A stretch of DNA of 64,000 nt, from positions 4,608,001 to 4,672,000 of the forward strand of contig OZ244207.1 in assembly GCA_965216875.1 (NCBI GenBank). The letters are read 5' to 3'. How positions within the stretch are numbered: position 1 is the stretch's first letter; every line of letters starts with the position of its first letter. Both the position numbers and the translations under genes were made by a program. This document shows positions 1 through 64,000 of this stretch, one piece after another. Below the pieces are notes generated by a model. The model saw nothing but the letters and a program-made list of their open reading frames with translations, had not been told where the DNA came from and made no database searches. The stretch is from Rubripirellula sp. Its GTDB lineage: Bacteria; Planctomycetota; Planctomycetia; Pirellulales; Pirellulaceae.

Positions 1-1
1 G

Positions 2-1717
2 AAAAACGAAGTCGGTTATGTCGATGCGCGCGGCGATCGTTTGAAATCCGAAGTGCTCCGCGTGTTTGGCCAAACCGCGGACATGCAAGTCTTCGAAGAA
101 ACCCAAGGAGTCCAGGTGGGTGACTCCGTCGATTTGACCAAAGAGATGTTGCCAGCCGTCCTCGGTCCCGGCCTCCTTGGTACGGTGTTCGACGGTTTGC
201 AGAACCCACTTCATCGACTCGCCGAAATCGATGGCTTCTTTCTCAAGCGTGGCCGGACAGTCGAACCGCTATCGACAAAGACCCTGTGGTCCTTTGAGGC
301 AAAATGCAAGGTTGGCGACAAGCTCCGCGCCGGCGACGTGATCGGCACCGTGCCCGAAAGGGCGATCACGCACAAAGTCATGGTCCCTTTCTCGCTGCAA
401 GAGGAGGTCACCGTCACTTGGGTCTCCAGTGGCAATCACACTCTTGATCAAGTTGTCATGCGTTGTCGTGACACGCGGGGACGTGACCACGCATTCACCA
501 TGATGCAAACTTGGCCGGTACGTCGGCCGCTGCCAGCTCGGTTACTGAAACAACGGTTCTCTCAACGCGAGTTTCCGACGCAACGCTTGACCACAACGAT
601 TCGTTTGATCGACACGTTCTTTCCCATCGCTCGAGGCGGAACGGCATGTATCCCCGGTCCCTTCGGCGCCGGCAAGACGGTGCTGCAAGGCTTGATCGCT
701 CGCTACTCCGCCGTCGACATCGTGATTGTCGTTGCGTGTGGCGAGCGGGCCGGAGAAGTCCTTGAAACGGTCACCGAGTTTTCCGAAATGGCTGACCCTC
801 AAGGCAGCGGCAAATTGATCGACCGCACGATCATCATTTGCAACACTTCATCGATGCCGGTCGCCGCACGCGAAGCCTCGATCTACATGGGCATCACGCT
901 CGGCGAATACTATCGGCAAATGGGCCTCAACGTTTTGTTGATTGCTGACTCGACGTCCCGATGGGCTCAGGCGATGCGAGAAACCTCGGGTCGTCTCGAA
1001 GAGATCCCAGGGGAAGAAGCCTTTCCTGCCTATCTCGATTCGTCGATCAAAGGCGTTTACGAACGCGCGGGGGTGGTCCGCACCAATGACAATTCGGTCG
1101 GCAGCTTGACCATGATCGGCACCGTTTCGCCAGCAGGGGGTAACTTCGAGGAACCGGTGACCCAATCAACCTTGGGCGCCGTCAAATGCTTCCTCGGCTT
1201 GTCGTCCGATCGTGCTTACAAACGTTTCTATCCGGCCATCGACCCGTTGCTCTCGTGGTCACGTTACCTCCAGCAGCTGAAACCTCAACTGGATGCAGAA
1301 CTGGAACCTGGCTGGACCGATGCAGTGCAAGAAATGACCGAGATGATGCATCGCGGTGACGCCGTCAACCAAATGATGCAGGTCACCGGCGAAGAAGGCG
1401 TCTCAATGGAAGACTTCATCGAATTCCAAAGGGCAACCTTTGTTGACATGGTGTTCTTGCAACAAGACGCGTTCGATTCGGTCGATGTCTCGATGCCGAT
1501 TGAACGCCAGAAAGAATCGTTCCAACTCATCCGCAAGCTGATTCTTCGTGACTACCCGTTCACCACCAAAGAAGACGTGCGCAACTTTTTCACACGACTG
1601 ACGGGGCTCTACAAGAATCTCAATTACGCCGAGTGGAACTCGCCCCAGCACAAATCACTGCTCGAGCAGATCCACCAACTCCAGCGAACGGCTGATGCGG
1701 GACAAGTCGCGGGCTAA
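2..1717 (+). CDS. ntpA: V/A-type ATP synthase subunit A (5'-partial)
   Basis: Walker A GPFGAGKT, ACGERAGE, ADSTSRWAQAMRE, PGEEAFPAYL, VSPAGGNFEEPVTQ. The frame is open from position 2 (KNEVGYVDARGDRL...), so the start lies upstream of the window. Confidence 0.93.
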   Translation, partial: KNEVGYVDARGDRLKSEVLRVFGQTADMQVFEETQGVQVGDSVDLTKEMLPAVLGPGLLGTVFDGLQNPLHRLAEIDGFFLKRGRTVEPLSTKTLWSFEAKCKVGDKLRAGDVIGTVPERAITHKVMVPFSLQEEVTVTWVSSGNHTLDQVVMRCRDTRGRDHAFTMMQTWPVRRPLPARLLKQRFSQREFPTQRLTTTIRLIDTFFPIARGGTACIPGPFGAGKTVLQGLIARYSAVDIVIVVACGERAGEVLETVTEFSEMADPQGSGKLIDRTIIICNTSSMPVAAREASIYMGITLGEYYRQMGLNVLLIADSTSRWAQAMRETSGRLEEIPGEEAFPAYLDSSIKGVYERAGVVRTNDNSVGSLTMIGTVSPAGGNFEEPVTQSTLGAVKCFLGLSSDRAYKRFYPAIDPLLSWSRYLQQLKPQLDAELEPGWTDAVQEMTEMMHRGDAVNQMMQVTGEEGVSMEDFIEFQRATFVDMVFLQQDAFDSVDVSMPIERQKESFQLIRKLILRDYPFTTKEDVRNFFTRLTGLYKNLNYAEWNSPQHKSLLEQIHQLQRTADAGQVAG

Positions 1718-1741
1718 TTGACTGTGACAGCAGTTTGGGAA

Positions 1742-1833
1742 GTGCCCGTGAGCCGCTGGCCGTCAGGCCCTTGCCGACGAGCAGCTATGGTAAAGGCGCT
1801 CAAAGCCCGGCCGCTTACGCGATCACGGCTCAC
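1742..1833 (+). repeat. Repeat family A, ~90-100 bp palindromic element GTGAGCCG...CGGCTCAC
   Basis: Related copies at 52969-53067 (+) and 45825-45924 (-); partial or diverged copies at 25093-25197, 27378-27409 and 30237-30271. Confidence 0.85.
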
Positions 1834-2020
1834 AGGTGAGCGGCAAGACGCTAGCCGCCTGTTCTGTTCTTTGCCACCGAATTCACCGAGTACGAATACG
1901 AGAGATTGGTTCTCGACATCACAACGAGTTTCTTACTCAGTGCTCTCTGTGTGTGGCTTACTCAGCTCAATTGCAGCGTCCGCCGCACGGCAGAACCTGG
2001 GTTCTCAACCCTTAAGTTGC

Positions 2021-2347
2021 TTACCAACCGTAGTAGTAATCGTAGTGCGAATAGACGACAGGTCGGCCAATCGAAATGGAAACCGAGGGGACGACCACGG
2101 GTCGGTAGGTGCGATAGGTCGGAACAACGATTGAAGGCCGGTGATAGTAACCGACAACTGGACGATGCGAGTGGTAAACCACGGGTCGGTGCACTCGGTG
2201 ATAGTGCGAGTGGTAGACCACTGGCCGGTGCGAGTGATAAACGCGGGAGTATCGCCGATGGAGTCCCCATCCAGCATCCGCGGTGTCCGTGCCGATCCAG
2301 CAGGTTGCGCCCAGCAGCGCCGTCATCAAAAAGATTCGCGAAAACAT
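2021..2347 (-). CDS. Small secreted His/Arg/Tyr/Val-rich repeat protein (108 aa)
   Basis: ATG at 2347 preceded by AAAAGGTGA. Signal peptide ends TADA. Mature part is built of YHSHRPVV-like repeats. Confidence 0.75.
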   Translation of the reverse strand: MFSRIFLMTALLGATCWIGTDTADAGWGLHRRYSRVYHSHRPVVYHSHYHRVHRPVVYHSHRPVVGYYHRPSIVVPTYRTYRPVVVPSVSISIGRPVVYSHYDYYYGW

Positions 2348-2480
2348 CGAATCACCTTTTGTAGGTTCGTTTGTTGAAGGTTCAAAACGTGGCACCAGAC
2401 CTGCGCGATTGTAGCGGCCACAACGAGGATGACCAGTCATAAAACAACGCGTTTTCGAGCCCTGCAATCCGCGTGATTTC

Positions 2481-5400
2481 CTAGCCCTGCCATGTGGCGA
2501 GCGTTCGGGCATAGTTGCGAAGCTTGTCTTTGTTCTTTTCAAGCGCCATCAGGCCGGCCAAAAGGAGTACGCCGGTCGTGATGCCAAACACCCACCAGGG
2601 CCAATACGCATCGATTGAACGCTGCGCGTGCCAGACCATGCTGGTCACTCCCATAAAAACAAAGGTCGCACCTAGGTAAAGGAATGGGCGGACTCGCAGA
2701 AGTACTCCAGCGAGCATTCCAGCAAGCGCCAACAGAATCAAAATGATCGGGCCATAGATGGTTGATCCGATTTCTTGCAGCAACATGTCCGCCGTGCTGC
2801 TGACATAGATCACCAGTGTCGACGCGTAGCGAATGGCCGAGGACGTGACCCGATCCAAGCGATCGCGATAGAGGTGCGCGACGACCAAGACGCATACAGC
2901 CGGTGGAATCAACCAAGCTTGCGGATGTACGAGGAAATGCCAATTGTCGTGTTGCGCCAACACCACCCACAGCGCAGCGTTGCCCAAGACAATCGCGGCA
3001 ATGCGTGGAACGACCTGCTTCCACATCACCGACAAACCGAGGTAGTAGATTGCGCCTGCAGCCAACAACCAGTCGTATTTGATGACGCCGCCAGTAAAGG
3101 CCCAAGAGTACTCGCCGAAGGACGGGCTCAACCAGAAACCGACCACGGGAATCAGCGGCAAGTAAAACGCGGTGTGTCGAAGCGTTTCGGACAAGACGCG
3201 ATCACCGCGTCGTTTTGCCCAATCAGTGATGCCGACGCTCACAAACGCGAGTCCCATCACGATGAATGGCCAGTAGCTTCGCAGCCCAACAAACGCCCAG
3301 TTCGTTTTGCAAAGAAAGATGTGCAACCACGTTAGTCCACCAATCGCTTGGGCTGCCAAGATCAATCCACGCCGCTGGCCGTCACTGAGTTGCAACCAAG
3401 CAACGCCGCGGTCTTTTGCAGACACGATCGCGATCAATCCCGCAATTGCGGCCAGTCCGCCGAGGGTGATCGCGACGCCAATCACCATTGGACGTGAAAT
3501 GCCCGCGATCCCTTCTGGAGTTCGCACAATCGCTTCGGTCACAAACATCACGACCAAAGAGCCAACGGTTGTGGCGGCGGCGACAAAGGAACCGCGGCGA
3601 AGGGCAGGGTACCAATCGGTTGCAATTCGCTCGCCAAACAGACGCGGTACAGCAAACAGCAGAGTCGGAATCAACACGACCGATGCCACCAACCATTGCA
3701 TCGACGCTGTGAGAATTGGATGAGCCGAATCGACGGCATCCACACTCGCCAAGAGGCCCACGGCGACCAAGCCAGTCGAAATCGCTGCGTGACGCAGAAC
3801 CGAATGGTTTGACTGCTGGGCCAATTCGACCATTGCAATGGCGACCATGCCCACGGCGATCGTCGTCAGTTGACATACGCGTGCATCGACACCCGCGGCG
3901 ATCATGCCAATACAAACAACCGCGGCGAAGCCACCCACCAATGTGGAAACGACGACATGCGAAGTGTTGAGCTGGCTCGCTCGCACTCGCGTCATCGTGG
4001 GCAACACCGAACGACAAGCGGCGACCGCGTAGCCGACAGCTGGCAGCAGGTAGGCAACCAGGGCAACGGCAAACCCGGACGAGAGGGCTGCGACCATGAA
4101 ACGTTGATGAGTTGGCAACGCGTAACGGGTTGCGACATACACAGCCCCAAGAGCCGTCGCCGCGGTGATCAAACCGCAGGATGCCATCCAAACCACTTTG
4201 CGACTGGCCCGGGTCACCGTAGACGCTGCGACGGCGACGTAACACGCGACGCGTGTCCACAGCAAAGTGCCCGGTGTCACCGCTCCATCCCATGCAGTGA
4301 TGAAGTAGTACGTCTCGACGACGGCTGCCGAGAGCATTAAATAGGAAAACTCGACGTCGGCAAGCGAAATCGCCGTGCCCTTCCATTTCCAGCTCCGGTC
4401 GGGTGTCAGCATTCGCCAACCGATCACCCAACCACAAATCCAACCAATCCCGATGGTCCACTTCACCGGCCATGGATGCCCGCTACCAAACGTGTCAATC
4501 ACAAAAAGACCAAGCACAATCGTTGCCCAACAAAGCACGCGAGCGGCAACCTGTTTGTCGATCGCTGCCGATCGGTCTTGGGCGACGCAAACCGCGAGCA
4601 AGCCTGCGCACACGACCCCAACCATTCCGATCCAGGGCATCCAAACCACCGAACTCAGCCAAGACGCGCCGATCGCGATCGACATGATCGAAATCGACAG
4701 GATCGCTGCATGCCAGAAATCAAAGCTGGCTGCTTTCAAGCGATAGCGAACCAGCGAAGCGACAACGGCAGCCGCCCAAATTGCAACGAGGGTTTCGGCG
4801 GCCTGGGACGCAGGAATCCAGCCTGCCAGGAAAGCCAGCCATGCCGCTTGCCCTGCCAAGACCGTCAAAACGAACGGCCAGCTTGCGATTGCCCATCTAC
4901 CTTGAAGCGGAAGCAGCAAGACCAATGCCGCGGCAACGGAGATAGCAACACTTGCTGGCCCAAAGGCAAAGTTAAAGATTGCGAGGTCAAACAAGATGCG
5001 GATCGTCACCATTGACGCCGAGATCAACCCAACCGCAATCGCTGCTGACGCGGAAGAGAGCATTGCATGCGTGAATGCCGACAACCAATCTCTCTTTCGA
5101 CCAAGGGTGTACACCACTGCGGACCAAACCAAGGCAGCGATGGCTGCAGATTGAATCCACATCATCGGAGTCGAAAGGGTCAGCGCGGGGACGGCGATAA
5201 AGGTCGCTGACGGAACGAGCGCCGCGGCTGCAAGAGCAGCGTTGGAGCTGCCTTTTTTCGCCGCGAACCAGCACAGGCCGCCGGCCGCAGTTGCCCACCA
5301 TCCGACCACTGCAAACGTCGCGAATCGGTTGGCGATTTCACCTGCGACCACGTGATCGAGCCAGCCCTCGGCCAACACCACCACCGAGGATACAACGATG

Positions 5401-8258
5401 ACCACTGCGGCTACCGCCGACGGGTAGTCACCCGACAGTGCGAGGTTGATGCGACCCAATCGGCGTTGACCGCCGAATTGCAAAGCAACCGCACCGGCGG
5501 CGATGACCGTGGTTGCCGCCACCAAACGCTGCATCGGTTCCTCAAGCAACCATTGGCTTGCCGTCGTCGAAGCAAAGACGACAACGGCAAGAGCGACCGT
5601 TGCTTGCAGGATACTCGACGTGCGTTCTTGGATTCGCAAACGGTCATGGCGACTCACCCAAACGGTCGCGACCGCTGTCATCGCGAGCGCCGCAGTTGGA
5701 AACTGCCACGACACGTCGGCAAGCACTCTTATTGAATCAGAGACCTGGGCCGAAAGTGCCGCGAAACTCCAAACCGCCCCAATGGCAACAAGTCCTGTGC
5801 TGGCAAGAACGAGCACTCCGTCGATTGATCGGTCGGCGCCAAAGGTTTCCCGTCGCAAAAAACTCAAACGGCGTCGAATCACGCGCAACCGAAGGGAAGC
5901 TGATTCGCGCACCAACATCCATAGGATCGCAACGGTGGCACTCGCGATCGCCCAATTCCAAATCGCCGCTCCCGAAGACCAAGCCTGTCCGGCAAACAGG
6001 TACTCATGAAACCTGCCATAACCAATCACCACAGCGCATGCGACGGACGCCAATTGTGCTCCGCCAAGAAGCGCTGTCGAGCGAACGCGCGTCGCGGTCA
6101 TGAATAGAATCACGGCACTACCAGCCAGCGTCCAAGCCGACGTCGACCAATTTTCTGTGGCGGTCATGCAGGCCACCGTCGATCCGCAGACCGCAGCGCC
6201 AATCGCAAGGGTCTGCCACAACTGAATCGAAGCCAACATCTCCTTGGTCGCCCACTTGGGAATCTTGACGGCGACTTCAGAGAGGACCGACCAAGTCGCA
6301 GCGATCGCTACTGCGGTAACCATCCATTCGCTGGCACTGCCGAGCCAAGGTGACTCGAAAAACTCAAGTGGCCGAATGACCGAACACCAAGCCAGCGCGA
6401 TTGCCAACGACGGAACGGGCGATGCATATCGACTGCGTGTGCACGCGTAGGTTCCAACAGCGGCCGTGGCTGCCAAGATCGACGTCACCGACCACCAAGG
6501 TGCGACGCCGAGGAGTGTGTCACTGCAAAGAGCCAATGCTCCGGCGATCACGATCAGTTCAAGGCACCAGAAACCTGCCGCGTAGGACAGCCACTGACGC
6601 CGTGGTTGGCTTCGAACCACAGCCAAAACCGCCGCGGTCGAAAGGGCGACCAACGCCGAGGCCAACATGGCCGATCCGCTGATAAAGCGATTCCAAACCT
6701 CGATCGAATCCCATGCAACGCCTTCGATCCAGAGATGCGAGGTCAACACCGTCACGATGCCCACAGGAAGCGTGGCCAGCAGTAGCCATTGAGGTTGTCG
6801 GAGTCTCCATCCGACGAGTGTGCCCGATGCGGAGAACGCAGCTGCCCAGGTCCACAGCCACTTCGGATCTCGCATTGCCGCCGGAACAATCGTCCAGCAG
6901 ACGGCGATCAGTACCGTGCAAACGACCGCACCCACCATACTTTGGGTCGCCCGCCGAGCCCCCTTCATCAACGATCGGCCCACTCCCGCATAGGCGACAA
7001 AGGTTGGAACGATTGCGATCGCGATCGCAAGCAGCGCATCGGCGCCGAAATCGATGGTTTGGAATACGGTGTAACCGACCGCGACCGCGGTCGCAAATGC
7101 GCTGACCGAAATCGCGGTGATGTAGCTTCGACTGGTAACGACGCCCATCTTGGTTTCGCGGCGCCGCATCCTCACCATCTCCACAAGAGAGAATACGATG
7201 CCCGTCGATCCGATGGCGAGGAACCAACCGGCACCGGCGACAAAAGAACGAATCAGCGCCGGCACAAAGGGAATCAGCGCGGCGGGAGCGAGAACGCTGA
7301 CGGCAACGTGGCGTGCATAAGGACCGGTAAGCGCGCGACCTCCCATCCACAACAGCACGCTGTAAACCAAACCCGCCAGCGAGATCGCTGCGAGCGTGAT
7401 GGGATCGTTGAGCGCGACCGCATCCTGTCCCGTTCCCGCAGCCGCTAAACCAGCCACAACGCTCAATGGCACCAGCAGCGTCGCGATGACCAGAACGGCA
7501 CGACTGGTGTGACGCAGTCGCCATCGCGACAACGTGTACAACCCGGCAGCATAGATCGCGGTGTTGGCCGCCAAGAAGATGAGCGACGGAATCACTCGAT
7601 GCGTGTCGACCAAAGGTTTCCACAGACTGATCACCAACCCAATCGAACAAACCACAATCAAGATGCCTGCGACCAGTTCGCCCCAACGAATGTTGTGCGC
7701 ATGCAAAAACGATTGAATCATTTCTGCTTTGGACAATACCGGCGCCGGTGGCTCCGACGGAACGATCGCTGTTTCTTTCGGCGGTTCGGAAACCGCGCGG
7801 GAAGAGGTGACGACAGGTGCCGATGACGATTCCTCGTTGGGCTCGTCGACCAGGGTAGCAAGGATGGGTGCTTCGGTCGCAGGCGGCGATGCCGGTTCGG
7901 TCGGGACGGGCTGGAGTGGGGGTGTCTCTGGATGTGCCTCAGATTGTGTCGCTGTGACTTCCAAACCTCGATCGGCTTGATGAATGCTGCCGGTGGTTTG
8001 CCCGAGTTGCAGGTTACGAATCTGAGTGCGCAACTCGTCTGCTTGGGTTTCGTCGATCAAGCGCGCATGGAGCAGGCGATGGATCACGCGCCGTGCCGCT
8101 TCGGCGTCGTGGTGAGTACTGGTAGGCGTTTTGGATTGATTTGACTTGTGGGGCGAGTCGGTCAGGGCACGAAAAATTGCGACGATGATGAGCCAGCTGC
8201 CGTGACCGACCAGAATGGTGAACATCCAAAAAAGAAAGAGTGCGAGAAGGATTTCCAC
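2481..8258 (-). CDS. Very large polytopic membrane protein, function unknown (1925 aa)
   Basis: Long uninterrupted ORF. N-terminal TM segment, Pro/Glu-rich linker, then dozens of hydrophobic segments. Confidence 0.85.
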   Translation of the reverse strand: MEILLALFLFWMFTILVGHGSWLIIVAIFRALTDSPHKSNQSKTPTSTHHDAEAARRVIHRLLHARLIDETQADELRTQIRNLQLGQTTGSIHQADRGLEVTATQSEAHPETPPLQPVPTEPASPPATEAPILATLVDEPNEESSSAPVVTSSRAVSEPPKETAIVPSEPPAPVLSKAEMIQSFLHAHNIRWGELVAGILIVVCSIGLVISLWKPLVDTHRVIPSLIFLAANTAIYAAGLYTLSRWRLRHTSRAVLVIATLLVPLSVVAGLAAAGTGQDAVALNDPITLAAISLAGLVYSVLLWMGGRALTGPYARHVAVSVLAPAALIPFVPALIRSFVAGAGWFLAIGSTGIVFSLVEMVRMRRRETKMGVVTSRSYITAISVSAFATAVAVGYTVFQTIDFGADALLAIAIAIVPTFVAYAGVGRSLMKGARRATQSMVGAVVCTVLIAVCWTIVPAAMRDPKWLWTWAAAFSASGTLVGWRLRQPQWLLLATLPVGIVTVLTSHLWIEGVAWDSIEVWNRFISGSAMLASALVALSTAAVLAVVRSQPRRQWLSYAAGFWCLELIVIAGALALCSDTLLGVAPWWSVTSILAATAAVGTYACTRSRYASPVPSLAIALAWCSVIRPLEFFESPWLGSASEWMVTAVAIAATWSVLSEVAVKIPKWATKEMLASIQLWQTLAIGAAVCGSTVACMTATENWSTSAWTLAGSAVILFMTATRVRSTALLGGAQLASVACAVVIGYGRFHEYLFAGQAWSSGAAIWNWAIASATVAILWMLVRESASLRLRVIRRRLSFLRRETFGADRSIDGVLVLASTGLVAIGAVWSFAALSAQVSDSIRVLADVSWQFPTAALAMTAVATVWVSRHDRLRIQERTSSILQATVALAVVVFASTTASQWLLEEPMQRLVAATTVIAAGAVALQFGGQRRLGRINLALSGDYPSAVAAVVIVVSSVVVLAEGWLDHVVAGEIANRFATFAVVGWWATAAGGLCWFAAKKGSSNAALAAAALVPSATFIAVPALTLSTPMMWIQSAAIAALVWSAVVYTLGRKRDWLSAFTHAMLSSASAAIAVGLISASMVTIRILFDLAIFNFAFGPASVAISVAAALVLLLPLQGRWAIASWPFVLTVLAGQAAWLAFLAGWIPASQAAETLVAIWAAAVVASLVRYRLKAASFDFWHAAILSISIMSIAIGASWLSSVVWMPWIGMVGVVCAGLLAVCVAQDRSAAIDKQVAARVLCWATIVLGLFVIDTFGSGHPWPVKWTIGIGWICGWVIGWRMLTPDRSWKWKGTAISLADVEFSYLMLSAAVVETYYFITAWDGAVTPGTLLWTRVACYVAVAASTVTRASRKVVWMASCGLITAATALGAVYVATRYALPTHQRFMVAALSSGFAVALVAYLLPAVGYAVAACRSVLPTMTRVRASQLNTSHVVVSTLVGGFAAVVCIGMIAAGVDARVCQLTTIAVGMVAIAMVELAQQSNHSVLRHAAISTGLVAVGLLASVDAVDSAHPILTASMQWLVASVVLIPTLLFAVPRLFGERIATDWYPALRRGSFVAAATTVGSLVVMFVTEAIVRTPEGIAGISRPMVIGVAITLGGLAAIAGLIAIVSAKDRGVAWLQLSDGQRRGLILAAQAIGGLTWLHIFLCKTNWAFVGLRSYWPFIVMGLAFVSVGITDWAKRRGDRVLSETLRHTAFYLPLIPVVGFWLSPSFGEYSWAFTGGVIKYDWLLAAGAIYYLGLSVMWKQVVPRIAAIVLGNAALWVVLAQHDNWHFLVHPQAWLIPPAVCVLVVAHLYRDRLDRVTSSAIRYASTLVIYVSSTADMLLQEIGSTIYGPIILILLALAGMLAGVLLRVRPFLYLGATFVFMGVTSMVWHAQRSIDAYWPWWVFGITTGVLLLAGLMALEKNKDKLRNYARTLATWQG

Positions 8259-8357
8259 GGTGCTCGCCTTGAGGTGGGTCAGTTTGGGTTCAGCAAATCA
8301 GGGAAAGACGGCCCTCTCACATCCAGAGCCTATTTCTTAGAGGGCTATACTTGGGAA

Positions 8358-9977
8358 ATGTCAGAATCTGGTGATCCCAACGAAACCATTGGCCACACAA
8401 GTGGGGAAGGTGTTCAGCCCCCACTCGAAGATGTGATGGCCGCGTATTTGGAGGCGGCCGAATCGGGAGAATCACCCGATCCAGCACAATTCCTCCTCGA
8501 TTATCCCGAGCACGCCCAAGAGCTGCAGAGCTTTTTTCGCAACCACCATTGGCTGGGCGAGGCGCCGGCCGAGTCGGCAACCTTGGTCGGGTCGCAAATT
8601 GGCCCCTACGAGATCGAAGCCGAAATCGCTCGCGGCGGCATGGGGGTCGTCTATCGTGCTCGCCAATCTGGGTTGGATCGACCCGTCGCGTTGAAGTTGA
8701 TCAGCAGTGGTGTGTTGGCCGGGCAGGAAGAACGCCGCCGTTTTCGCATTGAAGCCGAAGCGGCCGCACGACTGCATCATCCCGGAATCATCGCGATCCA
8801 CGAAATCGGCTCGTGGCAAGGCTATGAATACTTTTCGATGACCTTTGTCGACGGCCCAACGTTGCAAAAACGCGTCGACGAAGATTGCTTTGACGACGAA
8901 GAGGCCGCCAAGATCGTTCGCGACATTGCTCGCGCGGTCGCCTACGCTCACCAAACCGGAATCGTCCACCGCGACCTCAAACCCGAGAACATCTTGATCA
9001 GCGACGACGGTCGCCCGCTTGTCACCGACTTTGGATTGGCGAAATGGCATCGCGATGGAACGATGATCACTCGCACCGGTCAAGTTCTCGGCACACCCCA
9101 TTACATGAGTCCCGAACAAGCGTGTGGTCGTGGTGATGGCGATCAGGCAACCGACATCTATTCGCTTGGCGCCATTCTCTATGCCTTACTCACCGGCCGA
9201 CCGCCACACGTCGGTCCGTCGGCGGCCGAAGTCCTGCGAAGTGTCCTGCAAGATGAACCTGAACCGCCGCGTCAACTGCGCCGCGACGTCCCTGCCGACC
9301 TCGAAAACATCTGTCTCAAAGCGATCCGCTACCAGCCCGACGAGCGGTACGAATCGGCCAACGCGCTGGCCGACGACCTGCAACGCTACCTTTCAGGCGA
9401 AACCACCAGCGCCGCTGGCAGCGGATTGCTCGACCGCATGGCGCGCGAGATTCGTCGCGATCAACACCAGAACTTCTTCGAGGATTGGGGACGCACACTG
9501 GCGAGAATCGGGATCATCATCATGGTGGCCCACGTCGCAATCTTTGCGTTGGTCGAGATGCCCATTCCGGTATGGATCGCCTACTGGATTCCGCGAATCG
9601 GGATGATGATCGGGATCTTCGCCGCAATCTATCACGCCCGCGAAGGCGCGTTGCTGCCTCGGTCGGTTGCCGAACGACCGGTGTGGTCGATCTGGCTCGG
9701 ATACCTCGCCGCGCTGGGCGTGATCAACGTGTTGTTGATCTTTGGGGGCGGCGATCACCTTGAACTCTTTCCCGTCGCCTCTGCGCTGAGCGGCTTTGGT
9801 TTCATTGCCATGTCGGGGCACGTTTGGGGCGGTTCCGCAATCTTTGGGCTCGCCTTCCTTGTGGTCGCCGCGTTGACCGCGTTGCTGCCGCAGGCGGCTC
9901 CCCTTCTTTTTGGCGGCATGTGGTTGATCAGCATGCTCGGAATGGGGCGGCACTATCGTGCCAAGAGTGATCAATAG
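8358..9977 (+). CDS. Hanks-type Ser/Thr protein kinase with C-terminal TM domain
   Basis: ARGGMGVVY, VALK, HRDLKPEN, DFG, GTPHYMSPEQ, DIYSLG. The ATG at 8358 avoids overlap with the divergent gene. Confidence 0.93.
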   Translation: MSESGDPNETIGHTSGEGVQPPLEDVMAAYLEAAESGESPDPAQFLLDYPEHAQELQSFFRNHHWLGEAPAESATLVGSQIGPYEIEAEIARGGMGVVYRARQSGLDRPVALKLISSGVLAGQEERRRFRIEAEAAARLHHPGIIAIHEIGSWQGYEYFSMTFVDGPTLQKRVDEDCFDDEEAAKIVRDIARAVAYAHQTGIVHRDLKPENILISDDGRPLVTDFGLAKWHRDGTMITRTGQVLGTPHYMSPEQACGRGDGDQATDIYSLGAILYALLTGRPPHVGPSAAEVLRSVLQDEPEPPRQLRRDVPADLENICLKAIRYQPDERYESANALADDLQRYLSGETTSAAGSGLLDRMAREIRRDQHQNFFEDWGRTLARIGIIIMVAHVAIFALVEMPIPVWIAYWIPRIGMMIGIFAAIYHAREGALLPRSVAERPVWSIWLGYLAALGVINVLLIFGGGDHLELFPVASALSGFGFIAMSGHVWGGSAIFGLAFLVVAALTALLPQAAPLLFGGMWLISMLGMGRHYRAKSDQ

Positions 9978-10029
9978 TGCCGCGAATTGCAATTGCGCTT
10001 CCACTAGGCTTCGAAACTGCGCATTTCAA

Positions 10030-10131
10030 CACTCTCCCTTGGGAGAGTCGGGCTCTAAGGCCCGGAGAGGGTTTGTTTTGACCATTCCCTCCCCGGACTT
10101 TGCGTCCGACCCTCCCGCAAGCGGGAGGGTG
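10030..10131 (+). repeat. Repeat family B, ~102 bp multi-hairpin element
   Basis: CACTCTCCCTTGGGAGAGT...ACCCTCCCGCAAGCGGGAGGGTG. Other copies at 34799-34905 (-), 40552-40651 and 52809-52910. Confidence 0.92.
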
Positions 10132-10389
10132 ATTATTGGAACGCGCGTTAATCTGGGCAAGCACTTCACCTCATGGCACCGAAACTCCAATCCGCGGCAA
10201 AGCGTGGCAAGAGCGATCAAGCTTCCGAACGCGCAAAACCCGTCGCCGTCACATTCGGCTTAACCGACACTCGTGTCACCAAACCGAGGCCCGCTCGCCG
10301 AAGAAACCAACACGCGGTACTGCCGCGACACCGGTCGCAGTTTCACGGCGACTGGCTGAGTTGTTTCCCGCTCTCGCTGGCTTGGGCTC

Positions 10390-10863
10390 ATGCGTTCCAT
10401 TCTTGCTCTCACGTTGACCATTGTTTGCGTTGCCACCGCATCGGCTCACCATCCAGATCGTGAAAACAAACGCGTGCATCCCTACTATGACCTGATCGGG
10501 CCAATCGGGAATCGCCTGCCGATTTCACATCGCCGTGCCTACAACCGCCCGACCTATTGGGGCGGCAAAATCGCCTACTGGATAGAACCAACCAGCCAGG
10601 AAGCGATGGCATGGCACAATGCCGAGCACCGTAACGCCTACAAGAACCACCGACCGCGAATCGAAGTCCACTACTTCTATCCCAAACCATGGGAAGCGCT
10701 CAAAGTCGGCGCTCGTCCAGCTCCAGAAACCGCCATCGATTCGGTTCTTGACGCCCTCGGCGGGGACGAACCACAACAGGACGAACCGGCAGAGGAAGAA
10801 ATGGAACTTCCACAGCCTCTTCCAGCAGGCCCACTGACGGCCGACGAGCAACTGATCGAGTAA
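10390..10863 (+). CDS. Secreted hypothetical protein
   Basis: Signal peptide ending ASA, aromatic/basic core, acidic tail. Confidence 0.75.
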   Translation: MRSILALTLTIVCVATASAHHPDRENKRVHPYYDLIGPIGNRLPISHRRAYNRPTYWGGKIAYWIEPTSQEAMAWHNAEHRNAYKNHRPRIEVHYFYPKPWEALKVGARPAPETAIDSVLDALGGDEPQQDEPAEEEMELPQPLPAGPLTADEQLIE

Positions 10864-10971
10864 TTGAGGTTGCTAGCAACTGTAAACATCGCGAATGAGA
10901 TTTTTCCTCAGAAGCGTCAAAGTTTACCCAACCGTCCTCCGATAACAGTCATTGGACGAGGTCCTGCCGAC

Positions 10972-10994
10972 CGCCGATTGTCTGACAATCCGCG
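10972..10994. promoter_or_regulatory. Candidate operator palindrome GATTGTC-T-GACAATC
   Basis: Perfect 15-bp dyad at 10976-10990, extending to 23 bp with one mismatch, ~130 bp upstream of the TolC-like gene. Confidence 0.4.
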
Positions 10995-11119
10995 AGTTTG
11001 CCGGTCCTTGTGAGGGGGGCTTCCAACATTGGGCTCGTACGGGAACGAATCCTGGTCGCTGCGTTAGCGACGGAAACAGGGTTTCGTTTCACGACGGCAC
11101 GACTCAGGAAGTCCAGAGC

Positions 11120-13567
11120 ATGAATCGCTCGCTGTTTCGCATTACCGCATACTTGCAGCTTGGCCTGGCCGTTCTATTGGCGACAGGTTGCACGCCGACA
11201 CAACCGTTCTTCATCAACGAGTCGCCCGATCTTCAGTATTATCTGAATTCGGCGACCGACATCGAATATCCCGATGTCGAAGTGGAGAGTCTGGCGGAAA
11301 CGACGCACTCGATGCGTCCGTTGAGTATTGGCAACCACGATTACAAGTTCTGGGACTTGTCGTTGGAAGAGTGCGTATCGATCGCGCTCCAAAATGCAAA
11401 ATTCTTTGTCACCACCAGTGGCAACGCCGAGATCCGCCAGAACGTTGCGGCTCAATTCACAAGTGGCACGCCCGATCAGTTCGGCAGCATTTACGATATC
11501 GCGATTCAACAATCGACGACTCAATCGATTCCTTTGACGGTCGATGGCAGCGGCAACCGCGTCTTGCCACGAGGCGTCTTGCGAGCCAACCAAGTCGGCG
11601 GTGTTGAAGATGCATTGGCCGAATTCGACGCCCAAGCGAGTGCCTTCCTTAACGTCAGCACGACCGACCGACCACGAAACTCGACGCAAAACAACGTCGT
11701 CAACCCGGTCATCGCTCAGGCCACCGACACGACTCAACAAGCTGCGATCAGTAAGCGATTCGCTACCGGTGGTGTTGGAACCTTCCGTCAGCAAATCATC
11801 TACAGCCGCAATAACACCCCAACGGCACTCAACACGCCACCGGGAATCCGAGCGGTGCCAAGCGACTGGACCGCCGTTCTCGAAGCACAGATCCAACACC
11901 CGCTGATGCGAAACCGCGGCACGTTGGTCAACCGCATTCCCGTGGTGCTGGCGAGTTTGAACGAAGACATCACGATCGCCGACTTCGAGATCCAAGTTCG
12001 AAACTTGGTTCGCGATGTCGAAAACAAATACTGGGACTTGTACGTCGCCTATCGAAACGTTTCGACGCGCATCGTTGCTCGTAACAGTGCCATGGCAACC
12101 GCTCAGCTGTTGCGACTGCAGTTCGACCAAGGGGCACAGGCTCGCCAAGACCTGGCACAAGCGGTTGGGCAGTACTACCAAATCCGAAGCCAACTCGAGG
12201 GCGCACTCGGCGGATCAAACGTTCTCGGCGAAGACCGAACGGGCGTCTACGGTGCGGAACGCGAACTTCGCGAACTGATGGGTCTGGCTGCAACCGACGG
12301 ACGATTGATTCGTCCGATTCAAGAACCATCGATCGCTCGAGTGGAATTCGACTGGGAAGAGAGCGTTGCTCAAATGCTCTACCTCTCGCCCGAACTGCGT
12401 CGCAACAAGACTCGACTCAAGCAAAGCGAATTGGAGTTGATCTCGGCCAAGAATCAAATCTTGCCCGACGTGAACCTGTCGCTGCTTTATCGCTGGGTCG
12501 GTGTTGGCGACACGCTCGGTCCACCGCGTCGCCGTGACCGCAGCATCTTTGATGGTGTCGTCGATCCAGGCAACACGAACCCGTTCTTGGGAAGCAGTGC
12601 ACTTGGCGAATTGACCGGTGGCGGTTTCCAAGAGGGTGCGATCCGACTCGAAATCACTCCACCCGCCTTTGGTGCACGTCGTGAACTGACCCGCATCCGC
12701 GGTGCCCAGTGGCGTCTGCTCCGCGAGAAGGGATTTTTGCAAGAACAGGAACGTCTGCTGGTCAGCCAATTGAGCGATGCGTTTGCAAAGGCGGCAACGC
12801 ACTTCCAACAAGTTCAAACCAACGCTCAACGGTGGCAAGCAAGCGAAGAAGAAGTCGACGCACGTCTGACCGACTTCTCAGCGGGCCGCAGCGACATCAA
12901 CCTGTTGCTGCAAGGTCAACAACGTCGTGCGGAGGCTCAAATTGCTTACTACCGAGCACTCGCCGAATACAACAAGTCACTCAACTACATCGACTTCCTC
13001 AAGGGAACGTTGTTGGCCAACAGCAACATCACCCTTGCCGAAGGACCTTGGAACAAGAAAGCGTACTGGGACGCACTGGAACGTGCTCGCGAACGAAGTG
13101 CGGGCAAAAAACTGCAATGGGGCGTCACACGACCTGGTGTCGTGCGTCGCGGCCCAGTCCTCGACGCCGACGCTGCAGTGCGAATCAACAAGGACACCAT
13201 CAACGGTGACGCGATCCCACCAGAGGGCATGATCCTCAACGAGGACGGTGGAATCGAAATGGTCCCTCAACGTGACGCAGTCGAAGTGCAAGACCGACCA
13301 CTCAGCGAGATGGGTTCGCCCAGCGAAATGCTCGACATCGGCCCCAACATTGCACCACCAGCACGTGGCGATGTGATTGAGAACTCCGGTTCGTCGATCT
13401 TGCCGGGAGCCACCGCACCTGTAACCCCACCACAAACGAGCACTCAATCGCTTCGACGATTGGACGTTTCACACAATGTGGTGCCCATGAGCCATCAAGA
13501 AGTGATCGAAACTTCCAACGCACCGATTCCGGTGCGACGCACGCCGGTTCCAACGGCACCCCAGTAG
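11120..13567 (+). CDS. TolC/outer-membrane efflux family lipoprotein with long extensions
   Basis: Lipobox-like LATGC, LSLEECVSIALQN, VRDVENKYWDL, AKNQILPDVNL, coiled-coil repeats. ATG at 11120 follows AGGAAG. Confidence 0.8.
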   Translation: MNRSLFRITAYLQLGLAVLLATGCTPTQPFFINESPDLQYYLNSATDIEYPDVEVESLAETTHSMRPLSIGNHDYKFWDLSLEECVSIALQNAKFFVTTSGNAEIRQNVAAQFTSGTPDQFGSIYDIAIQQSTTQSIPLTVDGSGNRVLPRGVLRANQVGGVEDALAEFDAQASAFLNVSTTDRPRNSTQNNVVNPVIAQATDTTQQAAISKRFATGGVGTFRQQIIYSRNNTPTALNTPPGIRAVPSDWTAVLEAQIQHPLMRNRGTLVNRIPVVLASLNEDITIADFEIQVRNLVRDVENKYWDLYVAYRNVSTRIVARNSAMATAQLLRLQFDQGAQARQDLAQAVGQYYQIRSQLEGALGGSNVLGEDRTGVYGAERELRELMGLAATDGRLIRPIQEPSIARVEFDWEESVAQMLYLSPELRRNKTRLKQSELELISAKNQILPDVNLSLLYRWVGVGDTLGPPRRRDRSIFDGVVDPGNTNPFLGSSALGELTGGGFQEGAIRLEITPPAFGARRELTRIRGAQWRLLREKGFLQEQERLLVSQLSDAFAKAATHFQQVQTNAQRWQASEEEVDARLTDFSAGRSDINLLLQGQQRRAEAQIAYYRALAEYNKSLNYIDFLKGTLLANSNITLAEGPWNKKAYWDALERARERSAGKKLQWGVTRPGVVRRGPVLDADAAVRINKDTINGDAIPPEGMILNEDGGIEMVPQRDAVEVQDRPLSEMGSPSEMLDIGPNIAPPARGDVIENSGSSILPGATAPVTPPQTSTQSLRRLDVSHNVVPMSHQEVIETSNAPIPVRRTPVPTAPQ

Positions 13568-13654
13568 GGGCAAGCGACTCACCAAAATTCCGTAGGGCGG
13601 AGGCTCTGCGAGGGCTGCCCATTTTACGCGTCGGGAACCACAGCCCTCGTACAC

Positions 13655-13694
13655 GAACAGCTCGAGTTCGCTAACCAAGCGACTCGAGCTTTTC
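13655..13694 (+). terminator. Putative intrinsic terminator after the TolC-like gene
   Basis: Stem AGCTCGAGT-TCGCT...AGCG-ACTCGAGCT followed by TTTC. Confidence 0.55.
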
Positions 13695-13712
13695 GTCGTT
13701 TCCCACGTCTTC

Positions 13713-13733
13713 GTAGGTCATGCTCCGCATGAC
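13713..13733 (+). repeat. REP family D: GTAG-GTCATGC-NNN-GCATGAC
   Basis: Other copies at 27204-27224, 30539-30560 (-), 36098-36118 (-), 36137-36157 (-) and 40697-40717. Confidence 0.88.
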
Positions 13734-13778
13734 ACGTGTTTGTACTGCGGGTGATTGAGTGTGAGGCTCGACGTTATA

Positions 13779-13813
13779 GTGCAGAGGCCCGACGCTAGCG
13801 AGTTCGGCTCACT
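13779..13813 (+). repeat. Repeat family J, intact copy GTGCAGAGGCCCGACGCTAGCGAGTTCGGCTCACT
   Basis: A second copy is split by the IS (13897-13916 and 15594-15612); a degenerate copy lies at 41011-41038. Confidence 0.8.
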
Positions 13814-13815
13814 AT

Positions 13816-13893
13816 GTAGCTACCGTCGCCAGAAGGTGGTTTTCATCGTTGGACCAGTCTCCACTGTCACCGCGCTCTGGCGAGCGTAGCGAC
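13816..13893. repeat. REP family E (GTAGCTACCTTCGCCAGAAGGTGG) with inverted partner
   Basis: Other copies at 49119-49142, 60995-61010 (truncated) and 61018-61041. Confidence 0.8.
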
Positions 13894-13916
13894 GTTGTGC
13901 AGAGGCCCGACGCTAG

Positions 13917-15593
13917 CCCGAATTATTCATGGGTTTTGAGATTTTGAGTTGCTGGGGTGATCGAGGTTGTTTTTCGGGGGCTGTGCCGAAGTCGGCGCGG
14001 AGGGCCCCTTACCCCAATGACCTGATTGGCCACGAGCGACTAGCGAGCGCTTCGATGGGGGCGATTAGTCGCTGGCATGGTAGGCCGCCAGTGCGACACT
14101 GACTCGGTGTAGGTGTCGCCAGTGAGGCCAAGAAGTTGGAACGAGAAGACGCACCTTGCGGCTAAGCAGTTCCACTCGCGCTGCCACTTTCACGACCAGT
14201 TTTCGCCAAGTCATCGCTTGCCCGCGACCCAATGGATCGTGTCGGCGATTGCGACTTCGGTGACGCTGCTTTTGAGGTGTTGGCAACGCCTCGAATGGAA
14301 GGTGGGTTGACGGATCGACCGGTTCATCCAGTGGGCTCGCAACGATCCTCCGTAGTCTCGCCAGCAAGTTGTAAGAGACACAGTGCAACATCATCCGGAA
14401 CAGATTCGCCATGTAGCGGTGGTCGCTCAGGCGGTCAGCGCAGAGGTCCACACTCAATTCTTTGTTTCGGTTTTCACTTTCGCCCCGATCCCCATACTCT
14501 TGATAGACTCCGTCGGGGTATTGCTCGGCGCCTGGACGATTGGTCACCACGACACGTCGGTTGGTTCCTTCGCTGGTCACTTCACATTTAAAGACCAAGT
14601 CACGTTCCCGTTTCCAGGTTCCAGCTTGATGTTTGCGGTGCATGAACCGACACTGCTCCTGTCCGGACGACTCGAATGCCAACTCGGCAACACACTTCAA
14701 TTCGTCCGTAAATCTCCGCATTAACCGGTCCATTTGGTAACCGATGCTATACGTCACTCCGGAGCGAGATTCCAGTGCCTCGTAGATGTAGGGTGTGGCG
14801 AAGCCGTTGTCGGCTCGCACATGCACCCGAACATCCGGGAACTTCTGACGCAACGCGTCGATGATTCGAAGCAGGTCATCGTCTGCGGCCAATGCAACAT
14901 TGGCCGTCCCATACAGCAAAACAGGGAGAACCACCTGTTGGTTTTCAGCACAAGTGATCACACGCTCCTGGTACATGTGCTGACGGTAAAACCCGTTGAA
15001 GAAGGTTAGTTGCTGGGCGCCGTGCGTGGCGTCGGCAAAGGTGTCGATATCAAGGGTGACCTCGGAGGGTGGCTCGTCAAACGACTCGACGAATGCCTTG
15101 ATGAACCAGTCCTCCAGAGCCAGCAGATCTCTCGGGGTGATCCCATTTTCAATTCTGGAGATGGTGGGCTGACTCGCCAAATCCCCCTCTTGAACCGTAC
15201 GCCCAGCGATCAACTTGAAGATAGGATCCGAGCGCAACGTGTCGTGATCGTCTTGGTCTTCGTAGCCAGCGATGATTCCAAAAACGCGCTGTCGAATAAC
15301 GCTCAAGAGAGAATGAGTCGGCTTGCGTCTGACTTCGCCGATGCAATTAGAAAACGATTCAGTCAGCCCGAGCTTATCGTCGAGTTCGCGGAACACCACG
15401 AGGCCACCATCGCAACTGACATGTTCGTCAACTTGCCGAACTTCAATCGTTCGCCCCGGGAAAAAGTCGAACAACGCTGGCTGTAAATCGTGTACCATTG
15501 GGGCGAGCCTTTTTGTGGGTCGTAAGTTGATGTCAGATACCAACTTGGACGCACGAAAGGCTCTTTTCGTTCAACTCTGATGAATAATTCGGG
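13917..15593 (-). mobile_element. Complete IS1380-family insertion sequence (1677 bp)
   Basis: Perfect 14-bp terminal inverted repeats CCCGAATTATTCAT (13917-13930) and ATGAATAATTCGGG (15580-15593). CTAG duplicated at 13913-13916 and 15594-15597. Encloses the transposase gene. Confidence 0.93.
14065..15498 (-). CDS. IS1380-family DDE transposase
   Basis: SCDGGL, GYEDQDDHDTLRSDP, LASQPTISR, TLDID, VRADNGF, YGDRGESENRNKE. Likely start is the ATG at 15498 (the track uses TTG 15543). Confidence 0.92.
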   Translation of the reverse strand: MVHDLQPALFDFFPGRTIEVRQVDEHVSCDGGLVVFRELDDKLGLTESFSNCIGEVRRKPTHSLLSVIRQRVFGIIAGYEDQDDHDTLRSDPIFKLIAGRTVQEGDLASQPTISRIENGITPRDLLALEDWFIKAFVESFDEPPSEVTLDIDTFADATHGAQQLTFFNGFYRQHMYQERVITCAENQQVVLPVLLYGTANVALAADDDLLRIIDALRQKFPDVRVHVRADNGFATPYIYEALESRSGVTYSIGYQMDRLMRRFTDELKCVAELAFESSGQEQCRFMHRKHQAGTWKRERDLVFKCEVTSEGTNRRVVVTNRPGAEQYPDGVYQEYGDRGESENRNKELSVDLCADRLSDHRYMANLFRMMLHCVSYNLLARLRRIVASPLDEPVDPSTHLPFEALPTPQKQRHRSRNRRHDPLGRGQAMTWRKLVVKVAARVELLSRKVRLLVPTSWPHWRHLHRVSVALAAYHASD

Positions 15594-15635
15594 CTAGCGC
15601 GTTCGGCTCACTTGTGTAGTCAGCCCTTCGATCGC

Positions 15636-17096
15636 TCAATCATCGCCCTTGATTTCGTAGAGCTGCTCTTTCAACTTGGCAAAGAGTGATGGGTTTTGGT
15701 CGGCAACGTTGGTCGCTTCCGTCGGGTCGGCGTCCAAATCGACCAACACCCATGGTTCGCCAAACGGTTTTCCCTTGGGTTGTTGCCTGCCGCCACTGCC
15801 GTTGCCAGCGATCAATTTCCACTTGCCATCACGGATTGCAAACATGCCTGAAGCCGAATGGCAAATCAGCGGCGGACGATCGAAGGCTTCACTCGGGTCC
15901 TCCAACACCGGTGCAAAACTGAATGAGTCAGGACCGGCGCCGTTGGGCAAGTCAATTCCAATGTGATCGGCCAGCGTTGCCATCACATCGACAAGTCCGA
16001 CCACATGATCGACGCGCGTCCCGGCATGCTTGCGTTTCGGCAAACGCACAAAAAAGGGCACTCGATGGCCGGCTTCCCAGATATCTGCCTTGGTTCCTCT
16101 CCAAGTCGCGTTGGCGGTGTGATGCTCGGGACGAAACCCCTGGACGCTCTCATCATCGACATGATCTTTCGCAGCGTCGCCGAGTCGATGCATGAACGAG
16201 CCGTTGTCGCTGGTGACAATCACGATCGTATTGTCAGCCAATCCGTTTTGATCGATCGCCCCAAGCACACGTCCCACGACATCGTCGACCTGTTTCAAAA
16301 AGTCACCATAGGGTCCAAGCTCAGTCGTCCCCGCAAACCTTTCACTCGGCAGCACGGGTTTATGGGGCGCGGTGAGCGGAAAGTACAACAGCGTTGGCCG
16401 ATCATTTCCCTTCATCGTCTCGATGACATCGACCGCTTCGTCGGTCAGCCGGTCAAGGCAGCCGCGCATGTCAAAATCGACGGCCCGCGGCCCTCTTCGC
16501 AAAAAGGGGGGAAACGACTGGGCGGATTGCGACACGGTTTCAGTCGTCGTTGCTACGCCATTGTTGAAGTAAACGTAGGGCGGAAAATCGAGCGAAGCGG
16601 TGATGACGAACGAACGATCAAAGCCGACCGTTCCAGGATGATGATAGAGCGGCTTGGAGAGGTCCAAATCCTTTTCGCCACCATGCAGCCCCAGTCCAAG
16701 GTGCCACTTTCCGACGATCGCCGTCTCGTAGCCAGCTCCACCAAAGACGCTGCCAAGTGTCGGACGATCCTTGGCGACAAGTGGCTTGCCGTATCCGTTT
16801 AGGACACCTCGCTTGAGCTTTGTTCGCCAGCAATAACGTCCCGTCAACAGACCGTATCGTGTGGGCGTGCACACCGCCGAGGGCGTGTGGGCGTCGGTGA
16901 AGGTGATCCCTTCACTTGCGAGACGCTCGAAGGCCGGCGTTGCGATCTTCGAGGTTGGATTCAGTGGTGTGACATCGCCGTACCCAAGATCGTCGGCAAG
17001 TATCAAAACGATGTTGGGACGATCAGCAAAAAGCGGCGTTGCGCCAAGCGTGGTAATCGCAACGACGCACAGGGTGCGCAAAATCCGAATCGACAT
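15636..17096 (-). CDS. Formylglycine-dependent sulfatase (S1), secreted
   Basis: PNIVLILADDLGYGD, CTPTRYGLLTGRY, GKWHLG, SDNG, GTKADIWEAGHRVP; signal peptide. Confidence 0.95.
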   Translation of the reverse strand: MSIRILRTLCVVAITTLGATPLFADRPNIVLILADDLGYGDVTPLNPTSKIATPAFERLASEGITFTDAHTPSAVCTPTRYGLLTGRYCWRTKLKRGVLNGYGKPLVAKDRPTLGSVFGGAGYETAIVGKWHLGLGLHGGEKDLDLSKPLYHHPGTVGFDRSFVITASLDFPPYVYFNNGVATTTETVSQSAQSFPPFLRRGPRAVDFDMRGCLDRLTDEAVDVIETMKGNDRPTLLYFPLTAPHKPVLPSERFAGTTELGPYGDFLKQVDDVVGRVLGAIDQNGLADNTIVIVTSDNGSFMHRLGDAAKDHVDDESVQGFRPEHHTANATWRGTKADIWEAGHRVPFFVRLPKRKHAGTRVDHVVGLVDVMATLADHIGIDLPNGAGPDSFSFAPVLEDPSEAFDRPPLICHSASGMFAIRDGKWKLIAGNGSGGRQQPKGKPFGEPWVLVDLDADPTEATNVADQNPSLFAKLKEQLYEIKGDD

Positions 17097-17241
17097 AGGT
17101 GAGTCCGTGGTGGCGGGAAGTTTTTTGGACAAGAAACTCGTCGAAAACAATAGATCGACGCGTCCCAACTTTCAAGTTCCCAGCCCCATCTCGAATCGTT
17201 TCACAGCAACAACTCTCGGGCTCTTGAGCTTTCGCTCCGTC

Positions 17242-18168
17242 CTATTCCGTCGGTACGAGTTTGTAGGCTCGCACGTAATCGTAGTAGGTGGTGTTCTTTG
17301 AATCGTCTTTCAGGTTTTCGAGCAGGGGAGTCTTTTCCCACGTGTAGATTTCGCAAACCAAGTTGACGAACATCGGTTGGTCAAATGGATCAGGACCTAA
17401 ATCCTGTGGTGCCTCGATCGAATAAACGTACTCGCCGTTGACGTAGAACTTCATCGTGTTGGCATCCACCCACCAACATCCGAACGTATAGAAGTCTTCA
17501 CTAACGCCGGTGGGCAACTCGAACCGATTCCCGCTTTTTGCGTGCCCCGTTTGTTTGAAGACTGGCTTGGCCTCCGCTTTCTTTTCATCGTCACCTGCTT
17601 CTTCCGATGCCTGCGGCACTCGTTCGTACTTGAACACGTGCGTGTTGCTCATCAAGTGATTCCCGAAGCTTGGCCAGCGCTGCGCGTTGCCAATACTCTC
17701 TTGAATATCGAGCTCGGTCAGCACATAAGAATCCTTGGTTTGATCAGCATGGTTTTTGAGCCAGAACGTCGACGACGTTGAAACCTCTGATGCTTTCATC
17801 CGACACTCGTAGTACCCAAAGCTCGCTTCGGCTGCTTTGGTTTGCACCGCGCCGCAGGCAATGTTGAAATCGCCGTCAGGTGGATCCAACACCGTGCTCT
17901 TGATTTGCAGGAAGCCGTCTTTGACAGAGATCGACGACGGAACGAACTTGCCGGGAACGCGCCCAACCCAACCAGGGTAGTGATCATGCCACTTGTCGCG
18001 ATCAAGTTCGGTGCCGTTGAATTCGTCGCTATACGGTGCGTTGAGTTCCCAGCGGAATCCCTCGGGCGCCATCGGCAATGTGGTTGCGCGCTCTTGTGCC
18101 GCAAGATCCTGTGAAACGAACAGGCAAAGGCCAACGCAGCAAACCAACCATTTCTGCACACGATTCAT
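17242..18168 (-). CDS. GH16 glycoside hydrolase (porphyranase/agarase/carrageenase-like)
   Basis: SDEFNG, FGYYECRMKA, catalytic ELDIQE, DYVRAYKL. Signal peptide from the ATG at 18168. Confidence 0.88.
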   Translation of the reverse strand: MNRVQKWLVCCVGLCLFVSQDLAAQERATTLPMAPEGFRWELNAPYSDEFNGTELDRDKWHDHYPGWVGRVPGKFVPSSISVKDGFLQIKSTVLDPPDGDFNIACGAVQTKAAEASFGYYECRMKASEVSTSSTFWLKNHADQTKDSYVLTELDIQESIGNAQRWPSFGNHLMSNTHVFKYERVPQASEEAGDDEKKAEAKPVFKQTGHAKSGNRFELPTGVSEDFYTFGCWWVDANTMKFYVNGEYVYSIEAPQDLGPDPFDQPMFVNLVCEIYTWEKTPLLENLKDDSKNTTYYDYVRAYKLVPTE

Positions 18169-18271
18169 TTTCTTAAACCACCTACATGATGCGAAGAAGA
18201 AGAGGAGACTTCGCATCATAGCCCGGTGATTCGACGCGTCTATGCGACTGTGCGCCAATGCTTGCGTGCCG

Positions 18272-20578
18272 CTACGGACTCAACGCTCGCAACGCGGCTC
18301 CCGAATTCCAATAAATCGTTTCATTGACGCGATCAAAGTCGTACTTCGCGCGACGATTGCAACTGGGTCGCCCCTTGAAGTGCTCGCGAACCATCGATCG
18401 ATAGGTGGGCTGATCCGGCGTCGACTCGCGGTAGGCGTCTTTCTGTAGGCCGATCGAATCAAATGGGATCGTAGGCATCCAATCGGGCTTGGGTTGGCGT
18501 GGCCGAAAGTCGAGCCGATCCGGGTCGACGAACGCCGATTGAAACTCCGGTGCGGAAAGCTCGCGTGTGCCGCGAAATTCCCAGCCAATTTGCTTGGGCG
18601 CCTTGGGGCTCAAATAGGTCGGTCCTTCCGACATCTGATACGCGATCGTGTTTTGAACATCGAGTTCAATGGGATAGAAACGCAGATGATGGTTCGTTTC
18701 GTCTTGGTTCATCACCTTGGCGAACGTCGGAAAGGTCTCTTTCCAATACGGATCGTTCCAACCCTTTTCACCAACAACCTGTTCCGTTCTCCAAACGTAG
18801 TCGTGCTTATCGCCACGGGGCAGATCGCCGGAATCAAACTTCGTTTTCATCTCGATCAACTTGTTGATGTCGCCGATCACACGCACCCAAACGCCTTGGT
18901 GTCCCTTGATGAAGATATTGTCGTGGATGGTAAGCCCCGTCCCTCCGTTGACCGCGAGTGATCCGTAACCTGCCTTGTAGAAAATGTTCCCAATCACGCT
19001 TCGGCCACTGTCGTGGTCGTCAAGCATGATGCCACTGCGCGTCATCAGACCGTCGGTCGACATGATGTGGTGCAAGAAGTTGTGCTGGATCGTTGACCCA
19101 TATCCCCAAAACTGGGCGCCGGAATAGATCGTCGCGCCGTCGCCTTCCTCAAACCCAATATTGAACAATTCGTTGCGCTCGATCATGTGGTTGTTCCCCT
19201 TAAATGTCACCGCTTGGCCGGGCAAATTGTGCATCAAGTTGTTGGCAAACCGATTTCCGGCCCCCGTGATTCCCACGCTCGCCGTCGATCCGGTCAATTG
19301 GTCCATAAAGAAATGGCAATTGACGATTTCGTTTTCGCCGTCAGCAATGTTGTCGCGATGAGTCTTACCGCCACCGAGCAGCGCGAAACTGCGCACGTCG
19401 TAGACATCGCAACTTTGCATCCGATTGCGATTGCCGGAAACGTTAACGGCGCGAACGTCGCAGTTTCGAATCACGCAACCGGCCAACACATTGTCCTCGC
19501 CGCCCAGTGCAACCGCACAATCGGAAGCGACGCCTTCGATCGTAAACCCTTCGACTCGAACGTGCTTTGCATCAACAATATCGATCGCTTTGTTGGAGGC
19601 CGCCACCAGCAGGGACGCATTCGCATCGGCCAAATCCACAACAGGCCAAACGAACAATTCGTTGTTATCGGTGTCAAAGTACCATTCGCCTGGTTGGTCA
19701 AGCTCGCAAAGCAAGTTGCGAACCGACAGACGCGACTGAAAGCGATCCACCATCTCTTCGAGACCGTACCGACTTTGCGTCATGTACTGGATCTTTCCGT
19801 CAGCGGTTGTCGATGCGATTGGCATGGTTTCTCGGTACCACTGCGCGCTGATGTAACCGGTGGCATACACGCGTCGAGAGTGCTTGATTTCGTCAGTCCA
19901 TTGTTGCCAAGTTGCTGACGGTGACTCTCGCAGCGTAAACAAGGCACCGTTTGGACTGTCGTGCGTTCCCTTGACCGGATCGCTCTGCCAGCGAGTGCCC
20001 TCGTCAGCGACCAACAGATCGCGTGCATGCGCAAAGCCAATATTGGGAAACCGTGCCAACATCAAAACGCGACCATCCTGCATCAACATGGCGCGACTGC
20101 TTCGGCTTCGCAAAACCTTGAGCAATGCCGGATCGGATACGACCGTCGAATGGACACTTCCACGTGCGAGCTTGTTTAGCCTCCCTAGAGAAGCGTCCTT
20201 CGTCACGAGGCGAAACGAAGAAGCGCTCAGTTCGAGCGCCCCGTCAAGGATCGCCGCGTGTGGCTCGGCACTTCGAATGATCATTGGCGCGAGGGCCGTG
20301 CCGCTGTCGACGGCCGAGAGACGCAACGTTTTGCTGACTCGATAACGTCCTGGCTGGACAGTGATGGTGACCGGCACTTCCGACGAGCTCGCACGACGAA
20401 GCAGCCGCGCATGATCGCGAGCATCATGCAACGTCGAGAAGGGTCGTTGGCGAGAACCATCCGGTTCGCCTTCATAACGAGCTGCCGAATCAACAAACAG
20501 CTCGGCAGACTGCACCGGCGTGATGGCTCCAACGGAAACGAACAGGAGAACAAACAGCAACGGGAAACTTCGAAACAT
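18272..20578 (-). CDS. Secreted right-handed parallel beta-helix protein
   Basis: DGSRQRPFSTL, LARFPN, ELDQPGEWYFD, repeated N/I beta-helix coils, DGATIY; signal peptide. Confidence 0.8.
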   Translation of the reverse strand: MFRSFPLLFVLLFVSVGAITPVQSAELFVDSAARYEGEPDGSRQRPFSTLHDARDHARLLRRASSSEVPVTITVQPGRYRVSKTLRLSAVDSGTALAPMIIRSAEPHAAILDGALELSASSFRLVTKDASLGRLNKLARGSVHSTVVSDPALLKVLRSRSSRAMLMQDGRVLMLARFPNIGFAHARDLLVADEGTRWQSDPVKGTHDSPNGALFTLRESPSATWQQWTDEIKHSRRVYATGYISAQWYRETMPIASTTADGKIQYMTQSRYGLEEMVDRFQSRLSVRNLLCELDQPGEWYFDTDNNELFVWPVVDLADANASLLVAASNKAIDIVDAKHVRVEGFTIEGVASDCAVALGGEDNVLAGCVIRNCDVRAVNVSGNRNRMQSCDVYDVRSFALLGGGKTHRDNIADGENEIVNCHFFMDQLTGSTASVGITGAGNRFANNLMHNLPGQAVTFKGNNHMIERNELFNIGFEEGDGATIYSGAQFWGYGSTIQHNFLHHIMSTDGLMTRSGIMLDDHDSGRSVIGNIFYKAGYGSLAVNGGTGLTIHDNIFIKGHQGVWVRVIGDINKLIEMKTKFDSGDLPRGDKHDYVWRTEQVVGEKGWNDPYWKETFPTFAKVMNQDETNHHLRFYPIELDVQNTIAYQMSEGPTYLSPKAPKQIGWEFRGTRELSAPEFQSAFVDPDRLDFRPRQPKPDWMPTIPFDSIGLQKDAYRESTPDQPTYRSMVREHFKGRPSCNRRAKYDFDRVNETIYWNSGAALRALSP

Positions 20579-20884
20579 CGGTCAGGATCACAGGGGAACG
20601 GCATGCAACAACACTTGCGCGTTGGGGAAGCTCGCATGCCTCTTGAGGCAACATATACTGGGGGCAAAACGCTTTTGGGGGGACCAGACAACGCAGCGTT
20701 AACGTGAAGGGCGTCTGGCAGGTTCAAGGAAAACAGCGAAAGTGACCTTGCGCGTTTCCTGTCGGCAGAGGTGGTGGCCGCAGAAGGATGCCAATGTAGT
20801 CATCGACGCGAGTTTGCCTAGGTGCCCGTCTTGTCACACCGGCGCAACCGAGCCCGTCGCGACCGAAGGCGAGCGGTCAGCACG

Positions 20885-20946
20885 GTTCGTAGTCCCGCCT
20901 TCAGGTGGAACGAGAGAAGATTCCGCCTAAAGGCGGGACGACGAAC
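20885..20946. repeat. REP family C inverted pair (GTAGTMCCGCCTTYAGGCGG...CTACGAAC)
   Basis: Other copies at 36014-36077, 38757-38810 and 40727-40789. Confidence 0.88.
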
Positions 20947-20956
20947 GGCAAAGCGT

Positions 20957-23368
20957 TCACTTGGCTTCCATCCCGAGCGCCTCTCGCAGTAGACCGATGA
21001 CGAGCGATGTCGAATTGTTGGGAACTTGGAAGTGAGTGACTTGGTGTTGGTAGCGTTCAACGGGATTGAAACCCTCGTTCCAAAGCTTGACCAACTCCCG
21101 CTCGGTTTCCGAACCATAAACAGGAAAGCCAACCTCCAAGACTTCCAGTGTTCGCTTGGTCGCCAGGTCGATGTAGCGTTGGCCTCTCAACTGCTCAAAC
21201 GGTATCCAGTCAACTCGGTACGCAACAGGATCGAGCCCAAAGTTTTTTCCATAGATCGTCATGTCGTCCGCAATTCGGAACCAAGGCGTTCGGTCAAAGG
21301 AACGCCACTGTGTGATCAAGGAGGTACGAGTCGACTCAAGTCGCAATCGTTCGGATGGAATTTGCTCGTAAAGAGCAAGCAACTCGGGATTGGGACCACT
21401 TTGCGCCGCCAGCGCATAGAGCGCGTCAACCGCGTGCCTTTCACTCGGCTCAGCGATGCGTTGGGTTTCGAGTGGCGATTCGGTCCCATCGAGAACGCCC
21501 TCCCGAATCACGGTCGCCCATTTGAGGAACACGGCGATGGCAGCATGCTGCAATTCCAATTGTTCTTGTGGCGAAGCCGAGTCGAAAAGCTCTCTCCCTT
21601 CGACAGTTTTCGCGCCACCATGTAGCGCAGCGAGGTACTCGGCGGCATCATCAAACGCGACATAATCCCCCAAACTCTCTGCTGTCAGTTCTTGCTCCAG
21701 CATTTCAAGATGCTCGTCGACCGAGTCGATCTCCTCGAACAGGACAACACCCATTCGAGGCTGCAACCTCGTATTGGTTTGCGACCACGCAAGTCGAGGG
21801 TTTCCTTGGAACGCATCGATCGCAGGACCGGTCTTTGCCAACATTTCGGTGCGCCATGCGGTCAACTCGGGCGGTGTCGTTCGCAAACGATCGACCCCAA
21901 TCGCAAGGACCGGCATGAGCAGTGCGAGCAACGTGAACGCCACAACGCGGGTTGCGTACCCAGCATCAACACGCCCTTTAAGCCACCGGTCCGTGAGCCA
22001 CCAAGTCGCCAGCAACAGAACGGGAGCCATCAACATTGGCGCCCATTCGTATTCGATATAGAGGGACAAGACCATCAGCAGCGGAATGGAACTGATCAAA
22101 GCGAACGAAGGTGCTCCAAAGAACACGAGCACGGGGCGTTTCATCCATTGGCTGATGACTTGACCGAAAGCAAAACTGACAACAATCATGACTGGAAATA
22201 ACCAATCGATCTCGTCACCCCTGCGATCGGCCGCGACGACCGAAAGGCAGCCGGCCGAAACGACAATGAGTACGGCAATGCTGATCACCGGAATCAGTTG
22301 ACGCGTCCACCAGACACGCGTCGGAGAGACTCCGCGGTCAGAAAAGAAGATGCAGCGCTGTCGGACGTTATCGCTATAGAACGTCAGACCGCCAATCCAG
22401 CTCGCTGCGATCGCCACAATCAGCGGCGCAAAGGCACCCACGACTGCGAGAGCTTGATTCTGAGCATTTCCGTGCCGGTTAACCTGCAGATTCAGTGAAA
22501 AGAGATAGACCGATACCGACGCGACGACGACCAGTGCGACGCAGGGATAAAAGACCTGACGATGCGATTGCCAAAGCAGTGCCTTGGTGATCGACGGATG
22601 CCCCAACCCGATTCGGGCTGGCGGTCGGTACGGCCGAACCGTCGACGGCTCGCCAGACGCCTTGAACCTTTTCTTGCCATCAATGGAAGTGAGTCGGCGG
22701 CGGCCGAGCAATCGTTGAACGCCCCACAAAACGCTCAACGCTGCTAGGCCAGCCGCGACTAATTTGACGATCGTTGCGTGCCGATGGAGCTGCGAAATCC
22801 CGTTGTCATCGCGAGAAAGCCAGTCGCCCGTCTCGAGTGCAACCAGATTCAACACGATGATGATGGGGATCAACGTGATCAGTGCCGCAATGGGTGACCG
22901 AAACAAGTAGGCCGTCGAAAACCCGGTGATCAACAGCAAGACGCTGAAGAACATCAAGTGCAAGACGCCTGAAACTGCACTCAGTTCTCGCGTCATGCTC
23001 GTCGTGTTGCTAACCGACGGCAACATCATCGCATACATCAACGACGCTGCGAGCCAAGTGATCCCAACGCCGCCCAACGCGACCACAAACTTGGAATCAA
23101 CAATCTCCGACCAACGAACCGGAAGGGTCCGAAGCCAAGACAATGTGCCACTTTCCTCTTCGCCCCCAACGAGCAACGCCGGTGCACCAAGCGCGACCAA
23201 GTTGGGCATCAAAACCCAAATGCTGGTGAACGCCGTCGATGGGCTCGATGAATCAAAAAAGTGAAACACGAGTACGACCAGATTCATCACCAGCGTCCCC
23301 GCCACCGCTGCAATCACGAGCGAGCGGATCGAGGCTGCATCTTTCCAGAGCAATTGTTTTGTGAACAT
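20957..23368 (-). CDS. ABC-2-type permease-like membrane protein with duplicated TM module and C-terminal soluble domain
   Basis: Starts MFTKQLLWK, contains EEESGTLSWLRTLP and a second KALLW module, and follows the ABC ATPase. Confidence 0.75.
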   Translation of the reverse strand: MFTKQLLWKDAASIRSLVIAAVAGTLVMNLVVLVFHFFDSSSPSTAFTSIWVLMPNLVALGAPALLVGGEEESGTLSWLRTLPVRWSEIVDSKFVVALGGVGITWLAASLMYAMMLPSVSNTTSMTRELSAVSGVLHLMFFSVLLLITGFSTAYLFRSPIAALITLIPIIIVLNLVALETGDWLSRDDNGISQLHRHATIVKLVAAGLAALSVLWGVQRLLGRRRLTSIDGKKRFKASGEPSTVRPYRPPARIGLGHPSITKALLWQSHRQVFYPCVALVVVASVSVYLFSLNLQVNRHGNAQNQALAVVGAFAPLIVAIAASWIGGLTFYSDNVRQRCIFFSDRGVSPTRVWWTRQLIPVISIAVLIVVSAGCLSVVAADRRGDEIDWLFPVMIVVSFAFGQVISQWMKRPVLVFFGAPSFALISSIPLLMVLSLYIEYEWAPMLMAPVLLLATWWLTDRWLKGRVDAGYATRVVAFTLLALLMPVLAIGVDRLRTTPPELTAWRTEMLAKTGPAIDAFQGNPRLAWSQTNTRLQPRMGVVLFEEIDSVDEHLEMLEQELTAESLGDYVAFDDAAEYLAALHGGAKTVEGRELFDSASPQEQLELQHAAIAVFLKWATVIREGVLDGTESPLETQRIAEPSERHAVDALYALAAQSGPNPELLALYEQIPSERLRLESTRTSLITQWRSFDRTPWFRIADDMTIYGKNFGLDPVAYRVDWIPFEQLRGQRYIDLATKRTLEVLEVGFPVYGSETERELVKLWNEGFNPVERYQHQVTHFQVPNNSTSLVIGLLREALGMEAK

Positions 23369-23381
23369 GCTTTGATTCCCC

Positions 23382-24371
23382 TCAATGCGCTGTCGATTCA
23401 GCTGGCTGAGACACATCGTCACGATGCGGCTTTGAAAACCCGTTTCCACCGCGACCGGCAAGCTGTTCTTCGGGCCGGTAAGCGCGTGAATCGCACACCG
23501 CGACAAAGACCTCTTCAAGCGTCGCACGTTCGCAATGCAAGTTCGTCACGCCAGACGACGCGTCATATTCAGTCGCCCAATCCTCGGGCAAGTCTTGAAC
23601 AACCCAACGCAATTGCCGCGCGTTTCGCGACTCGGTAAGAACGTTGGCTCTCGGCAAAGCGATCGTGGCGGCTGGGTCGTCAAGCGTTGCCGTAATGATC
23701 GATGTCTTTTCCCGCAATTCCTCGAGCGGCTGAACGATCTTCAAACGGCCTTGGTGAAGGATTGCAACCCAATCGGCGACCCGTTCCACTTCCGAGATTT
23801 GGTGGCTGCTTAACAAGACCGTGCGTCCCAACGCGGCCCGATCAACCATCGATTCGAGGAATTGCCGGCGGACCATCGGGTCAAGTCCGCTGGTCGGCTC
23901 ATCAAGAATCAATAGCTTGGGATCGTGTGCCGTTGCCAGCGCGAGTGCGACCTTGGCACGCTGCCCCTTACTCAGGTTCTTAATGCGAATCCCGGTCGGG
24001 ATGTCGAACTCAGCCATTAATTCCAAATAGCGATGTGGGAACTTGGAATCGTAAAAGGCCGATGTAAACCAACCGATCTCTTCGGCCGTCATCCAGTCGT
24101 AAAGCGCTGGCGCATCCGACACATAGCCGATCCGTTTTCGTATCTCCATGCCCGCTTTCGCACAAGAATGCTCCAGCACGGATGCCTGCCCAACATCGGG
24201 TTTGGTGAACCCGGTCAGAATTCGAATCATCGTTGTCTTACCGGCGCCGTTCTCGCCAAGCAACGCAAAAACGACGCCCGCGGGGATTTCCAGATTGACT
24301 CGGTTCAATGCGGTAACGTGCCCAAACGATTTCGTAACGTTTTCTAAAGTGATGACGGGAGAGTTGTCCAT
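23382..24371 (-). CDS. ABC transporter ATP-binding protein (YtrB-like)
   Basis: GENGAGKT, LSKGQ, LILDEPTSGLD, SSH. Confidence 0.95.
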   Translation of the reverse strand: MDNSPVITLENVTKSFGHVTALNRVNLEIPAGVVFALLGENGAGKTTMIRILTGFTKPDVGQASVLEHSCAKAGMEIRKRIGYVSDAPALYDWMTAEEIGWFTSAFYDSKFPHRYLELMAEFDIPTGIRIKNLSKGQRAKVALALATAHDPKLLILDEPTSGLDPMVRRQFLESMVDRAALGRTVLLSSHQISEVERVADWVAILHQGRLKIVQPLEELREKTSIITATLDDPAATIALPRANVLTESRNARQLRWVVQDLPEDWATEYDASSGVTNLHCERATLEEVFVAVCDSRAYRPEEQLAGRGGNGFSKPHRDDVSQPAESTAH

Positions 24372-24430
24372 GAGTGATGCCTGCTAAGAAAAGTTTTGTG
24401 CGGTAGGTCGATGAAACTTCAACATGCTCA

Positions 24431-24871
24431 TCACGTCTGCTCACTCGCAGCCGATTCGTTTGAATGGGGTGACGCCGCTGCGGTGGTTGCGTCAGCCGCC
24501 AAAGAAGAGAGCTCGGACTCAAAGAGCTCGCGAAGATCTGCCGGCGACATCCCGCCAGCCAAGGCATCGGCAAGTGCGCGACGCACTCCCTCCGCCACCA
24601 AACTATTGCGTGCTTTGGTGCAACGGTTGACCGAGTCGCGGCGAACGACCATGCCGCGGCCACGCAACGGTTCGAGGACTCGGTCGGCCTGAAGCTGTTG
24701 GTACGCCCGGGCGATTGTGTTGGGGTTGATGGCGAGGTCGCCGGCAAGCTGCCGAACACTCGGCACCATCTGGCCACCAACCAACACCCCATCGGCGACA
24801 GCCAGCTTGATCTGACGCACGATCTGTTCGTAAATCGGAACGTCACCACTCGGATCGATGGAAAAAAACAT
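24431..24871 (-). CDS. GntR-family regulator, YtrA subfamily
   Basis: PIYEQI, PSVRQLA, INPNTIARAY, RGRG. Short protein directly upstream of the ABC genes. Confidence 0.92.
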   Translation of the reverse strand: MFFSIDPSGDVPIYEQIVRQIKLAVADGVLVGGQMVPSVRQLAGDLAINPNTIARAYQQLQADRVLEPLRGRGMVVRRDSVNRCTKARNSLVAEGVRRALADALAGGMSPADLRELFESELSSLAADATTAAASPHSNESAASEQT

Positions 24872-24950
24872 CTCTCGAGCCTTTGGAGGAATCGAACCAA
24901 ATGCCGGCGCCGCTGCCTGGAAAACCTCAGCAATAAACGCCGTCACTCAC

Positions 24951-24972
24951 GTGTACTATCGAAATGGTACAC
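24951..24972. promoter_or_regulatory. YtrA-type operator GTGTACTATCGAAATGGTACAC
   Basis: Dyad GTGTAC-N10-GTACAC 80 bp upstream of the GntR start. Confidence 0.75.
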
Positions 24973-25092
24973 CAGCACAGAGAAACAGTCAACCGACAAT
25001 CGAGCCGCAAAAAATCGTGTGCTCGCATATACCCTCAACCGTGTCGATTAAGGGCGTGGTTGCGTCAGGGTCCTCTACCGGCGAAGTTGACT

Positions 25093-25197
25093 TGAGCCGT
25101 GATCGCGTAAGCGGCCGGGCCTACCACACGTACACAGTGTGCATGCCGGATCTGTGTCGCTGTCGCTCCTTGATCCGGCCTACGGCCAACCGACTGA
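25093..25197 (-). repeat. Repeat family A (diverged copy)
   Basis: TGAGCCGTGATCGCGTAAGCGGCCGGGC...GGCCTACGGCCAACCGACT. Confidence 0.7.
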
Positions 25198-25203
25198 GAT
25201 GAG

Positions 25204-25923
25204 ATGAACTTCCTTTCGCATTCCATTCCCTACTTCGACCAACCGCTGCTTGCGATTTCGACTGGCATCCCCGATTGGATGAGCGTGGTGGACCGCAAGA
25301 TTCGCGTGCGATCCAAGATGGCCGCCGAGCACGTAGGTTCGTCCGATCCGTCATTGGCCCAGGTCGCTGCGGGCGTGGTTCGCCACGTCGAAGATGACCG
25401 CTGGTTTCACGGCACGCGCGCGTTTGTCGAAACGAACATGCAACTCGCCGTCGAGATGCGAGACCGCTTGCCGGGCGATGCAGGATTTCGGCCAACCTTC
25501 ATCGGGCACATCCTGATCGAGATGATGCTCGATTCGTTTTTCCTTCGTGATCAGCCGGAACTGGGCGAGCGTTACTACGGTTCCTTTCAAGACGGGGTCG
25601 CAGAAGAAATCGAACGCTGCGTCAACCAAATCACCGGCAAGCCTACCGACAAACTCGCCGAGGTGATCCATCGCTACGTCGAGCACAAGTTCCTTTACGA
25701 CTATGCTGACTTCGATCGTCTGCATTGGCGTCTGAATCGAATCTGCGTGCGTGTGAAGTTGCCGGAGCTTCCCGAAGAAATCCGAGGGTGGCTGCCACAG
25801 GCGGCCAACTTGGTAGAATCACGTCGCGTCGAACTCATGACGCCTCCTGACCCCTCATTTCCGCACGCGAAACTGCTTCCGCCTGAGAACGAGTTTCCGG
25901 ACGCGAAACAGCCCTCCAACTAG
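25204..25923 (+). CDS. ACP phosphodiesterase (AcpH)-like hypothetical protein
   Basis: N-terminal MNFLSH, GVVRHVEDDRWFH, HILIEMMLD. Confidence 0.55.
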   Translation: MNFLSHSIPYFDQPLLAISTGIPDWMSVVDRKIRVRSKMAAEHVGSSDPSLAQVAAGVVRHVEDDRWFHGTRAFVETNMQLAVEMRDRLPGDAGFRPTFIGHILIEMMLDSFFLRDQPELGERYYGSFQDGVAEEIERCVNQITGKPTDKLAEVIHRYVEHKFLYDYADFDRLHWRLNRICVRVKLPELPEEIRGWLPQAANLVESRRVELMTPPDPSFPHAKLLPPENEFPDAKQPSN

Positions 25924-25947
25924 CCCAATACGAGACGACTGATCGCC

Positions 25948-26793
25948 ATGAAATATGGAATGAACCTGCTGCTGTGGTCCGGCGAAGTGACCGACGAAAT
26001 GCTGCCCGTTTGCGAGCAGCTCAAGAACGCTGGTTACGACGGCGTCGAGCTTCCAATGTTCAATTTGGATCTTGACTACGCGGCCCTTGGCAAGCAATTG
26101 GATGATCTCGGGCTGGCACGTACCGCCGTGACGATTCGCGGTGAAGAGGACAACCCGATTTCGCCCGATGCCGCCGTGCGTGCCAAGGGTGTCGAGCTGA
26201 CCAAAAAGACACTCGATTGCTGTGCCGCTGCGGGCGTCGAAAACTTGGTCGGCCCCTATCACAGTGCCCTTGGTTTGTTCAGCGGAGCCGGCCCTACCGA
26301 AGATGAATGGAAGTGGGGCGTCGAGAGCATGCGTGCCGTTGCCGAACACGCTGGCAGTGTTGGCGTCAAACTTGGCGTCGAAGCGCTCAATCGCTTCGAG
26401 TGTTACTTCCTCAACACTCACGCCGACTCGGCACGATTCGCACGCGACGTCGACCACCCAGCCTGCGGGATGATGTACGACACGTTCCACGCCAACATCG
26501 AAGAAAAAAGCGTCACCGAAGCGGTGAAAGCTGGCGGCGACAAGCTGTTCCACATTCACATCAGCGAAAACGATCGCAGCACGCCAGGCGAAGGTGCCGT
26601 TCGCTGGGACGAGAACTTTGACGCGATCACCAGTTGCGGCTATGACGGCTGGCTCGTGATCGAAGCGTTCGGCTTGGCACTGCCCGAAATTGCGGCGGCT
26701 ACCAAAATCTGGCGGCGCATGTACAAAGATGAAATCACGCTTGCCACCGAAGGCTTGAAGTTCATGAAGGACGCGATTGAAAAGCGTTCGTAA
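25948..26793 (+). CDS. Sugar isomerase/epimerase (D-tagatose/D-psicose 3-epimerase family)
   Basis: GYDGVE, EALNRFE, DTFHANIEE, HIHISENDR, GYDGWLVIEAF. Confidence 0.9.
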   Translation: MKYGMNLLLWSGEVTDEMLPVCEQLKNAGYDGVELPMFNLDLDYAALGKQLDDLGLARTAVTIRGEEDNPISPDAAVRAKGVELTKKTLDCCAAAGVENLVGPYHSALGLFSGAGPTEDEWKWGVESMRAVAEHAGSVGVKLGVEALNRFECYFLNTHADSARFARDVDHPACGMMYDTFHANIEEKSVTEAVKAGGDKLFHIHISENDRSTPGEGAVRWDENFDAITSCGYDGWLVIEAFGLALPEIAAATKIWRRMYKDEITLATEGLKFMKDAIEKRS

Positions 26794-26835
26794 CTTATTA
26801 GTCGCCGTCACGAAGGTTGACGGTCATGTCCAAAG

Positions 26836-27198
26836 ATGAATGAATCGTCGCAACAGTCATCGCCAGAAGGAATGGTCTTGTTCCTCTCTGGCGATTTGAT
26901 TTTCGCTTCACGGGTAAAGGGAGCCGCCCAGCATGCCGGCTTCGATTTTGCACTTCGCGGCTCGATGCCCGACAGTGACACCGAATCGATCCGTTATGTG
27001 ATCCTGGACCTTGCCACGCTAAGCAGCCAAACCGAATCGTTGATGGCGGTCTGCGCCGAACGCTGCCCCGAGGCCGAAGTGATCGCGTTTGGACCGCATG
27101 TCCAAGTCGTCAAACTCGCTGCTGCAAGGGACGCCGGGATTCCCACCGTGCTGACCCGCAGCCAATTCGACACCAAGCTGTCGACGCTGTTTGTTTGA
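26836..27198 (+). CDS. Small receiver-fold-like hypothetical protein
   Basis: DLIFASRV, VILDL, AFGPHV, AARDAG; co-oriented with the upstream genes. Confidence 0.65.
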   Translation: MNESSQQSSPEGMVLFLSGDLIFASRVKGAAQHAGFDFALRGSMPDSDTESIRYVILDLATLSSQTESLMAVCAERCPEAEVIAFGPHVQVVKLAAARDAGIPTVLTRSQFDTKLSTLFV

Positions 27199-27203
27199 CA
27201 ACC

Positions 27204-27440
27204 GTAGGTCATGCTCCGCATGACAATCTGCCGGTTCTTCAAAACACCACCGAGCCGAGAAGACGAGTACGAGTACCGCTCGGCTGAGTACGAGCACGAA
27301 CCAATTGGCTCGATCAACGCCGCGCGTTTTCTCGCTCCGTGGTCTCTGTGCCCTCGGTGGCTCCCCAAAAGACTTAGAAAGCCCGGCCGCTGACGCGATC
27401 GCGACTCACCATGAGCGGAAGACGCTCGCCGCCGGCGCCC
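27204..27440. repeat. Mosaic repeat cluster (D, GAGYAC hexamer tract, CTCYGTG 9-mers, half A, family I)
   Basis: The units recur in other spacers (1836-1958, 30237-30560, 40533-41038, 45762-45924). Confidence 0.75.
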
Positions 27441-27463
27441 CATCCTGAACGGCGAACCTCAAA

Positions 27464-28678
27464 TCACGGATCGCGTCGGAGATCACCGTCGTAGCTCGTG
27501 AGTTTTGACGCAAAGTAACTGCGCCATGCTTTTTCGTTGTAACTAAAGTTCTGGTCCGGTTCGATCATGGTCAACAGCGACAGGACGGCGGGGTTTTGCT
27601 TTTTGATCGGGATCACGATCTTCTTGGATCCTTGCGAAAACGAACCGCCGCCATCTTGGCTAAACCCAGCCTGTGTCCCGCCGCCACCCTGAACGATCTC
27701 CTTATTGTGCGTGGTCACCAGCGCCTCAGTGTAGGTCATCGCAAGCTCGGGATCCGGGAACCATGAAAGGGCCCGCGCGGCGCGATTGATCAACGCGTTG
27801 TCTTTGCTCTTGAGCATCGGCAAGTAGGTCGCGACCGCTGAAGTTGCACCAAAGACCTGAAGCTCTTTCAGCGCCGCTTCACGGACCGTCGAATCGGGTT
27901 CGTCGATCCCGGCTTTGACCAAGGCACGAACGGATCGCGAAGTCTTGAATCGACCGAGAAGCTTGACCCACAACAAACGCAAGCTTCGACTTTGCGTCTT
28001 GCTGCCGCGGGATCGATCGAGTTGCTGGGCGATGGCATCGGAAGCCAGCGGGTCCTCGATCGCATTCAACACTGCCAACGCGTCCGCGCTCTTGCTTGAC
28101 CCTCTGATGATGACAGCGGTCTGCCGTCCCACTTCTTTGACCCAACGCTTTGCAGCGACCTGCGCTTCATCCTCGGCCTTCATGCGCACGACCGCTTCAG
28201 GTAGCTGCCATTGGCGGCGGTAATAAACCATCCCTCGCTTCTTCATGAGGTCGGCCTTTTGAATCCACTGGCCCTTTTGGTTCTTGATGTATTCAAGGTT
28301 GGCTCGAGCATCCGCGTGGTCAGGATCAAGCTCGATGGCGCGCAACATGTGGTACCGCTTGTATTGCGCCGCCTCGCCAGGAAACCCCTCCACCTTCATA
28401 CACCAGACACCAAGCTGGTAGTGCCGCTGAGGGTCATCACCCACTTGCTCGAGTGCATCGAGATAGGGTTTCAAACGTGACGACTCCACCGAGCGTAGCA
28501 CTCGCTTCTCGGGCACAAAAACGCGCAGATCATCATCGAGCTGAACGGCCACCGTTCGACTCTCGGCATCGCGCGTAACCTCTCCACTCAAGTGCCCACC
28601 ACCGGAAAGTTCGACGGTATCAGCGGCTGCCAGCCGTGTGGCGGCCAAGACCAAGCAGGTGAGGACGAGTCGATTCAT
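27464..28678 (-). CDS. Secreted HEAT-repeat-containing protein
   Basis: Signal peptide ending AAA, IELDPDHADAR, DEPDSTVREAALKEL, INRAARAL. Confidence 0.75.
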   Translation of the reverse strand: MNRLVLTCLVLAATRLAAADTVELSGGGHLSGEVTRDAESRTVAVQLDDDLRVFVPEKRVLRSVESSRLKPYLDALEQVGDDPQRHYQLGVWCMKVEGFPGEAAQYKRYHMLRAIELDPDHADARANLEYIKNQKGQWIQKADLMKKRGMVYYRRQWQLPEAVVRMKAEDEAQVAAKRWVKEVGRQTAVIIRGSSKSADALAVLNAIEDPLASDAIAQQLDRSRGSKTQSRSLRLLWVKLLGRFKTSRSVRALVKAGIDEPDSTVREAALKELQVFGATSAVATYLPMLKSKDNALINRAARALSWFPDPELAMTYTEALVTTHNKEIVQGGGGTQAGFSQDGGGSFSQGSKKIVIPIKKQNPAVLSLLTMIEPDQNFSYNEKAWRSYFASKLTSYDGDLRRDP

Positions 28679-28907
28679 GACAAGTTGGTCCGAGAAAAAT
28701 AGGACTTTTTTGACGAGCTCCCTTTCCAATTTACCTGCCCCTGCCACATCTGGGACGGCCAAAATCGCCCCACAGACCGACATTCAGCCCTGCAATGCTC
28801 AAAATCGGTGGCGCCCACCCAACCCAACGGCCGATGAACATACTTGACTAAACCGATCCACTTTCTAGCATTTGTTCAAATCAGCCGCTTTTTGCTGGGA
28901 AATTGCG

Positions 28908-29762
28908 ATGGCCGCTCTCCCCAATCCCCGACAGCCCAAATCGATGGATCAATCGCCCAAGCCGGACCGCGCCTCCGAGAAATCGAAGTCGACACCTCCG
29001 CTGCAAGTTCTCTCACCCGATTCGGACGAGCCGCGCGGGGCACTGGCAGCCGATCCTCCGCTGCACCCAACCGACGAATTGCTCGCTGAACTCCAGCGGG
29101 ACAGTGACCAATTGGAAAAGGCGACGCCGCAAGAGATCTTGAAGTACGCGATCGATCGCTTTGCGCCAAAGTTCACGATGGCCACCGCCTTCGGTCCGGA
29201 AGGGATGACGATCATCCACATGTTGTCCGAGATCGCCCCAGAGACTCCGATTTTCAATTTGGAGACGGGTTATCAGTTCGAAGAGACCCTTGCGCTGCGT
29301 GAGAAAGTCAAAGAGCGTTACGGGATCGAGGTCGAATACAAGTATCCCGAGTTGACGGTCGAACAATACGAAGCGGCCAACGGTGGCCCAGTCTACAAGT
29401 CGAACCCAAACCAATGCTGCTTTGATCGCAAACTCAAAGTGTTGCATGAGTCAGCGAAGGGACAACATGCTTGGGCCAGCGCGATTCGCCGCGACCAGAG
29501 CCCCGATCGGGCGAAAGCGCCAATCGTTGGTTGGGACCGAAAGTTTCAACTCGTCAAAATCAGTCCGCTTGCAAACTGGACCAAGAAAGAAGTCTGGGGA
29601 CTGATCAGCGAAAAGAAGATCCCTTACAACCCGCTGCACGACCAAGGTTACATGAGCGTCGGATGCTGGCCCTGCACGCGCGCCACTCAGCCAGGTGAAG
29701 ATGAACGAGCAGGCCGCTGGAGTGGGTTTCAGAAGACCGAATGCGGCTTGCACTCTTCGTGA
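28908..29762 (+). CDS. cysH: APS/PAPS reductase (Fe-S, APS-type motifs)
   Basis: TAFG, ETGYQFEET, NQCCFDRK, SVGCWPCT, RAGRW, KTECGLH. Confidence 0.93.
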   Translation: MAALPNPRQPKSMDQSPKPDRASEKSKSTPPLQVLSPDSDEPRGALAADPPLHPTDELLAELQRDSDQLEKATPQEILKYAIDRFAPKFTMATAFGPEGMTIIHMLSEIAPETPIFNLETGYQFEETLALREKVKERYGIEVEYKYPELTVEQYEAANGGPVYKSNPNQCCFDRKLKVLHESAKGQHAWASAIRRDQSPDRAKAPIVGWDRKFQLVKISPLANWTKKEVWGLISEKKIPYNPLHDQGYMSVGCWPCTRATQPGEDERAGRWSGFQKTECGLHSS

Positions 29763-29780
29763 TCGAGCGGGGAGCGAACG

Positions 29781-30206
29781 ATGATGATCTCAGCACGTGT
29801 TCATTACGCATCGCTGGCTATGCTTGATCTTGCCATGCGCGATGACCAAGCGACTCCCGTTGCGGCGAGCGAAATCACCCAGCGGCATGGCATTCCTGGT
29901 CCTTTCCTCGTCCAGATCTTGCGGACACTGCGGACCGCAGGCTGGGTGCAGAGTATTCGTGGAAGTCAGGGCGGCTACCGACTCGCGGTCAGCCCCGAAC
30001 AGATCACGCTACTGGACATTGCCGAAGTCGTCGGCGGTGCCGAGGCGGGCTGTCAGACCGAAACAACCGAAACGCCCGCCGACAAAATGTTGCAAGGAGT
30101 TTGGGACACCGCGCTTGAATCCTCCCGCCGCGTCCTCGCTGACGCCAAGCTAAGCGACTTGGTCGAACGGTGTCGCCACGGCGACGAAACGATGTTCTAC
30201 ATCTAG
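29781..30206 (+). CDS. Rrf2-family transcriptional regulator (CymR-like)
   Basis: FLVQIL, SIRGSQGGYRLA, ITLLDI, C-terminal MFYI; lacks the Fe-S Cys triad. Confidence 0.88.
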   Translation: MMISARVHYASLAMLDLAMRDDQATPVAASEITQRHGIPGPFLVQILRTLRTAGWVQSIRGSQGGYRLAVSPEQITLLDIAEVVGGAEAGCQTETTETPADKMLQGVWDTALESSRRVLADAKLSDLVERCRHGDETMFYI

Positions 30207-30236
30207 GTTGTCAGCACTTCGAAAGCGGCAGCTTAG

Positions 30237-30560
30237 GCCCGTGAGCCGCTGGCCGTGAGGCCTCAGGCCCTGCGCTGGCCACCGGTTCTTTAATTGCCAC
30301 CGAGCACGACGACGAGCACGAGCACCGCTTTGCTGAGCACGAGCACGAGCACGAGCACGAATCGTTTGTTGACGCTCCGTGCCCTCCGTGCCGTCAGTGC
30401 CCTCAGTGGCTTCATTGAAATCCCAGAAGGCCCGGCCGACTACACGAGTCGTTTGCTTACGCTCCGTGAACTCTGTGCTCTCTGTGGCTTTACTAGATGA
30501 AACCCAAAAAGGCCTCCGCGGTCGCGGCTCAGGTGGCTGTCATGCAGAGGCATGACCTAC
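30237..30560. repeat. Mosaic repeat cluster (half A, GAGCAC tract, ~86-bp duplicated unit, D)
   Basis: GAGCAC tandem at 30302-30360. Two similar CACGA-TCGTTTG...GTGGCTT...GAAA...AAGGCC units. Confidence 0.75.
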
Positions 30561-30561
30561 A

Positions 30562-32268
30562 TCACTCTTCGCTCGCTACCACTTCGGTCTCGAATTCGTC
30601 GGCTTCCTCGGTTTCTTCATCTTGTTCGCGATGGTAGGTCCGAAGCGGACGTGGAAGGGGATCAAACGCGAGTTGACAATCGAGAATCTGTTTCTCTTTG
30701 CTCATTCGGAGAACGTTCACGACGTCGCCGTACTTCGCGCCCACGTTGGAAATTGCGGCGACGACCGAGACCACAGTTGGGCCTGCCATCGCTCGCTTGT
30801 CTTCTTGATCTGGTGCGAAACGGCTGACGCGAATTTGGCCCGGTTCGGTCGAATCGGCAACCAACATCACACCGTTCGTATTGATCACTTCGCTCAAGTC
30901 GAAAGCGGGCACATCGCCAAAGAGCACAACCTCGGCGTTTTCACGTAGCGAGATGACCACGGCTGGTGGCGCGGTGGAATCGATTTGGAACAAATCGAGC
31001 TCGCCCAAGCGACGCCCAATCAAATGGCTTCGCGCATCGTCGCGGCTGCGTAACGCAACGAATGCTCCGTAGCGTGTCTCCAAACTTGCCTCGTCCATCA
31101 ATCGCTTCAGCGCCGAAACCGCTTCGAAGCGAGGCATTTGTTGGAGTGCCAACAGGGCATCATGGCGAAACGCGGCTTCACTTCGCGCAGCTTCTTCAAG
31201 TGGCTCGACCGCTTCGGGCCGATCCAAATAAGCAAGTGCCTCGGCTGCATAGAACCTCAGTTCGGGGTTCGACGACTCGATGCCACTCAGCAGCGTCGGA
31301 ATTGCGTTCTCGCCGATGGCTTCGAGTTGCAACGCGGCATCCGCTGCCGTTGCAGGGCTGCTCAATCGCTCGGACAAATCTTCGAGCCGCGCTTGTGATT
31401 CAGCAGCGTTGCCATTGACCTTGATGGATCGGATTACCGCCATCAGTCGATAGATGTTCTCGCGGTAGCGTGGATGCAAATCGATTTCGATGAAATCATC
31501 CTCGAGCGCCCTGGCAATCCCGCGCCGTGAGGTTCCATCAAAAAAGAAGAATCGTCGATTGACCGCTGCGGCCAGTTCGGCTGAGAGTTTTGCGTGTTCG
31601 TATTCGGGTCGCAACACAAGTCCAAGCTTGCGAGACATTTGAACGGTGCCTCCGCCAAGGATCGTACCTTCGACGCGAAGCGCTTCATCGTTTCCTGGTT
31701 CAAAGTCAGCTCGGGTCAAAACCGTTCCCTGACCCACCACCATCACATCACTTTTTCGAACCTGGCCCTTGATGCGTTGTTGGTGGCGCAATCGTGACTT
31801 GAGCATCTTGCCGCCATGCAAGTCAGCGACCTTGCTGCCTGCTGGCGAGAGAACTCGGATGTCAACCAAGTCGCGACGCTGTGCACCGGGCGGAATGATC
31901 GCTCGGATTCGAACCAGCGCCGTGTCGGGTTGTTCCAACACCAAGTTCGGGCTGGGGATATCATCGCGCTTAAGCTCGTCCACTAACTGATCGCGAAAGA
32001 ACGACGGATCGGCGGCGCCACCGCTGTCACCTAATTCGTAGACCAACGCGACACCATCGACCTGAATCGGACGCAGCCCGTGTGGAATCGCCGCTTCACG
32101 CAACAACTCGGGAGGCTCGGGGACGGTAAGCAGTTCCTTCAGGCGCGCCTCTTCATCAGTGTCGTCACCACGCCCTGGCAAAAGACTGGTGCATCCGGCC
32201 GAGACGCTCATCAAGGCCATGAAGAGACCGACAAAAGTGATCCAAAGGAAAGGGGGTCGCTTGGGCAT
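30562..32268 (-). CDS. FlgI (flagellar P-ring)-like lipoprotein with HEAT-like segment
   Basis: Lipobox SAGC, GVALVYELGDSGG, ALVRIRAIIPPGA, VDIRV, LHGG, NPELRFYAAEALAYL. Confidence 0.7.
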   Translation of the reverse strand: MPKRPPFLWITFVGLFMALMSVSAGCTSLLPGRGDDTDEEARLKELLTVPEPPELLREAAIPHGLRPIQVDGVALVYELGDSGGAADPSFFRDQLVDELKRDDIPSPNLVLEQPDTALVRIRAIIPPGAQRRDLVDIRVLSPAGSKVADLHGGKMLKSRLRHQQRIKGQVRKSDVMVVGQGTVLTRADFEPGNDEALRVEGTILGGGTVQMSRKLGLVLRPEYEHAKLSAELAAAVNRRFFFFDGTSRRGIARALEDDFIEIDLHPRYRENIYRLMAVIRSIKVNGNAAESQARLEDLSERLSSPATAADAALQLEAIGENAIPTLLSGIESSNPELRFYAAEALAYLDRPEAVEPLEEAARSEAAFRHDALLALQQMPRFEAVSALKRLMDEASLETRYGAFVALRSRDDARSHLIGRRLGELDLFQIDSTAPPAVVISLRENAEVVLFGDVPAFDLSEVINTNGVMLVADSTEPGQIRVSRFAPDQEDKRAMAGPTVVSVVAAISNVGAKYGDVVNVLRMSKEKQILDCQLAFDPLPRPLRTYHREQDEETEEADEFETEVVASEE

Positions 32269-32345
32269 CCGTGCCGCGCCTATTTGGGGAAAGAATCATG
32301 AGAACGCAAGCATTTCTTAGCGAAAACAGCCTTTCCCAAGCAAGA

Positions 32346-32696
32346 TCACTGCAGCTTCTTGTTCTCCTTGTGACGGGTCGCGTCGCGGCGTGTCTTTTTA
32401 TCGAGGTTGCGTCGCAGAGCGTCGGTCAGGTCGATACCTGACTGATTGGCAAGGCAAATCGTGACAAACAGGACATCAGCCAGCTCATCGCCCAAATCCC
32501 CCAGCTGCTGGCCCGGCTTGCAGGACTGCTCGCCTTTGGTTCGCGACAAGATCCTGGCAACCTCGCCCACTTCTTCAACAAGCTGCGCAAGGTTGGTCAT
32601 TTCGTCAAAGTAGCGAACACCGATCGTCTTGATCCACTGGTCGACACATTGCTGCGCTTGCTGCAACGTGATCGCATCCTGCTCTTGCTCGGCCAT
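32346..32696 (-). CDS. MazG-like nucleotide pyrophosphohydrolase (YpjD-like)
   Basis: LVEEVGEVAR, DELADVLFVTICLANQ. Confidence 0.9.
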   Translation of the reverse strand: MAEQEQDAITLQQAQQCVDQWIKTIGVRYFDEMTNLAQLVEEVGEVARILSRTKGEQSCKPGQQLGDLGDELADVLFVTICLANQSGIDLTDALRRNLDKKTRRDATRHKENKKLQ

Positions 32697-32714
32697 CATT
32701 GATATCAAACCACC

Positions 32715-33953
32715 TTATTTCGCAAGCAGCAGGTAAGTGCCGCTTTTGCCAGCAACGGCGAGGTCAACTTTTCCGTCACCGTCGATGTCTTGGGTAACGA
32801 TTTGCAAGCCGCAACCGACATGGCCTTCATCAACGGTTTGGCGCGCGAAGGTTTTGGTTTTCGGATCCCAGTCGTAGTAATAAAGGCAAGGCATTTCGTT
32901 GCCACCGGGATCACGCCCATTGTGCCCGTAGTACCTTTTCCCGGTGATGAGTTCTGGTTGATCGTCGCCATCGATGTCGGACCATGCCAGTGTGTGCGGC
33001 TGACTGAAACTCTTGTCGATCTCATGTTCGGTCCATGCGATCTTGCCATTCTCGTCGGCACCGTCGTTTTGCCACCAGAACAGACCGTAATCGTGACCGT
33101 TGCCGATGATCAAGTCGCCATCGCCATCGGAATCCAAGTCGGCAATGACCATGGGGACCGATGCGTGTAGGACCCAATCTTTGTGAAATGTCCACGGCTT
33201 GGACCAGGGCTTGTCCTTCGGCTGTTCGTACCAGCCTTGGCCGACGACCACGTCCATCTTGCCGTCGCCGTTGAGGTCGCCGATTGCCAAACCATGCCCG
33301 TTGCCTTTTTCGCCGAGCACGTGAGGTTTCATCTCAAACTTGGCTGGAACGGACTTCGGTCCCTTGTTCTTGTTTGCGTTCTTTTCTTTGGTGATGACAA
33401 GCCGGTCGTTTGCTTTGGGAACAAGTCGCCAAATCAAAGTGGGAACGTCCTTTTTCCAGCTGTTGACGATCCACTCTGGCGTGCCGTCGCCATCGATGTC
33501 CTGGAACAGCTGGCCTTCATTGGCTGAGTTGCCCGTGTCGACCAAAACGTGTTGCTGCCAAAGTTTTCCGAGCCGCAAAGCCTCGGGGCCGGGATTCTCG
33601 TACCAGTGGACTTCGGTCGGCAGAAACGAGCCCGCGATGACATCGAGCCGCCCATCGGCGTTCACATCGAACAAAAAATCTCCATTACTTTGAACGTATC
33701 CATTCCAGTCCTCGATCGCCCTCAGTGGCCGTGGGGCCCAATCACCGCCTCGAAACCAGTTCCGGCCGGCGACCAGATCGGTCTTTCCGTCGCCGTCGAG
33801 ATCACCGGCGGCGATCCCTTCATTGGCGTCGAGGGTCAACAAACGGGGCTTGAACTGAGCGGGTGAGTCGGCCCAAACTGCCGAAAAACAGGGCAAAAGG
33901 GCGGAAAAGAGCGCGAAATGGGCAATCTGGTGAGATGGCATGATTTTCCTCAC
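32715..33953 (-). CDS. FG-GAP/VCBS repeat beta-propeller protein, secreted
   Basis: Repeated DxDGDGxxD motifs and a signal peptide. Start may be the ATG at 33941. Confidence 0.85.
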   Translation of the reverse strand: MRKIMPSHQIAHFALFSALLPCFSAVWADSPAQFKPRLLTLDANEGIAAGDLDGDGKTDLVAGRNWFRGGDWAPRPLRAIEDWNGYVQSNGDFLFDVNADGRLDVIAGSFLPTEVHWYENPGPEALRLGKLWQQHVLVDTGNSANEGQLFQDIDGDGTPEWIVNSWKKDVPTLIWRLVPKANDRLVITKEKNANKNKGPKSVPAKFEMKPHVLGEKGNGHGLAIGDLNGDGKMDVVVGQGWYEQPKDKPWSKPWTFHKDWVLHASVPMVIADLDSDGDGDLIIGNGHDYGLFWWQNDGADENGKIAWTEHEIDKSFSQPHTLAWSDIDGDDQPELITGKRYYGHNGRDPGGNEMPCLYYYDWDPKTKTFARQTVDEGHVGCGLQIVTQDIDGDGKVDLAVAGKSGTYLLLAK

Positions 33954-34222
33954 GGCGGGGGGCGGTGGTGACTATGCTAACCAGTCTTTTGCCGGCGGTG
34001 TGATTGTCGTCGGTACGATAGCAACGTCACGGGGAGGCTCTTTGTGCCCAATTCGCCTGATCGCTACAAGCCTCCAAACAGCCCATTTGCTCCCTCGGTA
34101 AACCGCAGCCAGATGCGTGTTTGAGGGGGAGAGACCTGTTGACCCGAGGCCGGGAAAACCACGATTATACGCCCCTTCCATTCCCGTAATCGTTGCCGGC
34201 CTGACTGCCTCACTTCGATCTG

Positions 34223-34771
34223 TTGATTCGTACCACCAATCCCGAGCGATCCTTGAATCCTGTAACCGGAACCGAGCCGTTGTATCTGGAAGACATCGAA
34301 GTCGGCGATCGATGGCTGAGTGAGTGGAGGCAAATCACTGCTGATGATGTGGCCGACTTCGCGGCGCTGACGGGTGACCACGACCCGCTTCACAGTGCCG
34401 ATGCGGAAGAGTCCCCTTTTGGGGAACCGGTGGCACACGGACTGTTGGGATTAAGTGTGCTCGCCGGCCTTAGCAGTGAACAACCCAACGCAGCGACACT
34501 TGCCTTGGTCGGAATCTCCGATTGGCAATTCGAAGCGCCCATCTTCTTTGGCGACCAAGTTCAAGTGTTGACCGAAGTTGAAGAGATTCAACAGCATGGT
34601 CGACGCGCAGGTCGAGTCACCTGGGTCCGCCAACTTCTCAATCAACATGGACGCGTCGTCCAACGAGGACGCTTCGTCTCACTGGTGGCCACGCGAGCTC
34701 GCACACGCCGCCTCGAAACCGCCCAGCAGACCGCAGGCGCCAGCGCCGCCTTGCAAACGCAAAACAGCTAA
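34223..34771 (+). CDS. MaoC-family dehydratase
   Basis: FAALTGDHDPLH, FGEPVAHG, FEAPIFFGD; start uncertain. Confidence 0.88.
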   Translation: MIRTTNPERSLNPVTGTEPLYLEDIEVGDRWLSEWRQITADDVADFAALTGDHDPLHSADAEESPFGEPVAHGLLGLSVLAGLSSEQPNAATLALVGISDWQFEAPIFFGDQVQVLTEVEEIQQHGRRAGRVTWVRQLLNQHGRVVQRGRFVSLVATRARTRRLETAQQTAGASAALQTQNS

Positions 34772-34798
34772 GCGCGAGCAGTCGTGCGTATCAACAAT

Positions 34799-34905
34799 CA
34801 CCCTCCCGCTTGCGGGAGGGTCGGACGCAAAGTCCGGGGAGGGATTGCTTCTTACAAAGAGAACCCTCTCCGGGCCTTAGAGCCCGACTCTCCCAAGGGA
34901 GAGTG
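34799..34905 (-). repeat. Repeat family B
   Basis: Reverse complement of 10030-10131 with a different central loop. Confidence 0.92.
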
Positions 34906-34938
34906 CTAATACAATCTTCGGTACGAGCGCGCTCAATT

Positions 34939-35988
34939 CTACTCAACGCGTGCTGCGATCAATTCCTCGAGTGGCCCAACATCACTCAGCCACTCCAGTT
35001 CGATCACGATCGCTTGCAACGGTTTTCCGCCAAGGCGATCCGTTCTCAGCTTCACCAGATCCTTGTGCGTACAAACGACCACGTCGATTTGGTCGGCAAT
35101 GGATCGCACCCAATCACGCAGCTCGGCAACGGTCTCGGGAGCGTAGGGATCGTGATCGGGAAGATGGCGTGATTGAACAACCTCTGCGCCACATCCAGTG
35201 ATGGTCTCGGCGAACGCATCGGGATTCCCAATCGCACAGACCATTGCGACGCGTTTGCCTGCAAGTGATTCCATGGTCGACTCGTGATCGGGATACGTCC
35301 GCAAGTATGCTGGGCGATGATCACTGAGCAGAATCGGCACGGCGTCATTGATCGATGCGATCTGTTCTTTGATTCCTTTGATCGTTGTCTCATCAACCAA
35401 AGAGCAACGTGACAGTATCACGAGATCGGCCCGCCGGAACCCGTCGAGTGGCTCGCGCAGCAGTCCGCGTGGCAAGAGGTGCCCGAACCCAAAAGGACAT
35501 TTCGCGTCGACCACGACCAAGTTCAAATCGCGGTGGAGTCGCCGATGCTGGAACCCATCATCCATGATCACGACCTCCGATTCCAATTCATCGACCGCGA
35601 CCTCCGCCGCCGCGACGCGATCGGGATCTTGAATGTGAGGCACGTCGGGCAGGCGATCGTGTAGTTCGAGCGCTTCGTCATTGAAGTCTTGATCACCGCT
35701 GCCGTAACCGCGACTCACGATGGCAACCCGCTTGCCTTGACGACGCAGCATGGTTGCCAGCGCACAAACGACGGGCGTTTTGCCCGTGCCGCCGGTGGTC
35801 AAGTTCCCAACGCTGATCACCGGCGCGTCGACTTTGCAGACTTCGCGTTTACCACTTTCAAATTGTTGGTTACGCCGCGAGGCGCCGACGCGATAGGCCA
35901 AACTGGCAATCCACAAACCACCGCGCATCAGCGACGCGACCGGCCCGGTACGCTCGCCACTCATGATCGCGCGATGATAAAATGCCAT
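34939..35988 (-). CDS. lpxK: Tetraacyldisaccharide 4'-kinase
   Basis: VGNLTTGGTGKTP, SRGYG, DDGFQH, LLPRGLLREP, KDLVK. Confidence 0.95.
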   Translation of the reverse strand: MAFYHRAIMSGERTGPVASLMRGGLWIASLAYRVGASRRNQQFESGKREVCKVDAPVISVGNLTTGGTGKTPVVCALATMLRRQGKRVAIVSRGYGSGDQDFNDEALELHDRLPDVPHIQDPDRVAAAEVAVDELESEVVIMDDGFQHRRLHRDLNLVVVDAKCPFGFGHLLPRGLLREPLDGFRRADLVILSRCSLVDETTIKGIKEQIASINDAVPILLSDHRPAYLRTYPDHESTMESLAGKRVAMVCAIGNPDAFAETITGCGAEVVQSRHLPDHDPYAPETVAELRDWVRSIADQIDVVVCTHKDLVKLRTDRLGGKPLQAIVIELEWLSDVGPLEELIAARVE

Positions 35989-36013
35989 TGAAAACTCGTA
36001 AAGGTGTAGGTCC

Positions 36014-36157
36014 GTTTGTAGTAGCGTCTTTAGGCGGAAGAGCCTGAAGATTCCGGTGAGAGCTTGGTACTACGAACGACTCGCCGATCCAGCGCGTGTC
36101 ATGCACAGCATGACCTACAACTACAATCCAACACATGTCATGCACAGCATGACCTAC
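36014..36157. repeat. REP cluster (C pair plus two D copies)
   Basis: Direct match to the other C and D copies. Confidence 0.85.
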
Positions 36158-36174
36158 AACGTACGTGACTTGCA

Positions 36175-38646
36175 CTAGTTGCGTCGTCCCAACCCAATCA
36201 AGTCTTCGCTCTCGCTGCCCGGTTGAGCCAACATTTCGTCGGTGCTTTGCGGGTCGATCTTACGACAGGTTTCCGTCAATCGCTCAGCAAGTTCGTCGAG
36301 CGGATCTTCCCACGTTTCGACCGTCGACTCCAGCGGTGGCACGTTGGCCATTTCATCCAGCAACAAAATCATCCGCAAACAGTGCCGAAACAGAATCCCC
36401 TCTTCCTTTTGTAACTTTCGCGTCGTGACGTACTTGTTGAAGTCACCGCCAAACTCAAGCAACTCACCGACAATCCAAACCGGCCGGACATTGACGTTCA
36501 CGCGAGGAAACTGATCGCGAAACAGACGCTGGATTTTCTCGCCGATGCTTAATGGATAGACGCGAGGTTCATCGAACATCACTCTCCCAAAACCTCGGTC
36601 GCGCACCTCTTCCTCGTCATCGTCCCCGCCGCCCGCACCGAGCTCTTCGGGTGTAGCCAAACCGAGCTGCAGCAATTGTGGATCGAGGCGAGTCTTGGCC
36701 AGCGTTCCTGGCGGCATGTCTTCGAGCGACGGCATACGGGCGAATCGGGCGACGGTGCCGGGAACTTCAAGCACACTTTCAAGTGCCGCAATTCGTTCAT
36801 TAGGATCGGCGATCGCAAGCTGATCGGCCAAGTAGACACCGTACAGCGGATTGACGCTCCGTAGGTGAATCAATCGCTCGATCCGCTCCGTCGGAGTCGC
36901 CGTCACCGGTCGGTAGTCCTCGGTTTCGAAGACCTGGTTTCCTTTGGCGTCTGGATCGGCTTCGGGTGCTTCTTCCTCGGCCGGCTTGTCTTGTTCCGCC
37001 GATTCGTCGATGCGCATTTGATCAAGCAACGCTCCGAAGAGTCCTTCGGTTGGCTTTGGCGCTGCGTCCTCTTTCTTTTCACCCTTTTTGGGCGGCCCCT
37101 TTTGAGTGGCGATCCGCGGTTTGGGATCGAGTTCGATGTAGCCTGCCGTCCAAAGAGTGATCAGCATTCGATTCAAGTCGCGTTGGGCTTCGTCCATCCC
37201 CTTGGGATTGAGAAGTCGCCGTCCGACCATGTCGCGGATCGGCTGCACGTTCGGGTCACGATCAAGCAGGTAGGCGAGGAGCCGCCAAGGCAATTGACCA
37301 CGACTGCTCAGATTCGCCGCCGATGCTTGCTGCAATTGTTCGAATTGCCCCTGAGTCCAATAGGTTTCGCCTGTTCGACGTTTGGGCATCTTCTTCTTGA
37401 GTTGCTTTTTCGCCTTCAGCAATCCCGGGTCTTTGGTGTCTTCGGGTATCGCATCGTACCTTTCACGCCAACGATGAAGCTTGACGTCGTCTTCGTGAGC
37501 GAGCGCGAAGACGTAGCCGCGATCATCAAATTGTGGCCGCCCCGCGCGTCCAAAGATCTGTTGGGCCGATGCAATTTCGATCAACTTCTTTTTGTCTTTG
37601 GGGCCTTTCAAAAGACTCGGCAGCACCACACTGCGAGCTGGCAGGTTGATTCCGGCAGCAAGCGTTTCGGTACAAACACAGACGCTCAGCAATTTGCGTT
37701 GAAACAGTTCCTCGACCATCCGGCGATAGCGTGGCAAAACACCTGCGTGATGCACGCCAACGCCGCGCATCAAGATCTGCTTCATCTTGGGCCCGGCACC
37801 TTCGGACATGTCGGCGGCATTGAGGTATTCGGCCAACTCGGCTTGCCGCGACTTGTCGATCAAGCTTTTGCCCTTGAGCATTTCGGCGGTCGTCCAACAT
37901 TGGCCACGACTAAAGCAGAACATCAACGAGGGCGTCCTTCGCTCGTCGGCATCACCGGCAGAGATTTTTTCGGCAAAGTCGTTGATCAATTCGTCGGGAA
38001 CCCATTCGTACTGCAGCGGCACCTTTCGCTCCGTGCCGGTGACCAATTGCAACCGACGATTGTGGGCGCGTGTCAACCACGACGTGAACTCCATCGCGTT
38101 GCCAACGGTCGCACTCAGCAGCAGCGTGCGCACATGAGCGGGTAACAACCCCAACGTCAATTCCCAGACGATGCCGCGCTCGCGATCGTTGAACGAATGA
38201 AACTCGTCCATCACCACCGAAGTGACGCGAGAAAAGTCGAACGCTTCCTCGTTAAGCAATCGGTTGAGCAGGATTTCGGCAACCACAACCAGGACCGGCG
38301 CGTCGGGATTGACGCGGCGATTGCCAGTGACCAAACCGACTTGATCCGCCGAAAATCCCCACCGCACAGCGCTTTCTCGAAGCTCGTCGAGCTTTTGGTC
38401 TGTCAACGCGATCAACGGCGTCGTGTAATACATCTGGGTGCCGGTCCGCAGCGCCTCGTAGACGGCCGCTTCGGCGATGAGCGTTTTCCCGGTCCCGGTT
38501 GGCGCGCATACCAGCACGCCCTGATCACCAGTGAAATACGCAAGCAGTGCCTCCTCTTGCACCGGGTAGGGCTCAAACGAAAGCAGGTCAAAGTATTCGG
38601 CTGCGAGCTCGTCGCGATCGGGTGTGGTCTCGGCGTTGTCAGTCAT
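36175..38646 (-). CDS. Ski2/HelY-like DExH-box helicase
   Basis: APTGTGKT, VMDEFH, LSAT, GVHHAG, TETLAAGINLPAR, GRAGRPQFD. Confidence 0.92.
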   Translation of the reverse strand: MTDNAETTPDRDELAAEYFDLLSFEPYPVQEEALLAYFTGDQGVLVCAPTGTGKTLIAEAAVYEALRTGTQMYYTTPLIALTDQKLDELRESAVRWGFSADQVGLVTGNRRVNPDAPVLVVVAEILLNRLLNEEAFDFSRVTSVVMDEFHSFNDRERGIVWELTLGLLPAHVRTLLLSATVGNAMEFTSWLTRAHNRRLQLVTGTERKVPLQYEWVPDELINDFAEKISAGDADERRTPSLMFCFSRGQCWTTAEMLKGKSLIDKSRQAELAEYLNAADMSEGAGPKMKQILMRGVGVHHAGVLPRYRRMVEELFQRKLLSVCVCTETLAAGINLPARSVVLPSLLKGPKDKKKLIEIASAQQIFGRAGRPQFDDRGYVFALAHEDDVKLHRWRERYDAIPEDTKDPGLLKAKKQLKKKMPKRRTGETYWTQGQFEQLQQASAANLSSRGQLPWRLLAYLLDRDPNVQPIRDMVGRRLLNPKGMDEAQRDLNRMLITLWTAGYIELDPKPRIATQKGPPKKGEKKEDAAPKPTEGLFGALLDQMRIDESAEQDKPAEEEAPEADPDAKGNQVFETEDYRPVTATPTERIERLIHLRSVNPLYGVYLADQLAIADPNERIAALESVLEVPGTVARFARMPSLEDMPPGTLAKTRLDPQLLQLGLATPEELGAGGGDDDEEEVRDRGFGRVMFDEPRVYPLSIGEKIQRLFRDQFPRVNVNVRPVWIVGELLEFGGDFNKYVTTRKLQKEEGILFRHCLRMILLLDEMANVPPLESTVETWEDPLDELAERLTETCRKIDPQSTDEMLAQPGSESEDLIGLGRRN

Positions 38647-38756
38647 TGCATCCTTTCAGGGAACGATTGCGGCAGTTTTAGCAGGTTGCCGCGCCGCTGC
38701 CCGTCCGGGATCTGGCTGAACAAGCGAATTCGGCCCAAAATGACCGTTGTATTCTC

Positions 38757-38810
38757 GTTTGTAGTACCGCCTTTAGGCGGAAGATTCCGGCTGAAGCCGG
38801 TACTACGAAC
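38757..38810. repeat. REP family C pair
   Basis: GTAGTACCGCCTTTAGGCGG...CCGGCTGAAGCCGGTACTAC. Confidence 0.88.
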
Positions 38811-38863
38811 CCAAAATCGACGTGCGTCTTGCCGCTCATCAATCATCCGACCGATCATCGACC

Positions 38864-40210
38864 ATGAACAACGCCTTCGACGATGCCTTGAAAATTTGGA
38901 ACGCGGGCGTCGATGCAGTGCGTGCTCAACCGCTGGTCGAAAACTCAGTCACGGTCGAGGGCGGCCAGCTTTCGATTGATCACCACACATGGTCGCTCGC
39001 TGATTTTGATCGTGTCGTTGTCGTTGGGGCAGGGAAGGCCGGTTCAGCGATGGCAGCAGGCTTGGTCCATGCAGTCGGTGGAGCCTTGCCGGTGCTCGGC
39101 TGGGTCAACGTGCCGGCCGGGACCGAGCGTGACGTGCCCGGCATCACGACACACCCCGCACGTCCCGCTGGTGTCAACGAACCGACCGAAGTAGGTGTCG
39201 CCGGCACGGAGAAGATTCTTGAACTTGTCCAACAGTCGACTTCGCGCGACTTGGTGATCGCATTGATCTCTGGCGGCGGAAGTGCCCTGCTTCCTGCGCC
39301 TGCACCAGGCATCACGCTTGAAGACAAGCTTGCCGTCACGCGTTTGCTGTCGGGTGGCGGCGCGGACATCACCGAACTCAATACCGTCCGCAAACATCTC
39401 AGTCGCATCAAAGGAGGTGGACTGCTGGCCGCCTGCCGCGACGCAACACTGGTCACATTGATTCTCTCGGATGTCCTTGGCGACCCTCTCGACATGATCG
39501 CTTCGGGACCGACCGTCCCCGACACAACCACACCTGACGACGCTCTCGAGTTACTTGCGAAGTTTGATCCCGATCGAGCGTTGCCCAATCGCGTCTATGT
39601 AACGCTCAAGGATGCTCCCCAAAAGTTCGATCAGCCGAGTTGCCACCACACCAACATTGTCCTTGGCAACAATGCCGTTGCCGTCGACGAGGCTGGCATC
39701 ATGGCCGAGAGCTTGGGCTACAACCATGCGATGCAATCGGCTCGAAGTTGCGAAGGCGCAGCGGAAGACGTTGGCATTGGACTCGCACGAATGGTCGTTG
39801 AAATGCTCAACCAAAGCCCTGACCAGCACCGCACCGATTGCCTCATCACCGGCGGCGAACCGACGGTCACGCTGGCCCCATCGGACATTCGCGGGCGCGG
39901 TGGCCGGAATCAACAATTGGTCTTGGCTGCCTATCAAACGTTGCGCGGCCTCGATCTTGATGAGCGTGACTGGGACCGGCTCGCGATCCTTTCGGGCGGC
40001 ACCGATGGAGAAGATGGACCGACCGATGCAGCCGGCGCGATCCTTAACGGAGCGATTCATCGTCAAGCGATGGCCCTAAACCTTGATATTGCAGACCATT
40101 TGAAACGAAACGACGCCTACTCGTTTTTCGAAGCAGCAGGTGGTTTGATCATGACCGGTCCGACGGGGACCAATGTTTGTGATGTCCGCGTCGCGTTGGT
40201 GACGAGCTGA
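38864..40210 (+). CDS. Glycerate 2-kinase (MOFRL/TtuD family)
   Basis: GAGKAG, ISGGGSAL, RKHLSRIKGG, IASGPT, GGRNQ, GTDGEDG, TGPTGTNVCD. Confidence 0.93.
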   Translation: MNNAFDDALKIWNAGVDAVRAQPLVENSVTVEGGQLSIDHHTWSLADFDRVVVVGAGKAGSAMAAGLVHAVGGALPVLGWVNVPAGTERDVPGITTHPARPAGVNEPTEVGVAGTEKILELVQQSTSRDLVIALISGGGSALLPAPAPGITLEDKLAVTRLLSGGGADITELNTVRKHLSRIKGGGLLAACRDATLVTLILSDVLGDPLDMIASGPTVPDTTTPDDALELLAKFDPDRALPNRVYVTLKDAPQKFDQPSCHHTNIVLGNNAVAVDEAGIMAESLGYNHAMQSARSCEGAAEDVGIGLARMVVEMLNQSPDQHRTDCLITGGEPTVTLAPSDIRGRGGRNQQLVLAAYQTLRGLDLDERDWDRLAILSGGTDGEDGPTDAAGAILNGAIHRQAMALNLDIADHLKRNDAYSFFEAAGGLIMTGPTGTNVCDVRVALVTS

Positions 40211-40355
40211 GCGCCGGTCACCCCATCGCCAGCCCTCTCCGAGTTTTTGCAAGCATCCGCATTATCGAGAGGCGAAGGTAGGCGAAACGTAGGAAGTCCC
40301 GTAGACTGAACCCTTGACGCGAAAGGCTCAATTCGTCTTACCAACAAGGATGATA

Positions 40356-40514
40356 ATGTCGTCAGGTCGCCAGAGATGCCGACACTGCCAATGCCACACT
40401 CGGCGTGCGCGCCGAAGATGGTTCGAGCGTCTTCTTTTTGTTCGCAAGACCTACCTGTGTAACAACTGCGGTCGCCGACTCTACAAGACCTATCTCTTTG
40501 GTCTGACCCTGTAG
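40356..40514 (+). CDS. Small basic zinc-ribbon protein (52 aa)
   Basis: AAGGA RBS; CRHC...CNNC pairs; Arg-rich. Confidence 0.55.
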   Translation: MSSGRQRCRHCQCHTRRARRRWFERLLFVRKTYLCNNCGRRLYKTYLFGLTL

Positions 40515-40532
40515 TGGTGCATCTAGCTCTAT

Positions 40533-41038
40533 GTGTCATGCATCCGGCTGGCACTCTCCCTTGGGAGAGTCGGGCTCTCAGGTCCGGTGAGGGACACGTC
40601 GAACGGCCCTCCCCGGGCTTTAGCGCCCGACCCTCCCACAAGTGGGAGGGTAATTCCGGTTGAAACAGTGCATGACATTTATCGCTAGATCAACCAGTAG
40701 GTCATGCTCTGCATGACACGAAGTGAGTTCGGAGTACCGAGCTTTAGCCGGAATCTTCTCTCGTTCCGCCTAAAGGCGGGACTACGAACGGTGCGAGCCG
40801 AACACGCTCGCGTCGGGGCACGGAACGAAGAAAGAACCACCCGCAAAGAACCTCCATCGCACTTACTCCTGCTCGTACTCACCGAAGCAGTACTCCGACT
40901 CGCCATGCCTCCGTGCCCTCGGTGAACTCCGTGCCCTCGGTGAACTCCGTGCCCTCGGTGAACTCTGTGGCTCAACCAAAAACCGGCGGCTAGCGTCTTG
41001 CCGCTCAATGGTGCCGGACGCCAACGCATTCGGCTCAC
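40533..41038. repeat. Large mosaic repeat island (B, D, C, hexamer tract, 3x18-bp tandem, I, J)
   Basis: B 40552-40651; D 40697-40717; C 40727-40789; (CTCCGTGCCCTCGGTGAA)x3 40909-40962; I 40985-41008; J 41011-41038. Confidence 0.85.
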
Positions 41039-41113
41039 CAGTCTGGGTCCGCGTCGCACGGTTACGGGTTAAAGTGATGTGCCCGCATCCAGCCTTCACT
41101 CCAAAGCCCCTCG

Positions 41114-43099
41114 ATGACCCAACCCGATTTTTTCGCCGCCCCGACTGATCCGTCGCAGTTGCAAACCAAAGCAGACGGTCCCTCTGGTTCGTTGCCGCTG
41201 AGTGACGAAATCTTGCGCAATTGGAGCAGTGGTGACCTCTTTGGGCTAACACAAAGTGTGGGCATGGGTTTTGACCCGCGGCGAGTCCTTGGTGACCAGT
41301 ACTTGGTCCTCAGCACTCAGGGCGGCGTACGCGCTCCGGACGGAACGCCCATCGCCCTCGGTTATCACACCGGACACTGGGAGGTCGGGTTGTTGGTTCA
41401 AGCGGCTGCCGAACAAATCGAAGCGTCGGGCGGTGTTCCCTTTGCCGCTTTCTGCAGCGACCCTTGCGATGGGCGCAGTCAGGGAACGCGCGGGATGTTC
41501 GATTCATTGCCGTATCGCAATGATGCCGCAATCGTGATGCGTCGGCTCATCCGATCCCTGCCGCGGCGCAAAGGAGTGATCGGGATCGCGACGTGCGACA
41601 AAGGCTTGCCAGCGATGATGATGGCGCTAGCGGGTTGTGGTGACTTGGCAAACGTCCTCGTTCCTGGTGGCGTCACGCTTCCGCCGACGGTTGGTGAAGA
41701 CGCCGGAAAAGTCCAAACGATCGGCGCCCGCTACTCGCGTGGCGAAATGACACTCGAAGAAGCCTCACTCGAAGGATGCCGCGCCTGCGGGACGCCTGGC
41801 GGCGGTTGTCAATTCCTGGGCACGGCGGCGACAAGCCAAGTGGTTGCCGAAGCACTGGGCATGACCGTTCCCCACGCGGCGCTTGCGCCAAGCGGCCAAC
41901 CCATTTGGACTCAGCTTGCTCGCGACTCGTCGGACGCAGCGCGCTTGATGGCCGGGCGTGATGAAACACTCAATGACATCCTGACCGACGGTGCGGTTTA
42001 CAACGCAATGTTGATCCACGCCGCGGTTGGTGGCAGCACCAATTTGCTGTTACATATTCCGGCAATCGCAGCCGCCGCGAAACGAACACGTCCTGACGCG
42101 AACGCATTTAGTGAAGTCAACAAACTTGTCCCGCGTTTCGTCGACTGCCTCCCCAACGGCCCCGTCGGCCACCCAACGGTGCAACTCTTTCTGGCCGGTG
42201 GTGTTCCCGAAGTTGCCTGGCATCTACGTGAACTCGGGTTACTTCGTAGCGAAGAACGCACTGTCACTGGTCTGACTTGGGACGAGTTGCTTGACCAGTG
42301 GCGCGAGAGTGATCGTCGCAAGGCTTGTCGAGAACGACTCCGCGAAGCCGATGGCGTGGACCCCGATGAAGTGATCATTCCGCCGGCCGAGGCAAGACGC
42401 CGACGGATGACGAGCACCGTATGCTTTCCAAAGGGCAATCTGTGCCCAGAAGGATCGGTGATCAAATCGACCTCGATCGACCCGTCAGTGGTGGACGACG
42501 ATAACGTTTATCGCAAACGAGGTCCGGCCCGAGTCTTCACAACGGAACGGGATGCGATTGCAGCGATCAAGAGTCAAACCGACACTGCCATTCAAGCGGG
42601 CGACATCATCGTTCTGATTGGACGTGGCCCGCTCGGATGCGGAATGGAAGAGACGTACCAGATCACATCGGCGCTCAAGTACTTGTCGTTTGGCAAAGAA
42701 GTCGCACTGGTAACCGATGCCAGGTTCTCGGGCGTCAGTACGGGTGCCTGTGTCGGTCACGTGGGTCCCGAAGCCCTAGCCGGTGGTCCAATCGCCAAGG
42801 TACGAGACGGCGACATCATCGAAATCGAAATCGATCGCAACACGCTTGCCGGGCGGGTCGACCTTGTTGAAACCGTTGATAGCGATCCATCTGATTCAGT
42901 GGAGTCCGTTCTTGAGACGCGACCGCCACACCCGGACCTTCAGGTCGAAGCGGAAATGCCAGCCGACACCCGACTTTGGGCGGCCCTGCAGCAGGCGGGC
43001 GGCGGCACCTGGGGGGGCTGCGTCTACGATGTGGATGAGATCGTTTTGACGCTCGAAGAAGGCATTAAAGCGAGGCAGCGGCGGGGAGAATTGCCTTAA
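41114..43099 (+). CDS. IlvD/Edd-family dehydratase, YjhG/YagF (D-xylonate) type
   Basis: [50 protein letters not shown]. Confidence 0.92.
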
Positions 43100-43194
43100 G
43101 CGGTAGCCCTTGCGATCACCTCAATTGCAGGGATAATCGACGCCTGAAAAACAAGGCGTCCCCTCAATATCCACCGAACCCCAGGTAGCTTGTC

Positions 43195-44217
43195 ATGGCT
43201 TTGGTCCCTCTCCGCGTTGTCCTCGATCACGCGGCCGAAAACGATTACGGCGTTGCCGCGTTCAACGTCAACAACATGGAACAAATCCAGGCGATCATGG
43301 AAGCCGCCCAGGAGACTGACTCGCCAGTCATCATCCAAGCTTCGCGTGGTGCACGTGCCTACTCGCAAGACGCTTACCTGCGTCACCTGATGTTGGCTGC
43401 CACCGAACTTTACCCACACATTCCAACCGTGATGCACCAAGACCACGGTAACAGCCCCGAGACCTGCTTGTCGGCAATCGAAAACGGCTTCACCAGCGTC
43501 ATGATGGACGGATCGCTGATGGAAGACGGCCAAACCCCAGCCGATTACGACTACAACGTCAAAGTGACCGCGGAAGTCGTCAAGATGGCTCACGCTCGCG
43601 GCGTTTCGGTCGAAGGCGAACTCGGTTGCCTCGGTTCGCTCGAATCGGGCGGTGGCGAACAAGAAGACGGTCACGGTGCCGTTGGCGAATTGAGCCACGA
43701 CCAACTGTTGACTGACCCCGAAGAAGCAAAACGCTTCGTCGAAGAAACCGGCTGTGACGCGTTGGCCGTCGCGATCGGAACCAGCCACGGTGCTTACAAG
43801 TTCACCAAGAAGCCTACCGGCGAAGTTTTGGCGATGAGCCGAATCGAAGAGATTCACGCTCAATTGCCAAACACCCACTTGGTCATGCACGGCAGCAGCA
43901 GTGTCCCACAAGAGCTTCAAGACATCATCAACCAATACGGTGGTGAGATGAAGCAAACCTACGGCGTGCCTGTCGAAGAAATCCAACGTGGTATCAAGAG
44001 CGGTGTTCGCAAGATCAACGTCGACACCGACTGCCGCATGGCGATCACCGGTGCGATCCGCAAGGTCCTGACCGAAGATCCTTCGGCATTCGACCCACGT
44101 GCTTACCTCAAGCCAGCTCGTGCAGCAATGAAAGAAGTTTGCGTCGCACGCATGACCGCATTCGGTCAAGCTGGCAACGGCGAAAAGCTGCGTAGCTCGA
44201 TGGGCGCAACTGCCTGA
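43195..44217 (+). CDS. fba: Fructose-bisphosphate aldolase class II
   Basis: [46 protein letters not shown]. Confidence 0.96.
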
Positions 44218-44250
44218 TCCGGCTTCGATCCAAGCTAAGAAAAACGAAGA

Positions 44251-44279
44251 GCCGGCGCGTTTTCGCGTCGGCCTTTTTT
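44251..44279 (+). terminator. Intrinsic terminator after fba
   Basis: GCCGGCGCG-TTTT-CGCGTCGGC stem followed by C and T6. Confidence 0.8.
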
Positions 44280-45713
44280 ATGTTCCCACACCTGATCGAG
44301 GCGTTTCGTCACCAATGCCGAGTCCAACCGGACGCGGTAGCGCTGATCGTCCCCGATGGCGACGCGACCGCTTCATTCAACTGGCGACAACTCCAGCAGA
44401 TCGTTGCGACGTTCGCGTCCGACCTGCGCCAGCGCGTTGAAGGACAATTCGCTGATCAAGGCCAACCAGTCGTCGCTCACCCCAGCGACAACACTCTCGC
44501 CGACGTTGTCGTGGCTCTTTCCTGTATCGCGATCGGTGCAATCGAAGTCCCGATCGATCATCGTCTTGGTGACGAGGAAGTCGATCAACTGCGCGGCCAA
44601 GTTGGCGGCCTCTGGTTATCGAAAGCCGAACGCAGCGCGTCATTGGCGAAGGCTCGTCGCAGCAGCGAATCGGACGCCGACTGCTCCGAAACCCTATTCG
44701 AAACGAAGATCGATCCCGATGCACCCTCGTTGATCCTGTGGACCAGCGGCACGACGGGAACGCCTCGCGGCGTGGTGTTGTCTCAGCGGAGTCTCACGCA
44801 AAATGCGGCCGCTAAGCTTGCCGCTGTGCCTGAGTCTGCGGCGGATGTGAGGCTCTGTTCTTTACCTCTTTGCCACGCCTACGCGCGGACCTGCGACATG
44901 GGCACTTGGTTGCTCAGCGGCTGTACGCTCGCGCTGACGCTCGGTTACGCAGGCTGGCAGCGACTCGGACCTCACGTTCGTCCAACGATCGCAAACACCG
45001 TGCCCAGTCTTGCGCTTCGACTCTTTGAATCGGCTACCGAAACGACCGGATCGAGTCGTTTGCGTTTGCTCGGTTGTGGCGGTGCAGCGATCAGTGAATC
45101 AGCGTTCAACGGATGGAAACAGCGCGGCGTCACGGTCATCCAAGGCTACGGTTTGACGGAAACATCGCCCGTGATTTGCAGTGCGAGCCCTGAGAACGCA
45201 ACAGCGGGTCTGGTTGGCCCGTTTGTTGACGGATGGGATCACGAAACCCGCGACGGCAGACTCTTCGTCCGCGGCCCCGCGATGATGCTCGGCTACTGGA
45301 AGGATGATGAAGCGACTGCACACAAAATCATCGACGGCTGGCTCGACACAGGCGACCTCGTTGAAACCGATGCCGCGTCGGGACAGGTTCGAATCCTGGG
45401 ACGTGCCGATGAAGTGATCGTGCTCGACTCAGGACGCAAGATTCACCCGCTCGGCATTGAAAAAGAACTCTGCGAAATCGACGGCGTCGACCACGCGATG
45501 CTTCACTACCAAAACGGCAAGCTACAACTGTGGCTCGATGCGAAAGGGGAAATCAACGCAGCCGATCTCGAGAAACTGTTTCAGACGAAACCGCACTGGC
45601 AGCGGCCAGTCATGATCCACACCTTCAAGCCCCGTCTATCGCGTGCTGCCGGTGAATTGACCTCCAAAGGAACATTGCGCCGCAAGCAGATCATGGCCAA
45701 TCGAAAACGGTAA
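44280..45713 (+). CDS. AMP-dependent acyl-CoA synthetase (ANL family)
   Basis: WTSGTTGTPRG, QGYGLTE, DTGD, GRADE. Confidence 0.88.
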   Translation: MFPHLIEAFRHQCRVQPDAVALIVPDGDATASFNWRQLQQIVATFASDLRQRVEGQFADQGQPVVAHPSDNTLADVVVALSCIAIGAIEVPIDHRLGDEEVDQLRGQVGGLWLSKAERSASLAKARRSSESDADCSETLFETKIDPDAPSLILWTSGTTGTPRGVVLSQRSLTQNAAAKLAAVPESAADVRLCSLPLCHAYARTCDMGTWLLSGCTLALTLGYAGWQRLGPHVRPTIANTVPSLALRLFESATETTGSSRLRLLGCGGAAISESAFNGWKQRGVTVIQGYGLTETSPVICSASPENATAGLVGPFVDGWDHETRDGRLFVRGPAMMLGYWKDDEATAHKIIDGWLDTGDLVETDAASGQVRILGRADEVIVLDSGRKIHPLGIEKELCEIDGVDHAMLHYQNGKLQLWLDAKGEINAADLEKLFQTKPHWQRPVMIHTFKPRLSRAAGELTSKGTLRRKQIMANRKR

Positions 45714-45761
45714 GCGGCATGAACACCAGCGAGCCGGGATTTGGAATTGCGAGGGTAGCAA

Positions 45762-45924
45762 GCCACAGAGGACACGGAGAGCGCCGAGCAAAAAAAGCAC
45801 CATCGCTCCTACTCGTACTCATCTGTGAGCCGCGATCGCGTAAGCGGCCGGGCCCTTAGTCGCCTTCACACTCGATTCGCGTCGGCAAGGGCCCGAGGCC
45901 TCACGGCCAGCGGCTCACGGGCAC
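45762..45924 (-). repeat. Repeat cluster (9-mer tract, hexamer tract, family A)
   Basis: Family A copy at 45825-45924 in reverse orientation. Confidence 0.82.
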
Positions 45925-45961
45925 GCTTTGGAAATGCGCCGCTCAGGTTGTGGCGGCCACG

Positions 45962-47125
45962 TTACGCCGGGTCGTACGCTGCGCTGCCGAGCCCGCGACC
46001 TCGTGGCAGGAATTTGCACATCACAATGCCAAGCATGTAAAGGAACACGAGCGGGATCGCTAGTGCGACCATACTCGTCACATCGGCGGGGGTCAGCAAC
46101 ATCGAGATAACGAAGATCACCAGGATCGCCACTTTCCAACTTGCGATGTACGACTCGGTTTCGATCAAACCGATGCGTTGCAGGAACAACATCACCAACG
46201 GCAACTGGAATGCGATGCCAAATCCAAGCGGCAACAACAACACAAAGTTGACGTAGTAAGTGAGCCGTGGTTCCACCGCGACGTCCATCGATCCATTGAA
46301 TGCAAGCAGGAAGCTGAGAACGTAGTGAAGCACGAGGAAGAAGGCGAGCACGACACCTGAGACGAACAACACCACACTGAGCGGCAGGTACAAATAAACG
46401 TACTTGCGTTCATGTTGGTGCAGACCCGCGGCGACAAACGTCCACAGGTGATAAAAGATCATCGGCGAAGCAAGGACGGCGCCAACAATCAGCCCCGCCT
46501 TGATCCAGATCATGAACGGCTCTTCCATTTTCAGCGAGCTGACACCGATTCGGTTTTCGATCAACTGCACCTTCGGCTTGAGCGATGCCGGGTCGGGAAG
46601 CTGCGACAGCAACTTGGCCATCTCGAATGGCTTCACCGTGGTTGACGGTGCCACCGATAGCTCGACGTTGTCCGCTTGGTCCTCTGATTCCTCTTCGGAC
46701 TCGTCATCACTCTTAGGTGTGTTCCCCTCTTCGTCACTCGACTCGTCATCACTCTTGTCATCGCCGTCATCCGCCGGCTCGACGGAATCGAGCGTTAGGT
46801 TTTGCAGCTCCTCAGGCACTTCATAGACGACCTGCCACTCCAGCTCGTTCTTCATCAAGAATTCACGAAGCGGTTGAACCTCTTCGTCATCGAGCCGATC
46901 GCCATAGCCGAGGCGATGTAAATCGCGGTCGGTGTTGAACTGGCGAATCGCTCCGGTCAGCGGCGTTTGAATGAAAACGATGATACGGTCTGCAAAAATC
47001 AACCCGATGGCCAATCCGATGCCGAGCCATATGATCGCTTTGACCAGGCATTTCCGTAGCTCTTCGAGGTGTTCCCCGAAGGTCATCGTCGAATTGTCAA
47101 AAAGATCGTCTTTGGGGCGTTCCAC
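45962..47125 (-). CDS. tatC: Twin-arginine translocase subunit TatC
   Basis: MTFGEHLEELR, LWTFVAAGLHQHE, FGIAFQLP, LTPAD. Confidence 0.93.
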   Translation of the reverse strand: MERPKDDLFDNSTMTFGEHLEELRKCLVKAIIWLGIGLAIGLIFADRIIVFIQTPLTGAIRQFNTDRDLHRLGYGDRLDDEEVQPLREFLMKNELEWQVVYEVPEELQNLTLDSVEPADDGDDKSDDESSDEEGNTPKSDDESEEESEDQADNVELSVAPSTTVKPFEMAKLLSQLPDPASLKPKVQLIENRIGVSSLKMEEPFMIWIKAGLIVGAVLASPMIFYHLWTFVAAGLHQHERKYVYLYLPLSVVLFVSGVVLAFFLVLHYVLSFLLAFNGSMDVAVEPRLTYYVNFVLLLPLGFGIAFQLPLVMLFLQRIGLIETESYIASWKVAILVIFVISMLLTPADVTSMVALAIPLVFLYMLGIVMCKFLPRGRGLGSAAYDPA

Positions 47126-47419
47126 GCGGATCTCGTTTGAACAGATGGAAGGAGGGTGTCAATCAATCGGAAGTTTGCGGTTCCCAATGCCCTAAAACAG
47201 GGCAACATGCGTCAAAGGGGGTAACGCTGGGATCGACCACGGCTCCAGAAACCGACCGCGATCATACGGTGGCGGAGACATTTTGGCCTATGAGGCAAAC
47301 TGGCCGCTTAGGCCTCTTCCACAGTGTAACAGCGGTTGGCAAAATCGACCGCGCCCTTTCTGGCCGGTTCGTTCACTAAACGCGTCCCTAAATGCGTTGT
47401 AACCATCGAATTCGTAACT

Positions 47420-48388
47420 ATGACCCCCTATCCGATCCGATTTCGGCCCTTGTTGAAGCAAACGATCTGGGGAGGTCGCCGACTCGGCGATCAATTGGGC
47501 AAAACACTCGGCCCTGAATCCAATTACGCCGAAAGCTGGGAAGTGGTCGACCACGGTGCTGATCAGAGCGTCGTCGAGAATGGACCACTCGCCGGTTCCA
47601 CGTTGGCCGACTTGATTCGCGACCACGCCGGTTGGCTTCTGGGTAACGCCCCAAACAATCAGACCGCCTTCCCACTCCTTTTGAAATACCTCGATTGCAA
47701 CCGCGTCCTCTCGGTTCAAGTGCACCCCGATGATCGATACGGTTTGGCGATGCCCGAACCCGACTTGGGAAAAACGGAAGCTTGGTTCATTGTTGATGCC
47801 GAACCAGACGCGTTGATCTACGCGGGGCTAAAAGAGGGTGTCGATCGCGAACAACTTGCCGCCGCGATCCAGCAGGGCACGACCGAAGAAACACTCCATT
47901 CGTTTCATCCTCAACCGGGCGACTGTGTCTTTATCCCGGCCGGAACCGTGCACGCGTTGGGCGCCGGCTTGCTCGTTGCTGAGATCCAACAATCAAGCAA
48001 CACCACGTTTCGCTTGTTTGACTGGAACCGTGTCGACAGCAAGGGCAACGCGCGACCACTGCACATCGAACAAGCGATCGAAGTGACCGACTACGAAAGT
48101 GGTCCCGTGCCGCCTCGACGGACCGATCCAGCGAAAGGCAATTGGCAAACGATCGTCGAATGCGACAAGTTTGTTTTCCGAGCCCTGCGGCGTGGCGCAG
48201 CTGAACTCAATGGCGATCAGAAGTTTCACATCCTGACTGTTCCACGCGGTCAGGCTGACCTGGAAGTTGGCGGCGAAACGATGTCACTCGAAACCGGAGA
48301 ATCGGTACTGATTCCCGCAGCGTTCAAATCTGCCAACATCACGGTCACCTCCGATGTCGGCACCGTGCTGGAAATGCATCTCCCCTAG
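47420..48388 (+). CDS. manA: Mannose-6-phosphate isomerase type I
   Basis: IWGG, ESWE, FPLLLK, LSVQVHP, GKTEAW, PAGTVHA, EIQQSSNTTFR. Confidence 0.92.
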   Translation: MTPYPIRFRPLLKQTIWGGRRLGDQLGKTLGPESNYAESWEVVDHGADQSVVENGPLAGSTLADLIRDHAGWLLGNAPNNQTAFPLLLKYLDCNRVLSVQVHPDDRYGLAMPEPDLGKTEAWFIVDAEPDALIYAGLKEGVDREQLAAAIQQGTTEETLHSFHPQPGDCVFIPAGTVHALGAGLLVAEIQQSSNTTFRLFDWNRVDSKGNARPLHIEQAIEVTDYESGPVPPRRTDPAKGNWQTIVECDKFVFRALRRGAAELNGDQKFHILTVPRGQADLEVGGETMSLETGESVLIPAAFKSANITVTSDVGTVLEMHLP

Positions 48389-48398
48389 AGTCCAAGTG

Positions 48399-48561
48399 GT
48401 AGTGGACGAGGCTACGAGTCCTTCGTTCTTCGCTTTCGCGACATCAAGGATTAACTCAGGGACTCGTTGCCTCGTCCACTACGACTCTGGGACTCGTAGC
48501 CTCGTCCACTACGACTCAAGGACTCGTTGCCGACTCTGGGACTCGTGGCCTCGTCCACTAC
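48399..48561. repeat. REP family H array (GTAGTGGACGAGGCNACGAGTCC)
   Basis: One forward copy at 48399-48421; reverse copies at 48460-48482, 48490-48512, 48520-48531 (partial) and 48539-48561. Confidence 0.9.
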
Positions 48562-48787
48562 GGGCATGCACCTGCGTTTCCGGACTAATCTTCCTAATCA
48601 CGATTGGTTGGCGTGAAATCACGCACATGGCAGTGCTATCACTTCATCGCGTGATTCCGGAAAAACGATAGCAAGGATGAGAGCCGTACTGAATCGATCT
48701 TGGCCCAGCCTTGCTGGACTTCGTAGGCTCGATCACCTCCCAACCGGCGGACACGGAACCGCCGATTCGTGCCGAAAGGAAGCGCAA

Positions 48788-49054
48788 ATGCGTCGTAGCA
48801 TCCTCACCGCCAATCTTTGCCTGATCGCCCTCTTTGCGGCGACATGTTTCTCGGGATGCCGCGGTCGCCAATGGTTCAAACCGCCTGGCCCCATGCTCGA
48901 ACAGCAAGCCAATGCGATCGTGCATGATCCGTATCCACAGGATGACATCGCTCCGTCGGACCCCTCGGTCCGCCCGCCGAGTTACCAGCGTCCGTTGGCC
49001 GAGCCCGTGCGCAACCGTCTGGTCCCCGATGCGATGCCTTGGCTAGGACGCTAG
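48788..49054 (+). CDS. Small Pro-rich lipoprotein
   Basis: AAGGAAG RBS; signal peptide with FSGC lipobox. Confidence 0.75.
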   Translation: MRRSILTANLCLIALFAATCFSGCRGRQWFKPPGPMLEQQANAIVHDPYPQDDIAPSDPSVRPPSYQRPLAEPVRNRLVPDAMPWLGR

Positions 49055-49297
49055 TCTCGCGTTATCTGGGAAACGCGATGGATTCCGCTCGCGCCAGCTT
49101 GCCAATTCGAAGCTGTGCGTAGCGACCTTCGCCAGAAAGTGGATTGGTGGGCAATCCCGGCCCAATCCCGCGCATTCTGATGCGCATCTCGGGGATGTCA
49201 CGCGCACCGTGACCACCCGCCCCGACATGGGGCGACTGTCAGAGTGGGGCGGTTTTGGTAGGTTGTTCGCTGAACGCAAACACCTGCCGAGTCACCG

Positions 49298-50530
49298 ATG
49301 CCCAAGAAGAAAAAACCCGCTCCGCCAAAGAAAGACCAGACCCAAAGGTTGCAGCGTCTGTTGGCCTCAGCTGGATATGGCAGCCGTCGACAATGCGAAG
49401 AGCTGATCGAGGCTGGACGGGTAGAGGTCGATGGCGACATCATCACCAAGCTCGGCACGAACGCCGATCCGACGGTCAACAAGATTCGGGTCGACGGCGT
49501 CCTGCTGAAGAAGCAAAAGCTGGTCTACTACGCCGTCAACAAACCAGTTGGGGTCGTGACCACCAATTCGGACCCGCAGGGGCGTCCACGCGTGGTCGAT
49601 CTGGTCCCGAAGAGCGAACGGGTATTTGCCGTCGGGCGTCTCGACCGCAGCAGTGAAGGCCTGATCCTGCTGACCAACGACGGCGACCTCGCCCAACGAT
49701 TGACTCACCCCAAGTTCGGCGTCCGCAAGATCTACCGCGTGACCGTGGCTGGGCGAGTTGACCGCGAAACGATGAAACAAATGCGGCAGGGCATCTACAT
49801 CGCCGAAGGCCGCGTCGCCGTGGAAGGTGCCAAGATCTTCAAGTCGCGCAGTAAGGCGACGGAGATGGAAATCGTGCTGCGTGAGGGTAAGAATCGCGAG
49901 ATCCGCCGCATCCTCGCTCGACTCGGCCACAAGGTGCTTCAACTTCGTCGAATTGCGGTCGGCCCGCTGCGACTTGGTGACATGCCACCAGGTTCCTATC
50001 GAGTCGTCAGCCGCGAAGAAATCAAGAAGCTGCAACTCGCTTCCGATCCTGATCAAGCCGAAGCTCCCAAACGTCGTACCAAGAAGGGAGCACGCAAGGG
50101 TTCGTCGCCAACATCCGCCAAACCTCAAAGCGGCGGCAAGGCGAAGGGAAAGAAGCCTGGGTCGCGGAGCAAGTCCCGATTCGATGCATCCAGCAGCGAT
50201 GCCGGATTCGCTGCGACACCGCGTTCGGGTGCCGTGATCGGCGCAGTGATTGGAGGCGATGCACCCGAGCCATCCGAAGAATCGCGACCACGACGCGCCA
50301 CGAAAAAACGCAGCGTCAAACGAGGCGCAACCGGTGGCAAGAAACGCGCAACCAAAAAGTCATCGCGTAATCCATCGGCTAGCAAGTCGCGCGGCAAGGC
50401 GTCGAAAAAGAGTTCTACAGGACGCTCGGGGGGACGCAGCGGAAGCACGCGCGCCGCGGGCAAACCGACCAAACGAACAACCAAGAAACGCGGCGCAAAA
50501 AAGCGTTCAACGAAGAAACGAAACAGGTAG
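49298..50530 (+). CDS. rluB: rRNA pseudouridine synthase (RluB/RsuA family) with long Lys/Arg-rich tail
   Basis: S4 domain (SRRQCEELI), NKPVG, VGRLD, LLTNDG, EGKNREIRR. Confidence 0.88.
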   Translation: MPKKKKPAPPKKDQTQRLQRLLASAGYGSRRQCEELIEAGRVEVDGDIITKLGTNADPTVNKIRVDGVLLKKQKLVYYAVNKPVGVVTTNSDPQGRPRVVDLVPKSERVFAVGRLDRSSEGLILLTNDGDLAQRLTHPKFGVRKIYRVTVAGRVDRETMKQMRQGIYIAEGRVAVEGAKIFKSRSKATEMEIVLREGKNREIRRILARLGHKVLQLRRIAVGPLRLGDMPPGSYRVVSREEIKKLQLASDPDQAEAPKRRTKKGARKGSSPTSAKPQSGGKAKGKKPGSRSKSRFDASSSDAGFAATPRSGAVIGAVIGGDAPEPSEESRPRRATKKRSVKRGATGGKKRATKKSSRNPSASKSRGKASKKSSTGRSGGRSGSTRAAGKPTKRTTKKRGAKKRSTKKRNR

Positions 50531-50542
50531 ACGCAACGGACC

Positions 50543-51427
50543 ATGGGAAAACTGCACGCCGACTATTACGCCGACTCGATGGTGCAAGTCACCGCGCCGA
50601 TCGAGCGCAATGATGAGATCGCCGAAAAGACCTTTTTGGTGCGAGTCGCTGCCGAGGAAATCGCAAGCACGGCCGTCCCCGGTCAGTTCGTGATGATTCG
50701 ATTGGCCGGCACCGATGCTCCCCTGATCGGTCGCGCGTTGGCCATCTACGACATCGTCGATGACGAGCACGGAAACCCCCGCTACCTCGATTTGGTCTAT
50801 CTCAAAAAGGGCACACTCACGTCGCTGCTTGCTACCTCGCCGGTCGGAACCGAACTCACCGTATGGGGTCCACTGGGCAACGGGTTTGCCAACCGTCCGT
50901 GTGACCGCTTGATCATGGCCGCAGGCGGAATTGGTCAGACCCCCATGTTGATCATGGGGCGCGAAGCCAAGGGGACTCAGTCATTCGGCGACGCAGGCCG
51001 ACAATCAGGCTGGGCATCCAACGTCGAACTGATCTACGGCGCCCGGACCAAGTCGTTGCTTGCCGGCGTCGATGACTTTCGCGAGGCCGGATTCGACGTC
51101 ACGCTGTGCACCGATGACGGCAGCGAAGGGCTTCACCAACGCGTTCCGGATGTCCTTGCCGCGCGACTTGCCGAACTTGCCGGCAGTGGCGAATCGATCC
51201 GTGTGGTCACCTGTGGCCCAGAGATCATGATGGAGAAGGTCTCTGAAGCTTGCGAAGCCGCTTCGGTCGACTGCCAAGTCTCGATGGAGACCCCGATGGC
51301 TTGTGGGATCGGAATCTGCTTTTCCTGCGTCGCTCAAGTCCGTCAGGATGAAGGTCCCGAAGAATGGGACTACAAACGCACTTGTGTCGAAGGCCCGATC
51401 TTTGACGCTGACAAGATTTGTTGGTGA
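50543..51427 (+). CDS. pyrK: Dihydroorotate dehydrogenase electron transfer subunit
   Basis: PGQF, GPLGNGF, GGIG, TDDGS, CGP, MACGIGICFSC, CVEGPIF. Confidence 0.9.
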   Translation: MGKLHADYYADSMVQVTAPIERNDEIAEKTFLVRVAAEEIASTAVPGQFVMIRLAGTDAPLIGRALAIYDIVDDEHGNPRYLDLVYLKKGTLTSLLATSPVGTELTVWGPLGNGFANRPCDRLIMAAGGIGQTPMLIMGREAKGTQSFGDAGRQSGWASNVELIYGARTKSLLAGVDDFREAGFDVTLCTDDGSEGLHQRVPDVLAARLAELAGSGESIRVVTCGPEIMMEKVSEACEAASVDCQVSMETPMACGIGICFSCVAQVRQDEGPEEWDYKRTCVEGPIFDADKICW

Positions 51428-51558
51428 CCCCGAAAAGAAACAAGGGACACGAAAGCACACAAGTGCCCCGGCATGATGCCGATGTGTGCTTACGCGTCCC
51501 TTGTCGTGTTCTTTCCGACGCGCGGTCGGTCCCACGCGTTCATGTTCAATGCAACCGA

Positions 51559-52518
51559 TTAGCGGTAGAACGAACCATTGGTCGTTGGTGCAGAGCTTCC
51601 CGTCGGGTAACCGCCAGCACCAGCAGTGCTGCCTGGTGAATACCCACTTGGGACGTCGCTCGTGGCCGATGGCGGAGCGAGTGCTGGAAGTGAATCGAGC
51701 GTTGTGCTCGGTGCGGTCACATCCGCAGTGCTTGCGGTCGAAAAGTCAGGTGCTGTCGCTGCGGGCGGTGCTAAGTCGGAAGGCGGTGCAAAACCTGCAG
51801 GCTTGGTGTCGGCGATCGATGCGGTCGCGCCACCTGCTGGCAATCCGAACGACGGTGGCTCAGCAGTTGCAGCTGCCACAGCGGGACTCACGCCACCTGG
51901 CAGAGTGAAACCGCCAGGCGTTGAGGTTTGGGCCGGAGCGGTCACGCCAGCCGGAGCTGTCATGCCAGTAGGTGCCGTTGGTGATCCTGATCCGGGAAGA
52001 GCGTAGCTTGTCGATGGTGTCGGCGCACTGGGTGCCGATGGTGCCTCGGTCTTTGGCGTGAATGTTTTGGCGCCAAAACTGTACCCCGAGGGTTTGGTCG
52101 GTGTGTAACCAGCAGGCGTCGCGGGAGTGCCGAATCCATTCGCTTGTGCCGCTGCAAGGTTCGTCTTGGGCGAGCTGGCGTATCCTGGTAGTTGGCCGCC
52201 AGCCTGCGCTGTCGCCGACAAGCCCGGAGCGGAAGTGCCAGGCGCGGACAGACCCGGCGCCGACTCAGGTTGTCCCGTCGAAACAGGAACGCCTGTGCCA
52301 CCGGCGATCGATGCGATCGCTTCCGGGGTTGCCGATGCACTTGGTGGTGCTGGGAAACTGGTGGTTGGGCCAGCGGCAATGGTTTCAACCGAAGGCTTGC
52401 TGCCCATGCCAAACATGCCCATGCCAGGCATACTGCGGCAGCCTGTGGAAATCAGCGCCATCGCGGCGCAACCAGTCACGACCAAGCGGCCTGCGCGTGT
52501 GGTGTTGTTCGAGAGCAT
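51559..52518 (-). CDS. Low-complexity Pro/Ala/Ser/Thr-rich lipoprotein
   Basis: Signal peptide with STGC lipobox; disordered composition. Confidence 0.75.
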   Translation of the reverse strand: MLSNNTTRAGRLVVTGCAAMALISTGCRSMPGMGMFGMGSKPSVETIAAGPTTSFPAPPSASATPEAIASIAGGTGVPVSTGQPESAPGLSAPGTSAPGLSATAQAGGQLPGYASSPKTNLAAAQANGFGTPATPAGYTPTKPSGYSFGAKTFTPKTEAPSAPSAPTPSTSYALPGSGSPTAPTGMTAPAGVTAPAQTSTPGGFTLPGGVSPAVAAATAEPPSFGLPAGGATASIADTKPAGFAPPSDLAPPAATAPDFSTASTADVTAPSTTLDSLPALAPPSATSDVPSGYSPGSTAGAGGYPTGSSAPTTNGSFYR

Positions 52519-52775
52519 CCCTGCGTCCTTACAAATTCGATGTTGATCGCTCAACTGAGGTGTTTGGTTTTTCGGGTCTTCCCTGACCTCAAAGCCAACC
52601 AAACCGGCAAAACTTATCACGTTTGCCTCAAATCCATTCCGTCCAGCTGGACGTCGTCCAAGACTGGCGAGAGCCCGGACGTTAAATCGCCAGCGAAAAC
52701 CATGTCAAGGCAGAAAAAACAGAGCAGGGAAACTCGCAGTGAAACTGCGACAACATTCCTCCAGAGCGGGAAGAC

Positions 52776-53067
52776 GCTAGTGCTGCGGATTGCAACTGCG
52801 CCCGTTAACACTCTCCCTTGGGAGAGTCGGGCTCTAAGGCCCGGAGAGGGTTTGTATGGTTCATTCCCTCCTCGGACTTTGCGTCCGACCCTCCCGCAAG
52901 CGGGAGGGTGCTAGTGCTGCGGATTGCAATCTTGGTACCACAGAGCCACTTCTTGCGCAGTTTTGGCGGTGCCCGTGAGCCGCTGGCCGTCAGGCCTCGG
53001 GCCCTTGCCGGCGCGCAGATGCTTTGAAGGCGATCAAAGCCCGGCCGCTTACGCGATCTCGGCTCAC
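52776..53067 (+). repeat. Family B element flanked by 20-bp direct repeats, followed by a family A copy
   Basis: GCTAGTGCTGCGGATTGCAA at 52776-52795 and 52910-52929; B 52809-52910; A 52969-53067. Confidence 0.88.
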
Positions 53068-53085
53068 CCACGAGCGAAAGGCGAC

Positions 53086-53125
53086 AAAAAAACGCAGATG
53101 AAGATCGGCGTCTTCACCTGCGTTT
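53086..53125 (-). terminator. Intrinsic terminator after gltD
   Basis: AAACGCAG-TGAAGA...TCTTCA-CTGCGTTT stem with an A-run (U-tract on the minus strand). Confidence 0.75.
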
Positions 53126-53154
53126 GATTGAAATCGATTTGGGAACGATTGGAC

Positions 53155-54663
53155 CTAGACGGCGCCAACTTCCATCGAAGTGCCCATCGTTTGACCGGGA
53201 GCGGGCAGGTTGCTCGAACCGGTCAAGTAGATGTCGATCGCGCGGGCAGCTCCGCGACCTTCGTTGATCGCCCAAACGACAAGGCTTTGACCGCGACGGC
53301 AGTCACCCGCGGTGAACACACCTTCGATGTTGGTCGCGTAAACACCATGTTCGGCTTGGAAGTTACTGCGAGGATCGACGTCCAATTGCAATACATCGGC
53401 AACGTACTGCTCAGGACCGAGGAAACCCATCGCCAGCAAGATCAACTGCGCGGGCCATTCCTTTTCGCTACCTTCGACTTCGGCCATTTCCCAACCGCCG
53501 TCGTCGTTCTTGGTCCATTTCACCTCGACCGTTTTGATGCCACGAAGATTGCCATCGTCGTCGGTCAAGAACCCTTTCGAGAGGATCTGGTACTCGCGAG
53601 GATCGCGTCCAAACTTGGCCTCGGCTTCTTCGTGACCGTAGTCGACGCGGAAGATACGCGGCCATTCTGGCCAAGGGTTATCTTCGGCGCGATCTTCTGG
53701 CGGTTTGGGCAGCAATTCAAAGTTCACCATGCTGCGGCAGCCGTCACGGATACTGGTTCCGATACAGTCGGTTCCGGTATCACCACCACCGATGACGATC
53801 ACGTCTTTGCCCTCAGCACTGATGAAATCGTTGCCGAGAGAATCGCCGTGGACCACTTGTTTGGTATGGGCGGTCAGGAATTCCATCGCAAAGTGAACGC
53901 CTTTAGCATCGCGATTTGGAATCGGCAAATCACGAGGCTTGGTCGCACCACAAGCGAGTAGCACGGCGTCGTTGTCTTCGTGAAGCTGTTTCGGGTCAAC
54001 GTTTTGCCCGACGTTGGCGCCAGTCACAAACTTGATCCCTTCGGCTTCCATCTTGTCCAAACGACGTTGCAGCACGTCCTTGCCAAGTTTCATGTTTGGA
54101 ATGCCGTACTGCAGCAAGCCACCGATACGATCTTCGCGTTCGTAAACGGTGACTTCGTGACCCGCCTGGTTGAGCTGATCCGCAGCGGCCAATCCGGCCG
54201 GACCACTACCGATCACAGCGACCTTTTTGCCGCTGCGCGTTTCTGGCGGATCAGGTTGAATCCAACCTTCGGCCCACGCGCGGTCGATGATCGCGTTTTC
54301 GATGTTCTTGATCGTCACTGGTGGGTTATTGATGCCAAGCACGCACGAACCTTCGCACGGGGCAGGGCAGACACGACCGGTGAACTCAGGAAAGTTGTTG
54401 GTCTTGTGCAAACGCTCGTTGGCTTCTTTCCAACGATTGTTGTAGACCAAGTCGTTCCATTCGGGGATCAAGTTGTCGATCGGGCAACCTGTTCCCGACT
54501 GACAGAACGGAACACCACAATCCATGCATCGAGCGCCCTGCTGTTGCAGTTGTTCGACGCGAGGCTCGGTGTAGATCTCGTCGTAATCGTTGATACGGAC
54601 GACCGGCAGACGCCATGGCACTTTCTTGCGATCAAACTCTTTAAAACCGGTTGGCTTTCCCAT
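53155..54663 (-). CDS. gltD: Glutamate synthase small subunit
   Basis: [55 protein letters not shown]. Confidence 0.97.
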
Positions 54664-54726
54664 CGCTCGTTACTCTCAAAAAGACTCTTCGTTGTATTCG
54701 GTTGTTCGGTGGACTTGGATGATTGA

Positions 54727-57700
54727 CTAGGCGGTTGCCGACTCTTCCTGACGTTTCATTTCTTCCAAAACGCGTTTGAAGTCGGTTGGCATCACCTTGA
54801 CGCATTGGGCCAGGAAGCCGTCCCAATCATCAAGCACTTGCTGGGCAACAACGCTGCCGGTGTACTGCTGATGACGGCGAACCATCTCCTTGACGTCCTC
54901 TTCTTCCTCGGACGTTTCGATCTTTTCCAAAGCGACCGTTGCAAGGTTGCAGTTCAAATTAAAATCGCCGTCACGATCCCAGATGTAGGCGATCCCGCCC
55001 GACATCCCAGCGGCAAAGTTACGCCCAGTGGCTCCCAGGCAAACCATGCGGCCACCGGTCATGTATTCACAACCATGGTCACCAACGCCTTCGACCACGG
55101 TCCGTGCACCACTGTTGCGAACACAGAAACGTTCGGCCGCACGACCGCGGAAGTAAGCCTCGCCACCCGTCGCTCCGTAAAGGCAAACGTTACCGATCAG
55201 AATGTTGTCTTCGGCCGTGAAGCTACTTTCACGTGGCGGGAAGACAACCAATCGACCGCCGCTGAGGCCTTTGCCGACATAGTCGTTCGCGTCGCCTTCG
55301 AGTTCGATTGTCACGCCGTGCGAAAGGAACGCACCAAGACTTTGTCCTGCCGAGCCGGTCAGTTCGATGCGGACGGTGTCCTCTGGCAGCCCCTTTTGCC
55401 CGTAACGTTTTGCAATCTCGTTGCTAAGAATCGTGCCGACGGTGCGGTTGATGTTCACGATCGGTGATTGGATCGTGACCGGCTCACCCCGCTCGAGCGC
55501 CGGTGCGGCTGCTTCGACCAACTTGGTCAAGTCGAGCGACTTTTCCAAACCGTGATCTTGTGCTTGTGTGCAGATCACGTCGACGTCGTCGTGTGGTTTG
55601 TTGGCAGGCATCAACACCGAAGTCAAATCCAAGCCGTCTGCTTTCCAGTGCTTGATCGCCGCATCGGTTTCGAGCACTTCGCTGTGACCGACCATCTCGT
55701 CGATCGACTTGAAGCCAAGTTTGGCCATCAAACGACGAGCTTCCTCGGCAACCATGAACAAGTAATTGACAACGTGTTCTGGCTTGCCGGTGAATTTCTT
55801 ACGCAGGTCGGGGTCTTGAGTCGCGATTCCGACAGGGCAAGTGTTCAAGTGACACTTCCGCATCATGATGCAGCCCATCGTGATCAGCGGAGCGGTTGAG
55901 AAACCGAATTCTTCGGCACCCAACAATGCCGCAACCACGACGTCGCGACCCGTTTTCAATCCACCGTCAGTTTGCAGGACGACTCGGCTTCGCAGGTCGT
56001 TAAGCACGAGAACTTGGTGCGTTTCAGCGATCCCAAGTTCCCAAGGCAGACCCGCGTGTTTGATGCTCGTCAACGGCGAAGCACCCGTTCCGCCGGTGTC
56101 ACCCGAAATCAGGATGTGATCGGCGTGTGCTTTGGCAACACCGGAGGCGATCACACCGACGCCCACTTCACTGACCAACTTGACGCTAATCCGCGAGGCG
56201 CGGTTGGCGTTCTTCAAGTCGTGAATCAGTTGCGCAAGGTCTTCGATCGAATAAATGTCGTGGTGAGGCGGAGGACTGATCAGACCGACCCCCGGCGTGC
56301 TGTAACGAATTCGGGCGATGTTCTTATCGACCTTCTTGCCTGGCAGTTCACCACCTTCGCCTGGCTTGGCACCCTGCGAGATCTTGATTTGGATCTCATC
56401 TGCGTTGGTCAAGTATTCGATCGTGACACCAAAGCGTCCCGACGCAACTTGCTTGATGGCCGAACGCTTGGAATCGCCGTTCTCGAGCGGCTGGAAACGA
56501 ATGGGGTCTTCACCACCCTCGCCGGTGTTGCTTTTGCCACCCAAACGATTCATCGCGATCGCGAGCGACTCGTGCGATTCGGCACTGATGCTGCCGAAAC
56601 TCATCGCACCGGTACAGAACCGCTTCACGATTTCTTTGGCTGGTTCGACTTCGTCGAGTGCAATCGACTTGCGAACGTCTTCTTTGAAGCCAAGCAGACC
56701 ACGCAGCGTGCAACGCGAACGATTGTCAGCGTTGATGGTGTGGGCAAACTTCCAGTAAGCGTCTTCGTTGTTGTTTCGAGCAGCAAGCTGCAGATTCGAA
56801 ATCGCTTGTGGCGACCAAGCGTGCTTTTCGCCTTCGGCTCGCCAGTGGAATTCGCCCATATTGGGCAACTGAGGCAACTGGTCGTCGACGCGTTCGGGGA
56901 AACCGAGTGCATGACGACGCAGCGTTTCTTCGGCGATCACGTCGAACGACACACCTTGAATGCGGCTCGCCGTACCCACAAAACACTTGTCGATCACTTC
57001 ATCCTTCAAGCCAAGTGCTTCAAAGATTTGGGCGCCCTTGTAACTTTGCAGCGTCGAGATGCCCATCTTGGCCATCACCTTCAGCATGCCCTTGGCGACG
57101 CCTTTGCGATAAGCGGCGACAACCTTGTCATCATCAAGCGATGGATCCATCAAGCCGTCACGGCGAGCCTGCCAGAGTGCTTCGAAGGCAAGGTAGGGGT
57201 TGATTGCGTCCGCACCGTAGCCGATCAACAAACAGTGGTGATGCACTTCGCGAGCTTCGCCCGACTCGACGACCAATCCGATTCGCGTTCGCTTGGCTTG
57301 TTTGACCAAGTGATGGTGGACGGCACCAACGGCTAGCAGCGAGCTGACCGGAATTCGATCCTGCGAAACGGCGCGGTCCGTTAGCACAACAAGCTGGATG
57401 CCTTCGTCGGCGGCCGCTTCCGCTTCTTGAGCGATACGGTCGAGCGTCTTTTGGAGGCCCGCTTTGCCTTCGCTGCGATCGAACGTGATGTCGATCACAC
57501 GGCTATGCCAACCTTCGTAGTTGATGTGTTTGAGCGCCGCGATTTCTTCGTTGGTCAAGATGGGGTGATCGACCAACAAGCGATGGCAATGCTCTGGGGT
57601 CGCGTCGAGCAAGTTTTGCTCGGGACCGATGTAGCATTCCAACGACATGATCACTTCTTCGCGAATCGAATCGATCGAAGGGTTCGTGACCTGGGCGAAG

Positions 57701-59349
57701 AGTTGCTTGAAGTAGTCGTAGATCATGCGCGGCTTGTCGCTCAAACAAGCGATTGCGCTGTCGTTGCCCATCGAACCGACGGGATCACGAAGCTGCTCGA
57801 CCAGCGGACGAAGCATGAAGTTCATCGTCTCGGATGAATACCCGAACGACTGCATGCGTGGCAAAAGGGTGTCGCTATCGAAGCCATGGGGTTCGGTTTC
57901 GGGATGCAAATCGCTCAAACGAATCCGCTGTTCACGCAGCCATTTGCCGTACGGCATTGCACGAGCAAAATCACTCTTGAGTTCTTCGTCAGGGATCATG
58001 CGTCCCTGTTCGAAGTCGACCAGGAACATCTTGCCTGGTTGCAAACGACCTTTCGCCTTGACGATTGCTGGATCGACCGGCAACACACCCACTTCGCTGG
58101 CCATGATCACGCGATCATCGTGTGTGATGTAGTAGCGGCTTGGACGCAAACCGTTTCGGTCGAGCGTCGCACCGATGTACTTTCCGTCGGTAAAGGCGAT
58201 CGACGCAGGACCGTCCCAAGGTTCCATCATGCACGAGAAGTATTCATAGAAAGCACGCTTCTCTTCGGGCATCGTTTCGTGCTTTTGCCATGCTTCGGGG
58301 ACCATCATCATGATCGCTTCTTGAAGCGTTCGGCCGGTCATCAACATGAACTCAAGCACGTTGTCGAACGTTCCCGAGTCACTGCAATGTGGCTCGATGA
58401 CGGGGAAGAGCTTTTGCAGCTCGTCGCCGTAGATGTCGCTTGCGGCCGATCCTTCACGAGCCCGCATCCAGTTGCTGTTACCACGCAGCGTGTTGATTTC
58501 GCCGTTATGGCTCATGAAACGCAGCGGTTGAGCGCGGTCCCAACTGGGGAAGGTGTTGGTCGAGAAACGACTGTGCACCATCGCCAAGTGTGTTTCGTAG
58601 TCTTCGTCACGAAGGTCAGGGAAGTACGGCAACACCTGCTGCGGTGTCAGCATCCCTTTGTAGATGATCACTTTGGTGCTGAGCGAACAGATGTAGAACA
58701 TCAACGCTTGCTTGAGTGTTTCGCTACCACGCAGGGCATGACTTGCCTGCTTGTGGATCATATACAGCTTGCGTTCGAACTGTTCCGAATCGAGTCCATC
58801 GGCAGCGCTGACGAACAACTGTTCGATCACAGGTTCGCTGTTGCGCGCCGTCGGGCCAACGTCGGCAAGATCCGTTTCTTGCGGGACGTCGCGCCATCCG
58901 AGGTGGTTTTGTCCTGCGTCGGCAACCAGCTTTTCGATCGACTCTTTGCAGAACGCACGCTCATCGGCATCGCGGGGCAAAAAGACCAGACCGGCGGCAA
59001 ACCGGCCTGGTTCAGGCAAGTCGACACCCAAGTCTTGCTTGGCGACCTTGGCAAGGAACTTGTGGGGAAGCCCGGTCATGATGCCCGAGCCGTCACCGGT
59101 GTTCGGTTCACAGCCGCATGCGCCGCGGTGATCCATCGCTTGCAGGATCGTGTCGGCATCGAGCACGTTTTGGTGACTCGGCTCGCCCTTGATGTGTGCG
59201 ATGAAGCCAACACCACATGCGTCTTTTTCCTGATTCGGGTCGTAGAGACCCTGTGCAGGAGGCAGGTGGAAAAGAGGTTCGTTGTTGTGTTCGTTCTTGT
59301 CTGTCATAACCATCTCGTCATTGCTTGCCAGCGATTGGCTGTTGAGCAC
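54727..59349 (-). CDS. gltB: Glutamate synthase large subunit
   Basis: DACGVGF, HSRFSTNT, HNGEINT, GAKPGEGG, CHLNTCPVG, GXGXG domain. Start may be the ATG at 59307. Confidence 0.98.
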   Translation of the reverse strand: MLNSQSLASNDEMVMTDKNEHNNEPLFHLPPAQGLYDPNQEKDACGVGFIAHIKGEPSHQNVLDADTILQAMDHRGACGCEPNTGDGSGIMTGLPHKFLAKVAKQDLGVDLPEPGRFAAGLVFLPRDADERAFCKESIEKLVADAGQNHLGWRDVPQETDLADVGPTARNSEPVIEQLFVSAADGLDSEQFERKLYMIHKQASHALRGSETLKQALMFYICSLSTKVIIYKGMLTPQQVLPYFPDLRDEDYETHLAMVHSRFSTNTFPSWDRAQPLRFMSHNGEINTLRGNSNWMRAREGSAASDIYGDELQKLFPVIEPHCSDSGTFDNVLEFMLMTGRTLQEAIMMMVPEAWQKHETMPEEKRAFYEYFSCMMEPWDGPASIAFTDGKYIGATLDRNGLRPSRYYITHDDRVIMASEVGVLPVDPAIVKAKGRLQPGKMFLVDFEQGRMIPDEELKSDFARAMPYGKWLREQRIRLSDLHPETEPHGFDSDTLLPRMQSFGYSSETMNFMLRPLVEQLRDPVGSMGNDSAIACLSDKPRMIYDYFKQLFAQVTNPSIDSIREEVIMSLECYIGPEQNLLDATPEHCHRLLVDHPILTNEEIAALKHINYEGWHSRVIDITFDRSEGKAGLQKTLDRIAQEAEAAADEGIQLVVLTDRAVSQDRIPVSSLLAVGAVHHHLVKQAKRTRIGLVVESGEAREVHHHCLLIGYGADAINPYLAFEALWQARRDGLMDPSLDDDKVVAAYRKGVAKGMLKVMAKMGISTLQSYKGAQIFEALGLKDEVIDKCFVGTASRIQGVSFDVIAEETLRRHALGFPERVDDQLPQLPNMGEFHWRAEGEKHAWSPQAISNLQLAARNNNEDAYWKFAHTINADNRSRCTLRGLLGFKEDVRKSIALDEVEPAKEIVKRFCTGAMSFGSISAESHESLAIAMNRLGGKSNTGEGGEDPIRFQPLENGDSKRSAIKQVASGRFGVTIEYLTNADEIQIKISQGAKPGEGGELPGKKVDKNIARIRYSTPGVGLISPPPHHDIYSIEDLAQLIHDLKNANRASRISVKLVSEVGVGVIASGVAKAHADHILISGDTGGTGASPLTSIKHAGLPWELGIAETHQVLVLNDLRSRVVLQTDGGLKTGRDVVVAALLGAEEFGFSTAPLITMGCIMMRKCHLNTCPVGIATQDPDLRKKFTGKPEHVVNYLFMVAEEARRLMAKLGFKSIDEMVGHSEVLETDAAIKHWKADGLDLTSVLMPANKPHDDVDVICTQAQDHGLEKSLDLTKLVEAAAPALERGEPVTIQSPIVNINRTVGTILSNEIAKRYGQKGLPEDTVRIELTGSAGQSLGAFLSHGVTIELEGDANDYVGKGLSGGRLVVFPPRESSFTAEDNILIGNVCLYGATGGEAYFRGRAAERFCVRNSGARTVVEGVGDHGCEYMTGGRMVCLGATGRNFAAGMSGGIAYIWDRDGDFNLNCNLATVALEKIETSEEEEDVKEMVRRHQQYTGSVVAQQVLDDWDGFLAQCVKVMPTDFKRVLEEMKRQEESATA

Positions 59350-59404
59350 CGCGAAATCGGAAAGCGAGCACCATTGCGACCGAAGCCAGCTGTGCTCGGC
59401 TCAC

Positions 59405-60382
59405 CTACGCGACAACCGAAGTCGCACTTCGACTGTCTATCGCGGAACCGTCCACGGCAGGATTTCCCCCGCTGCCGGATTTACTTCGTTTTCCCGAGTC
59501 GAGCGGACGTCCCAAGAGAAGCGAGCCGAACTCATTGGCAGCTCGACTGAGACGTCCTGATCGTCGGAAGATAATGCCCAGAGGTCGCGTCATGCGTAGC
59601 TCTCGACATGCGACGACTCGCAGTGAGCCGTCAGCGGTTTCGCGGCGAACCGCCGCTTCAGGTACGATCCCAATGCCACGACTGGCCTGGATCGCGCGAA
59701 CCATGGAATCTGCGTTATCAAATTCCATGCGAACGTTAACGTTGACGCCAGCCTTTGCCAAACCTTGATCCACCTCTTGGCGAAGTGGCAACTCAGGCGA
59801 AAAGCCGACCATTTCCATCCCCGTCAATTGCGACGGAGACACTTCGTTCTCGGTTGCCAACCGATGATTGGCCGAACATACGATCCGCATCGGTTCGTTT
59901 TGCCAATGAACGAATTGAAGTTGTTTTGTGCTCTTGGGGAAGCTGACCAAACCAAAGTCCACTTCACCTTCGCTGGTCATTTCGACGACACGCTGACTCG
60001 AACCAAAGTCCATCTTCACATCGACTTCGGGATGCAACCGCGCGAAGGCGTCACACGCCTCAGGCATGTAACTGAGACCAACCGAATAGATGGTGCCAAT
60101 GGAGATGCGACCACTCAGTCGCTTGCTGATGCTGCGGACCTCTTGCTCCAATCGGTCGTAACTTCGCAGCACTCCGCGGAGACCACGGAAGTAGGTCTTG
60201 CCAGCAGTAGTCAGAATAAGAGGTCGCTTCGAACGATTGATCAGTTCAACACCGAGCGACTCTTCAAGCTGTTGCATCGCCTGACTGACGGCGCTCTGAG
60301 TCAATTGATGAACGGCCGCAGCTTTAGAAAAGCTACGCTGTTCGGCAACGGTGCAAAAGATCTCGAGCGTTCGTAGGTGCAA
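59405..60382 (-). CDS. LysR-family transcriptional regulator
   Basis: SFSKAA, TQSAVSQ, LEESLGVELINR, LTTAG; substrate-binding domain follows. Confidence 0.93.
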   Translation of the reverse strand: MHLRTLEIFCTVAEQRSFSKAAAVHQLTQSAVSQAMQQLEESLGVELINRSKRPLILTTAGKTYFRGLRGVLRSYDRLEQEVRSISKRLSGRISIGTIYSVGLSYMPEACDAFARLHPEVDVKMDFGSSQRVVEMTSEGEVDFGLVSFPKSTKQLQFVHWQNEPMRIVCSANHRLATENEVSPSQLTGMEMVGFSPELPLRQEVDQGLAKAGVNVNVRMEFDNADSMVRAIQASRGIGIVPEAAVRRETADGSLRVVACRELRMTRPLGIIFRRSGRLSRAANEFGSLLLGRPLDSGKRSKSGSGGNPAVDGSAIDSRSATSVVA

Positions 60383-60399
60383 CTGACGTTCTTGCTAAT

Positions 60400-60414
60400 A
60401 TAAGCCCTGCTAAT
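60400..60414. promoter_or_regulatory. LysR T-N11-A box (ATAAGC-CCT-GCTAAT)
   Basis: Near-dyad ~18 bp upstream of the LysR start, overlapping a TGCTAATA direct repeat. Confidence 0.5.
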
Positions 60415-60587
60415 AACAAAGGCATCCGCCTGCAATCAAGTTAATGCAAGGTAAGAACCTCGTCGCAGCCCGTCAAGCGTTTATTTCGCCCCCATTTCGC
60501 GGCAAAGCCCGCTCATTGGGGGTCTGTTTGGGTCAGCGAAAATGGGAGCGGAGGACGCGCCATCTCAATGACTCACCCCCCATGCGA

Positions 60588-60848
60588 TCACTCTGCCGCT
60601 TTGCCAAACCTTTTCGGCAGCGTAAAGGCGTAGATGATCACCACAGCTCCGACGGCGGTGATGACCCAGGGAAACCACTCTTTCGGCTTCCATACCTTCG
60701 TAGCGGGGGACGGGGTTCCCGTAGGATTCACGAAAGAAGATGCTTCGGATTCCGAAGCTGCGTACAAATTGGCGCTATCGATGACCATGCTTTCGAGGCC
60801 AACGATGATCGCCATCACCCCAAGGGCGAGAAAGAGAGAGCGCCACAT
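60588..60848 (-). CDS. Small two-TM membrane protein
   Basis: MWRSLFLALGVMAIIVG...PKEWFPWVITAVGAVVIIY. Confidence 0.7.
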   Translation of the reverse strand: MWRSLFLALGVMAIIVGLESMVIDSANLYAASESEASSFVNPTGTPSPATKVWKPKEWFPWVITAVGAVVIIYAFTLPKRFGKAAE

Positions 60849-60994
60849 TGGATTGCTTCCCGACAAGTGAGAGGAAAGGGACTCATCAAGAGGGATCGTC
60901 AAACACATCGGCGAACCCTGAGCCGATCAGCTTGCGGCGGCATGTCCGTCAGAAACGGAACGACCGGTGCAACGCTGGGTCGAGGGCCCATTCC

Positions 60995-61041
60995 GTAGCT
61001 ACCTTCGCCAACAGCCCGTAGCTACCTTCGCCAGAAGGTGG
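60995..61041 (+). repeat. REP family E (truncated plus full copy)
   Basis: GTAGCTACCTTCGCCA twice in tandem. Confidence 0.8.
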
Positions 61042-61101
61042 GACCTTGGTTCAGCCGCTCATCAACACCCCAACACCTGGTGATCGCTGCGACGGCAGGT
61101 G

Positions 61102-61767
61102 CTACGTGACCTTACCGTCGCGGACTTCGACGACGCGTTGGGCCCGCTCGGCCACTTCGTGACTGTGAGTGATCACCACCAGCGTCATGTTCTGCTGGGC
61201 GTGAAGCGATCCGAACAGATTCAGGATCTCCTCGCCGGTGGCACTATCAAGGTTTCCCGTCGGCTCATCCGCCAACAGCACCTGCGGCTCATTGGCCAAC
61301 GAGCGCGCAATGGCGACCCGTTGCCTCTCACCCACCGACAATTTGTTGGGCAGATGATCGGCGCGGTGCGACATACCAACGATCTCGAGCAATTCGCTTG
61401 CACGTGCTTTGCGCTGTGTCGCCGAGCGTTCGGTTTCGAACATCGGCATTTGAATGTTTTCGATCGCCGTCAACGTCGGCAACAGATAGAACGACTGAAA
61501 GACGTAACCAATGTGCTGTGATCGCAATTGGTCGAGCGCCTTTCCTTGCATCAACGGTTGGCCATCAAAGAGAACACGGCCTTGGGTTGGTTGATCAAGA
61601 CCACCGAGGATGTTCAGCAAGGTCGATTTCCCACTGCCACTTGGCCCAACAATCGCAACGTATTCACCACGTCCGATGGAGATGGAAACATCATCAAGTG
61701 CGAGCACATCGCCATCAACAAAGCGGCGAGAAACGTTTTCGGCAACGATGACGGGTGACACAGACAT
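61102..61767 (-). CDS. ABC ATP-binding protein (LolD/MacB-like)
   Basis: [35 protein letters not shown]. Confidence 0.93.
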
Positions 61768-62172
61768 AATGCGACAAAGGGAAAGGAGGCAAAAAGCTGG
61801 CGGGCAAAAAAAGGGTGCTGATCGGATCTAGGGACAGGAAGTTAAGCGGTCATCCCTCATTTCGATGCCCTCCATTTTTTTAACGATCGACTTACTACGA
61901 ATTCGGGCCATGGCTCCTCTTATTGCCCCCATGTTTCTGTCCAATTCAAACGCGCGTGGTGCTTTGACCTTCTTAGGCTTTGACAGTGGACCAAATGGTT
62001 CAAGTCGTCGACACCACCCCTTGTCCATTCTCGCGAGACAGCAGACATCGGTTTAGACGACATTCGCCCACTTCGTCGGCCATCATCCCCCCCGAAGGTT
62101 GCTTCGCGCTTCGCGGTGCATCACAATTCGATTTACTCATCTGTGACCGATCGATGCTGGGGGACCACCGTT

Positions 62173-63618
62173 GTGGCAAAAGTCAAAGCTTGGAAGTATC
62201 ACGACTCGAGTCAACCATCCTTTCCTGACGACTTCGAGATTGCTCAGAAAGCGGTCCTGCAAGTCACGGACATCAAGACGAACAAAAACAAGTACTACGC
62301 CATCGAACTGCATGCCGCCGGTGGCAGCTTTCGGGTCTTCACCCACTACGGGCGAACCGACGACCTGGATACGAATCCTGAGAGCGGACAAAAGGAGTGT
62401 CGGTACGCCCTTTCGCTCGCGGAAGCTCAGGCGATCTACCAAACGATCTACAACCAAAAAACCTCCAAGAGCAAAGGGTACCAAGAGCTCGCCCTCGCCT
62501 CGAGCAACATCGGCTCACAGCAGGCTCGAGGCACAAGCAGCGGCGACGTTGACGACAAAACACTCGAAAAGCTCGCCGAAAAAGACAAAGCAAAAGGCAA
62601 GAAGGCGAAGAAGCCGAAGGCAAAGAAATCGTCGTTGCCAGCCAGCGTGCAGACCATCGTTCGCTACATGTACGACGAGGCCACCAACGCGCTCACGTCG
62701 ACCGTCCAGGCCAAGATCACGGCCAATGGAATTGAAACGCCGCTTGGCATCCTGACGATCGGCCAGATCGAAAAGGGAGAAGAAATCCTGACCGATGCCT
62801 ACGAGCTGTTCGGCAAGAAGCGAGCTCGTAACCGAGTGGAACGACTCGAGCAGTATTCAAGCGACTTTTACACCGCAATCCCGCATCGGTTTGGCCGCTC
62901 ACGAGCCGCAGCCGAAGCAGCAGTGATCAATTCACTTGCTGACTTTGAACAGAAACAAGAAACACTGCAGCTGATGAAGGACATGTTGCAGGTCAATGGC
63001 GAAGAAGGCAACGTTTTGTTCGACGCTGCCGTTGATAAAGAATACGAAGCGCTCGGCTGCGAGATTCAAACCGTTGACCCCAAGTCGGCGGAATACAAAG
63101 AGCTGAAACAGTACGTTGAAAAGAGCCAGATCAAGACAAAGACCATACGTGTCAAAAACGTCTTTACACTGCATCGCGAAGAAGAACGCACAGAGTTTCG
63201 AGAGAAACTGAAGAACCAACGCCAGCTTTTCCATGGATCACGAATCCAAAACTGGGTGGGGCTTTTGTCACGTGGGATTCTGATGCCCAAAATTGTGGTC
63301 AGCATGGGCGTCAATCGCACCGACGCCGGTTGGCTTGGTAACGGAATCTACTTTGGTGACGCCGCATGCACGAGCAACTTCTATACGACCCCCGGGAAAA
63401 AGAAAACTCGCTTGATGGCAGTTTGCAATGTCGCACTCGGCAAGGTCAAACAATTCCACAAAATCACTTATGGAATGGATGCACCTCCGAAAGGATACGA
63501 CAGCTGTCACGGCGTGCGACAACAAAAGGGCGTGCAGTCGCAATTCGCTGACGACGAGTTCGTCATTTACAACACCAACCAACAACACATGCAGTACTTG
63601 GTCGAATTCACAAGCTAA
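62173..63618 (+). CDS. PARP-family ADP-ribosyltransferase (WGR + regulatory + catalytic domains)
   Basis: GTG at 62173 after GGGGGA. WGR-like TNKNKYYAIEL...THYGR; regulatory TPLGILT...SSDFYTAIPH; catalytic LFHGSR, GNGIYFGD, CNVALG, YDSCHG, DDEFVIY. Confidence 0.92.
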   Translation: MAKVKAWKYHDSSQPSFPDDFEIAQKAVLQVTDIKTNKNKYYAIELHAAGGSFRVFTHYGRTDDLDTNPESGQKECRYALSLAEAQAIYQTIYNQKTSKSKGYQELALASSNIGSQQARGTSSGDVDDKTLEKLAEKDKAKGKKAKKPKAKKSSLPASVQTIVRYMYDEATNALTSTVQAKITANGIETPLGILTIGQIEKGEEILTDAYELFGKKRARNRVERLEQYSSDFYTAIPHRFGRSRAAAEAAVINSLADFEQKQETLQLMKDMLQVNGEEGNVLFDAAVDKEYEALGCEIQTVDPKSAEYKELKQYVEKSQIKTKTIRVKNVFTLHREEERTEFREKLKNQRQLFHGSRIQNWVGLLSRGILMPKIVVSMGVNRTDAGWLGNGIYFGDAACTSNFYTTPGKKKTRLMAVCNVALGKVKQFHKITYGMDAPPKGYDSCHGVRQQKGVQSQFADDEFVIYNTNQQHMQYLVEFTS

Positions 63619-63692
63619 TTCTCCGATCGTGTAACATGATTCCAGAAGCACTTGTTCGACGGCAAAGCCAGTGAACTTGAGGGGACAAACAA

Positions 63693-64000
63693 ATGCGTGT
63701 TCGCATCGTTTTGGTCGACATCAATAAGAAGATGATCAACGCTTGGCGTTCGACTTTCGAAGAGAATCCCGAAGTCGAAGTCCTCGAGGGCTCGATGCTT
63801 TCGCAGGAAGTCGACGCTTGGGTCTCGCCAACCAATTCGCGTGGTTCGATGGATGGCGGCCTTGATGCGGTCATCAAGAACGAACTGGGTGGCCAGATTG
63901 AGAACAAAGTTCAAGCAGCAATCAAACAACAACACAGCGGCTTGATGCCTGTTGGTCACGCCACCTGCGTTCCCTCAGGTCGCACAAGGCCCAAGTTCTT
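63693..64000 (+). CDS. Macrodomain protein (ADP-ribose binding/hydrolase), 3'-partial
   Basis: Hand translation from ATG 63693 (RBS GAGGGG): MRVRIVLVDINKKMINAW...EVDAWVSPTNSRGSMDGGLDAVI...MPVGHA...; no stop before the window end; not in the ORF track. Confidence 0.88.
   Translation, partial: MRVRIVLVDINKKMINAWRSTFEENPEVEVLEGSMLSQEVDAWVSPTNSRGSMDGGLDAVIKNELGGQIENKVQAAIKQQHSGLMPVGHATCVPSGRTRPKF

Follow-up and report, generated by a model that had tools for sequence, protein, structure and literature searches.

A full-length PARP gene with a macrodomain gene directly behind it raises the question of what such a pair does in a planctomycete, and whether the two genes stand by themselves. The window, the whole 64,000-nucleotide stretch of Rubripirellula sp. 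DNA that was analysed, ends inside the second gene. An earlier note on this stretch had read the two as a reversible ADP-ribosylation module that might run on past the window. It does run on: the window cuts an operon, and five further parts lie past its end, the order being WGR-PARP, macrodomain, HEAT/ARM protein, SWIM protein, msr-msd RNA, reverse transcriptase (RT), and then a convergent ADP-ribosylglycohydrolase (ARH). The linked pair thus stood and the free-standing two-gene module did not; judged by sequence, a type XIII retron operon opens with these two genes. The parts are listed below, with coordinates in the window or in L001 (G000:C1:4666001-4686000), where the window position equals the L001 position plus 58000.

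Window 62173..63618, + strand: PARP4-like ADP-ribosyltransferase gene, 481 aa (Pfam, PDB match, 45 homologues, model and Foldseek)
Window 63693..64000 (incomplete in the window; the entire gene is L001 5693-6415), + strand: Ymx7-like macrodomain gene (Pfam Macro, fold, alignment)
L001 6468-8957, + strand: WGR-like/HEAT-ARM retron accessory protein, 829 aa (PADLOC WGR_XIII 8.5e-92, HEAT-ARM_XIII 3.3e-64)
L001 8954-10627, + strand: SWIM zinc-finger retron protein, 557 aa (PADLOC SWIM_XIII 4e-190)
L001 10637-10897, + strand: retron msr-msd non-coding RNA (fold, covariation)
L001 10914-12308, + strand: retron reverse transcriptase, 464 aa (PADLOC RT_XIII 8.9e-167; motifs)
L001 12334-13428, - strand, convergent on the RT: ADP-ribosylglycohydrolase (DraG/Tri1/ARH family), 364 aa (Pfam 3.8e-71)

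The PARP gene starts with GTG behind an RBS-like run, GGGGGA. A longer in-frame ORF from 62116 is an unlikely start, as homologues begin at the point equivalent to 62173 (consensus MAxVKAW). The product matches Pfam WGR (5.9e-9), PARP_reg (3.5e-18), and PARP (1.4e-33), each above its cut-off, which bears out the earlier description of this ORF as PARP-like. A WGR domain (residues 26 to 105) is followed by a Lys-rich linker, a helical regulatory domain (153 to 271), and an ART domain with the triad H354-Y393-E462. All of 45 homologues keep this triad, along with the WGR residues N37, K40, Y41, Y42, G60, and R61. The three domains and the H-Y-E triad place the protein among the WGR/helical-domain PARPs (ARTDs). 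Pfam matched nothing else in the 481 aa, and BRCT, VIT, and vWA domains are absent; thus, this is not PARP4 proper, the vault PARP.

The closest solved structure is nonetheless human PARP4 (E value of 6e-53 in a PDB sequence search, followed by PARP2 at 8e-31 and PARP1 at 2e-21). The two proteins have in common an RTDxGxLGxGIY loop, the H-Y-E triad, a T in place of PARP1 K903, and a D in place of Y986, and the ART domain of our predicted model superposes on that of PARP4 with an rmsd of 1.6 over 195 columns. Both are also tied to a non-coding RNA system. Besides the three missing domains, they differ at W387, which is N471 in PARP4. In the available text of PMC10711553, changes among which are T484 (PARP1 K903), D545 (Y986), and N471 (M890) restrict PARP4 to mono-ADP-ribosylation. 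The equivalents in the bacterial PARP are T400, D460, and W387. Of 120 homologues examined, 113 had a motif match, and all of these carry the T and the W. With K903, M890, and Y986 all replaced, we rejected a PARP1/2-type enzyme that forms poly(ADP-ribose). Since the acceptor-site residues are of the PARP4 type, mono-ADP-ribosylation is the better inference, and the protein is probably a mono-ADP-ribosyltransferase rather than a poly-ADP-ribosylating enzyme.

In the available part of PMC4245714, Clade 5 PARPs are described from animals, Amoebozoa, and their kin, and the majority of bacterial PARPs are called Clade 1-like. Over the helical and catalytic region, our family groups with VIT-PARP4 of animals and with proteins of Amoebozoa and algae, and it is separate from bacterial paralogues of the PARP3-like kind (support 94/98, in a careful tree of 40 ingroup rows with an outgroup of only two PARP3-like rows, both bacterial). 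Measured against those two outgroup rows, the family falls in the Clade 5 (PARP4-like) catalytic lineage, apart from Clade 1. In quick trees, the bacterial family formed a single clade (SH-aLRT 99 and 95) close to algal proteins; the careful tree left both clade and position open. Tree building drew on 90 and 43 of the 193 rows, 31 short rows having been removed beforehand. Transfer of the PARP gene may have run from bacteria to eukaryotes or the other way. The family is sizeable, the best 120 of 857 matches all being at least 62% identical, and close relatives include longer proteins, DNA ligase-WGR-PARP fusions (62 to 67% identity), two of them from Acidobacteria-group genomes.

The macrodomain ORF starts at 63693, 74 bp past the PARP stop, is preceded by GAGGGG, and contains the motif DAWVSPTNSRGSMDGGLD. 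It is missing from the ORF track because it is open at the 3' end of the window; the earlier note had picked it out of the sequence, with its own RBS and macrodomain signature, and all of this held. In the genome, the complete protein has 240 aa and matches Pfam Macro at 1.5e-13. It carries a Pro/Ala/Lys-rich low-complexity linker that ends in an acidic DFDD tip, and residues N48, G55, G56, and D58 are invariant in 45 copies. The predicted model (pLDDT 87) has yeast Ymx7 (YMR087W, PDB 1NJR, titled ADP-ribose-1''-monophosphatase) as its nearest fold, with a Z score of 19.6 and an rmsd of 2.9 over 179 aligned residues; the next fold scores 16.3. By profile, Ymx7 (3.6e-7) ties with macroH2A (2.2e-7). 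On nearest fold and motif, the protein is a Ymx7-like macrodomain: the two share SPxNS-G-GG-D, at 26% overall identity, and the bacterial copy adds the acidic tail. In the aligned strand, Ser105 of the bacterial protein takes the place of a His of Ymx7, the catalytic one. We infer from these matches that the macrodomain acts as an ADP-ribose eraser, a putative hydrolase on an ADP-ribose ester. ADP-ribose-1''-monophosphatase cleaves an ADP-ribose-phosphate ester, the bond by which ADP-ribose would be attached to a phosphorylated end of a nucleic acid. The end of a DNA or RNA molecule would therefore be a plausible acceptor for the PARP.

Retrons are reverse-transcriptase systems that often defend against phages. 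The 464-aa RT has AAHGF (region X) at residue 220, YADD at 341, and VTG at 389, its best PADLOC model is RT_XIII, and a whole-genome search found no other RT. The SWIM gene overlaps the HEAT/ARM stop by 4 nt, and its product contains CxC-x12-CxH at residue 525 and Dx7Dx4E at residue 140. In the HEAT/ARM protein, a Pfam HEAT_2 match stays under the cut-off; an atlas search with its residues 1 to 200 gave best scores of 0.89, to WGR/HEAT clusters, as a lead only. The 286-bp gap between SWIM and RT had no match in an Rfam search and holds an RNA with an a1/a2 closing stem, an msr hairpin, and a long, variable msd stem. It folds at -141.3 kcal/mol (z = -10.6). Among 38 copies, compensatory change is seen at 33 of the 44 predicted pairs. 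Covariation is 0.49 compared with 0.16 shuffled, a score that exceeds every one of 500 shuffles as well as the slid controls (at most 0.15). Our own msr-msd model finds the RNA in 28 of 28 full loci; its 38 training sequences match by construction. A G after a1, at L001 10679, is conserved in at least 90% of the 38 sequences and is a candidate for the branching G. Some loci have tandem RNA copies with differing msd stems. An RT with region X, YADD, and VTG, a linked SWIM gene, a WGR-like/HEAT-ARM gene before it, and an msr-msd RNA together identify a type XIII retron.

A promoter and terminator scan performed at or under chance, and it gave no + strand terminator between the genes apart from a weak site of 5 bp that lies on the start of the macrodomain gene. 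Four RNA runs under the same label do not cover the operon and are uninformative on expression or co-transcription. Complex prediction for the PARP, residues 1 to 275 of the HEAT/ARM protein, and the macrodomain scored 0.00 in both runs, which is evidence neither way.

A PARP search of species genomes gave 53 loci, 46 to 70% identical, in Planctomycetota, Myxococcota, and Pseudomonadota. The macrodomain gene comes next in 51 of them, so that the gene-neighbourhood survey supports the linkage of writer and eraser suggested earlier. In 37 of the 53, the order is PARP-Macro-HEAT; SWIM, RNA, and RT follow in 28 of the 28 that reach far enough, and the other 9 end at a contig edge. The L003 locus stops straight after the macrodomain. 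Gene order and spacing are fixed across the three phyla. In whole-genome searches of 15 genomes where the pair is unlinked, the same SWIM subclade was found elsewhere in 10 (52 to 60% identity), in 9 of them with HEAT, RNA, and RT. The remaining 5, metagenome assemblies for which completeness is not given, have PARP-Macro with distant SWIM relatives or none. The DFDD tip is kept in every linked and every retron-elsewhere macrodomain copy examined. Among the five genomes in which the retron was not found, it is gone at L022, L036, and L041, degenerate at L012, and kept at L009; the loci with a lost or degenerate tip fall in three separate places in the PARP tree.

We also searched in the converse direction, from SWIM to PARP; in none of these co-occurrence counts are kin independent. 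Among 301 genomes of a second phylum, that of G402, SWIM matched in 38 and PARP in 4, exactly those with SWIM at 55% or more; the other 34 of the 38 have no PARP match. Three of the 4 were already among the loci of the PARP search, and G630 is new. Among 401 genomes of the own phylum, SWIM matched in 29, at 58% or more in 3. Two of these have an operonic PARP and macrodomain; in the third (G125, 92% complete), the macrodomain is cut by a contig end and PARP was not found. Nine of 23 metagenome SWIM loci belong to the close subclade. L094 and L097 have PARP and macrodomain, L090 has Macro-HEAT-SWIM without an adjacent PARP, RNA, or RT, L096 has SWIM without RT and the same downstream DNA as L090, and the remaining ones come without upstream DNA. 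Ten distant metagenome SWIM loci with long upstream DNA have neither PARP nor macrodomain. The close SWIMs form one clade (support 100), and the other type XIII subclades examined are without PARP. Sister to this clade is L119, which lacks both genes in its neighbourhood and in whose genome no close copy was found; L117, labelled 'no PARP' in the SWIM tree, belongs to a genome that also carries the PARP operon. Tree distances correlate between PARP and SWIM at rho 0.51 in 33 genomes and 0.95 in 7 unlinked ones, and between SWIM and RT at 0.87, with host kinship uncontrolled.

Presence is patchy, as the earlier note expected of bacterial PARPs. Close PARP copies were found in 2 of the 401 genomes of the own phylum, in 4 of the 301 of the second, and in none of 40 relatives, two same-genus genomes with shared flanking genes included. 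Phage and plasmid collections gave only distant PARPs (below 33% identity). The locus has no GC anomaly, and we rejected a recent foreign island on that basis.

The last part of the operon is variable. Of the 38 linked loci, 17 contain an ARH, in varying positions and from at least three sequence lineages; the 16 unlinked loci contain none. The 8.26-Mb own genome has 2 ARH genes. The 364-aa protein matches NCBIfam Tri1 and DraG, both below their cut-offs. Six protein clusters (NCBI, ENA, Logan) contain an in-frame RT-ARH fusion of 780 aa. They are one lineage (77 to 79% identity) and so point to a single event; L050 has the same fusion with a frameshift. The own-genome ARH is 62 to 66% identical to the ARH of the fusion. 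Because ARH was fused to the RT, if only once, removal of ADP-ribose appears to be tied to the retron itself. No PARP-type enzyme is known to make arginine-linked ADP-ribose. Characterised DraG/Tri1 hydrolases act on arginine-linked ADP-ribose, according to a table in PMC8120803. DarG3, as described in the available text of PMC13069673, is an antitoxin of ARH-like type that works with a DarT transferase, so substrates of the ARH fold may extend past arginine.

Set beside known systems, the retron core is a type XIII member. Mx162, Mx65, Ne144, and Sa163, as presented in the main text of PMC7736814 (Mestre et al. 2020), have RT_XIII, SWIM_XIII, and WGR/HEAT-ARM_XIII in the same order with the msr-msd before the RT; the locus described here adds the PARP, the macrodomain, and often ARH. 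The terms 'PARP', 'macro', and 'ADP-ribos' do not occur in that main text, and its supplement could list such clusters. The word 'PARP' is absent from both the text and the supplements of a 2026 SPIRE survey (PMC13712802), in the version available, and 0 of its 6 'macro' places in the candidate table are type XIII. In these two surveys, the main text in the case of PMC7736814, and in the other open literature searched, we found no description of a PARP4-like writer, a Ymx7-like eraser, an ARH, or an RT-ARH fusion with a retron. The earlier suggestion that the system might be undescribed in planctomycetes agrees with this in that no description was found; the family, however, is also in Myxococcota and Pseudomonadota.

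Among writers, the PARPs of Herpetosiphon aurantiacus and Clostridioides difficile CD160 have the same WGR-PARP layout and H-Y-E triad and, as PMC8120803 describes them in the portion available, make poly(ADP-ribose) that PARG reverses. The present PARP is set apart from them by description: a PARP4 acceptor site, a Ymx7-like macrodomain plus ARH, and a retron operon. DarTG, in the accounts available, resembles our pair as an anti-phage system of a transferase and a macrodomain eraser. We rejected DarTG membership, as the writer is a full PARP and not DarT or NDT, the PARP matches no PADLOC model, and the macrodomain matches DarG at only 6.6e-4. The type II-A retron Ec86/Eco1 has an NAD+-consuming effector, and the writer there is not a full PARP.

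That the PARP and macrodomain are functionally linked to the retron seems to us very probable. What the linkage does is less certain. We lean, by a little, toward a type XIII retron subtype with a reversible mono-ADP-ribosylation circuit gated by msDNA or DNA ends, most likely for phage defence. The RT would copy the msd stem into msDNA, which would be kept in complex with the RT and the HEAT/ARM and SWIM proteins; for retrons generally, msDNA held in complex with the RT and accessory proteins is established. The helical domain would hold the PARP off until WGR meets a DNA end or nick, either on msDNA exposed once a phage protein disturbs the complex or on phage DNA. The PARP would then put single ADP-ribose units on a protein or a phosphorylated nucleic-acid end, and the mark would arrest the cell, by NAD+ drain or target poisoning, or turn the SWIM protein on. 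The mark would be erased by ARH and by the Ymx7-like macrodomain, whose DFDD tip may tether it to the retron, and the two erasers would hold the system off or switch it off again.

Several results favour this circuit: the PARP-Macro-HEAT order with SWIM and RT in every locus long enough, the same retron elsewhere in 9 of 15 unlinked genomes and the co-occurrence of close SWIM and PARP in converse searches, the bias of ARH to linked loci and its fusion to RT, the PARP4-type T400 and D460, the DFDD tip that is missing or degenerate in 4 of the 5 pair-bearing genomes for which no such retron turned up, and a patchy presence like that of defence systems. PARP-Macro without a close retron in 5 of 15 unlinked genomes, and L090 and L096 without an adjacent PARP, make the coupling not obligatory. 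The circuit is weakened by G125, by the PARP-SWIM rho of only 0.51, by the single origin of the RT-ARH fusion and the arginine-linked substrate of DraG/Tri1, and by the fusion of close PARP relatives to DNA ligase. Human PARP4 is also not stimulated by its RNA, according to PMC10711553, and type XIII retrons are suggested in the main text of PMC7736814 to be vertically inherited and perhaps domesticated.

A stronger form, in which msDNA gates a PARP4-lineage enzyme as the retron's immune effector with the macrodomain and ARH as built-in erasers, is a tentative proposal that we think doubtful as a whole. If true, it would give a full WGR-PARP an anti-phage role and type XIII retrons a function, one RT would gain several sensors from tandem msd variants, and the system would be the bacterial equivalent, and perhaps the origin, of the eukaryotic partnership of vault PARP4 with non-coding RNA. 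One cloneable locus of about 9 kb makes three questions testable: the role of full-length bacterial PARPs, whose targets and functions PMC8120803 lists as unknown in the text available; the purpose of type XIII retrons, myxobacterial msDNA retrons included; and the role of the PARP4 catalytic lineage, unclear in vaults according to PMC4245714. It offers a compact bacterial member of that lineage that shares a defined genetic circuit with two erasers and a non-coding RNA.

The main rival is DNA-damage or repair signalling, in which a domesticated retron and the PARP act on chromosome breaks and msDNA is a regulator or scaffold. We judge it improbable, and still the strongest of the rivals. The canonical WGR residues, the PARP1/2-like three-domain layout, the ligase-WGR-PARP fusions, the vertical inheritance suggested for type XIII, the lack of a GC anomaly, and the lack of close copies on the phages or plasmids searched all fit it, as does L015, where an NAD-dependent ligase and a second WGR-PARP lie upstream. 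The very patchy distribution speaks against it, and clustering of 54 loci showed no repair gene as a conserved neighbour. Tandem RNAs with different msd stems would also fit diversifying sensors better.

Two further explanations are each quite unlikely in our view. PARP-Macro could be an independent, DarTG-style toxin-antitoxin-like module that merely sits beside the retron in a defence island: adjacency to the macrodomain (51/53) is tighter than to the retron (37/53), five genomes have the pair with no retron of this subclade found, and the PARP and retron trees agree only moderately. An uncoupled module is hard to reconcile with order and spacing fixed across three phyla, with co-occurrence that holds when unlinked (9/15), with the RT-ARH fusion and the want of any other widely conserved neighbour in the 54 clustered loci, and with L149 and L142, where the macrodomain remains by the retron after the PARP has moved. 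A shade less likely again is counter-counter-defence, in which ARH, perhaps with the macrodomain, shields the retron from phage ADP-ribosyltransferases and the PARP has a separate role. It leaves the most constant partner, the PARP, unexplained, and the DarG3 case, as far as PMC13069673 is available, allows ARH-fold substrates beyond arginine; yet it would account for an ARH nearest to the arginine-specific Tri1/DraG models (as tabulated in PMC8120803) that is optional, was recruited from several lineages, and became fused to the RT and not to the PARP.

ADP-ribosylglycohydrolase, encoded next to the studied operon by a gene convergent on it, is elsewhere joined in frame to the retron reverse transcriptase (RT), giving proteins of about 780 aa. 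These fusions occur at two loci and in a set of protein clusters:

L141:3850-6192, minus strand, RT-ADP-ribosylglycohydrolase fusion
L050:16924-19265, RT-ADP-ribosylglycohydrolase fusion
P0289-P0294, protein clusters of RT-ADP-ribosylglycohydrolase fusions

The PARP4-like domain also occurs in fusions. Proteins P0122-P0126 (914-964 aa) combine an N-terminal SWIM-like finger, recognised by eye, with an ATP-dependent DNA ligase, a WGR domain and the same PARP4-like domain; two are named from Acidobacteria-group genomes. At another locus, a ligase gene and two further ORFs sit immediately ahead of the PARP4-like gene and the retron:

L015:5173-11437, NAD-dependent DNA ligase, second WGR-PARP and unknown 234-aa ORF

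Another WGR-PARP gene, a divergent one of 577 aa with a Pfam PARP match at 2.7e-20, is present in the Rubripirellula genome itself, and a same-strand ORF precedes it (G000:C1, about 214260-216800):

L115:6262-7995, minus strand, second WGR-PARP
L115:8052-8804, minus strand, preceding ORF

Judged by eye from its motif, this ORF appears macrodomain-like; a Pfam search with it gave no match. In the second phylum surveyed, three of the four system-bearing genomes have extra PARP paralogues (L147:3380-4921, L148:3612-5270, L150, L151), one of them PARP3-like (E 4.5e-116 to human PARP3). Among all 301 genomes of that phylum, this PARP query found no PARP match beyond those four.

Within the window, the genes on the other side of the PARP are ordinary neighbours, transcribed away from it:

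53155-61767, minus strand, genes for both glutamate synthase subunits, large and small, as assigned from the translation, with a preceding LysR regulator
61102-61767, minus strand, ABC ATPase, at the end of the span above

The proline-rich linker and DFDD tip of the macrodomain protein (L001:5693-6415, last 8 residues) appear, in our reading, to resemble the acidic tail of bacterial SSB. Some retrons are triggered by phage SSBs.

Basic residues conserved in the PARP-linked subclade only are R149-K150 (in RKLLSRRRS) of the HEAT protein (L001:6468-8957) and R265, R487, R488, K495, R507 and R509 of the SWIM protein (L001:8954-10627); the sister SWIM (L119) is truncated and ends short of most of the latter.

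Tandem msr-msd copies precede a single RT at three loci, with msr conserved and msd stems differing:

L140:9533-10575 (G404:C3), four copies
L002:6826-7473, two copies
L042:16678-17134, two copies

At L140, a stretch of about 1.5 kb that appears to be a hydrophobic ORF separates array and RT.

Follow-up and report, generated by a model that had tools for sequence, protein, structure and literature searches.

A PARP with a predicted PARP4-type catalytic domain and a macrodomain protein mark one subclade of type XIII retrons

A gene for a three-domain PARP and, usually directly behind it, a macrodomain gene mark one subclade of type XIII retrons. The example described here starts near the end of the window (the whole stretch of 64,000 nucleotides of a Rubripirellula genome that was analysed). 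Most of the retron locus lies beyond the window end and is given on L001, which is the genome from window position 60001 on, an L001 position being the window position minus 60000. The PARP-macrodomain pair is very probably linked to the retron in function, and the PARP appears to combine a sensor like that of PARP2/3 with a catalytic domain like that of PARP4. Type XIII retrons and three-domain PARPs from bacteria were each already known and their pairing is new as far as found; in the literature searched, largely outside the subscription journals, no PARP linked to a retron is reported.

With 143 candidates, or 11.1 % of one survey (PMC13712802), type XIII retrons are abundant and, in the papers found, their partners have so far been described by domain prediction only. 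In the PARP subclade there is an output that can be measured, ADP-ribosylation, from an enzyme whose catalytic and sensor residues are clear, and the role of type XIII msDNA therefore becomes testable.

The retron locus and its RNA

Starting from the PARP, the genes for the PARP, macrodomain, HEAT/ARM and SWIM proteins, the msr/msd RNA and the RT all lie on the + strand, followed by a convergent ARH gene (Table 1). The locus is a type XIII retron with RT, SWIM, HEAT/ARM and msr/msd RNA, and is predicted to produce msDNA. In the excerpts available of Mestre et al. (2020, PMC7736814), type XIII retrons (clade 10; Mx162, Mx65, Ne144, Sa163) comprise an RT, a SWIM protein (cluster 114) and a WGR-like/HEAT-ARM protein (cluster 216), and RT_XIII, SWIM, WGR-like/HEAT-ARM and msr/msd RNA occur here in the described order. 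In comparison, the present locus adds the PARP and the macrodomain at the head of the run and, often, an ARH. PARP, macro and ADP-ribos are absent as words from the main text of PMC7736814, whose supplement might list such clusters; the main text and eight supplementary files of PMC13712802 contain no PARP, and the Macro rows of that survey concern other retron types.

Table 1. Features of the PARP gene (window positions) and of the retron locus (L001 positions)
Feature	Position	Strand	Remarks
WGR-HD-ART ADP-ribosyltransferase (PARP) gene	62173..63618	+	481 aa; predicted PARP4 (clade 5)-type catalytic domain
WGR domain	62236..62505	+	about aa 22-111; YGR at 62347-62355, NxNKYY and KGY motifs
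Lys-rich linker	62581..62628	+	aa 137-152; variable across the family
Helical domain (HD)	62629..62997	+	aa 153-275; Pfam PARP_reg and model
ART domain	63028..63615	+	H354 (63232), Y393 (63349), E462 (63556)
Macrodomain gene	L001 3693-4415 (window 63693..64000, runs past the window end)	+	240 aa
WGR-like/HEAT-ARM protein	L001 4468-6957	+	PADLOC WGR_XIII, E 8.5e-92
SWIM protein	L001 6954-8627	+	PADLOC SWIM_XIII, E 4e-190
msr/msd RNA	L001 8637-8897	+	candidate branching G at 8679
Type XIII RT	L001 8914-10308	+	PADLOC RT_XIII, E 8.9e-167; next best 2e-113
ARH, convergent	L001 10334-11428	-	Pfam E 3.8e-71

The 286-nt gap between SWIM and RT folds at z -9.6 and contains a 26-nt terminal inverted repeat (L001 8637-8662 and 8872-8897). 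The msr/msd RNA was recognised by its own fold and by covariation among the loci. The G that follows its 5' arm (8679 here) is invariant in 26/26 loci, as are the RT motifs YADD and retron regions X (NAxxH) and Y (VTG). Across these 26 loci, two-sided changes occur in 32 of 47 consensus pairs, a count that overstates the independent events because the RNA sequences are related, and in 19 of 26 windows cut by hand the terminal duplex outscores shuffled sequences (z < -3). The sequence of the msd stem (L001 8759-8813 and homologues) varies freely; a CTG-containing internal bulge near its tip is kept in the 26 aligned RNAs and is a candidate protein-binding site. Two tandem msr/msd copies with identical msr and differing msd hairpins are present in L042 (16707, 16956), and L002 (6855, 7294) has a second msr-like motif within the same gap; msr-like motifs inside the ARM region of L016 (12955) and L052 (13390) possibly arose by chance. 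A single RT may give rise to two or more msDNAs.

Rfam gave no matches at E <= 1 across the 9.9-kb locus, promoter and terminator scans of the locus gave no excess over shuffles, and the SWIM protein had no counterpart among solved structures (best E 0.14). A second, strain-level contig also covers the locus. Since the base composition of the locus is close to that of the genome (GC3 0.60-0.65 versus 0.66 for a neighbouring housekeeping gene), there is no sign of recent arrival. Within the window, the small and large subunit genes of glutamate synthase, with a LysR-type regulator upstream, were recognised from their translations at 53155-60382. Elsewhere in the genome, G000:C1:5965168-5966274 (L142) encodes a distant SWIM_XIII paralogue (27 %) with no RT match in the 14 kb examined.

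Domain architecture and catalytic type of the PARP

The PARP is encoded by a single open reading frame from a GTG start at 62173, with GGGGGA 8 nt upstream, to a TAA stop. Pfam matches above the curated cut-offs cover WGR (residues 26-105, E 5.9e-9), PARP_reg (153-271, E 3.5e-18) and the PARP domain (305-479, E 1.4e-33); NCBIfam and PADLOC profiles assigned it to no family. Its AlphaFold2 model, built from a 149-row alignment, has a mean pLDDT of 93.4 and a pTM of 0.90, and superposes on break-bound PARP1 WGR-HD-ART (4dqy) with Z 28.3 over 387 residues and rmsd 3.5. The WGR and HD together match PARP1 7s81 (Z 17.2, rmsd 2.9), and the WGR aligns weakly with that of PARP2/3 (E 0.1-0.8). The WGR and the helical domain announced by the sequence-only reading are thus real, and the structure prediction and superposition that it had proposed yield a WGR-HD-ART fold; its YGR is correctly placed, and the Lys-rich segment as well as both helical-domain motifs that it quoted are present in the frame. 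The stretch to which it assigned this architecture (62173..63060) exists but amounts to just the front two-thirds of the 481-aa gene, ending before the catalytic domain (63028-63615). Among 8000 candidates, 857 proteins are related to the PARP at E <= 0.001, and the best 120 of these 857 include this very protein and, at 62-84 % identity, relatives over the full length.

The same reading had likened the whole architecture to PARP2/3. Fold, domain order and WGR surface bear this out, but the catalytic domain goes with PARP4. Its human matches are PARP4 (E 1e-49), PARP2 (1e-22), PARP1 (1e-14) and PARP3 (2e-12), and the HD+ART model matches the catalytic domain of PARP4 best (Z 32.0 and 31.3), compared with at most 29.0 for PARP1/2/3. 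Structural alignment of the ART alone with PARP4 8swz gives rmsd 1.9 and 44 % identity over 196 columns. In a 40-row IQ-TREE, hand-picked from the 161 rows of a FastTree run and rooted by outgroup, both trees being without human and Herpetosiphon sequences, ten bacterial PARP rows group together (95/87) on the side of PARP4. A 100/100 split separates the bacterial/PARP4 side from eight K903-bearing proteins, one of which was checked and has PARP1 as its best match. By sequence match, model match and tree, the catalytic domain is classed, on homology and predicted structure, as PARP4-type (clade 5) and not PARP2/3-type (clade 1). Amoebozoan proteins, at 35-45 % identity, are nearest among the named eukaryotic relatives.

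Membership of the PARP2/3 group (clade 1) is ruled out by T400 at the K903 position and by a catalytic domain that stands apart from that clade, and poly(ADP-ribose) synthesis is rejected on the catalytic-domain evidence. Orthology with vault PARP (PARP4) fails as well, the 481 aa comprising three Pfam domains only, without BRCT, VIT, vWA and MVP-interacting regions.

The H-Y-E triad (H354, Y393 and E462) is invariant in 32/32 aligned relatives. By alignment, T400 corresponds to PARP4 T484 and PARP1 K903, D460 corresponds to PARP4 D545 and PARP1 Y986, and a three-residue gap relative to PARP2 falls in the H826 loop region. In the excerpts of Frigon and Pascal (PMC10711553), the mono-only output of PARP4 is traced to T484, D545 and a short loop without H826, and K903/K469/K421 is the lysine conserved in PARP1/2/3. 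Since the acceptor site carries PARP4's changes, the product is quite likely to be mono-ADP-ribose. The T, the D and the short loop are thus features in common with human PARP4 as treated in those excerpts; in comparison with the human protein, the bacterial one has W387 at the position of PARP1 M890 (N471 in PARP4) and lacks the BRCT, VIT, vWA and MVP-binding regions.

The two proteins also differ in the WGR. Here, N37, N39, K40, Y41, Y59-G60-R61, K101 and Y103 are invariant in 32/32 aligned relatives, whereas in human PARP4 FLL replaces WGR and, according to the same excerpts, nucleic acid is probably not bound. Many protist clade 5 proteins likewise keep YGR, NxNKYY and KGY; those of Balamuthia, Pelomyxa, Arcella and Dictyostelium retain the WGR residues and the T/D acceptor pattern but are long and multidomain (BRCT, ankyrin, WWE). 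Retention of YGR, NxNKYY and KGY next to a PARP4-like ART is what suggests a PARP2/3-like sensor on a PARP4-like catalytic domain. With human PARP2 and PARP3 the protein has in common the minimal WGR-HD-ART architecture and the WGR surface, while its catalytic domain is far more distant from theirs than from PARP4 and is without the K903/K469/K421 lysine. Being small, bacterial and PARP4-type, with a predicted DNA-binding WGR still intact, the enzyme should help in asking how PARP4 regulation arose.

By analogy with such sensors, gating of the PARP by nucleic acid is somewhat favoured. In the model, the first HD helix runs unbroken from 157 to 177, the form also described for PARP4; the HD of human PARP4 is not a strict autoinhibitor, and RNA does not stimulate that enzyme (PMC10711553, in excerpt). 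Against most structures of the PARP1/2/3 catalytic domain, HD+ART gives an rmsd of 2.5-3.3, and against open PARP4 one of 3.1-3.6, a measure that does not separate open from closed forms. The linker has 10 Lys and a net charge of +7 here, compared with medians of 4 Lys and +2 among the 117 relatives parsed from the best 120 of 857, 80 of which have a net charge of at most +2. The sequence-only reading had made the linker a DNA-binding or automodification site; with so low a charge in most relatives this is unlikely as a family trait, and the Lys-rich linker was rejected as a functional feature of the family.

Three-domain PARPs from bacteria have been described before, mostly clade 1-like (PMC4245714, PMC8120803, PMC5966428 and 10.64898/2026.10.17.759577, all in excerpt), with 7/28 bacterial PARPs on record being of this kind in the available part of PMC4245714. 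The bacterial PARPs of Herpetosiphon aurantiacus and Clostridioides difficile CD160 have the H-Y-E triad, as here, and the Herpetosiphon enzyme needs DNA (PMC5966428, PMC8120803 and PMC4245714, as excerpted). Within the limits of these excerpts, they are mostly clade 1-like and make poly(ADP-ribose), whereas the present enzyme is clade 5-like, predicted to make mono-ADP-ribose and linked to a retron.

Distribution and partner genes

The PARP occurs at 53 loci of species-representative genomes, at 46-70 % identity, under the labels Planctomycetota, Myxococcota and Pseudomonadota (MAG labels can be wrong). By tblastn, on which the gene-neighbour counts rest, the macrodomain gene is directly downstream in 51/53 loci and elsewhere in the genome in the other two, the pair being in the same genome in all 53. 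The HEAT/ARM gene follows in 37/53, and the full PARP-Macro-ARM-SWIM-RT order is found in 27 of the 35 loci with at least 7 kb downstream. Among the 16 genomes without an adjacent ARM gene, ten have an RT or SWIM of the same subclade elsewhere (one of them on the sister branch); no subclade retron was found in the other six (6/53 overall), for which incomplete assemblies are possible. PARP, ARM, SWIM or RT frames are interrupted in L037, L049, L051 and L052, by sequencing error or decay. In L015, a second, distant PARP-like gene (8540-9247; 29 %) lies just upstream of the retron-linked PARP.

The retron subclade was present in 3/231 and 3/301 sampled genomes (about 1 %). Around a myxobacterial centre, 28 of the 231 genomes have a SWIM match, three of them at >= 55 % identity, and these three are exactly those with the PARP; since the sample centre G301 and G302 were already known PARP carriers, only G528 is an independent positive. 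In the host's phylum, SWIM_XIII was matched in 29 of the 301 genomes, and among 20 strong regions examined the subclade is present in G000, G118 and G117. The first two have a full PARP; in G117, whose contig ends inside the macrodomain, the PARP was not found. Neither PARP nor subclade retron was detected in 40 relatives. The patchy distribution of the PARP fits horizontal spread among bacteria, and to that extent the horizontal acquisition envisaged earlier stands; in the tree, whose backbone is open, any transfer involving eukaryotes may have gone either way.

Of 31 further type XIII loci, which come in windows of uneven length and include about a dozen near relatives from metagenomes, none showed a PARP, this macrodomain or an ARH. 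The PARP-carrying retrons form one branch in the RT tree (0.96) and in the SWIM tree (0.87), and a cross-phylum branch of Lysobacterales and Polyangiales is common to the PARP and SWIM trees. Over 26 loci, PARP tree distances correlate with those of ARM (0.81), SWIM (0.73) and RT (0.64), although physical linkage alone yields such correlations, and of 12 supported splits in the PARP tree, 5 are contradicted by that of the RT. In L105, which has the closest SWIM relative (69 %), the 1.27 kb upstream of Macro-ARM-SWIM contain an unrelated gene instead of a PARP.

Among solved structures, the macrodomain is closest to a chain labelled macroH2A and to a macrodomain protein of yeast, and it is likely an eraser or a reader. 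An acidic, DFDD-like C-terminal motif follows a variable linker in 47/52 macrodomain frames, the present one included; two of the five without it are frameshifted or miscalled. The tail is missing in L022, L036 and L041 and degenerate in L012, and no subclade retron was found in these four genomes, L022 and L036 not being independent because they have a common neighbourhood; two genomes with intact tails are also without a detectable subclade retron. This distribution is a weak hint that the docking site of the tail is the retron scaffold and not the PARP. DarTG combines an ART toxin with a macrodomain antitoxin. There too the writer gene precedes the macrodomain gene, and a weak DarG match was obtained (E 6.6e-4), but the ART architecture of DarTG is unrelated.

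An ARH match lies near 16/40 subclade loci, versus 0/31 of the other type XIII loci. Next to the cassette, ARH genes of two different families turn up repeatedly, those of the closer family (45-56 % identity) mostly in the position immediately upstream of the PARP and those of the distant family (about 26 %) directly after the RT; they are spread over L004, L016, L044, L047, L050, L051 and L052, and over L015, L029, L030, L033, L043, L092, L107, L110 and L113.

A possible effector role and its alternatives

Retrons in general gate toxic effectors, going by the excerpts of that literature at hand. With a confidence slightly short of even, we propose that the PARP4-type mono-ADP-ribosyltransferase, whose activity is predicted, serves as the retron's DNA-end-gated anti-phage effector, with the macrodomain as likely eraser. 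The WGR would bind a DNA end and the HD would relay the signal, as in PARP1-3. The complex of RT, msDNA, SWIM and HEAT/ARM would supply or mask this end, and phage-driven cutting of the msDNA or of the chromosome would turn the enzyme on, which would then add mono-ADP-ribose to its targets. The macrodomain, anchored on the retron scaffold through its DFDD tail, would clear background modification, and unchecked modification or use of NAD+ would stop the infected cell. That the PARP's part is a lethal anti-phage one is likewise tentative, its chances being a little under half.

Directly seen for the effector proposal are the gene order, the co-occurrence in cis and in trans, the intact triad, the intact WGR surface and the anatomy of RT and RNA. 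Co-occurrence, the single RT/SWIM branch, the frequency of ARH and the pattern of DFDD tails count for it. Against it count L105, G117, the 6/53 genomes without a retron, phage-borne PARPs without retron genes and the conflict with the RT tree, as does the frequent separation of PARP-Macro from ARM-SWIM-RT, which is unusual for a stoichiometric retron complex. DNA-end gating in particular has to be set against human PARP4, which is partly open and not stimulated by nucleic acid (PMC10711553, in excerpt). The core system functions without the PARP, which most type XIII retrons lack, and the PARP may be an accessory rather than the killer. Vertical inheritance and possible non-defence roles of type XIII have also been suggested in the available part of Mestre et al. 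(2020, PMC7736814).

An unlikely alternative is a genome-maintenance module, in which the PARP would label breaks in the chromosome with ADP-ribose and the macrodomain would read this label and bring in HEAT/ARM-SWIM-RT, with no killing of the cell. Action in trans would suit a signalling mark of this type, and host-correlated inheritance of type XIII (Mestre 2020, PMC7736814, as excerpted) agrees with it. SWIM-ligase-PARP fusions, which nest within the same bacterial PARP branch, point by analogy towards break repair, and eukaryotic-type relatives are fused to UDG, PNK 3'-phosphatase, RNA ligase or BRCT. However, presence in about 1 % of sampled genomes and in 0/40 relatives, together with the cross-phylum branches, fits a conflict system better.

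Less likely still is a regulatory switch, that is, a constitutively open PARP4-like enzyme that reversibly modifies retron proteins or msDNA, the toxicity residing in SWIM. The WGR residues for DNA binding that human PARP4 has lost are invariant here and the macrodomain accompanies the PARP in 53/53 genomes, as expected of a harmful writer; both speak against a switch, for which one can cite the model, with its unbroken first HD helix and PARP4 as its closest structure, the type XIII retrons elsewhere that carry only SWIM and ARM, and the one or two hydrolase genes that accompany the PARP. That an independent PARP-macrodomain pair merely hitchhikes beside the retron, as a stand-alone PARP2/3-like reading would imply, is very improbable: retron-less pairs (L012, L022, L036, L041) and phage-borne or ligase-fused PARP copies do exist, but order and orientation are fixed across at least three phyla and the association is kept in trans in 10/16 unlinked cases against a background of about 1 %.

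If the effector proposal is correct, PARP-style allostery would join the repertoire of retron effectors. A more specific version, in which msDNA directly gates the PARP, the WGR reading the state of the retron DNA, the HD relaying it, mono-ADP-ribosylation stopping the phage and the tethered macrodomain resetting the system, is rather doubtful. If true, it would provide the first retron with an ADP-ribosyltransferase effector and the first mechanism for type XIII retrons, and would place the PARP4 lineage in a bacterial immune setting before its loss of DNA sensing, mirrored by phage-encoded copies. The question is thereby raised whether PARP4 has kin in bacterial immunity, like the NADase domain of vault TEP1 (10.64898/2026.05.01.722283, in excerpt).

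Full WGR-HD-ART PARPs are also encoded on low-GC phage-like contigs of up to 459 kb (L143 3650-5044, L144/L145 7986-9386, L146 8001-9407, L147 272-1735). Four of these have 50-61 % identity and one is distant (25 %) in a similar gene neighbourhood; no retron genes lie close by, and around the PARPs of 50-61 % identity no macrodomain, ARM, SWIM or RT was matched in up to 8 kb on each side. Phage capture or counter-defence are possible explanations for these copies. The ligase fusions (P0272-P0276) are five proteins of 914-964 aa that combine an ATP-dependent DNA ligase with WGR-HD-ART; two are labelled Acidobacteriota, and the two fusions examined begin with a SWIM-like finger. Finally, the genome of the present locus encodes a second, distant PARP of 577 aa (G000:C1:214261-215994; L140 6262-7995, - strand) that has a WGR-like N-terminus and keeps the lysine at the K903 position; judging by its motif, the neighbouring gene presumably encodes a TARG1-type macrodomain.
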